A stretch of 64,000 bases of DNA, taken from positions 19,344,001 to 19,408,000 of the forward strand of contig CM074514.1 in the NCBI GenBank assembly GCA_037379345.1, written 5' to 3'. This DNA is from Perna viridis (lineage: Eukaryota). The notes below the pieces were generated by a model. It did no database searches. It saw only the letters and a program-made list of their open reading frames with translations, and was not told where the DNA came from. Shown here one piece after another: positions 1 through 64,000 of the stretch (its first letter is position 1; each line of letters opens with the position of its first letter). A program made the position numbers and the translations under genes.

Positions 1-888
1 ATCACCAGAAGATGCAGAAATTTTCAAAATGATTTGTTGCCTAATGTAGGAGTTATGGCACCTGAAACAGGTGTTTTTGTCGTTTTTCACGGGTACAACT
101 TTGAAAATCTTCTTCTCTGAAATCATTTGACAAAATTGGAAGTTAACAAAATTATTATTAAGGGTATCCTGCACAAATTGATCTTTTAAATTTTTTCATT
201 GATGAAAAAACTTGGCCATCATTACTAAATAGAACATAGGGGTAAAAATGCTTTTTTTGGTACATGTATTTTTTCCTAAGCTATAGGAGAAAAATGAAAG
301 CAAATCGGAAAACAAACATGATATTCTGACTTGACTGGCAGTGTTGAAATTTTTAGGTGGCCATTTTCAATATGGCTGCCATTTTGTAGCCATTTTCACC
401 AGATGCTCAGATTCCAAAAATATTTGTTTTTCAAGAAACATTGTGTTTAAAGTTGAATGAGGATGACAAAAGATTGTTTTGGGTGGCCATTTTTCCACTA
501 ATTTTTACACTTGCTTTGATTTCAACAATATTTGGTTTATTTAGTAAACATAGTCTCCTGAGTCGAATAGTGATGATAAAAATAGTGTATAGCCATGGTT
601 TAACTTCATTTTATGTTTTTTTCAGCAAGACCCAGTGAAATAACATGGAATAAGGGACGCCTGCCCATATATTTTCCAGGGCTTCTAAAACACTTTGAAG
701 GCATTTCCAACATTTTATAGTGCCTTAGCTACTCAGTTGAACTTACAACATTCATCAATATATGTTCTTTTTAACCAATTTTATGTCAAACATTGTTAAA
801 AGCATGATATCTTTACTTACAGTGTACTTATTTAATAGAGCATGGTTTGCCAAGTAAGCATTTCAGGCTCTTCTAGGGCCTCTTGTTT
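1..888 (+). mobile_element. 3' part of a HINE-like element related to 58762-59333
   Basis: 3' terminus CAAGTAAGCATTTCAGGCTCTTCTAGGGCCTCTTGTTT; 220-245 resembles 58958-58985. Confidence 0.65.
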
Positions 889-2055
889 ATATGGGTATTT
901 CTGCTTCCTTTTCTCTGTATGTCCTAGCCATCATTTTTAGTACAAACTAGTGGAACTAAAGCACCAAGTAAAATAACTTGTACATGTACTACTATTGTAA
1001 AATCAATTTCTCTATTGTACTACTGGTAATACAACTATCTAACTCTGATGTCTTTGTTTTCATGACTATATTGTTTTGACCTACATGTACTCTATAGTAC
1101 GCTACTACAAATCTTAGCTGCCAAATGGCACCACAAATGTAGGCAAGATATGATAGTGTACTATGTATGATATAAAACTGATAATTCTGACATTTATTGT
1201 ATTTTTTGCAGCAGATGTTGCTTCAATATCATCTGGTTTCTATATTTTATGCTACATTACTGCACTGCTAATTGTTAACGATGCAATCTTTAAGCTTGCA
1301 TGCCTTTCCATCTCATTGAAAATCTTTGGTATTTAATTGCAGGAACTTTGATGCTTTTTGGCTTTCTTTTGTTTGTAAAAGATGAGGAAATTTATCTTGC
1401 ATTTCAAATCTGTAATTAGTGCAGTCTGCTAACTTTAGAGTTTTCAATATAATGTACTGGTAATGTAAAATTTAAGATGAAGTGTTTGGCAGGTGCAGAA
1501 CAGGTGAAGAAACTACCTATAGTTTTCTGATATTTCCTTTATATTTCCTCTTAGATAAAATAAACAACTTTGTGGGGTCAATCCACAAAATATTTCCTGT
1601 CTAGTTAAAAAATGGAAGATTTATTTGTTCTTTGAGTAATCCAATCAATGTAGTCTTTGGCATCATTAATCTCATATAATATATGTGCAGTGTACATAGT
1701 ATACAGTTCTTACGGGGTAGAAAAGAAAACTTTTTCCAACTGGTCAGAAGAAGTTTTGCCCAATCTGATCTGGCTCGAAAGTTAATTTGTCCTTGCGATA
1801 CATGTATGTTGAGGAGAGAACTTATCTGTAGAATGCCTGGTGAGCAAGTTCTGTTTGGTCTTGACATGACATGAAATTTGCTTGCCTCAGGCTGGTGCAG
1901 AAATTTTGTTACCTTAAATTAACCTCTGAATACAGGCTGTTTCCCCAGGCAAAATTATTTCAAAATTACCGTTATGCTTTGATGGTAATCAATAAAATTA
2001 CAGTTTACCCCTTGCTTTTTTGGTTCCCAATAGGTTTATTTTCTTCCCAAATCCA

Positions 2056-2569
2056 GCCCTGTGCGGGTCCGGGTGTCAAAAGAATAGTCCTGCAGCAGCG
2101 CTAAGCTTGTCGTAAAAGGCGACTAAACAATGCTCAGAACCCTAGCCCCCCTAAGGCGCTCTGCCCACAGAGCAACTGGGATGTGTGCGCCAGGTGGTAG
2201 AATGGGTTACCCCTGGCATGTAACATGCTGGGGTTGTGAGGCCATAATATGGAAAACCTGACCGTAAACCATAGTGGTGCACCGTGTTGGGAAAGATGCT
2301 ACGTTCCTTGCACGTTAAAAAACCGTACTGTGGTATTCTCCTGGAGTAGGAACCATAGGGCTCTGCCACAGGAGGCTAAATTGCCCGACCCTACCCACTT
2401 CTCCCTATTTCCAGTGGCAATCAAAATTTGTCAATCCCATTATCCTTGTGTCCCATCCCATTTTTCATTTCATCATCATTTCATTTTCATTTTAACATCC
2501 ACTTCATGTTCATCGCCTGAATATAGCTGAAATATTGCTGCTCAGCCGTTAAGCCCAAACAAACCAATT
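2056..2569 (+). mobile_element. Full-length ~515-nt non-autonomous retroposon (SINE-like), copy 1
   Basis: TSD TTCCCAAATCCA (2044-2055, 2570-2581); CAAA-type tail; colinear with 44238-44752; CpG-rich. Confidence 0.9.
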
Positions 2570-3123
2570 TTCCCAAATCCAACAGGAGGGGGAACTTTTG
2601 AAAAAGACTGACAGTGGGAGATTGGTTATTTTAACTTTGGTTCTATATTATTAAAGGTGGTCCATTTGAGTTATTTTTTTAAATACATGCCTGCTTTTGC
2701 AGTTGTTACTTAATTTTACAATGTATAGGAGTCAATTTCTTATTGTGAACATATTCTCTAATAATCAATGTTCATTGTGCTGGTATTATGTAAAAAGTCC
2801 ATTCTTATATGATGTATATGTACATGTACTGCAAAAGGCATTGTGACCACAAGCATGATAAACCAATTATTGAAGAGTTGTATGTGCAAAATGTCTTGTT
2901 TCTATTTGTTCCAATTACATTCATTTGTCACATTGAATGTGGTATAAGAAATTTAATAAAATAATGATGAAATGGTTAGCAAACCTTTGGCTGACCATTT
3001 ATAGCAAAAAATATTTTCGGTGTAGCCTTTGTTGTTTGTTTGTTTACATGGCCGAGTTAGTCTATGTGATTTAGTTTCTACGTACATGTTTTTTCTGATT
3101 GGTCTTTTTTTTCTTTGTTCTAG

Positions 3124-3175
3124 AGCTTCTTGGATCCAGTAAAAGAATCAACATAGACTTCCAAGATAATGATGG
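3124..3175 (+). CDS. CASKIN: Caskin exon ([17 protein letters not shown]), ankyrin region
   Basis: ttctag acceptor, gtaag donor, phase 1 to 2; resembles the second coding exon of vertebrate Caskins; missed by the ORF track. Confidence 0.92.
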
Positions 3176-6100
3176 GTAAGACATAGAAATGATAAGAACA
3201 TACTATGCAGGGCTTCATTTTTAATTGTAATTTTTGTTGTTTTTACAGTTTTAGAAAATCCCTCCATATTTTTTATTATTGTGATTCTTAAATGCCAGTA
3301 AAAATTTTTGCAACACATGTAACAAAATCACAGCAGTAATTTCTAAATTTACAGAGAAATGATTCCACAAATTTAGCTCTCAAAGATTAATGTATAATAA
3401 ATACATGTTTTATCCACGACAGGAATGATATATTGTATCCAAATTTGAAAGAATGTGTGTATGGCATTTAATTAATGTAAATTTCCTCAAAATATACTCA
3501 TAGACAGGGATTTGGGATTACAGTGAACCCCTCTTTAAACAAAAAAGACACTGAAAACTGCTAAAAATGGGCTTAAGATTGGTGAAGCACAAAAGTGCGA
3601 TACTTCCCCCTCCCTCCCAAACAAAACAAAAATTCTAGCTACTGGCCTGCTCATTCACATACATGCATTAGTATAGAACTCAATCTGTTCTTTCTCTTCA
3701 ATTTTACATGTACAATGTATGTCCATTGTACAAGGTTCTTTTATATGACGCCTTCCTTGACTTTACTACAGAATGTCAGCATTACATCAAGCCGCCTTAG
3801 TTGGAAGTCTTGAGATGATGGGAATGTTGCTAGAACAAGGAGCATCTGTTGGCTTAGCAGATAATAAGGGTGAGCTCAATCAGCATTTGTTCATTCTTAA
3901 CACAAACATATTGGTTCTGAACTTTTACTCTACCTTTTTACTGGCTTGGAGATTCTTGAAAAATATTTAATGTATATTATTAAGACAAGATAAAATGACT
4001 TAAGGTGATTAATATAATGTACTACCACATGGTTTCATTAGTGTCTCTTTAGTATTGGTTTTGCTGGTCATTATGGCCATCTCAGTTCTAGAAACTTTAC
4101 ATTGCCATTATTTTTTTTGATAAATCATATTATAAGATTTGCTGGACTAGAGAATTTATATTTTATTTAACAAAACCAAAGTTTGAACAAATACTTTAAA
4201 GGCCGTACTAATTGTAGTGTTGGTTAGCTGTTATCAATTTATTTGTTTAAAAACCTACAAAATTTGTTTCTTCATTTCCACAATTTTTAATTCTATTTTA
4301 AACACATTTTTTTTTCAAAGTATACTACTTTTTTTCACATCTTTCAGAAAACAACTTAGTTCTCTTCTCTGTATCTACCAAAAGTGTTTGTATATAAACA
4401 GCAAACCAAAAATTGATTCAAAATGGCCTCAAATAAAATTTGCTGGTATAAAGTTTGTTTGCTGATGTGAATTGGTGTTTTCCTTAGAACCTTAGTCCAT
4501 TTCATATGCATACATGCAGTGACAAAGGAAATCAAAATACTTTATGTATCAGAATGTCTTTTTTTTTTTTAAATTTTGTCATGTTTCAGTTATCTGTAGG
4601 AGTTTGTATAACATAAATTAAGACACTATATTGGTGTATATCTAGGATACATTACATACATGCACATGTAATAGGTCACTTTTTGATTTTTTTTTAAAAG
4701 GAAATTTTAATCATTTTCAAAGAAATAGTAAATTTTTTAACTGACAAGGTTTTTTTCCTAAACATTCCATATGCTGTATTTTTCAAACATGAGAGTTCTT
4801 AATACTGACTCTATATTGTGCCAGAAATCAGACTAGACCTTCAATTTGTGAATTATTCATTATAAATACATGTATTGCACATTAGTTACAGCTTTGGCAG
4901 GATAAATTTGGCCTTTATTGTTTTAGGTGCATGTGTTTTAACTGTTACTGTTGTTTTGCAGGAATGTTTCTATTACATTAAACCTGCTTACAGGATAGTT
5001 CTTAACCATCTTATACATTATATGTTGTTTTCTTGCAGGAATGCTGGCATAACATTATGCCAATTAGCAGACTAAACCTAAACAGTCATGAACACAATTT
5101 TTTCTCTCACAGAAATACTAACATGATATTACGCCAAATAGCATTTTACACTTGATCCATAACATATCGATTTTTTTTTCTTGCAGGAATGCTAGCATTA
5201 CATTATGCCTGTTGGCAGGGTAAAGCTGATCCTGTACACATGTTATTACAATGGAGATCTCCAGTAAACAACCAGTCATATGATGGTGCTACTCCCCTAC
5301 ATCTTGCCTGCCAACATGGACATTTCGATGTGGTAAGGATTTCAACCAGAAATAAATTGTTTTTGGTTTACTAAAAATCAGATTCCTCAAAGAACCTGAA
5401 ATGTTCTCCACTGTCATGATGATATCAGGATAACAAGTATGAAAAATTAAGAAAATATAGAATTTTATAAAGCAGGGCTAGGTGCTATCTTTACTTTGAT
5501 ATCAAATGTATTTGTTTTTATAGTTATTTTTTGCGAAGTAGATCTAATTGTTCGTTTTATTTGTATATGACTGCTTGGTTGGTTTTCTTATGGCTGCTTC
5601 CTCCAGGTATTTACTACACTATATTTAGTATATATATTTCACGTGTAATATGATAAAAATAGTACACAAACTCTCTAAACTCTGAAAGATGAAATCTAAG
5701 TATGATAGTATCTTTTTTTTCTTTTTGGCTGATACATAATTTGCTGAAGACCATTTGTGTTTGCAAATGATTTTTTGTTCTATTTTACACTTGCGCACCA
5801 TTTGTTTCTCCATAAACCAAGAATTTAGCACAGGTAAAAATAATTCCAGACATATAACCCATGCATTAACAAACTCCAACCCTTTTGGTCATATTTTATG
5901 CTAAGTTCTTTGTGAGATTTGATAAGTCAGCAGTATTGACTAATATATCATGAATTAGCAGTGTAAGTTGGATGTTTTATCTGAAGGGGGTATGATATAA
6001 TTCATTGTCAAATTTTCATGAAGTGAAGTGGTTGGCTACACACTTTATTACCAACACTGACTTGCCTTGACCTTTGAGAATGGCAGGATTTTTAAATGTA

Positions 6101-9100
6101 CTCTTGTCTTCTTCCAAATTAGTCCTAAAACAAACGTAGGTTACTCAATCAAATTTTATCTGTCACCATGTTCACAATGTTGTTATTAAAATTCTCTTCC
6201 TATGTTCAATAAATGTCAACATGCTCATGCATTATTGATTAGAAGAAATACATATGCATGTACAATGCACTATAACTAATATGAATAGGTAATGAATATC
6301 TTAAGAATCTGATGAAAGCTTTCCCACAGAATAGTCTTGTACAACTGTTTAATTTTCCCGTCTTTTGTCAAGATTTGAGAATAAATGATGAAATAATAAG
6401 TGTATGTAGACACCTTGACAAGAAGTAAAAATAGATTGATGCATAAATCCATTATACTCTTACAAATTCTGTCTGATCAGGTGTGAAACTTAAGGGAGAT
6501 CAAAGTGCTGTTATGTTTACTCTTATAAAACCTTTCCTAAAATTCCTGCTGTGAACCAAAACACTATGTTCTTACTCAAAGAGAATGCCATAAGTGTAAG
6601 GTATATATACTATTGAGGAAAGGTAACACAAATTAAAGTTCACCTGTTTAGGTGAAATCATTCATCAAAGAAATTAAATTGTTATTAAATTATGTACCTT
6701 GGTCCTCCTGCATAAAAATCAATGTAATAGATTATGTTGTACATGAAGATGATAGTGGCGCCTCTTGTTTTGTCAGTAAAATGACAATCATTCGACAAAG
6801 TGTTCTTTAGTCTCATTGACAAGGTCAACTAGAAAGAAGAGCATACATATCACAAGGATCTAATTTGAATGGATTACTCAATAGGTGATTTTTTTGCATT
6901 GAATGAAAAAAATTCCATTATGGTGATAAGTGTGTTTATTTATTATCATAAGTTGTTGGAGTGATGGCTTAAACACTGTGCATGTTAAAAATTAGACTGT
7001 TCTTCAAAACAGGTCTTAGAACTTAGGGTGCACTCACTGAGAAAAACTTAAATAAGTGTCACAAAATTAATACATAAATTGACATGCAGTTCCCACGGGG
7101 TTACATTTTTTTATTTAGCAATATTCCTAAGTGAATATTGATGAAAGTAGAAAGAACATCAAATTACATAAAGTGAAATCCACAGTATTTAAAATGTCTC
7201 TTAAGATGAGCATTTGGATATCCTGATCATTAGGTGGTTACAAACTAACTGGACAAAAAAAAAACAAATAACAGAATTGATTTTAAAACACCTTGAAAGT
7301 AAAACAAATGCCATGATGTCAAGTTATATTGGGAAAGGAATGGATATGGTGAAATGCAACAAATGCACCAGTGCATTACCAAAACAGAAACAATCTGTAG
7401 ACTGATGTTAGTTATATTTGACTGATGGTAGTCTTGAAGGAAGTAGTTATATTTAACTTTCCTATATAAGTACTGTTCTCAGTCAAATTTTGAGTACATG
7501 CACATACAGTGACATATGTTGCATACACATTATTTCATGACATGCAGAGTGTAAAACATTATTATAATTTGGATACATCTAAAATTGTATATCTCTGCCA
7601 TTGACTTCAGGTTAACACAATCAAGCTTGTATCAATAGGCACTCCTCATCATGTAAATGAACTAAGTCAGTATTAGTGGTACCATTGACTTACGGTTAAC
7701 ACAACCAAGCCTGTATCAATAGGCACTCCTCATCATGTAAATGTTAGTTACAAATGATTAATTGTTGTATATTCATATTGAAACGGTACATGTTATTTGA
7801 GGTCCTATATGTAGACACTTTGTTGTCATTCGAATACTGATGTTCTTTATGGAGTGTTCACTACAAGGTTTCACACCACAAAAGGACATTTGGATTTGAA
7901 TTTAGGGGTAATGGACCCAATTATTTAAGAATTAGATGACAAAACAAGCATTTTTTAGAATTTAACCATGTAACTCCAGAAAAAGCATATGGATATTTAT
8001 AATAATAATAAATATTCTATACTACTAAGGTCATACGGGGAATAATTTTTGGGGTTTAATTTTGAACTGTTTTCCATTGAGGGGTCAAAAAAGGGCCAGA
8101 AACAAGCATTTTTCTGAACTGAAATCTGGACAATAAGCTGAAATAAATGGATCTCTTTGAAATTGTAACACAAGGTGTCATACTAAGAAAGAAAGGTTGG
8201 ATTTATTATAAGGGTTGTAATCTAAATCTTATATAAGAATTAGGGGCCAGAAACGAGTATTTTCCGGATGTCGAGATGATAATTTAAGTAAAAGAAAACG
8301 TAACACAATGTACAATTCTCTCAAAGGAAGGTTGGGATAGATTTTTAGGTTATGACAGAAACCATTTAGGAAATAAGGTCCAAAAAGGAGCTTTTTTTTC
8401 GATTCTGGTAAAATTCTGTCCTGTGTCATATGTCTAATTGTGTGCTGTATCAAGCTTGAATGGTTTGTCCATATTTGCTCCAGCTGTTCAGGGTTCCACA
8501 TCTGCAGTTGTTTCATGCTGTGCCCTGTAAATCATTTTATCATACCTACATGTATGAATCAACTGTTCGGTATTATAAATGTTTTATTTGTACTGTTTGT
8601 CCTTACCGTGACATTATAATAGGAATGTTTGGTAATAAAATCAAAGTACTCATTACCTGACATAATTTGTCATTCATATTGACATTATATGTGCAATAAG
8701 TGTAAACATTTTCACCTGTCTTTGTCTATTTAACCAACTTTTTTTCTTTCTTTCTTTCCTGTTAACATTTTTTTACACCTTTAATAACACAGAAAAAGCT
8801 GGCTATTTCTGTTTCATGACAAATGTGTTATCAAAGTATTCTGCCGAGGAGAATAGTGTTAACTTAATGATTGTTACCAAAAAATGAATAAAACTGAGAT
8901 GATTTCAAATCTTGGAAGTACTAAGTGATTTATAAAGAGTACATGTAGTTTCTGCTCAACCTTTCCTTGTATAACCCACTTTATTATCTTGACACGGAAA
9001 GTTCTCTAATTTTGTCATCAATTTCAAATCAATACTTCTCAAGTTTTTTTTTACTCTTATAGTTGATAATATCATATGATCATAACTACTATAATCCTAG

Positions 9101-12100
9101 CGATTTGCACAACACTGACCCTTACTACTTTAAAAAATCTGGTTTATTTTTTTCGTGTTTCCTGTGTATAAAGGTTGTCATTGTGAGAAAGATATGAATT
9201 GATTTTGTTATCAAATAAAATATTAAATGCTTAGAAACAAAAGAAGAAATCAATGTTATCCACTTCACTGCCAGCATATCATTTTACATTGACTTGGGAT
9301 AAGCTCTATTTTTTGTAATTATTCCACAACAACACAAAATTCTTGTTTCAGCCTGCATAATTTGTTATAGAATATAGACCCTTATATAAGTTAGTTGTTT
9401 GAGAAATGCTTAAAGAGGTTAAGTATTTCTAAAATTCCAAGTCCTGTGTTGTATATTGTTTTGTTTAAGTGGATTTGCTTTAAACTGTGAAGGTTGTTTC
9501 CAGATTTCAATATTATGCAGACAGTCCTCTTATTCTGTATCCTTATACCTGTATATGCAATTATTGTTTGAAAATACTGATTTATGATTATACAAATGTA
9601 TATGTTAAAATGATAAAAAAAGTTGAAACTATTATCAGTATTCTGAAAAGAATTTTTGAAAATCTACTACAGTAAATTACAATGTATGTACAAAGTTTTC
9701 TTTCTGTCTTTATGTACCCATAAAACATGGTTTAATGGTTATTGAACATCTGTATTGACGGTTTTAAGTGTGACTTTATGACCAGTCACTACTGTAAACT
9801 TAATGGTACATTTTCGTACTTGTCTAACCACCACCCTTTAAATAATTTTTTTCATTTGTGTAGCAAAAATGAATTCCTGTAGATCTTATTGTCAGTGATT
9901 GGTTGTCACTGACCAAATACAATAAGTGTTGGTGCTGTGTAGCTTTGTATGACCATGACAAAGTTCATCCCTTTTTTTAAAATTGTTTATAAGGACACAG
10001 GTGGATCTATTCATGCTGAGTCATATTTTGTATGGTCAATCAGTGACAACACTCAAATTTCAATAAAATGTCTTAATCCTATTGTTGAAGTGAAGGATGA
10101 AAAATCAGTAGATCAATATCATAGGAGTTAAAAAAAAATCATGATAAAGGGTTATTCTTTGTGAGGCTATATAGATCAGAGAAGCAAACATTTTTCTACA
10201 TCCTTCTTCAGTAGACAGGGAAAAGGGAATTAAGTCAGTAAATTCTGAAGTTATTTTGAATTTTAAAATTACAGTTGTATCGACCACATTTTGTTAACAT
10301 TGCATTTGTTTTCTGTTTTATTATTATATCACTTACATTTTCTTCAGCTGTTTTTAATTAGTCATTTTTACCACCTTGGTTTGATTATCACATCTTTCAT
10401 GTATCAGTGACTGTCAGATGCCTTCAGTTTGACTCTATACAAAAGTAAATTAAATGCTTTGTAAATTCTATTCAATTCAATACAATAGTGACACAGATTT
10501 GATTCTCAAAAGTGGACAAAAATAAGTTCAAATGTTGTCAATTGACACAGAGAGATGTTTAAATTTTTGTATTTACTAACAAAACACGAAATTTGGGCCA
10601 TACTTATCTATTATTCTGGTCTCAGATATGATGGGTCACATAACCTCTGAACGTACATTCCAACCTTTTGATAAATAGTATAGGGTCCTTAACAGTTGGG
10701 ATTTGTTTAATTCTCCCAATTAAACATGTAACAGAGATTTGACAAGCTTCAATGATTTTACAGAGTAATATATATATTTATTATGAATGATAACCTATTA
10801 ATACAGGGGTATATTAAAGCCCTAAGGAGTTAGTCAGCTATGTCAAAAGTAAAGATTATATCTTCATACCATTCATAGCAATACTTAACACAAAATATGT
10901 GTGGTCTTCAAGTGCCTTCCCTTTCTCTAGGGGTAATGAAATGAAAATATTTTACTTTTTTTTTAAATGATATGCTGAGTAGTGCTGTTCTCCAAGAGAA
11001 GTTCGAGTAGGAAGAATTCACCATTAAAAAGAGACAGAGAAGAATTTAAATCTTTTTATTATTTAAAAACAGCAACCTTGAAGTGCCAATGGGTAGATAG
11101 GATTTGTGTGGAAATAACGTTTACATAGGAGACATGAATATGAAATTAAGCCCTTTTCAGTCCAAAACAACCAAGCAATTTTCCCTTTAATTTGATAATA
11201 ATGTAGTGCATTTTAGGGTGGGACTGGTTTTATATTACCAAATGGTACACTTCTGATGAAAAGATAGATTAACTAGTTTGTCATAAATTTACTCCATTAC
11301 TTAATAAGGTGTTTTAGTCTGGAAGAGAGCAATAGTTACTTTGTTTGGTATTAATGCAATGCAAAAGGCCTTATAAAGTTCAAATGAAGTATAAATCTGA
11401 ATAATCACAAGCCATAGAATCACCTTTCCCATACCCTCAATTTACACATTTTGAAATAGATACAGACATATGTAAATTTTATAATTAGATTGACAATGGG
11501 ACTCGAAGTTTATGAGATTTCTGTTCTAAATACCATTTGAATAATGTTGAATAAACTTGACAAGTTATTGTTGATGCATTTTATATCAAAGTTATTGAAA
11601 TTTCAAGTTGCAGAGGATAACGTTCAAATTATATGAATATCTTCAATATTTTCATTAATTGAGTTATCTTTCCTTTGCCACTGATATGAACTTTAACTCC
11701 AACTCTTAACAAGCTTTTTAAAAGTTCATAAAAAGATCTTGCGAACAATTTAGTACATATTTTATGAATGAATTAAGTCACTGATTTATACAAAACGCTA
11801 ACAAAGATTCTTCTCTCTTCAGGCTAACTTGTTACTATTACACAATGCTGTTCCTGTCATCCAGAACCTGGATCATAAAACACCCTTGGACTTGGCTTGT
11901 GAGTTTGGGAGGTACAGGGTAAGTCATTTTAATAACTTTGATGGTGATTTTGGGAGGTACAGGGAAAGTCACCTTAATGACTCTGATTGTGAGTTTCGGA
12001 GGTGCAGGGTAAATCACTCTAATAACTCTGAATGTAAGTTTGGGAGATGTAGTCTTGAAAGGTAATAGTCATCTTTTAAGGTATATTATTGCAGATTCTT

Positions 12101-15100
12101 AATTTCATGTAATGATTTCCAAGGATGCATTACACTATACTAAAAACACTGATAACCTTTATTCAGTTGTTTTGGGTTTGTAAACAACTTAATTATTTAA
12201 GTAGCAGTCTTTCTAAAAGTCAGACAGAATGTGATCCATGCATGTCAAAAACCCATCAAATTCAGTTTTATTTCTTTTTCAGAAACAGCTATAGACCACA
12301 TAACCAGTCTTAGTTCTTTTTTTGGTTGTTGTGCTTTTGAGATAAAATTCATATAGATTGTACATGATATTAGCACTTTGCAAGAGTTATTGTTCTTGAT
12401 TTTGTTCAACTTGGTTGTTCTTTGTGGGAGATAAATGTATTATTTTATCAAAAGTACAAACCTGAATATGGAAAGGACAACTGTTACATAAAAAGATAGC
12501 ATATATAGATTGAAAAAGCATTGGTTTTTTTTCTTCACCATGAATCACTTTAATATGGGCAGTGTCTGAATTTTATATGGACTGGTACTTAAATAATATG
12601 ATACATGTATATAGTACATTTGACTTTCTGTTGTATTTTAGGTCGTAGATTTGCTCTTAAGGAGTAATCTGTGTGCCTCCTTGTTGCTGGAAACCCCAAG
12701 TGACATGCAAGAAGGAATAACTACATGTTTACATCTTGCTGCTAAAAATGGACATGTTGAAATTATAAGGTAATATATTTGTATCTTGTTGGTGCATCCT
12801 GTTTCAGTTCAATCGTGCTATGACCTTATTATTGAGGTTTCATTGTTAATATTGTTTATCATTAGTGAAAAATTTATTTCTAAGTAAGTTTTGACAACAG
12901 AAGGATATTTCAATTCAGTCTGTCTGAATTTAAGTATCCTCTTTGTGGTCAAAACTTTCAACTACTGTCAACAAACTACCCTGCTATTTTTAGTTGTTTT
13001 CTGTATCACATATAAATTTTTTTGGTCCAATTCACACTTAGTAGTTTTTGTCTCTAAGAAGTGATAGTTAAGTAGTAGTCTTTGTAAGAATCATGCAAAA
13101 TCTGAAAAATGTGATACACCCCAAAAAGGCTACATATTTTTGTTTTTGTAATAAAGTTGTTTTATGGGTCTATATTATGAAATGTGTAATTATTCATTCA
13201 AGTCTGCCTGCTCTTAGGAGATAATCAACATTGAAAACCTAATAGATTCTATTGTATTTGAGTGTCATTTACAGAGTTATCTCTCAATTTTTAATTGTTA
13301 ATTTTAATTTTAAATTTTAAATTTTTAAAATTTTTTAAATCTACAGTGCATTCTATATAATTTTTGTCTCCTCAGAACATGGGTTGCATGAAAAAAACTG
13401 AATGTCAATTTCTGTTCACATTTTGCATGATTCTTAGCTTAAATTTTCCATGTATATAAGGTCACCATAGATATAAATAGATTTTTGGGATTCAGGAGAC
13501 TTGTTTTCTTGAAAAATTTAAATGTAAGTCTTTGTTATAACCAGGACATTTTTGTATCATGGAAATTTTTTTTTATTAATATAGACTGTTATTACAAGCT
13601 GGTATGGATATCAATAGACTGACTCAACAGGGGACCTGTCTTCATCAAGCAGCACTTTGTGGTAAAGTGGATGTTGCCAAGCTTTTGTTAGATGTAAGTC
13701 AAGTTTGATTCTTTCAATGGCTAAGTAAGTTTTTGTTCATTTTTTTTTCTAAAACTGTAAAAATTTTATACATTGATCTCATAAGTTAGCATTTGGCTAT
13801 GTTTTTTGAAAGATGACTTCTGAGAAAGATTTACAACAAAATATTGGATTGAAATTTCTGAGGATACTAGATTTTATAAAATAAAAAATTGCAAAGTGTT
13901 AAGACAGTTTGGAAAGGAAAAGATGGGTGTAAAAAGAAGACATTTGTTTCAGCATGAAAAACCTGAAAATTATTAAACAGACCCTATCTCAACGATAATT
14001 ATAATTTTATTCCATAATTAGTTGTATGAAAAGTTTTTAAATTTTTTGGATAGCCTTAGAATTATTCCTTACAATATTGAATTGTCTTTTTCAGTGTGGT
14101 GTTGATGTGAATAGAACCAATTCTCATAATGAAACAGCTTTAGATATAGTGCTTAAATACACCCCCAGTCGTGTTGGCAAAGATCTCAAACAGCTGCTTA
14201 CAGGTTAGTAACATTTTTTAGCAATGATCCTAAAAGCAGGTTTAGGGCTAAATAAGTCAAAAGTCATTTGGCCTTGGATTTTAAATTAAATTGTTAGTTT
14301 TGAAGTTGATGATGTGTTTTGTGATGAAATTGTCCATTTACAGGGAGGTAACATTACTCATTATCTTTCCTAACACATCTTGAAGTTGACTAGCCTCCCC
14401 TCCTATATTATCAGTTCAGTTAAAATAAATGTAATGTTGCATCATTTCTTACCACTATTTGGGGCAATCATCTGGGGAATTAGAAAAGGTGGGGTATTAT
14501 TTACAAAGAATTGACCTCTTCTAGTCTGATTTTCTATCATGTGCCATAAGTAGAGCCCATCACTTTGTGGTCTGACCTTTCCTGAATTTATTTACTTGGT
14601 GCATTGGTTTTGTAGTTATTAGTGGTATAGATGAATAGGTACTACTTTATTTTAATACTTCTTACTCATATAGGTAAGCCAAATCTCTAAATTTTACTTG
14701 TGACTTCTCATAAGAAGAAATATGACCATAATGTCTATCCATCTTGTATAAAAGTGACAGAAAATATCTGTCTTGTGATACTCTTCATAGTTAATGTTGT
14801 GATGTTTTACCATTAGCAAGGAGTTTAACCAATTTACCATTAAGTTGTGAACAAAAATGACTTTGTCATAAAAAATCTTTTTTATTGAATTTATTGAATG
14901 TGTCAGTTTAAATTTAAAAGTATAAAAAGTGAATTGTATATCTGGATAAGCATCTCTCCACTTTGTATACACCTACTGATTTTCTAATGCATGTGGTTTT
15001 GGTCTAGATCTTAAAACCAGAGGCCTGTTCATAATAGTAACACACCCTAAAACATTAAATACAACATAAAATGAAATTTAAATAGATCTATCAAAAATGG

Positions 15101-18100
15101 CACCTATTGTATAACTAGTCTGAAAACAGTTTTTATGAAGACAGCCATTTAATTTTTACACTCCTTATATGTGATACCTCTTGTCTAGAAGCCTGGGAAA
15201 GTATAAGACCACAAAGTTTGATTGATAGAAATTTACATATAAAGTGATTCCATTTGATGGTGATGTGTAGAACTGTTACTGTGACAGTTGATCTTAGCAT
15301 CGTTAAATTTTTCTAACTTGAAACTATAAAAACACCTGATATATGAAACACAAGTTTTTTTTTCATTTTATTACTTCATCAAAATTTAATTGAAACATGT
15401 AAATAAGGGTACAAAAAAATTCACTGGTTCCCTAGATTGATCAGATGCTGGTTATGTATGGGAAGGAAGCAGATTTATATCCATTCAGTAGTATACTTTT
15501 ACATGTATCACCAACAGTGAGCCACTCCGTCTGTTCTTTCCTCCTGCACACTTCAGGAGTACCTACTTTTTTGTCATCTTAAACTCAAAAAGTATTGAAC
15601 CATTATTATTCAAAGTTTTTTTAGAGTTTGTATACATATGTTGCTTAATATATACCCTGAGTATATAAAATCGAGGGATATATATATATAGAAACACAAG
15701 CAATATATTTTGATTGAAGTGGACAAAATTGATGAACAGAAAAATCCACATTCTTCATTATAGGATAATGATAGACACACTCCTGTTTATAGCAGTAGTG
15801 TTGATCCCCTTTATACCAATGTTAGCTTTATATGAACTACTCAAACTTATTTAAATAAAAAGATATGCAGATCCCATATTTGCAGAGGTGTCTAGTATTT
15901 CAGTGATTCTATGATAATAAAGGGTATCATGTAACAGCCATGTACAGAATAGTTTCTTATGGTTATACCCTTCTATAGCAATTTTCTACACAATTAAATT
16001 AAAAGTGACTTGGCTTGACAGCTAAAAGATAACTATGTAAGTCATATCAGTGGATGAATTTTTATCAGGTAGACTACAGGTAAAACTTTCTCAAGGTGTA
16101 TTATCTATGTGCATAATTGACTATGTTGGAATTTAGGACACTTTTACTCTGTGACATAACATTGAATAACAGGTAAATATGACTTTTATCTCTCAAATTA
16201 TTATGTTACAATGTCATCAAATGTATATTATATTGTCATTTATTTTCCTAAAATAAAAACTCCAAGAGAAAGTGAGTCAGAAAAACAAACAAACATGATT
16301 TTGTGTTTTCTAACATGTTATTTCATTGATATTTACCCCTGGGAGGAGTTCTTTTGTATGGTTCACTTATCAATTCAATTTTGATAAGAAATTCCTATTC
16401 AATTTTCATGTTAATTTGACTTTTGTACAATATGATTTATACTTTACCAGGTGTGGAAACTGTCCCTGTGTCAAATGTTTAATTCTCTTACTAATCTGGA
16501 ATGGACTGACAAATGTTAGCCTTTTGAACCTAATATATGTTACAACAGAGATATGTTACCTGCTTTAGGTGTTATTAAATGAAAAGGAAACTTTTCATTA
16601 CCAACTTTCTTGTCATGTTAGTAGGTATACATGAGAATACATCATTTAAATTGTTAATCATCAGTTTGAATTAATGATGCTAAGTCATCTTTTACATTGA
16701 TTATAAATTGTCATTGTTAAGAAACAAAAAAAAAGATGAGTCAATTGTGAATTATAGTGTTTGACATCATGGTTTGTCATCTGTTTTGGGAGGTTTGTAA
16801 ACAAAGAATAAGGCAGGAAGTTCATTGACATTATTATTTCATGATAAGTGGATTACAGTAATTCCAAATGTACATTGGTAGGTTATCTTAAAGATTATTT
16901 ATAAGGTAACCAAAAAAATGTAGTTTTTATGTAAGCTTTTAAAGTTTTTTTGCAAACCATTAACTTAATGATAATTATAGATATTGTTAAATTACTTTTA
17001 TTGATGAATACCGATTTTTGTGGTTAATGGGAAAAATGTAGGTTCGTAGATTCGTGAATTTGTTGATTGACAACTCAATCATATAAATGATAGGGAAATT
17101 TCACTTTCATTGGGAACCTAAGTTTGTGGTTTGCCAATTCCACAAAAACCAGGGAAATTGGTACCCCATCCTCAGTAGTATGCACATAAGTTAAAGCCTA
17201 AATAAGTTATAGCAGCTATTACTTAAAGAATCCAAAGATTTTCTTTTTTTGCCTCCAGTAATAGTTTTTATCAGGTAAAACATGGAACCTTTCTACTAAT
17301 GTTATGTGGTAGTTTAATTGTGGTATGCAGCTTCAGTATGAAGGGTTGTATTATGTGTTTTTATATTTTGGATTTAAGTCTCAGTCAAGACATTAAAATC
17401 ATGTTTACTGAACATCTTTCATTAAAGGTTCCAAAAATTTTTTAATATTGCATGAAAATTATTTGAAGTTTGTTATTTGACTTAAACACCTATTTCCAGT
17501 TAACTTCATTAACAGATCATTTTACTTATAAGGGTGGTCATTCATGTCCTCTGGACATATTTCTTGTAGTACTGAATAATTCATAATCAGTTGAATTAAA
17601 AGGAAAGTCCTACTTGATGGAATGATTTGACATTTTGAGATGTAGCTTTGGTGTTTTTAATTTTGTTAGATGTTTGGCATTATTTATACATGATGAAAAA
17701 GAATAAACTATAATTAAAAATTAATGTTTAACATTACTTTTAAGTCACACTTTCCATACATTTATACTGGGCAATATTTTTTAGTGTAGAGGCAGCTTTT
17801 TCATTTCTAGTTGAAGGATAGACTCTGGTCTATATTTTTCAGAAGGTAGACATGAATGCACTATCATAAGCATATATATAATTATAAGATTGTTAAACCC
17901 CATTTATAGACTTTTGTCAATCCGCATAATTTTAGGAAAATGATGATATGGGTAACATCATCCAGAAACTTGGTGTTCATATGGTAACTGTATAAATATG
18001 ACCATTTTGTTGTTATAATTAATAGTGCAGAGTTTGACTTATAGGTAAATGTAGTATACACTATTCATATTAATCTTATATTAAGATTTTTATACTTCAG

Positions 18101-21100
18101 AGGCCAGTTTTGCAGTACAAGCTAGAGCAGTGAAGGATTACTTTAATGTCTACGATCTCCAGTCTTTGTCGTTCAAGGAAGGGGACATAATCAGGGTAAG
18201 TACATGTATGCCTGCTTTTAACAGATGTGTTTGGTATACAAATGTCCATCCATCCATTTCTCCAGTCATAGGCAATTCCTTTGGTAACTCCAAAATATTT
18301 CAATGGATTTTAATGATATTTTGAATCAATGTTGGTTATCATGGATGGAAGCTTCTTTTCACTTCTTGTGTTGTGATTTGCTAATGCTGGATTTATGGTA
18401 CTTTACATAGGAACAGGGAAATGTGTCAAGACTCCAGCATCTCCTGCTAAATCAAATGATTATAAGTTTTGTTACTCCTTTGTTAAGTCACTTCTTTATT
18501 TTTGGCTGCCAAAGGCTATAACAATGCTATTTTGTATTATTGTTCTGTTACACCAACTGGGATGATTTAATATAAAACCTTGAAATTTGAAAATTGCAAT
18601 GAAGTGAAAATTGCCCATTTTGAAATTCAATTATCAACACAAAATAAACAAAAAAGTTTTGGTTATTTCGTAGGATTGAGTTTTTATAGTAACAACACTA
18701 TGTCAAGTGTAATTACTGGTGAAAGGGGTGGAAGTTCATGCAAAATTATGATTGTTAGTGTGATGATTTCTTAGGATGCCAATTTCAGTGCTTATCTAAT
18801 CAATAAATAGCTGGTCTACTTTTTTGTCTAACACTCTACAATGGTAATTATAATATAAAGTAGAGGCATTTGATTTAAGGGAGGTTTTGATCTTGAGATG
18901 TGAAGAGATTACCTAGGGCTCTCTTACATCTTGATTTTATTTGATTTGGGAGGAGTCAGATAAAATGTTTATTTATCAGTTGGACATTCTCTACCGTTCT
19001 CTGTTCCTCTCTGCTTCCTCTAAATGGTTTGTTAATAAATTACATAATGGTGAGATCTATCCTATAAAGGGTGACAGTTTCAAGAGTTGTAAGATAATGT
19101 GACAAATTGTATTTGTCTCCATGTACAATGATGTTTAAACTCTTGTATTACTTTGTATCTTCCTGTATTGGACACAATGTTAGGTAAAACCAAACCAGTT
19201 TCCACCATAAAATGATTAGTCCTGTAAAAAGGTCTTAAAATTTCAAACAGGAGCACATGTTTGGTTATGTTTTTTGTCTTAATTAGAGCAAAAATCAAAA
19301 AGGGCTGCTCTATTATGAATGTATGAGCTGTTTAAATTCAAAGAAAGTTAAAATACCAGTATCTTATTTGTGCCCTAGATTGTAGTCAGTGTGAAGGTAG
19401 CTCTGATACTGGACTTGGTATAAATAGGTCTGGTGTCTCTAAGTTGAGAGTACACATGGGTATGGTAAGATCTGATGTGTCTGTTAATTGTACTCAGTAT
19501 TTATTCCAATATTTTATGGAACATTCAACACCAGGTTCTTTTGAAGAAAAAAAAGAACAAGAATAATTTTATAAATATGCAAGTGAATTGAAAAGTTCTT
19601 CCACTCTAACATTGTTTAACTAGTACTATACACTGTATATAGAGGTCACCAATTTCTAAAGACTTGTTTGTTTACTTAGAGTTTATCTCTTGGTCAGTTA
19701 TGGCTGTCTGAAGTTTGTATCTGTCTGTTAGTTTAGGACTTAGTTTTATCACTGGGTCAGTGATCTTGACTATGATATGATTTTTACTAACTCTGAGTGT
19801 ATGTCAATGAAAGGTCAGCTTTAGACATGTCAAACTTCATTCCTGATATAGTAATGTTGTAGGTAAAGATTCTCTTTCTTGCCATTTTTTTTTCATTTAT
19901 TTTCTGCCTAAGAAATATCAGCAACTGGCCATTTTTTATCCTGTTGCATATTTTATACATTTTTATACAAATGTGAATGTACTGAAGGAAATAACCTTTT
20001 TTAAACTAAGGTCATGTAGGGAATGGTCAAGGTCATACTTTTAGTCCAGTGACACTGAAAAGACTTAGATGATGGAGTTAACTGACAAATCTTTTTTACA
20101 GCACTCCTTTTTACTAGATTATACCACAGTTTTATGTGATGTTGTTCTTTCTGCCTTTTATGGTCCTTGAATGTTGTAAACTTTTTCAGTTTTTTTCCAA
20201 TGCCACATTCCTTGCGCGTTAACGAACCCGTCTGTGGTATTCACCCAGAGTAGGAACCATAGGGCTCTGCCACAGGAGGCGAAATTGCCCGACCCTATCC
20301 AACTCTCCCTATTTCCAGTGGCAATCAAAATTTGTCAACCCTATTATCCTTGTGTCCCATCCCTTTTTCATGTCATCATCATTTCATGTTCATTTTATCA
20401 TCCATCTCATGTTTATCACCTGAATATAGCTGAAATATTGCTGCTCAGGCGTTAAACCCCAACAATCAGTCAATCACAGTTTTTTCCAGTTTTCTTAGAA
20501 ATTTAACAGTTTCATTGATTCTTTCATGTTTTCTAGAATTAACATTTGTTGTGTTTGAGCAACAAAACTGGCAGTTATTGCAAGAGAAAGGACTTCAGGT
20601 GTTTTGCCAATATCTTTTTTTTCAAGTAACTGAAAGCCAAAAGCATTCATCAAATTGAAAAGGATGTCATGACTTATCTGCTTACCAATTACAAAAAAGA
20701 CATAATAAAAATCACTATTTGTTGGACATGAAACTGCTGGTCGTCTGTCCATCCATGTTTTCTGTACATTTTTATACGCTCGTCAAAGATGGGACGTTTT
20801 ATGGTTTGAGTTATTGTCCGTCCGTTGTCTACTCTTCGGACAATAACTCAAAAACACTTTCACCAACTCTAATGAAACTTTGGTGAATATCTATTGACAT
20901 AAGCTCCCTTTCGATTGTGATAAATTTCAGATTTTTCGTTTCCATGTTATGAATTTTTTTCCTTTAAAAAGGAGGGATTTTCAAGATTTCGGACAATTAC
21001 TCAAAAACTCTTTCACCAACTTTTATGAAACTTTGTTGAAGTGTTCATGTCTATTGACATAAGTTCCCTTTCGATTTTTATAAAATTCAGAATTTTCCTT

Positions 21101-24100
21101 TCCGCGTTAAATTTTATGTTTCCGTGTTATGAAGTTTTGCTCTTTAAAAAAAGCAGGAAATGGCCAAGGAAATTTTATTCGTTGAAAAATCATTTAAAAC
21201 AGAAAATTTGCTATGATGATCGACTAATAAATATAAGAAGTACTTGGTAACCTTGTCAGAAAAGTGTGTTTTAAACAAGATAGAAATGTAAAGGTGAAAA
21301 ATCAAGACAACAAACTTAGTTAACATTGAGGTAGCCTTGATAGTGCCAAATTTTTTTGCATTTTTTATTTACTTTTTTTTGGACAGGGAGGGTATTCACA
21401 GTATTTCTAGTTGATCATATAAATTCATTAAAAGCATAAGGACAAGTTAAAAGGGCAACAGGCATATCATGCGCATAAAGCGCAGCTGTTTATTTTGTAA
21501 TGCTCCTACCAAATAAGTTGTTTTGGTATGTAGCATTACTATGCTGTGTTACAGTTAAAGTTCAACTTTGGTTATGGTTGAATGATTTTTACGGAAGTTA
21601 TGGCCCTTGGACTTAGGAAATTTAAGAGAATTTATAGTTTTCCACTAGGTGGAACTCTTCTGTCAGCGTGGCATTCCCACTGTTTGCTGGGGAAGGGGGA
21701 CTTAGTTAAAATTTTATAATTTAGGCTGGTCTTCTGTCGATGCAGTGGAAGTGTGGGATATTGTGAGCATGATTACTAAGGTGGTTCAATTGTTTTAACT
21801 AACCAAGCCCCATAATCGTATCAGGCTCTAGAATAACAATTTTATTATTCACATATTCTTGTTTTGATTTGTTAGTTCTAAGTATACTTATATATCTGCA
21901 ATTTCACACATTTTACTTCTGCCATTTATAGCCATTATTGCCACCACACTGACAGACCTATGTATATCATAATCAATGATAGATAAATGTTCAGAAGTTA
22001 ATTAACTTGTATATTTCAGAATTCCCTGTAGTAATATTAGATATAATTCAGCATACTCTGATAAATAGTCCTGGATGTATATACTAAACATATGTATTTT
22101 TATTTAAGATTTATTTATACGCCCACCTGACAAGTTAGTTTGCCTCTGGTTTGTTCGTTGTTTCTGTCAAGTCATGTATCAATACAGACTAGTGGTAAAA
22201 ACTTTTTTTTTTCAAATGATGTAGGTCAGATATGATTTTGTGATTTTGTTTCACTATTTAGGAGTTGTGGTCCTTTTCACAGACATGATTTTTTCCCGAT
22301 TTTTTAGAGGAATTCCACTATTTCAAGTCCGGATTTTACCGTTACAATTCTTTTTTTTACTGTATATTTACTTTTGAAGTAGACAATTTCCGCTTTGTTT
22401 GTAGACCTGGTAAAATCATCTCTGAATTTTCACTTTTAAAAAATTAGATTGTAGGGGTATATGTTACCCAATCAACAATCCTGGTGGGGTTGTTGTCTCT
22501 TTGACATATACACCATACCTATTCTCGTTATATTCCTCTAGTATTCTTCTGTTGACATCCAGACATGCAAATTCAGGTATCTGCGTTCTAATATTAAAAT
22601 TCAACTTACATGTATGCTAAATTGTGGCTTCAATACAATAAAATTCACTGCACATGTAATCTGACTATTCAGCTTCAAATTAATTCTTATAACAGATATT
22701 TTTATCATTGTAGGAAATATTTTGCTAAATAGACTAGTTTCATAATTTTAATATGCATTAAATCATGTCCTAAGTTTTTATGATACCATTAAAATTAAGA
22801 TGGTCTTTAGTTTTCTTATTTTGTTGAATTAGTTTGAATTAGCTATCGATAAAAGGGTAATATAAAAACATTGCCCTTAAAAACCTTCTGCTAAAAGTAT
22901 ATTTTTGTAATTTTAGCATGCATTAAATCCTTAATCCTCATGAATTTCAACTTATTTAGAATAGTGGACTTCATAAATTTTTATTGTGGACTCTTACTTT
23001 TCACCATTTTCACAAATGTACTGAAATATTCCAGTGATTCAAGTAAAACCATAAAATAATAAACTGGACTGTGTTGAACTGTTGTAGTGATGACACTTCA
23101 CACCTCAATAACAATGTTTAGTTCTGAGTACTTGTAAACAATGATCTCTTTCATCTGGTTCTCTGTTGAGAGGGGAATCCATCTACCCATTCCATCTGTT
23201 AGGGTCTGTATATCTCAGTGACTGGTCATTCTATTCTATGTGCGAATGATATGTACATGAAGAGCAACTTCTTGATTTCACCATGTAGTATCTGGCAGGG
23301 TAGATATTCTTCAGAACTGTTAAACTGATTATATTAAATGTAAACATTGATCATATGGGACCCTGTGGTAAAGAAGATATCCTGTGGACATGTTCTCTAT
23401 CTCTGAACCTTTTGGATGATGTTAGTAGATGATCACATGATCCATGACTGTCAATATTTAGATCTGAGGCAATGATACACTTTAGGTGTACTTGTGAAAT
23501 AGTTATATAATGTTTACTGTAAACAGTGTGTTGAAGTGATAACTTTTAAATGTCCTTTTTACCTTGGGAAAGATGCCAGTTAATGCATTTCCTACTCAGT
23601 CCTTTTAGTAATAAATAGGACATTTGTTAGAGACCATATCTCACACATATGTATTAGTTGGTATGAGGTTTTTAACTATACAGGGTGCTAAATTGTGAAC
23701 TTTTCATGACAAACAGAGTGACTTAATTACCCTGTAATAGAAAGAAATTAATAGACACCATCTAACTTCAGTGACAACATTATATATATAAGAACTTGGA
23801 TTTACTATTATAATTTTTTTGCTGCCTATAGGTACTAGAACAGAATGAGGGGTTGTGGAAAGGATGTGTGATAACAGATGGACGGACAGCAAAAGCTGGA
23901 TATTTCCCTCCTGACCATGTGGTGCTAATAGATAAAAGTGGTAAGTTGTTAACAAAATAGTAACTGAATGACATTGGTAAAACTTAAGGTCCAGAAATCT
24001 CTGTTTATACTGAGTGTATTGATGCATTATACCAAAGTGATATATTCATAAAAGTTATCCTTCTTTCACAAATACAACATGAAGAAAGAATCAAAACAGA

Positions 24101-27100
24101 AGTCAACTGTGTTTGTTAAATTTTATATACAACACATTTTACCTGATATTGACTAAATTTAATTGGAATTCTTATTGTGACTGTGTTAAGAGTCACCTTG
24201 ACAGAATAACTGATACAGGTGTTATGTGAACTGCTTGACAGAATAACTGATACTGGTGTTATGTGAACTGCTTGACAGAATAACTGATACATGTGTTATG
24301 TGAACTGCTGGACAGAATAACTGATACTGGTGTTATGTGAACTGCAAGTCATGATGACAAATTAATCCCACCTTTCTATTACATGTATAACCTTATACTA
24401 TTTTACAGCTATGATGTCCAGTTTTTCAAAGAAAGTAGGCATGCCACAGGTACCAGATCTCATCAGTCGGAATCAACATGTGTTTACTACAGATGATGGT
24501 TTCCCTCCACCTCCACCTTCAGTTTTCTTTCCTCCAGAAAAAGGTAAGATGTCCATAAAACAATATAATACATGGTTTTAAGAAATATTTTAAGGTGTAC
24601 AGTAGCAGGGGTTCAAGTTAGTAATGGCTCTAAGTCGTGGGACTCTCAATTTCTGATCTATGACATTTTTCCTGGGTTCTGGACCTCCAACCCTTTCAGA
24701 TGATACTTTATGAGGGCTTTAGATTTTCCTTAACAGAACCATTGATTTGAAAATCTTTCCACTCTTTAAAGTAAATTTGAACCCCTGTAAAAGTTATGAA
24801 AATGTAAAAAAAAATCATTTTCTGATGAAGGTCATGGCTGGGAAAAGAACAGGTCTACAGTAAAGATTAATAGGACAGACTAGTTGCTTAACTATACTCT
24901 TTATGAATTTTAGATATGAAATAAATGAGGAAGTCATCCATATGCATAACTGCACACCTCAATTTAATGATGATGTATAGGGCTTTACATTCTAATTGTA
25001 TTTCATTGCCAATTTTTCATTCACTTTAATAGCTTTTTATAGAGTTTGATATATTATGATTTTTTTTTACAAAATAATTAAAAGACGGATTACTAAAGCC
25101 TAGTCATAAAATAGAGTTAATTGATGTCTACATCAAAATCCCGTACATTTTACATTATATCACTTTCTTAGTTAATTTAATATTCAAAGGTAAATGATAA
25201 ATAATGTAGTTGTATTACACAAGTTGAATGTGAAGGTATAAAACATTCATTTTATGGTTGAGATGAATTAAATAGGATTAAATATCAAACACTGGGACCT
25301 TTTTGTCATGGATTAATAAAAAAAAAAAAAGATGTATAAATGTGATGATCACAAACACCATGAAATAAATTTAAAGGAAAATGCAGGTATTTGTTCAGTT
25401 TAGTATCATGAAATTTTCCCACAGTATTCTTTAGCATATTTAATTTCCTTAACTATTCTGTTTATACAAAACATTTGGTTAAGATAAAATACAATGTATT
25501 TTAGGATTTGTTAAATACAGAAGTTTAGCACTTGATTAATTATAGAAATATTTAGGGAAAAAGACATATGATCAGATTAAAACCATTAACATGACTAATT
25601 TTATTTCAATAAGATGTGACTTTAGTTTGAAATTTTAAAAGCTATTATAGTGGCTACATGTATGAATCTGATGATAATAAAAATAGCCAACATATCTAGA
25701 GTTGTTATCTTTTGATCAAACAGTGCAAGTAATTAAATAGAAACAGACTATAGTTTCAGCATCAGTTACATTAGAAACAAGACTATAGAAACATCAAGTG
25801 TGTAGGTCATAAATATATTGATGGAATTTCTTCAGTTGAGCATTGATCTTTCCTGACCAGTTTATAATTAGAGAACTTCGTTGAGGAATATTCAATACAT
25901 TATTGATGCAATAAACTATCTTAATGTGTAGGTAAACTGTGCTTTACCTGTGAAAAGTGTTACCTTGTCTTTGATCTTTGGAATTTCTTATCTTGCTTGC
26001 AGATCATGATGTGAAGTATATATCATCTCAATATAGTTCTTATGAGGTAAGTGAAAATGAAGCATGATTAAAACTTTCATTTGATTCAGATTGCCTATCA
26101 TATCTGAAAACAGTGTTGACACTGAAAATGAGTTAAATATCTTAAAATCTGATGTTATTCTAATTAATATCTTTAAATGTCATATAGTTTAGATTCTTCT
26201 AAGAAATTACATTCTCTGAAATAAACCAATTTTACAAGAACTATTTTAATCAAGTAGTATTCCCAAGTGCACACTTTAAAGAATGATTAATTTCTGGATT
26301 AAGGAAATGAAAAAAAAATATGAACTAATGCTTGCAATTTTTACTTTTCATCAGGGAGGTTATGTTTTGAGAAACATTGAATGATAAAATCTGAATAAAA
26401 ACCTTAATAAAAACTAATTCTATTTTTAACTGGTAAGTTTTGGGAGATAAGATAACAGCTGGGGTTTTGATGAGAAGATGAGTTGCTGATCACAGCTTGG
26501 TATTATCTCAGATAGTTTTGACATGTCTGTATATCTGACTGGAGGTCTATAGATAGAGGATAACTATAATTAATGGGGAGAGGGGCTGCTCCACTCTGTT
26601 TTTGGTTGTTAGGCTCCCTTGTTTGGGCTGTTGATACAGGAATAAATTATAAATATTTAATGGAATAATTTGGTATGGGTAATTCATCATTTGAAGAATG
26701 TGATCTTGTATTAGCTTAAATAGTCTTGAAAGCAAAATTAGATGGTATGAAGGAACAAAATAAGATTGAAGAAAGGATAACATGACTCGAAAGGGAATTT
26801 CATTGTTTTATACATTTTGGTGAAACCTTGTTGGGTGTATGCCCTTGAAAAAAAAATAATTAACATATTTTGCATGGATTGTACAGAATTTTATGTGAAA
26901 AATTAATATCTTCTCAAAATTTAAAATTGAGAAATTTATTTCGAAGGTTTGAAGACCATATATAAAGTAGGAACCCCCTGCAATTTACCACTACAATGAA
27001 TTACAGTCTGTTGAGATTCTTGAGTGAAAATCAATTCTTTCCCTAACTGCAGTAAAACCATAGGGAAAATATCTATTAGATTCAAATCATAGATTAAATT

Positions 27101-30100
27101 AGAATGAAAAAATCCTTATCAATGAATAGAAATTAGCCTTCCATTTGCCTTGAGACTACTTCTTTCAGCTGTGGGTTCTTGTTTAGCATCTTGTATAGAT
27201 ATGTTTTAAATGGAGAGTTTGCATGTTGATTAATGTTATCTTCTATCCCAGGGAAGACCTCTATATGTATCACTTGCATTTTAGTAGAAAACAGATCCAT
27301 CAAGGAGTTTGTTTGTTTGTTTGTTGGGGTTTAACGTCCGAGCAGCAATATTTCAGCTATATTCAGACAACCATCAAGGAGTCCTGTGCCATGTAACAAA
27401 TTTCAAAAATGAGCAAACAATAGCCTGGAACCACCCATCCCCTTTTCTAATGTGTGAATTGGCACACACACACACACACACACACTTTCTACTTTATAGG
27501 GTAATTTTTAAGTTATACTTAGTTTATTACCAGAATGTAGAAAATAAAGCTATAACTTAATTTGGAGGCTTTTACCAACTCTGTCCTGGCTTAGTTAAAA
27601 TCCTGGTGTAGTTATTTCAATCAAATGTTTGCATTCAAAATACATAGATTATGTATTACTGGCCAAGAACATGCAAGGCTATAGCTCACTCTAAAATGAT
27701 GAACTGTCAGTATAGGACATTTACCCTAATGGAACATCAAATATATATTACTGGTGGTATCTAGCCAAAGGGTACATTAGACCTATACTAGTACTATTGG
27801 TGATTTCCATTATATGGTTTGTTCCAGTTGAACCTTAAATTTGTGTACCATTATTGGTTCGTACCAAATGTTTTGTCTCAGACGACAAACCAGGCGAACT
27901 GGAGGTAGAATTAAAGAAAGTTGGTTCGTACTGTTAATGCAAAAGAAGCCTAGTTTCTCAACCCAAATCTTAAAGACCTCTTCTCTTCTTGGTATATCAG
28001 AAATAAATTAGTAACTAGATTTCATAACTAATTCTTGAAGACCTCTTGGTACATCAAAAAAATATATATTAGTACCCTAGCCTACCCAGTAAACACTAAG
28101 TACCAGTACCTAGATTTCTTAGCCATCTGAGGAAGACCCCATGGAGTACCAAAAATATATCAGTCCTTAAATTCCATGCTTAGTCTTGAAGACCTCTTGG
28201 TACATCAGCAAATAATTATGTATTAGTGCCTATGTTCCTAGCCAAATCAGAAAGACCCCATCCCATAGCATATCAGTTCTGATATTAGTGCCTAGGTTCC
28301 TAGCCAAATCAGAAAGACCCCATCCCATAGCATATCAGTTCTGATATTAGTGCCTATGTTCCTAGCCAAATCAGAAAGACCCCATCCCATAGCATATCAG
28401 TTCTGATATTAGTGCCTAGGTTCCTAGCCAAATCAGAAAGACCCCATCCCATAGCATATCAGTTCTGATATTAGTGCCTAGGTTCCTAGCCAAATCAGAA
28501 AGACCCCATCCCATAGCATATCAGTTCTGATATTAGTGCCTAGGTTCCTAGCCAAATCAGAAAGACCCCATCCCATAGCATATCATTTCTGATACTTAGC
28601 CCACTTAGGCAATTCGCTTCAGTAATTTAGTAGAAATGTCTGTTTTGCTTGTGACTATACTGAGTTACAGCAACTTGGTAGAAATGTCCATTTATTTGTT
28701 ACTATCTTCAGTAATTCATTCCAATGTCAGACATTGTGACTGTAAGACTCCATTGTAACGCTGTCAGTTACCATCGTTATACAGTGAAGGTAAAGATAGT
28801 GTTATTGATATATTGAAATTGCATGTAATACAAGTGTCAAAACTGCATTATTGTTGCTGTCAAATCAACTTGTATTTTAAAAGAATGAAATTAATGGGAT
28901 GTTTCCACAGATGTTATATGAACAAGCAATATTTTCGTCATCTGATAAACCTTCTTTGGTCAATAAACCGTTATAGATAGCATATAGTCTAGTCTTTACC
29001 ATTAAAGTTATTAACAGTACATATCTTGTTGATTACTGTTATTGACTTTGAATTTTTTTTAAAGTCAACATCTTAGGTAGATTTTACCCTGTAGTTAAGA
29101 ATCTTTGCATTGCTTAGAATTACATTTGAAGTTTCCAAGCTCAATCAACATGCAAAACTATGCAGTAATGAATGTGTCTACATGTATCAACCATACTCAG
29201 TACATTCATGTCAGAGAAAAAGAACAGAAGTCGAACATGACTTAAAATGATTAACATGCATGACTAGGATGAGTGAATGAAAACTTGTCAGCAAACTCAC
29301 TTTGTATCAAAGTCTTTTCCAATTGGATTAAGGCCATTTTCTCCATGTCTGTGAAACTTCTCAGTACATGTAAGATGTTCCAATTACTGTGATTTGCTAT
29401 GTCCATCAGTGATTGGCAGAATTAAGTAAGTTTTTGATGAATGCGATAATTCTGATTTGGCAGGCACCCATTGACCTGTGTTTATAACAATGAAGATAAT
29501 CTTGGTATGATTTAGTGGTTGATTTCACCTATATCTGTCATGGGTTATACATGTAATAATTACTGATGAAAGTCACAAGATTCTGTACAAAGTGTGGGAG
29601 TATTCCAAGGACATGCTGCTTATGGTGAAGCAGGCAATGACATGGTTCATAGGATTAATAGGAGTTCAGAAGAAAAATTCAAACAGTGGGGAAGTTGTCA
29701 AAAATTACATATTCTCGGGTAAAAAAAAGGATTATGAAAATGTTCTGTGGGACTAGTCATATCTTATTTTTTCTTGATAGTCTTCTTATTGACGTTCTTA
29801 AAGGCGTTTTGTGTTTAGTCTTCTGTTTCTTGTGAATTGGATTTATTTGGTCGTGGAACTTGTCATGTTTGTAGAAATGTCAATGTACAATAAATATCAA
29901 GATCGCCGAGCTTGGATGCTTACTTTGCCTAGAAAAAGGGTAAGTTCCGGATTTAGGTTTTGATAAATTGCCTGCTTTTCTACCACCAAAAATTTGAATT
30001 TCTAGTTCTTTCTTAATAGTTTTTCCCTTCAGTTGGTTTGATACCAAATGTGCTGCATGAAGAAATAGAAAAAAAAATGAATGTGGTGAAATGTTGAGGG

Positions 30101-33100
30101 TTTCTCAAGTTCCCTGAAAGTTTATTTGCATCTGGACAGCTTTCTTTCACAGTCTTGTGGTTGACCAACTTTTTTGAAGTAGTCTGTAATCCAATCTTTT
30201 TGCTCTCAGACATATGGTACTATCTTTCACTGATACCTTGGAAATTAATTACCAGAGTTGTACCAGTTAGTTCTGTTCAGGGTCAGTGGTAGAATTGCTA
30301 TTTGATGCACAATTGAAATGCAGTGTATAATTGTTTTGTACTTGGAGGGTGAAAAAAAATAACCACAACATTAGGTTTTTTTTCTAACCGATTTCACTGA
30401 GTAATCAGTTTTCATGGGAAGGGATTGTGTGTTTTTAGAAACTGTGCTTCTTATACCATTTGTTATATTCAATATTCTTTGTGCATTATACACAGCTTAT
30501 GTACAATGACAGGAGAAGAACAGGGAGAGTTAGGCTTTTGTTCTATGGTGATATAAATCACATCAATATTTCTGACTTCTGAGATCTTGATTTGGTTTAA
30601 TATGTTGTATCTTTAGAAATATATAACTCAAAATATTTCAAAAAGTTTTAAAATATAAATAATTCATTTTCCTATGGATTTTATATATTCAGGTAAGTAA
30701 AATTTCAGCTTAATTCAAAAGACAAGTTGTCTGCATGTTTTGGCAAATATTGATATTTATAGACTGTGTTGTATCCTTTTATTTATATTTATATAATTGG
30801 TGGTTTATAAAAGTCAAGTATTATTTACATTGATGTATCTAGAGGTTGGAAGGTCACTGAAAGTGATATACACTGTGTGATATGAATAAGATACCACCTG
30901 TTCTTTGTATATACTTGACTCTGTTTCCTCTTCTGGGTTATTCACCCTCATAAAACATATACAAACAATACTTTAACCTTCTGACATCATTACCATTTAG
31001 ATAACATTGAACTCTAATTTACAGTCATCATTTGCCAACGTCTGTTCTAAAAATATTAGATTCCTTGGTTCCAATAATATAACATATTCTGGTCCTCAGC
31101 AGTTTTGTAGTTCATTGGTAGTCTTATTAGAATATCAGGAAAAATACCAAAATACCAATCCAAGGAAAGTGTCAACAAGTCACCTATACTGTGCTTTGAA
31201 GACTTAATATTGCTTTTTAAAGTCAAAGAATTGTTTTAGCCCAGTTTCTGTATAGATTTACAGCTCTTAGTGAAATATGCAGAGAATTATGTAATATGGT
31301 GGAAACAGATGTTTTTATATACAAAGAAGGGAACTCACAGTATGTTGCGTATATAATATTCATTATAAACAAATAGATGAGAAATAAAAAAAGGTGTGAG
31401 GATAAAAATAAAAGAAACATATTTGATGTATTTTTTTTAAAGCTGAATGTTGAAAGTCTTGACATTGAACTGCCTTTGACTTCTATTTCTCCAGGTATCT
31501 TTTCCATGCAAGTACAAGTACATACATGTAAGGGTCATATTAAAGGGAGATACGATACTGTCTGTATCTTTTAACATAACAACAAAAAAGACTAATCTGA
31601 CTAAATGGAACAAATTCATATGATCATTTAATCAGGCAACATATGCTTTACAATTATTCCTCAGTGGTGATGTATTGTACAGCTCTGTGATAGAAACTTA
31701 TAATATAATACATAGCTAATAGTTTTCACTCTATTTCTAGATGTCCCCTTGATATTGATTCCAGCACCAGATCTTGTGTTTAAACATCCATTTACTAATT
31801 GGTTACAATATATCCATCATTCTATTAGCTGAATCAATACCCACTAATCACCAAACATCTGTCAGGAATTTTCTCTTTCAAAAGTAAATAAACATTTATT
31901 TTTACTCCAGATTAATTGATTATTTTAACCTTAATTATCTGACCCAATACACAGTTTTCACCAAGTACAGTTAATTAAAGTGGTTTTTAGGTTAAATTTG
32001 ATGTTTATTTAGATAATAGTGATTGATTTCAAATCAGCTTCAACTGAAACAGATATAAAGTGATTGATTTTAGTATCAAATGATGATTATTGATGTAATA
32101 TTGAAGGGGGGGGGGGGGGGACAGTTGATGTTTTGATAGATAGTATTGATTGTATCAGATGTATAATGATTAAGTAGCACTCAGCAAAATGTGATACATG
32201 GTTGGAAAGCCTACATATTTTTATTTTTGATATCTTGTTTAAAATGCTTTAGTAAACAGAAATTAACATTTGGTTTTTCATATAACCTGTGCTCATAGGA
32301 GATAAAAATTGTATAGAGTGCACTGTAGAATTTAAAAGTAAGGGAGATAACTCTGTAAATGACACTCAAATACAATAGAATCTGTTGGATTTTCAATGTT
32401 GATTATCTCCTAAGAGCAGGCAGATTTGAATGAATAATTACACATTTCATAATATAGACCCATAAAACAACTTAAATACAAGAATAAAAATATGTAGCCT
32501 TTTTTGGGGTGTATCATTTTTTAGATTTTGCATGATTCTTACAAAGACAGCTACTTAAACATTAAGTTCCCAGTCAAAAATGATTTTACTATAAAAATTG
32601 ATTCCTGAAACTTTTGAAGTGGTATTTTATTCTAGAAATGAATTGTCATTGATTTTATCCTAATTTTCAAACCCTGATTATATAGTCAACATTTACACAA
32701 AGCTATGCATTAGACCAAAGTCAGAAAGTAAACTATTTGATTTAAGCTGAGCAAAAACTTTTAGAAAAACAATATTTAGATGGAATGAATCATAATTTAC
32801 TCAAAGATTGATTTAATGTTGAAATTAATCATGATCAAACACATTTTATTTACATTGATTTTTTTCCCACAAATTCCATTTAAGCAACTAGGTACTAGTA
32901 CTTTAACAAGTACCATGGAATTTTAAGTATAATGCAAGTAAGCACAAATGATTACTTATGAGAATACTTGGTAAAATAGTGACAGACTATTGACATATCA
33001 TGTGAATACTGTTAGTTTTATTCCTTTTTGAATATTTCTTATATTAGTCATATGCAAAAATCCTAGGTACATAGTTCTGAAGAAAAAATGTGATTTCAAA

Positions 33101-36100
33101 GCAGTAATGAATCAACATTTCTGACAATAACCTTTTAAGTTTAGAAAAGGGATGTTTTACTGTTCTTTATATGTAAATGGATTGGTTTCTTATGTTGCAT
33201 TTGGTATGACCATTAAATATAATACATATATCTATATGTACACTCCCATGATACTTGTATCTATACATACACTTCCATGATATATGTATCTATACATACA
33301 CTTCCATGATACATGTATGACCATGGTTCCATTTGTATTTGTAACACTCAAATATTTCTACAAGGAGATATTAACATGAAACTTGTATGAAAGATTCTTT
33401 TATTCAGATACATAATCAGTGTTTGTGAAGGCAACTGCACATTATGTATGAAATTCCTGATGTGAGTGTTTTACTAGAACAAAGGAGGATGTATTTAGTA
33501 TGGTAATGAGGGCTCTGTTACAGAGAATTTATATTCCTGGGTAATTCCATCAATCATATCTCATAACTACCATAATAATCAGCAGGATCACCTTTGTGTA
33601 TTAGGGCTAACAGTATGGGGTCATTGTGTATTGCATGAAATGTTATATATTGTATTAAAGAGCTATATACTCATTCATAAATCATACTGGGCTGGCATCT
33701 GGTGTTAGGTCATGGCCAACCAAATTTGTTGCATTAAGTTCATGATATTTTGCCATCTATAATGAATGTTTTTTAATTGAAAAGCACAAGGGAGCATGAA
33801 ACTGGTATTTTGGTTGGCTGTTCTTAGACATTATAACTTTTTACAATGGCACTAGAAGATCTTTGTCATGTATAAATAGTACAGTCATAGTATACAAACC
33901 AAGCTTTAGGTTAGAAAAACTACATTCTATCCTCCCTTTAAAAATGCAAAACTTACAGATCAAATCAGGCTTTCAAATAATGGGAAATTTTCTCATTTCA
34001 AACTCTTACTGTTAGATAGATAGCCTGAGGCTCTGTCTGTTCTTGTGCTCAGAAGTTTTTTTAGAAACTCCATCTTAATGATTGGATTCTATTACCATAG
34101 GTACTGATGTATAGATAAGTTTGTGATCAGTATTCAGCCTGAATAAGCTTTGGTTAACATGATCTTTAGGCTTGTTACAAGATTATACTGGAAAACTTAT
34201 TAGTGATGTAGTAATTTACTCTTGATACCAGTTTATATGGCTTACCTACAGGCAAATCTTATGATTTGATGTTGCAGCCATTTTGTTTGTTACTTTGCCT
34301 GTGGAAAAATAATAACACTCAAACTCATGCTGTATTTATCAAAATATACAAATTGGCTTCACTAGTCTCGTTAGGTAAGTCAGTTGCGGATTCGGAGACC
34401 CTTGCACACAAGCTAATAACTGCTTTAATTGAAAATATTGTTTAGATATCATTATACAGGGACAGGTTAAGAGGCATACATAAAATGGAAGGCTGAGCAA
34501 AGCAGGTCAAGACAATTTTTGGGTAGAATATGTGTTAAATCAAGATTCATGCACAAAAAAATTGTTTTCCTAATTTTAGAAGGGGGCATATGTTGGGTTT
34601 ACCTCTCTATGAATCTGTGCATGTTATAAGTACAAACAGCAAGGAAAGGACAATGGCAAACTTTGACTGGTTACTAGTTGCTGAAGTATTCCATTGTATA
34701 TATTAAATTCTGTTTGATGGTATAGTAGGTTTATTTGTTTCACACTTGGTATTGTACAGGTGGTACTTATTACTCTCCATAAACATTCATTAGTATGGAG
34801 ATCAAGATTCTCTTAGTTAAGTACCTACATAATATCTATGATAGTGGGAGGTGCTCTATATATTTCATCTGACCTTCATGCCTGAGAAGTAATCCAGTCC
34901 ATTAAAAATGGTGTAATATAATTTTTCATATGCTGAATTGATAGTTATATGAAATTTATGAAATATAATAACAGCAATTAAGACTATGGAATGTTATTTT
35001 ATGACACATGAAACTGCCAACAAGTTCAGAAAAGAAGCCATGAAAAGAATTGTACATTTAAGATTCAAAGATCTTTATCTGTCAAGCTGAAAAGTTCATA
35101 TCCTATGCAATTATTGGGGATTGCCATACATTTAGATTATGTTACAACCACAATGAGATTATTGTCTGTATATAGTGGGCATTTGTCGCATTTCTCTTCA
35201 GACAGTTTCTTATTAGGTCTGATTGAATTGTTACTATTTCAATATCAGAATGACAAGAATCTTGTGTGGTCAATTACCGATATATGACAATCTGTTATAT
35301 TGGTAAACCTTTACCTTATTGTGTTTCAATACTTTGCTTTGTTTGTTACTTGTCTGTCTTCATTCCATGTAAGTTGATTTTCTAGATTCATTTTACAATT
35401 GACCTAAAATATAGTAAGAAGATGATTAAACTCCTTTGAAATTGTATTTGGTTTAACTTGCTCAACTCCTGAATAGAATTATCCAGTATAGTAACATTCA
35501 TGATCCATAGTCAATCCTGTAGTACATGTATTAACAAACTTCAGTTTACCCTGTTGCCACTATTACCTCTGTCTCTAAGGTCATATTTTAATACCTGCAT
35601 TTCTGAAGCATGCATCATGCAGTACTGTGGTCAAGTTCACTTTTACATTGTTTAAATTGCAAACATTGGCTATGTATAATTAGAAACAAAAGATTTCATC
35701 CTTTGATCACCATTCCCTAGGCACTTTAAATACATGACCTGAGTGCATGAAGCTATTTGTCAATAGTAATTGGCAATTAAACTTCTATCCCAGTATTATC
35801 TCTGTCCTGCATCATGTACAGATAAGAGGGAAGGTACACCTGTATAAACAGGTGTTAATAAGTACAGTGGAAGTGTAATTTCCCAAGGGCAATTAGATCC
35901 ACTGTAATGTCATTGGGGGGCCTGGGTAATCCACTATTATGTCATTTGGGGACCAGGGTTAGAAAATTAATGGTTTGTTAATTTTTCTTTACTTTTATGG
36001 CATTAAACCTGCGTATTGCTCCAGTGACATAAACCTGAGATTATTCAACTCTTGAAGTGTAGGAAATTTGTGACATCACCAATATTCTCAGACTATATCA

Positions 36101-39100
36101 AGGTCCTGGTCTATGGACTATTACTATTGGTTATGTTTCTCAGTGAATATAGTCCCGTATAGGTTGCAGGCCCATACTTATACTGGGTGGGACTTAATAT
36201 AATTTTGTGTCAGTTGCAGGCCCATACTTATGCTTGATTGGACTTAATACAGTTCCGTATCAGTTGCAGGCCCATACTTATGCTTGGTTGGACTTAATAC
36301 AGTTCCGTATCAGTTGCAGGCCCATACTTATGCTTGGTTGGACTTAATACAGTTCCGTATCAGTTGCAGGCCCATACTTATGCTTGGTTGGACTTAATAC
36401 AGTTCCGTATCAGTTGCAGGCCCATACTTATGCTGGGTGTGAGCGGTGTAATTGCACTCCCTTTGAAAACTAACAATTACTAGTAAACTCACCATCTTGG
36501 TTTAACTGATTTAACATTTAGGAAGAAAGACCCCTGGCTTTTTAAGTTAGCACCCCTTCAAAAATTGTGTCTACTTACCTGATGTTTCTGGAATATTAGA
36601 CAGGAGTTTGTTCATGGAATTTTTATATTAATTTTAGATAATGTACATTAACTATTGCCCTTGATCAAAGCTGTTGTATGTGTCCAGATTTTACTCTCAC
36701 TTATGTATTAATACTTAATACCAATGATACGGTTAATTTAAAATTACATATACATGTATTAGAAAGTCTGCGAAGTATTCTTTAGGTTGTAAGTATGACA
36801 AGTACTTGCAGACATACATACATAGAAATGTATATTGAACATAAGGTAAGTGATCCAGGAACTGTGTTCCACGAACTGTCTACATTTAGAACGAGAAATG
36901 AAGACAAGAGAAATTAGTCTTCTTCTGTTTCCTAATTTAACAGAACACTAATAGAACAAGACAGTTTTGGTGACGGAACTATATGTTTTTATTACATATA
37001 AATAGTCTCTGGTCTATAAACAATATCATGTTTCAGATAACTTATGTAATAGTAATGTTTTATAGATGACTATTTACAGAAGTAATCAACTGATAAAATC
37101 ATATCTTGCATTGCTTATGGATGTAAATTGCAAAAAATAACCACTGTATCAGTATTGGTAAAAAGATGCTGACACAGGACTTTATTATTTTAAATCTAAC
37201 TTGGGTAATTATTGGATTTTTGTCTCCTTACGAACACAGCATGATATCCTTCTGTTGAATAACATAGAATTTGCTTTATGTAATTAGAATGGAATATGTT
37301 GTCTTTATTTGCTGAGCCAGCTTATTGTAGCATGGTGCATTTGTGATCATTAAAATTCATAGAAATGGCTAAGTTTGTCTTAGAAAAATAATCCTATAAT
37401 CTCAAAAAAATTGACTCTAAGGTTTCTAACCCTGATGGTTGTTTACTGTTACAGTTTGTATCTGTGTACTTCACAAACAGTTGCCATTAAAGTTTGATCA
37501 CCTCCAGAGATTATGAATGGTTGTCATTGCAAGATTAACTTTAATTAATATATATTAAGTTTTTTGGCAGTAATGGAATTTGCCAATACTACTTAAAACC
37601 CATTGACTTAGTCAGTTTGTGTGGGCCTTTAAGTATGTATGTGTTTTTAGAAGATAGCTACAGTAGTTCTGTCAGTACTGTTATCTTCTTCTTTACATAT
37701 GGTTAGCAAGGCCAGATGTTAGCATCACCTGGCTCTTATCAATGGCTGTAGTCTACAGTTACAAAGTTAATGTACTGGAACTTGATAGAACATGCAGAAT
37801 TTGACATATTTATGATGTAATTTTTTTTTCACTGAAATGTTATTTTTACCTACTTTTTTTTTTTTTACAAAAGGAAGTTTAACTAATGAAGGTGCCAGAT
37901 GTATAACACTTAGTTGTAGTCTCTGACAGAGTTGTCATTTGTTTTACTAGAATATTTAGGCCATGTTCTAAATTAAGTATTAAGAATCATCTTAGAACTG
38001 ACTACTACATAGCTAATGTTTAACATCAGTCAGTCTTGAAAAAAAGTTAGTTGGCTAGATAGTAGTAATGTTGGTAAAAGCTTGTTTTTATTTATGTAAT
38101 GGATGGTACCCTTTACTAGAATACTTTCATCAGTAAAGGTTGAAGAATGAATTTGACATAGAAGTTGCTATTGTCAAGAGATTTGTAAAACCTCTTTATG
38201 GCATGCTTCACAGAAGTAAGTTCTATGGACATTCACAATTACATGGAATTTATATAATTTTGTTGTTAGACTTACCAACATGTACATGTATGTGTGGATT
38301 AATTTGCTTTTGGATAGTATTAGAATCTTGCTTTTCTATATTTGAACCTAACTTCCTAATTAGAAAACTTTATCCATTCATAAATCTCAGTGGTAATGTC
38401 AAACTCTGGATATAAAGAAATGTCAGTGACTATTGACAAGTTGTCCTCTTTCTAACTGGTACCTAACTAGTATATTGCATCCTGCTTTTCATCATTCAAA
38501 TGTTGTTGTGAGATTTAAATGTGATTTAAAAGCTTTCCTTTCAATTTATATTGACACAGTACATGAGTACTTTGATTGAAAACAATAAGAATAATATGCA
38601 AGCTTAGGAAAACCTTAAGTTCTTTGCCAGCTTACTAACCTTTAGAATGATAAATAAGTTGCTTTCTGATGATAATTGCAGATGGCATGATTTGGAATAG
38701 TCTGTTTTTACAGTTGAAATGTCCTCCTACACTGTCGGATAAAACCAACAAACTGGCATATCAAAACACACTTATATCTAATATTCATTGAGTCTTATGC
38801 CTTAAATTTCCTTTAAAGGCAGCTGGAGTGTTTTGAATGTCCTTCTACCTAATATTTATATTAGTCAAATTGATTTCTACAATGATAGTTCATTGAATGT
38901 ATATTTAAAATATTAAAGCTATATTGTTGTGGTTAAGTTTGATATGTTTCTTCAACTTTTAAGAGGTTGAGACAGTTTGACTGTATCATAGCTGTAGATA
39001 CTTGAACTAGGCTAGGATCAAATTTGACATAAAATGGCTGGATTTTCACGAAATAAAAAGCCTGGACAGGCCATCAGAAAAATAAAAAGGCAGGATCTAT

Positions 39101-42100
39101 TTTTGCCGTAATATTTTTTGTTTATATTCTTGGTGCAAAAGAAAAAAAGGAAGGACCTAAATTTTCTCAAATAAAAAGGCAGGATAGAACATTTGATCTT
39201 AGCTCCCCCCCTCTAGAAGTCAAATGGTTGCTCCCATATGTGATTTAAATAACCACATTTAGAAAAGTACTGGTATATGTAAATTTGGAACATAATTTGC
39301 AACCGTTAGGTAGGCGACCTACTTACTTTTGCACCCACATCCTGAAACATTGCCTTGGAATCAGGATTCATCTACTGGTATATTAGTACCATGTCTTCCT
39401 CCCAACCAATGCCATGTCTTTTTCTGTCATGAATTTGCATGTCATTCTGTTGTACATTTGATTTATAATATTGCCTTAGGGTAACTTAAAATACAACAAA
39501 ACCATAAGCTTATACAAAACAAGTACTGGTTCTATTCAGCAAGATCACATTTTTAAAAGTTGAATCAGGAGAATAGAACATTTCTTTCTATCTGAAAAAA
39601 AAACCATAGAGAACAATACAATCATCGCAGCAGTTACCATTGATTGGCATCTATCATAAATGTTCATTAAAAACTGACTGCTCTATTCCTATGATTGTAT
39701 TGTTGGGTATTAGTCAGATCTGGCATATGTGATACATCTATTTACCGCAAAGATACCACATAAACAACCCAACATAACAGAGGAATGTATTTTATTTCAT
39801 ACATGTGTATATTTATACTGAAAATATGATTTAGAAGCTTGTTTTTATCTTGACATGGCTGTGTTTTGCATCATAATTCAATGAAGTGGAATATAAATGC
39901 AATGAAACTCTTCTCCATTTGAGAGGGTATACTATAGTCAAAGACGGGTAAAAATGCATACGTGAAGTTTCTTTAGAACTGATGCCTTTCATGTTCAGTC
40001 AAGGAACAGAAGAGACATGGATATATAGTTTATTTAGTAGGGCCACTTTTTTAGGCTGTAGGATCTTGATATCACATCATTTTACATCTTGTACTATCTG
40101 GAATCATTGTATTTTTTGCTATATCTTTGCCTATTTTAATTATACCCTTGCTTGCAATGTAATTGCAGTGTGGATACTTCTGTTACCCTTCTCTTATATT
40201 TTCTTCCTCCTACACTACTGAATGGAATTTAATGAAACTTTCACAGAACATTTATTAAATATTTGAGGTGTGCACCTCATGTTTCAGATTTTGATCTGAA
40301 TGTTTTTGACTTTGTCTTCTTACGCAGAATCTTGATTACTTTTTCCCACTTTTCAGGTCCTATGAAGGATACCTACAAATTACCGAACTATTTCAGGTTT
40401 TGATCCAGGTCAGTTTGGAGGACTTCAATGGGGTAGTGGGTGTATAAGTTTAGTGAGCACTGATCCCAATGTTTTTAGTTAAACTTTACCATATTATTAT
40501 TGTTTCATGATGTGTTATATAATCTTACTCATGCTGTCTTGTTACTTCATGTATACCTTTCATTTTGCAGAATCTGAATGGAAGACCAGTCCAGTTCAAT
40601 GGAGAAGATAGATCACCAGTGCCTTATCACCTGATTAATGATATGAAGACTGCTAATTCTATAAGTCCCACCAACTCTAATAGAAATAGTGCTGCCTCCA
40701 GTGACTCAGGGAGGGGCTACAGTACAGGTCATGGGGAACCCAGAGTAAGTAAACACTCTGTCTAACATTTAAAAAAACATTAGTTCTCCCTCCGGTGACT
40801 TAGGGTGGGGCTATAGTACCTGTCAAGTGAAACCCTGAGTAACTATACACTCTATCCCACACTGAAATAAAATAGTGCTCCATCCAGGGACTTGGGGGAG
40901 GGCTATAACTGCAGGCATAGGGAAACCAGGATAAGTATATTGTCTTGTCTCACACTTACAATAAGTAGTTCTCCCTCCAGTTACTTTTGCAGGGCTACAG
41001 TGCCAGTCGTTGGGAACCCATGGTAAGTAAACACTGTCCTACACTTAGTAAGATAAGTGCTCTTTCCATTGACTCAGGGAAGGCTACAGTATAGGTCATG
41101 GGGTACCAAGAACAAGTATTCATTTTGTCTCCCGACTTCATACAATTTAAGATCTTAGTGAATTTTGTTGTTGAAGAAAGTCAAGCTGACAAGTCAAAAT
41201 TATCTTGTTAAAATTTTGATGCTATACATCATATTTTAACAGCAGATATATCTAAGTTTTGATTTGCAAAATCATAAAATCTTTAAAAAAAATAGATAAC
41301 ACTTTTCTATTAATAGCCAATGGTGATTCATTCAAATTTCCATCAACATAAATTTCAGGAAAAAGAAGTTTTAAGTTTGGCATCATTAGATTAGAATTCA
41401 CATAATAATTATAACTTTGAAGAATCACATGTCTTCTTTGTATCAGTAAAAGCGTACATTAACTGCTTTGTATTAGAGAGGAAATCCCATTATAGACATC
41501 CAGTAAACAAAATCAGGATTTAGTTGTCAATATCTTCATGTTATCTGACTTTTTGATTGCAACATTTAAAAGTTAACCTGAAACACTATGCATACTGTTG
41601 TATTTGATATAAATTATAGGGTTGGTTTTGTTTTAAATATTCTCCCCTCCCTATTTTTACCTGACACTGATTTAGGGTTGAGGTAAATTGCTGCAGAAAC
41701 TACTATAGATCAAGGGGCACCTGTTCCAATTCAGAAAACTTCTCCATTTGATTTCTACTTTATTTCCTGTAATTTACTTATCTAATCATCGTTCTACATC
41801 ATAACATAAAAAAACATCTTTGAACATGTCTTACTCAATAATGAAATAGGAAAAAATATCTTTGGTTTGATGTTCATAATTTCAAGAGTAACATCTACAT
41901 CTTGTATTTGTTCATATCCCTATGGATTGTAATGTCGATCAAGGCTGTGTTTAATGGCAGGATTATAATGATAAAGGCATATGTTTTTCTAATGTCGTAT
42001 GATGGTGCACACTATTGTAAGTTTCTGATACATTTATTAAGGATTTTAAAAAACATTGATAGTATAGTGTAGTCTGTGTGAAACTTGATTAACTCTACAG

Positions 42101-42528
42101 TCGGGTCTGTTATGCTATTTTTGAAGGATTTTAGAAATTTGATTGTTATTTAATCACTTGCTTCCAAAATCATCTTTCTGTTGAGCCAGAGTGATTAATG
42201 ATATTAGAAATTGGGTAAGATAAGTTGTTTTCTTTTTTTGAAACTATTTTATAACATCATACAAGTAATTTGTACTGAATGCCTCATAGTATGTGAAGTT
42301 TCTAACTATCAGTCATCTTTTACCAGTGTATGTTTTTCAAAGGTTGTGTTTCAATAGATCTATTGTAATGTAAATATCTATCATTGTCACAAGGAAGTGG
42401 TAAGATATTGATTCTTCTGTAGAAATACCATTTGTGTTTTCCGCATATCAAAATCATTGTGAAAAATTCCAATGAAGTCTTATTTAAAATGGATGTTACA
42501 GCATTGTTCTTGCCGTGCGGACATTAAA

Positions 42529-42560
<32 letters not shown>

Positions 42561-45500
42561 ACTTATAAACTTTCTTGATTATGCATATGTTCCAAAAGGT
42601 TTGTTATTGGTAGAAAATTCATGTAAGTCAGCATCTGACAGAGAGTAATCATGGATACATGGCCATGACATACTGAGCATCTGAGGGTAATCATGGATAC
42701 ATGACCATGACATACTGAGCATCTGACAGAGGGTAATCATGGATACATGACCATGACATACTAAGCATCTGAGGGTAATCATGGATACATGGCCATGACA
42801 TACTAAGCATCTGAGGGTAATCATGGATACATGACCATGACATACTGAGCATCTGACAGAGGGTAATCATGGATATATGGCCATGACATACTGAGCATCA
42901 GAGAGTAATCATGGATACATGGCTATTACATACTGAGCATCTGACAGAGGGTAATCATGGATACATGGCCATGACATACTGAGCATCTGACAGAGGGTAA
43001 TCATGGATACATGGCCATGACATACTGAGCATCTGACAGAGGGTAATCATGGATACATGGCCATGACATACTAAGCATCTGACAGAGGGTAATCATGGAT
43101 ACATGGCCATGACATACTGAGCATCTGACAGAGGGTAATCATGGATACATGGCCATGACATACTAAGCATCAGAGGGTAATCATGGATACATGACCATGA
43201 CATACTGAGCATCTGACAGAGGGTAATCATGGATACATGGCCATGACATACTAAGCATCTGACAGAGGGTAATCATGGATGCATGGCCATGACATACTAA
43301 GCATCTGACAGAGGGTAATCATGGATACATGGCCATGACATACTGAGCATCTGACAGAGGGTAATCATGGATACATGGCCATGACATACTGAGCATCTGA
43401 CAGAGGGTAATCATGGATACATGGCCATGACATACTAAGCATCTGACAGAGGGTAATCATGGATACATGACCATGACATACTAAGCATCTGACAGAGGGT
43501 AATCATGGATACATGGCCATGACATACTAATTTAAGGGCCACATCTCATAGATTGTTTGTTTTGATGAAGCTTTCTTTACCGGGTTCCTTCGTATAATGA
43601 AATCACATATAAAAACAAAGAACTGTATAATTATTCCTACTACTTACAGTTCTCAAACCCTATAGCCATATCTTACAGGTTAAAACCTCTGATTGCAATC
43701 AGTAATGTAGTATGAATCTATATTATGTGTATTGGTTAAGTATAGAACTCATTACCCTCATGAGAAAAGTGTGAGAAGTAGCAGATAATCCTTTAACGAG
43801 AAAATTATTCATAAGTAAGTGCATGTTATGTTGAAGAGATACTGACTAAAATATTATTCTTGACACAACCACCATTATACTGACTGTGTTACATAATTTT
43901 CTGTTTCAGTCTCCACATAATTATGTAAATGTTCAGATAGTGAACCAGCATCGCCTGTCTGGCCAGAGCTACGAGTCTGGTGTGTCATCTAGACAGAGTT
44001 ATCATAGTACCTCCAGTTCTAGTGTTGGTAGTTTGGACAGGCTTGAAGAAACAGGACCTACCTCAAACATTAACGTAGCAGAATTATTCCATTCCGGCAT
44101 GCAGGTAAGATCTATGCAGAACTTCTGATTTAAGCCTAAGGACATTTATACAGATAAATCTCAACTTGTTCACTCATACTCACATTATAGCTTTTAAGTG
44201 TAAGTGTTTGTAAGAATCAGGCAAAATGGGAAAAATCAGTTTGTTTGTTGGGGTTTAACGTCCGAGCAGCAATATTTCAGCTATATTCAGACGATGAACA
44301 TGAAATTGATGATAAAATGAACATGAAATGATGATGAAATGATAAAGGGATGGGACACAAGGACCATGGGGTCGTCAAATTTTGATTGCCACTGGAAATA
44401 GGGAGAAGTGGGTACGGTCGGGCAATTTAGCCTCCTGTGGCGGAGCCTTATGGTTCCTACTCCGGGAGAATACCACAGTAGGGTTCTTTAATGTGCGAGG
44501 AACGTGGCATCTTTCCCAACATGGTGCACCACTATGGTTTGCGGTCAGGTTTTCCGTATTATAGCCTGACAACCCCAGCATGTAACATGCCAGGGGTACC
44601 CCATTCCACCACCTGGGGCACACATCCCAGTTGCTCTGTGGGCAGAGCACCCTAGTCCCCGGCTAGGGTTCTGAGCACTATTTAGTCGCCGTTTACGACA
44701 AGCTTAGCGCTGCTGCAGGCATATTTTTTTAACACCCGGACCTGCACAGGGCGGAAAAATCTGGTATGGTAAATCTTCTCTGTTTTCCTTGATTCTGTTG
44801 GTGAAAATAGTGGTGGGTTTTTTCATACCATGTTTCACCACTGCCTGATTCTTACAGAGACTGACACTTAAGACACTACAGTCTTTCATGATGTAAATGG
44901 TACTGATCTTTGAATGAAAGCAACATAGATCTATTAAGAACTTGTAAGTGTACACTTGTTCTGGATGTGACTTTTTATGAGCAATTCAGTTGGTGTTTCT
45001 AGAAAAGCAATAGACTCTTATCCTACCAGTTCACCTCGTCCATGATACCAGTTTTTTGTGAAGTCCAGGCTGCTCATTTTCTTCTGTTTCTTAGTGTGTG
45101 TTTTTTTATTGTTTCATGTTCTTTGTTGTATGTATGTGCCTATTTTGCCTGTCTAGTCTTTATTTTTATTATCTTTTGAATATGTTCTTTTTATTTCCGC
45201 TCATATCTTGGTTCCTTTGATTCCTCTATACTAGAATGAAATCTTGCATCATGGGTTACTGTAGAACATTTTCAGAACAACCTCCAAACTTTTATTTACG
45301 AGACAAATCAATATGTGTCAATTCCTTGTACTTTACCTCTTTACTGTGGAAACAAGAATATGAATATCTATGTTATTATTGATATTTGGCATATGATACT
45401 GTTGTTATTATGTTTAGAACTACCAAAAATCAACATTTTATACCAGATATCCTCCTTGGCTCCACTTAACTTACTGCAGAAATTCTGTGGCCTTGCTGTA

Positions 45501-48500
45501 GTGATTCAATTCTGAGATATCAAAGTCTACTCAATGTATTGTAAAGTGAAGTAATTGTTTTGATGTACTTCCCACCTGGTTTTCCTTACCTGCCCACACA
45601 GACTTCACTATAGCTGATGTGACTTTTTATCTAATAGTTAACTAACATGAGCTTAAATTAAAAATTTGGCTGCTGTTGAATTTAAACAGCATAAGGCACC
45701 ATGCATAGGAGAATATACCATTAGAGATAAAATGGTTTGGCATACTGTTGTGACTTCCTTGTAAATTGAATCAAATACACTTCAGTCTGGAATTACATTC
45801 AGACATTGGCTCAAACCTCGTTCAGTACACTGTGTTGATTTCTATGAAAAGGCATCTCTTCCATGACTATTTTAGCCTCTATACATATGTATAAGTCCAG
45901 TCTGTATGTAATTACCAGTTATTAAAGCTGATATGTATTGCATTGCATTGTCCACACAGTAAACCAACTTATTTTTTGGGATAACCGGTAAATTTTGTCC
46001 TATGTTTTGTCATTGCTCACAAAATTACAGGAAAATTAGTTGGTTTGCAGTACTAGCAAATACCAGTATGTGTCTATTACGGTAATATTGTAATTTCACA
46101 TGTATGCTTTTTTATGCCATTGCAGGACCATGAAATTCTTAAAACATGGCTTAGAGACTTGAGATACGAGGAGTATTTTGGTCTGTTCATACAAGCTGGA
46201 TATGACATGAGAACTATATCTAGAATGACCCCTGAGGTAAGTTTTTTGGTTTGCTTATCTATATAGTGTAAATTATGTACTATATATCTTTACTATTAAA
46301 ATAAAGGGGACCATGAATTGCTGATAAAATGAAGGTTTGTAGCACCTGCTTCCTTCAATAAGAGTAACATCAGAAGAATCAGCTTCAAACTAATTACATG
46401 TCTGATTTTAAATTGTCAGTATATGAAGAATTTAATAGGCTATGAGCACATCCCTTCAGAAATTGATTTTTGAAATTTTAAACTGAGTTATCTTAACAGC
46501 TGGTGTATATCAAAGCATTGATGACAGCATCTCTATCTCATAAACAACATGTTTTTCTCAGAGAAAGATTTTTTCCAAGATTTCTGAATTAGTTTGTCAA
46601 CAAGAGTTTAAGATTTAAAATTTATGAATGAATGGATCAAGTCACATTGAGTGCATTTCTAATTCTGTCATTTTGACTGAGTTCCAAATGGAACTGGAAC
46701 TTTTTTCTTGAGAAAGTTTGTTGATACTGTGGTGGTCCATAAACTCTTTAACTTGAGCTGACAAGTATTGCTGCATTTATAAATGTTTCCACAGTTTTTT
46801 AGGGTTTTGATCTTTAAGGATCAAACTACTTATTGTGAGTGGTTAATCAGCAGAACTTCCCTACTGTTTCTGAACACTACTCAGAAAATAGTCCACATGT
46901 AAAATTCTTTTATATCAATCAATATATCTGTTAAATCAGTAAATATGTTTCAGGATATTATTCAGCTTAATGATATTCTATCATTACTGCAAATAAAAAT
47001 AAAAACTAGTCTTCAAATCAATGGAAGATTTGATGGACTTCTTTTTTTTTTTTTGCCTTAAAAGATGTTAAGTAAAAACTTTGCATTTAGGAAATTAAGC
47101 TTTGCAGAATGTGTCAAGAAACATTAAATGTGTTAAGCATGTTCCATTTAAAATGCCTTTTCTGTCAAATTCTTCATCGTTTCATTTATATTTTATGATT
47201 AATTAACAGGAAATGAAGAAGAGTAATTTTTACTAAGTAAAATTGGCATGAAAATAAAGTGTCTGTTTTTGGAAGATCTTATGTACATCTTGGAAATTAT
47301 TTTTTTAAGCTAAAATTGGTTTTATTTGAGAATAACTACAATATTGAAAAAAATACTCTGTTAAAATAGTTTTTGGATGTAATAGTAGATTATACTCCCT
47401 AAAATCAGTTTAAAGATTAACATTCAATTTAAACATTACTGAATTTTTAAAAAATTGGAAGGGAAATGCAAATTTATGATTACATTGTCATATTATCTTT
47501 GAAATCGACTGTGTATGCTTCTGTTTTCACAAGGATCAAAAACCTCCAGCACTAACAGCACTTGGAGTCTAGAATTTTTCTAGGTTTAAAGTAACTTCTT
47601 AATGGGATTGTTTGAAGGTAGTATTTGCATTTGAGGTAAAATATTTCAGTATCTTCTGTAGTAAACCCCTTGAATAATACTTTAAGTAATGGTAAAATGT
47701 ACACAAATACTGCATATAGCTTGTTTTAACTATTAAACATGCATGTACCAGTATGTTTTATAGGCAATCCAAAAAGGAACTCTTTAAGTTTAAATCTGAA
47801 AAGGAACTCCTTAATCTTTTTTTCATAAAGGAACTCCCTTAGTTACCTTAATACTTAATTTCAAATTTCTTTAACGCTATATGGTTTAATAAAAAAAATA
47901 TGAAAAATACTGAGTTCCATTGTCCTTTTCCAGTGAAATGTTAGAGCATCAGTGATGACGTAAAATTCTAGTGGTCTCTTGATATTAATGCTTTGAAAAT
48001 TAAATTTTATTATCAGAATAAAAGGAACGGGTTTATCAATTGGAAGAAAATGAGTTTAATATGCATTCCTCTGTATTGTGTTATGTACCTTTCTGTTTCA
48101 TATCACTGTTGTTAACAACAATAACAGTTGAAAAAAAACTTTCATATCTTTTAAAAAACAGATCCATTACATAATACCAACATCCTTAGAGAAGTTATAA
48201 GAGTAAATGGGCGTTTTACTTGGTGTAATTTTGGACAATGCTCAACAATGCTATTGTCTAATCTATTTTAAAAGTTATGTTATTGTTGATGAACCATTTG
48301 TGCAACATATTGATGTATAAATCTGTGTATAGGACCACAGGTGTTTAGGTGATGAATTAAGTATACCCAGATAGACAGGTTTTAGCACCAAGGCTGGTTA
48401 TAAATTTTCCTGTGTTATGTAATACTGATTTATTTATTCATACTTGAAACACTTCCAACTTCCTATAAAATAAACAACCTTATAAAATAGTACATGTTAT

Positions 48501-51500
48501 ATGACTAAGTTATATATTGGTACAAGTCAGGACTTAATTCATCCAAAGGAGCAAAAATATCAGCAATAGACTGAGAGACAAACAATACATAGTCCATTGT
48601 TATTTTGTTAAATGTTTCTAAGTCTTGCTGTCTTTGGGTGAAAGTTTAACACTCTTCTCAGGTGCAGGTTCAGGGGAAAAAACCTGGGTAGAATGTTCTT
48701 TTTTTTAATATTGACCCTCTGTTATGTCTGAAGACTGTCATATTGGTCAAGGATAGTTGTATTGGTTTCAAGCTAGAAGAACCTGGCATATGTCATCAAT
48801 CAAAGTTCATTTTGGTCTTTGTGGTCTTTTGGTTAAGTTATTGTTTTGCCTGATTTTATTTAAGGGTGATATTTCGTGAAAACTATACATGTACTAGTAT
48901 GATGAGAAACATTATAACTGAGTATAGAGATGGATTAAAGTAGATAACCTTAAGTCTTGGTTAATGCTCTCATTATAGCAGTATGTTAAGAGCTATTTAT
49001 TTATATTGGATAGGTTCCAATATGTCCAGTAATGACCACTAAAAACTTGCTTCAATCATGATGATCATGAAGTATGTTTGATACAGAGAACTGCTTTATC
49101 AAACAAATCACTTACCAGAGGTTAAAGGGTGTTTATGAAAAAAATTTGGTTGTGTGATAAAACTGCTCTTTATTTATGAACTAATGAATTTCTGATGAGT
49201 TTAAGGTGGTATTGGATTAACTTGGTGAACATTTTTGTAAACATCCTTCAAATTAACCTTAATCATTTCTAGTTTGGTTTCTTTGGTATTTCATGTGATG
49301 ATGATTTTTTAAATACTTTTTAGGACTTGACTGCAATAGGAATAACCAAACCTGGTCACAGAAAAAGATTGAAGGCTGAGATTGCAAGATTAAACATCAG
49401 TGACGGTTTACCAGACTTTAGACCTGTATGTATATATAAGAAAATAAAAACAAAAAAATTCCATGATCAAGTATTGAACCATAACAAGCTTAAAACATCA
49501 AGGGAACACACTGAGCAAAAGTTTTCACACAGCCTTATACAGATCCAAAAGTTGTCTCCAGAGATGTCAAGTTTATTTTTAAAAGCTTACCACAAAATAA
49601 AATAAATCAATGTGTAAATACATCTGTCCTGTGGATGTTCAAATAGTTTGATGATTACCTCGTGTCAAGCCTGAACCAGCTATCCAGCAAACATACCATG
49701 TGGGCAAAACTCCTCCATAGTTGTTTTAAGGATTTGATTTAATTTTATATAAAGTTCTTGGATTTTATATAGAATGTAGAGTGTCCTTGAATGATTAAAG
49801 TGTACATTAAAATCATAGGTGAACATACTCATTAGCTAAAAATTCATAACATGCAAAAAGAAAAAGTGATACCCCTATCTACAACCTGTTCCTAATCTTG
49901 GAACTGAATCTAATCATTAATTTGTATCTTGGTATGTTAATGGACAATCTTATGCCATTATTGCCTTGCAGAACTCTTTTAGATAACCCTTTTGACTCTT
50001 TGTACTTTAAGAATTTTTAGTTTATTGATTGATGGGATAAAACTTGCTAATTGCTATTATATGTTCAGAGAAAGATACTTAGATGCTGAAATGTTTTGAA
50101 GTGGTATCTCCTCATTAAAATTCCTTCTCTGTACTTTCACTTCATTTCATGTTGAAACTTCAATTCATTGATTGCTGATTTATTTAAATGTAGAATTGTT
50201 TTCACTTTTGATTTAAGAAACAGAAAGGTGAATTCTGATATTGAAAACTGATAAACAAAAAGCAGAAAATGTTGAACTTTTTGGGGGATAAATTTAAGGG
50301 AAAATTATGATTTCATGCAAAAGAATACATTTTTTTCAGTATGGTATTGGGGTTATTTTGTGCAAAACCAAATTTTCATGCTAAGAAGACACATTTTTCA
50401 AATTTCATTTTTTTTGGGTTGGGGGGGGGGGGGGGTTGGGTATGGGGCATCTTCATCCCTCTGAATCTGCCATAGTCATTGCAATTGTTGTACATGTATT
50501 ATTCTACCAAACCTTAATCCATACTTATTAATGAGAAACAAAACAAAAACAGATGATTAATGACTTTTTCTTACAGAATACTGTAGAAGAGTGGTTACAT
50601 TTGTTAAATCTAGAACAATATTACAAGACCCTGACCAGCCAGGGGTATGCTGACATGGAAAGTGTAACTGATATCAGCTGGGAAGATCTAGAGGAAATTG
50701 GCATATCAAAATTAGGTAAGTCTTCACTCTGTTTACCTGGTAAAAAGGTGAGGTAAATTCTCATTGATAGTTGGCTTTTTTAAGTCTTTTTCATAGTAAA
50801 GAAAGGACAGATAAATAAGAATTATTAGAAAACCGTAGATATCATTTGCTTTTTTTGTTTGAGGAAGTGGATTAATACCATTACTTAGAAAAACAATGTA
50901 ATTATAAATGCGTTGTCTTCAGTGTGTAACTTTGCTCATCAAGACTTGCATATACTGTACATTAAAAAAAATTGTATTTTGATATTCTAGGGCTGAAATT
51001 ATATAATTATATGAATTAAGTAGTTAAATTGGTTACACTTTGATTCTAAGATTTACAAAAATATGCAAGAAATAGCACTGGTAAATTCTTCCACCTACTG
51101 TTACATTGTTGTCAATTTTTTTTTATCATATTTGGTGATAAGATTCATGCAGAGAATACAACAAAACACCCAGCATATTGTAATTTCTTAAATTACTGAA
51201 ATTATTTCTAATTTAGGTCACCAGAAAAAGATCATGCTGGCAGTTGACAGATTAAAAAGAATTGTATCTAATGCTAAGAGAATGTCAACGGTTGATGGTA
51301 AGAGGGGATCCTCTGACGTCCTGGATCCTCCAGTATCAAATAGTCCAAACAGACACTCTGGTGAGGCCTTGTACAGTCATAGACCACGAAAATCATCTTC
51401 TGGAGACAGTATAAACACAAGTGAATATATGTACAATCATTCACCAGTGCCTGGACGACAGAGAGGTAGCGATGGAAGTTTAGACTCCTGTTTCTTTCCA

Positions 51501-61936: not shown

Positions 61937-63647
61937 GAGTAAGGGGTATAAGAAGAAAGAAACCAAAGCTTGTACTGCCAAACCAGGATATAACCATCAT
62001 TTCACTGATGTTCTTCAATTAATCTTGTTAAAATAAAAACAATGCTCAACTCCATGATGTATAAAATCTGTTTTAATATATAACAATATTACAACAAATA
62101 TCAACAAAAATTAGCAATAAGTGCCTACACTGTCACACAAGTGTGCATGTTTAACATCCTCTATATTCTTCAAGGTGACTAGAGGAATAAGTAATATTTC
62201 TACAAATGCAACATATGAAAACTGCTTCTAAATTGCTCAACAAATATACCTATATTAAGGGGTTATTGTCCTTACAGAATTTTTTAGGTGTATTCTCATT
62301 AACATTTTAACTATAAAAATTCCACCTGATTTTAATTTTTGAAATATTAAAAATAATTTTACAGTAAAAATCCAAAACTGTAATGTTATGATTAAAGCAT
62401 GTATTTTTGCAAAAATGAAACATCACAATTTGTAGTTCTTACCCCAATATATTAAAACAAATATTTATCTTGGAAGTTTTAATGATTTTTAATAACAAAA
62501 TCAATATAAAGACAATATATTTCATAATTTAAGATTAAAATAAAAACAACCTACTTTTCCTATGTATAAACATTGATACACCACGTTATTTACAGCAATA
62601 AGGGGCATATTCAAAACCCTTTTTTTAAACAACACTACAGCTAACAATTTATAATTTTTCAGTGAAGCAACTATTAAAGTAAGTAAAAGGTAAAATAAAA
62701 TAATATCAAAGTAGAAAATTACAAAGTTATTAATTGATAAAAGATATGTTCATTTTAAGTTCATTTAAGAATTAAGGACAGGTTTAGCTTAAAAGATGGA
62801 CAATGAGTCTACTCCAAATTTTGTTGTTTGAATCTGGTAATATTTATATAAAAATTAGTGAGAAAGTATTTCCATTGTCTATTTATATCATTTAGTGAAA
62901 GACTTGATATAACAATACTTTTAAAAAAAGAAAGACACATCAAATGCACAAGTGGTTTTCAGACTTGTTCATGCTATTTCATAACAATTCCTATTGTTGC
63001 CATATTTTATAAAAATGTTTTATAAAATCCTTAACTTCGTATTATTTTAATAGGTAGTACAAAAAGATCCAGAATCCATTGAGCATCATTTGAAGTCAAA
63101 ACTATGGACAAACCATAAAAACAAACACCTCTGTGTATTTCATTTTTGTTTCATACAACATTATTGTTAAGTTAAATCATTACTGAAGGCTCCATACCAC
63201 ATAACAAACACATATACTTTGTATCTTAAAAAGGATTGAGCATTGAACTTGATTGATATCTGCAATGAAACTATACCTAAAAATAAATGACCAAGCATAA
63301 GCAAATGCTTTTATTTCATTTAATTAGGAGCATAATTGATGTTGAAGATTAAAAAAATTCTAATAAACAAACAAAAAACTGGAGTATGTTAGCATTAAAA
63401 GTGTGAACTAAAATTATGACTATGTCATAGTTACACTTTTTCAATAGCATATCAAGCAACTATTAACTTTTAGGTAATCACATTTAAAAAAAATCATTAA
63501 TAATCATTACAAAAAAAAAAAAATAATAAAGCAGATAATGTTTTGGAGACTGGGAACTACCGTACAACTTGTGATTTCTTAATGCAACAAACAAGAATTT
63601 GATCCAGTGAACATTAAGAAAGTGTAAACAAATGCCCTATCAAAGTC

Positions 63648-63820
63648 CTATAATGCTTCCCCATACTTAGGCAGAGGAGCTGACACATCTTCATAGTTAG
63701 GTGGTGTTGTCATTATTATAGGGCCATCACCAACATCTGTCATCATGATCAACTCATAGGCTGGTGGTGGGTCTGGGCGTGTGCAGGTGTTCAGCTGATC
63801 ATTTGATGGAGTATGTATCA
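63648..63820 (-). CDS. Last coding exon of a convergent gene; tail with three PY motifs (PPAY, PPNY, LPKY)
   Basis: Minus-strand acceptor atttcttaaaacag; translation IHTPSNDQLNTCTRPDPPPAYELIMMTDVGDGPIIMTTPPNYEDVSAPLPKYGEAL*; GC-richer than flanks; absent from the ORF track. Confidence 0.8.
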
Positions 63821-64000
63821 CTGTTTTAAGAAATAATTTTGATGATTAATATGTAAACTAGTTATTTAAAATCCACTGCTGACTCATTTGGCATAGTATC
63901 ATTAACAAAATTTAACAAAAAATTAGAAAAATAACAAAATTGGAGGCCCCTCATTAGAAGATATTATATATATATTGTGTTGTTGTTATTGATTAAGTCA

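Follow-up and report, generated by a model that had tools for sequence, protein, structure and literature searches.

A conserved double-pseudoknot RNA at the head of Perna viridis retroposons and in viral 3′ untranslated regions, a candidate exoribonuclease-resistant RNA

A SINE-like, non-autonomous retroposon at positions 2056 to 2567 (plus strand) of a 64,000-nucleotide stretch of the Perna viridis genome, hereafter the window, raises the question of what its non-tRNA 5′ head does and what sets the 5′ end of an element of this kind. As the earlier note on this DNA had observed, the window holds two full-length copies, both of which begin with GCCCTGTGC directly after their target site duplication (TSD). 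Over 527 columns the two share 89.6% identity. The second lies on the minus strand at 44240 to 44752, with its head at 44752-44674; both copies were delimited by sequence comparison and by their TSDs. A third copy, 5′-truncated and without the head, was recognized at 20200 to 20468 (plus strand) by comparison within the window. The TSDs of copy 1 are found on the plus strand at 2042 to 2055 and 2568 to 2581 (14 nt with one mismatch, TCTTCCCAAATCCA/TTTTCCCAAATCCA), those of copy 2 on the minus strand at 44763-44753 and 44239-44229 (CAGATTTTTCC/CTGATTTTTCC). The retroposon is about 510 bp long, both full copies terminate in (CAAA)n, and the TSDs, the short-repeat tail and the lack of coding capacity are traits of SINEs. 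There is no tRNA gene in the element and no pair of A and B boxes as in a tRNA- or 5S-derived SINE: the claim that pol III boxes are absent holds for the B box, which is not found in the first 260 bases, but one A-box-like match occurs at about +140.

The family is large in the source genome, where 5,575 exact matches to the head-core pattern were counted against none for the reversed control, and where the first 245 bases of the retroposon, used as query, returned 3,175 candidates. A search of this genome for a second family bearing the motif found none, ten out of ten matches being the same SINE. The 5′ ends were examined in a sample of 30 copies retrieved through an inner-core motif located 54 nt inside the element. 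A TSD was recovered in 15 of them, the other 15 giving none; of the 15 with a TSD, 11 have their first base at +1 and 14 at +1 or +2, so that the ends are sharp rather than heterogeneous. Two loci on contig C2 (L458 and L459) are seamless head-to-tail SINE dimers under one outer TSD, with the junction exactly on +1, and a tandem SINE array lies at 9.836 Mb of contig C1. The dimers fit template jumping at the RNA 5′ end or dimeric transcripts. They say nothing on retrotransposition with an internal sense head, because template jumping explains them equally well; for that event, a SINE-in-LINE junction was found in a single copy. Contigs of presumed-RNA runs contain the SINE family and give no transcript starts.

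Other features of the window are mentioned here for completeness. A gene with a SAM domain (Pfam SAM_1 fragment) has exons over 49324-53330 on the plus strand, one of them long and rich in proline and serine, and we take this gene to be caskin-like. The presumed-RNA runs cover an exon-like stretch at 3125-3181; therefore copy 1 may sit in an intron, in sense orientation. A second dispersed repeat of about 375 bp occurs at 32184-32558, 55850-56209, 60470-60852 and 13065-13419.

The head has a published counterpart. Matetovici et al. (2016; PMC4758252) described an LP ('LINE promoter') head of about 70 bp in mollusc LP-SINEs and pectinoid MESC SINEs, found it to be common to Nimb-17_LMi, I-3_DR and RTE-9_CPB, proposed that it is a promoter and called for tests. 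Compared by eye with the scallop alignment in their Supplementary Figure S2, our element shows the same CCC-U-GCAGGUA-GGG...AGAAU..UACCUGC...UCGUAAGAGGCGACUAA layout, and it shares with the LP-SINEs the TSDs and the short tandem-repeat tail, whereas its body differs from that of the scallop MESC SINE. Judged by these likenesses, the element is one of the LP-headed SINEs already described. Also by eye, a body motif at 2310 to 2330 (plus strand) resembles the roughly 20-nt GCACG.TAAAGAACCCT stretch published for bivalve BivaMD SINEs (PMC4824008), and the 3′ tail at 2515 to 2567 (plus strand), ending in (CAAA)n, resembles the I/Nimb-LINE-related tail given for the bivalve Meta SINE (PMC11481361). 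In the main text of the LP paper the word 'pseudoknot' is absent and 'virus' occurs only in a reference; what is added here is the RNA fold, its covariation and the viral copies, and our literature search returned no description of the fold or of its viral copies. The core is likewise absent from the supplements of PMC10085705 and PMC5786205 that were examined.

The fold occupies 2058-2134, within about the first 80 bases, and consists of two pseudoknots and one inserted hairpin, all on the plus strand. Pseudoknot 1 (2058 to 2093, established comparatively) is made of P1 (2058-2061/2070-2073) and a 7-bp P2 (2063-2069/2087-2093), separated by a single-U loop at 2062, with a conserved AGAAUA linker at 2081-2086 directly before the 3′ strand of P2. 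The H-type pseudoknot proposed in the earlier note is thus real, as P2 changes on both sides at all seven pairs among 20 sequences; its P1 with a G1-U pair is not general, and the conserved register is CC(C/U)G with CGGG. Pseudoknot 2 (2094 to 2134), in which P3 covaries and the evidence for P4 is weaker, is formed by P3 (AGC/GCU, 2094-2096/2105-2107) and by P4 (2097-2102/2129-2134, with one mismatch in copy 1). The previously noted AGCGCU/AGUGCU pairing therefore exists but is not a plain enclosing stem, since the P3 helix that had been missed makes it part of a second pseudoknot. The inserted hairpin, GUCG-UAAAAGG-CGAC, lies at 2109-2123 and is followed by UAA at 2124-2126. Homologues with differing flanks keep the whole layout: P1 of 3-5 bp with a CCG/CGG core, one U, the 7-bp P2, then P3 of 3-4 bp, a loop pairing downstream as P4 and, after a U, the hairpin GUCG-UAARAGG-CGAC followed by UAA. 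About 25 bases of the head are near-invariant, including the hairpin 50 nt downstream, and the invariant single-stranded parts are AGAAUA, UAARAGG and UAA. The GC-rich segment behind the head (2140 to 2235, plus strand), which also holds the lone A-box-like 12-mer near 2195, is family-specific; its four possible hairpins, which had been listed as part of the structure, turned out to be private to the family and without covariation support, each pair showing no more than one compensatory change in 57 copies. Within it, at 2140-2165, two subfamily forms switch both arms of the first of these hairpins (CCC/GGG to ACC/GG) and keep the stem.

The folding energy of single sequences is ordinary (z = +0.22 and -1.23 over the 5′-terminal 90 nt of the two copies), therefore the structural evidence is comparative only. 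Rfam gave no family at gathering score in the window and no match to the head of either copy at E ≤ 10, and it left the motif unmatched in 14 homologue loci and in the LINE head. Representatives were chosen by eye, one or two per family, giving 21 rows for the fixed-offset test, 19 for re-optimization and 20 for covariation; the last were aligned with MAFFT as 20 diverse rows picked by hand (14 retroposon or genomic, 6 viral). Of 147 core matches passed through a strict parser, 64 gave no pseudoknot-1 anchor within 95 nt. Over 337 helix cells in the 20 rows, 91.1% were paired compared with 76.2% after shuffling, and none of 500 shuffles reached the observed value, in a test that ignores relatedness among rows that span several phyla and viruses. 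Double changes numbered 54 against 18.8 in the shuffled rows, and controls with the register slid were paired at 30-47%. Both-side changes affect all seven P2 pairs and two of the three P3 pairs, so that P2 and P3 covary across the 20 diverse sequences. At fixed offsets P3 was paired in 56 of 63 cells, where shuffling of the partners gave 37.7 ± 3.1, and P2 in 121 of 133 against 101.9 ± 3.0 when foreign partners were re-optimized (0/10000). The summed length of P4 was 80 against 52 ± 8 (2 of 5000 shuffles as high), and P4 was not found in three of the six viral rows. The GUCG/CGAC stem of the hairpin is constant in the aligned rows, partly because the searches fixed its sequence; scans in which the hairpin stem or loop was freed yielded one loop variant and no stem variant, so that its pairing is putative. 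G-U pairs outnumber A-C oppositions by 33 to 3, an excess which shows that the sense strand is the folded strand. The head is under selection as a sense-strand RNA fold.

The same head is carried by other retroposons. The inner core is present in at least 122 metagenome stretches and in 13 contigs filed as prokaryotic; several of these 13 matches are animal-like repeats or LINEs in MAG or symbiont contigs and not genes of bacteria, and the remaining ones have no fold. Animal-type LINEs or repeats with the head were seen in nine bacterial-filed contigs (L315, L320, L312, L316, L313, L314, L317, L319 and L321), which are likely to be host or eukaryote contamination of assemblies. In two of them, L320 and L315, the head stands at the 5′ end of autonomous LINEs, before an ORF1 of about 510 aa and an ORF2 with APE and RT. 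The proposal of a structured, non-tRNA head derived from a LINE 5′-UTR is thereby upheld, and this head is the published LP head. Three other short animal repeat families (15, 4 and 7 copies) start 3 nt before CCG, as the SINE does. One genomic repeat (L102:1370-1519) has two tandem heads at a distance of 74 nt, with P3 incomplete in the first, and one metagenome family, which includes L091 and L140, has a CUGAUGA heptamer about 40 nt downstream of the head.

The fold is also found in viruses. Nine viral contigs contain the exact core; two of these matches (L065 and L069) were rejected as chance, having no pseudoknot 1 and lying antisense in a long frame. All of the RNA-virus-type contigs, seven out of seven (six distinct motif sequences), have the fold in sense orientation behind their last ORF, and 14-119 nt separate the end of the core from that of the contig. 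These contigs encode a toti-like RdRp (L326), tombus-like RdRps (L327, L329 and L444), a tetravirus-type capsid (L255 and L328) or, in L225, an S-domain capsid together with a long ORF without Pfam or PDB match. L225 carries two tandem copies of the fold, and in L444 the second copy is degenerate (E 0.095). A covariance model built on 15 non-viral rows alone recovers the viral copies with E-values, to be taken as rough, of 9e-8 to 6e-18. Wider scans added little: a loose viral scan gave at least 120 loci, nearly all chance; a scan for pseudoknot 1 alone gave 11, where only an already known contig paired; those with a freed stem or loop yielded 28 and 34 loci, among which L426/L444 was the one new member; and a further one gave 22 with no additional member. 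In a DNA-virus contig of 212,482 bp the fold is intergenic, about 140 nt before an open frame of 1,056 aa. An identity of this copy with the HDV-like drz-CIV-1 was considered and dropped; the adjoining frame is not an RNA polymerase and the term was not found in the papers searched.

These observations bear on the published proposal that the LP head is an internal promoter, which would serve RNA polymerase II and work as DNA; the fold would then be incidental. The extreme 5′ position of the head in Nimb, I and RTE LINEs and in SINEs (PMC4758252) agrees with it, as does the sharp 5′ end, and the same source reports that Pr77 of L1Tc is both promoter and ribozyme. Selection on RNA is, however, evident from the strand bias of G-U pairs and from the compensation in both P2 and P3, and RNA viruses have no DNA stage; an internal promoter, one of the functions suggested in the earlier note, cannot explain covarying RNA helices or RNA-virus copies. 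As the sole function it is therefore highly improbable, though a promoter could coexist with a function of the RNA.

A second alternative is a module that binds a protein or the ribosome and recruits a conserved host factor involved in translation or RNA stability. Uncapped viruses would use it as a cap-independent enhancer at the 3′ side and LINEs as an initiation element at the 5′ side, while in SINEs it would be a dock for the ribosome. The Alu domain acts as such a dock. The high invariance of the single-stranded AGAAUA, UAARAGG and UAA would suit a binding site, the hosts are toti-, tombus- and tetra-like viruses, and the position before the 1,056-aa frame of the DNA virus also speaks for it. 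A module of this type, however, leaves unexplained why the fold starts 1-2 nt from the 5′ end in four families, does not say what sets the 5′ end of a promoter-less element, and sits poorly with the conservation of the whole fold in non-coding SINEs. We regard it as rather unlikely.

The position of the fold directly at the element end suggests also a new class of self-cleaving ribozyme, cutting at the base of P1, against which the element 5′ end abuts. The pair of pseudoknots would be in keeping with catalysis, as would the invariant core with its terminal CUAA, and ribozymes are known in UTRs of toti- and tombus-like viruses (PMC13725137). Short pseudoknotted 5′-end modules that may define the end and are shared by non-autonomous derivatives have been reported as HDV-like ribozymes of R2, RTE and L1Tc/ingi and as twister T-variants of Perere-3 (PMC6765202, PMC5786205, PMC8501958). 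Unlike the HDV-like ones, our head has no nested P3/L3/P1.1 core and occurs in RNA-virus 3′ UTRs; unlike twister, it has no P2/P4/L4. That the HDV, hammerhead and twister consensus do not fit the head, as had been judged by eye, was borne out by tests on all three. HDV-like ribozymes have a nested double pseudoknot, P1-P2-P3/L3-P1.1-P4 with C75; with our own descriptor, which was not calibrated on a known ribozyme, there were no strict fits on either strand of seven heads, and the relaxed fits were scattered and did not use the conserved helices. No CUGANGA of hammerhead type occurs in either window copy, and Rfam was blank. The GUCG-UAA..AGG-CGAC hairpin is like the P1/L1 row of twister, a ribozyme with a UAA cleavage loop and a conserved GAGGG; here, however, there is no P2 or P4, A often replaces the G, a cut there would fall 58 nt inside the element, and Rfam again was blank.

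A related LINE of the source genome is relevant to this alternative. It is young, 6.07 kb long, of I-group/Nimb type with APE, RT and RNase H, and closest to L320 (72% identity in RT); one copy (L346:1253-7325, at 15112252-15118324 of contig C12) and nine similar ones are about 99% identical with ORF2 intact. Its 5′ UTR matches that of L320 just behind the head, while the head itself differs: the covariance model of the double-pseudoknot head gave no match to it, and with relaxed rules an HDV-like topology can be fitted to its roughly 140 nt. This head has C at +1, UUGUCGU as L3 and a G-C-swapped P1.1, and Rfam returned no match for it; RTE LINE 5′ sequences in the supplement of PMC5786205 are similar to it. 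The first 140 nt or so of this LINE are a candidate variant of the HDV-like ribozyme. An L320-like 5′ UTR behind a different folded head implies that the slot holds alternative folded modules, and the exchange with an HDV-like fold speaks for a ribozyme. The tail of this LINE, the one Nimb-type family examined in the genome, differs from the tail of the SINE.

Several points nonetheless weigh against cleavage. The base before P1 is not conserved, being G, A or C in the elements and varied in the viruses; the ribozymes on record for viruses are placed ahead of ORFs or occur as circle-making pairs (PMC13725137), whereas here the fold follows the last ORF in all seven contigs; and a cut in the 3′ UTR of a linear virus would presumably sever the replication end. 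The ribozyme option, which was among those first put forward for this head, is therefore weaker than before, fitting no known class and having to account for the 3′ UTRs of linear RNA viruses, and we consider it unlikely.

The explanation that we favor, at about an even chance of being right, is one not raised in the earlier note, that the head is an exoribonuclease-resistant RNA (xrRNA) which both creates the 5′ end of the element and shields it; we prefer it because it fits both the retroposon 5′ ends and the viral 3′ UTRs. Copies of the element lying within host transcripts, for instance in introns, would be trimmed 5′ to 3′ by XRN1 or XRN2, the nuclease would stall at the base of P1, and the surviving RNA, starting with GCCCCG, would need no promoter of its own and could be copied through its tail by the reverse transcriptase of a Nimb/I-group LINE. 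For the viruses, the expected product of the fold would be a stable subgenomic RNA derived from the 3′ UTR. The placement is that of an xrRNA: a pseudoknotted fold at the 5′ end, beginning 1-2 nt after it, and in viruses a 3′-UTR site with tandem copies, as xrRNAs are often tandem in 3′ UTRs (PMC8374639). Plant-virus xrRNAs are described as stopping Xrn1 'at the base of P1' (PMC6299227), and template use by R2 is apparently limited by 5′ degradation and helped by a stable 5′ fold (PMC11331408). In the six parsed viral copies the linker, AGAAUA and the P2 3′ strand together measure 15-16 nt in every case; the match with the 15-16 nt given as the ring length for xrRNAs is suggestive only, and the linkers of the retroposons (2-17 nt) are longer than the viral ones, therefore the ring count does not carry over to them.

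The comparison with known xrRNAs shows likenesses and differences. The viral ones (flavivirus 1a/1b/2, plant xrRNA-D/LT and coremin xrRNA-C) are, as published, compact pseudoknots in 3′ UTRs, also in tandem and with a 5′ boundary at the P1 base (PMC8374639, PMC6299227, PMC12081666, PMC10520033), whereas our head differs from them in secondary structure and sequence and is present in cellular retroposons as well. With respect to the described classes (1, 2, D/LT and C), it has no three-way junction, no coremin and no Rfam match. In class 1 the halt is placed about four nucleotides upstream of PK1, some 5 unpaired nt spanning the Xrn1 channel (PMC12081666), a longer leader than the 1-2 nt of the head. 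Against an xrRNA it can also be said that an H-type pseudoknot need not encircle its own 5′ end, that the near-invariant bases exceed the obvious needs of a mechanical block and suit a catalytic or protein-binding site, and that the HDV-like fold in the same slot of the related LINE shows that a ribozyme-type module can serve there. Mixed roles of the head are possible. The wider proposal, a new non-Rfam class of xrRNA moving between animal retroposons and several RNA-virus lineages, with SINEs made by nuclease trimming, we hold at somewhat short of even probability.

Whatever its mechanism, this 80-nt fold constitutes a new functional RNA family, being outside Rfam and common to retroposons, to RNA viruses of several lineages and to one large DNA virus. 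It addresses two published questions, namely the function of the LP head in LINEs and SINEs (PMC4758252) and the possible presence in eukaryotic genomes of xrRNAs (PMC8374639), which in that 2021 review were characterized only in viruses. If resistance to Xrn1 is true, the 5′ end of a non-LTR element could be set in a third way, and the head would offer a small RNA-stabilizing part relevant to the design of retrotransposon templates. The thousands of copies in one genome would then be the first cellular xrRNAs, and these SINEs would arise from host transcripts trimmed by a nuclease, not from a promoter or a ribozyme.
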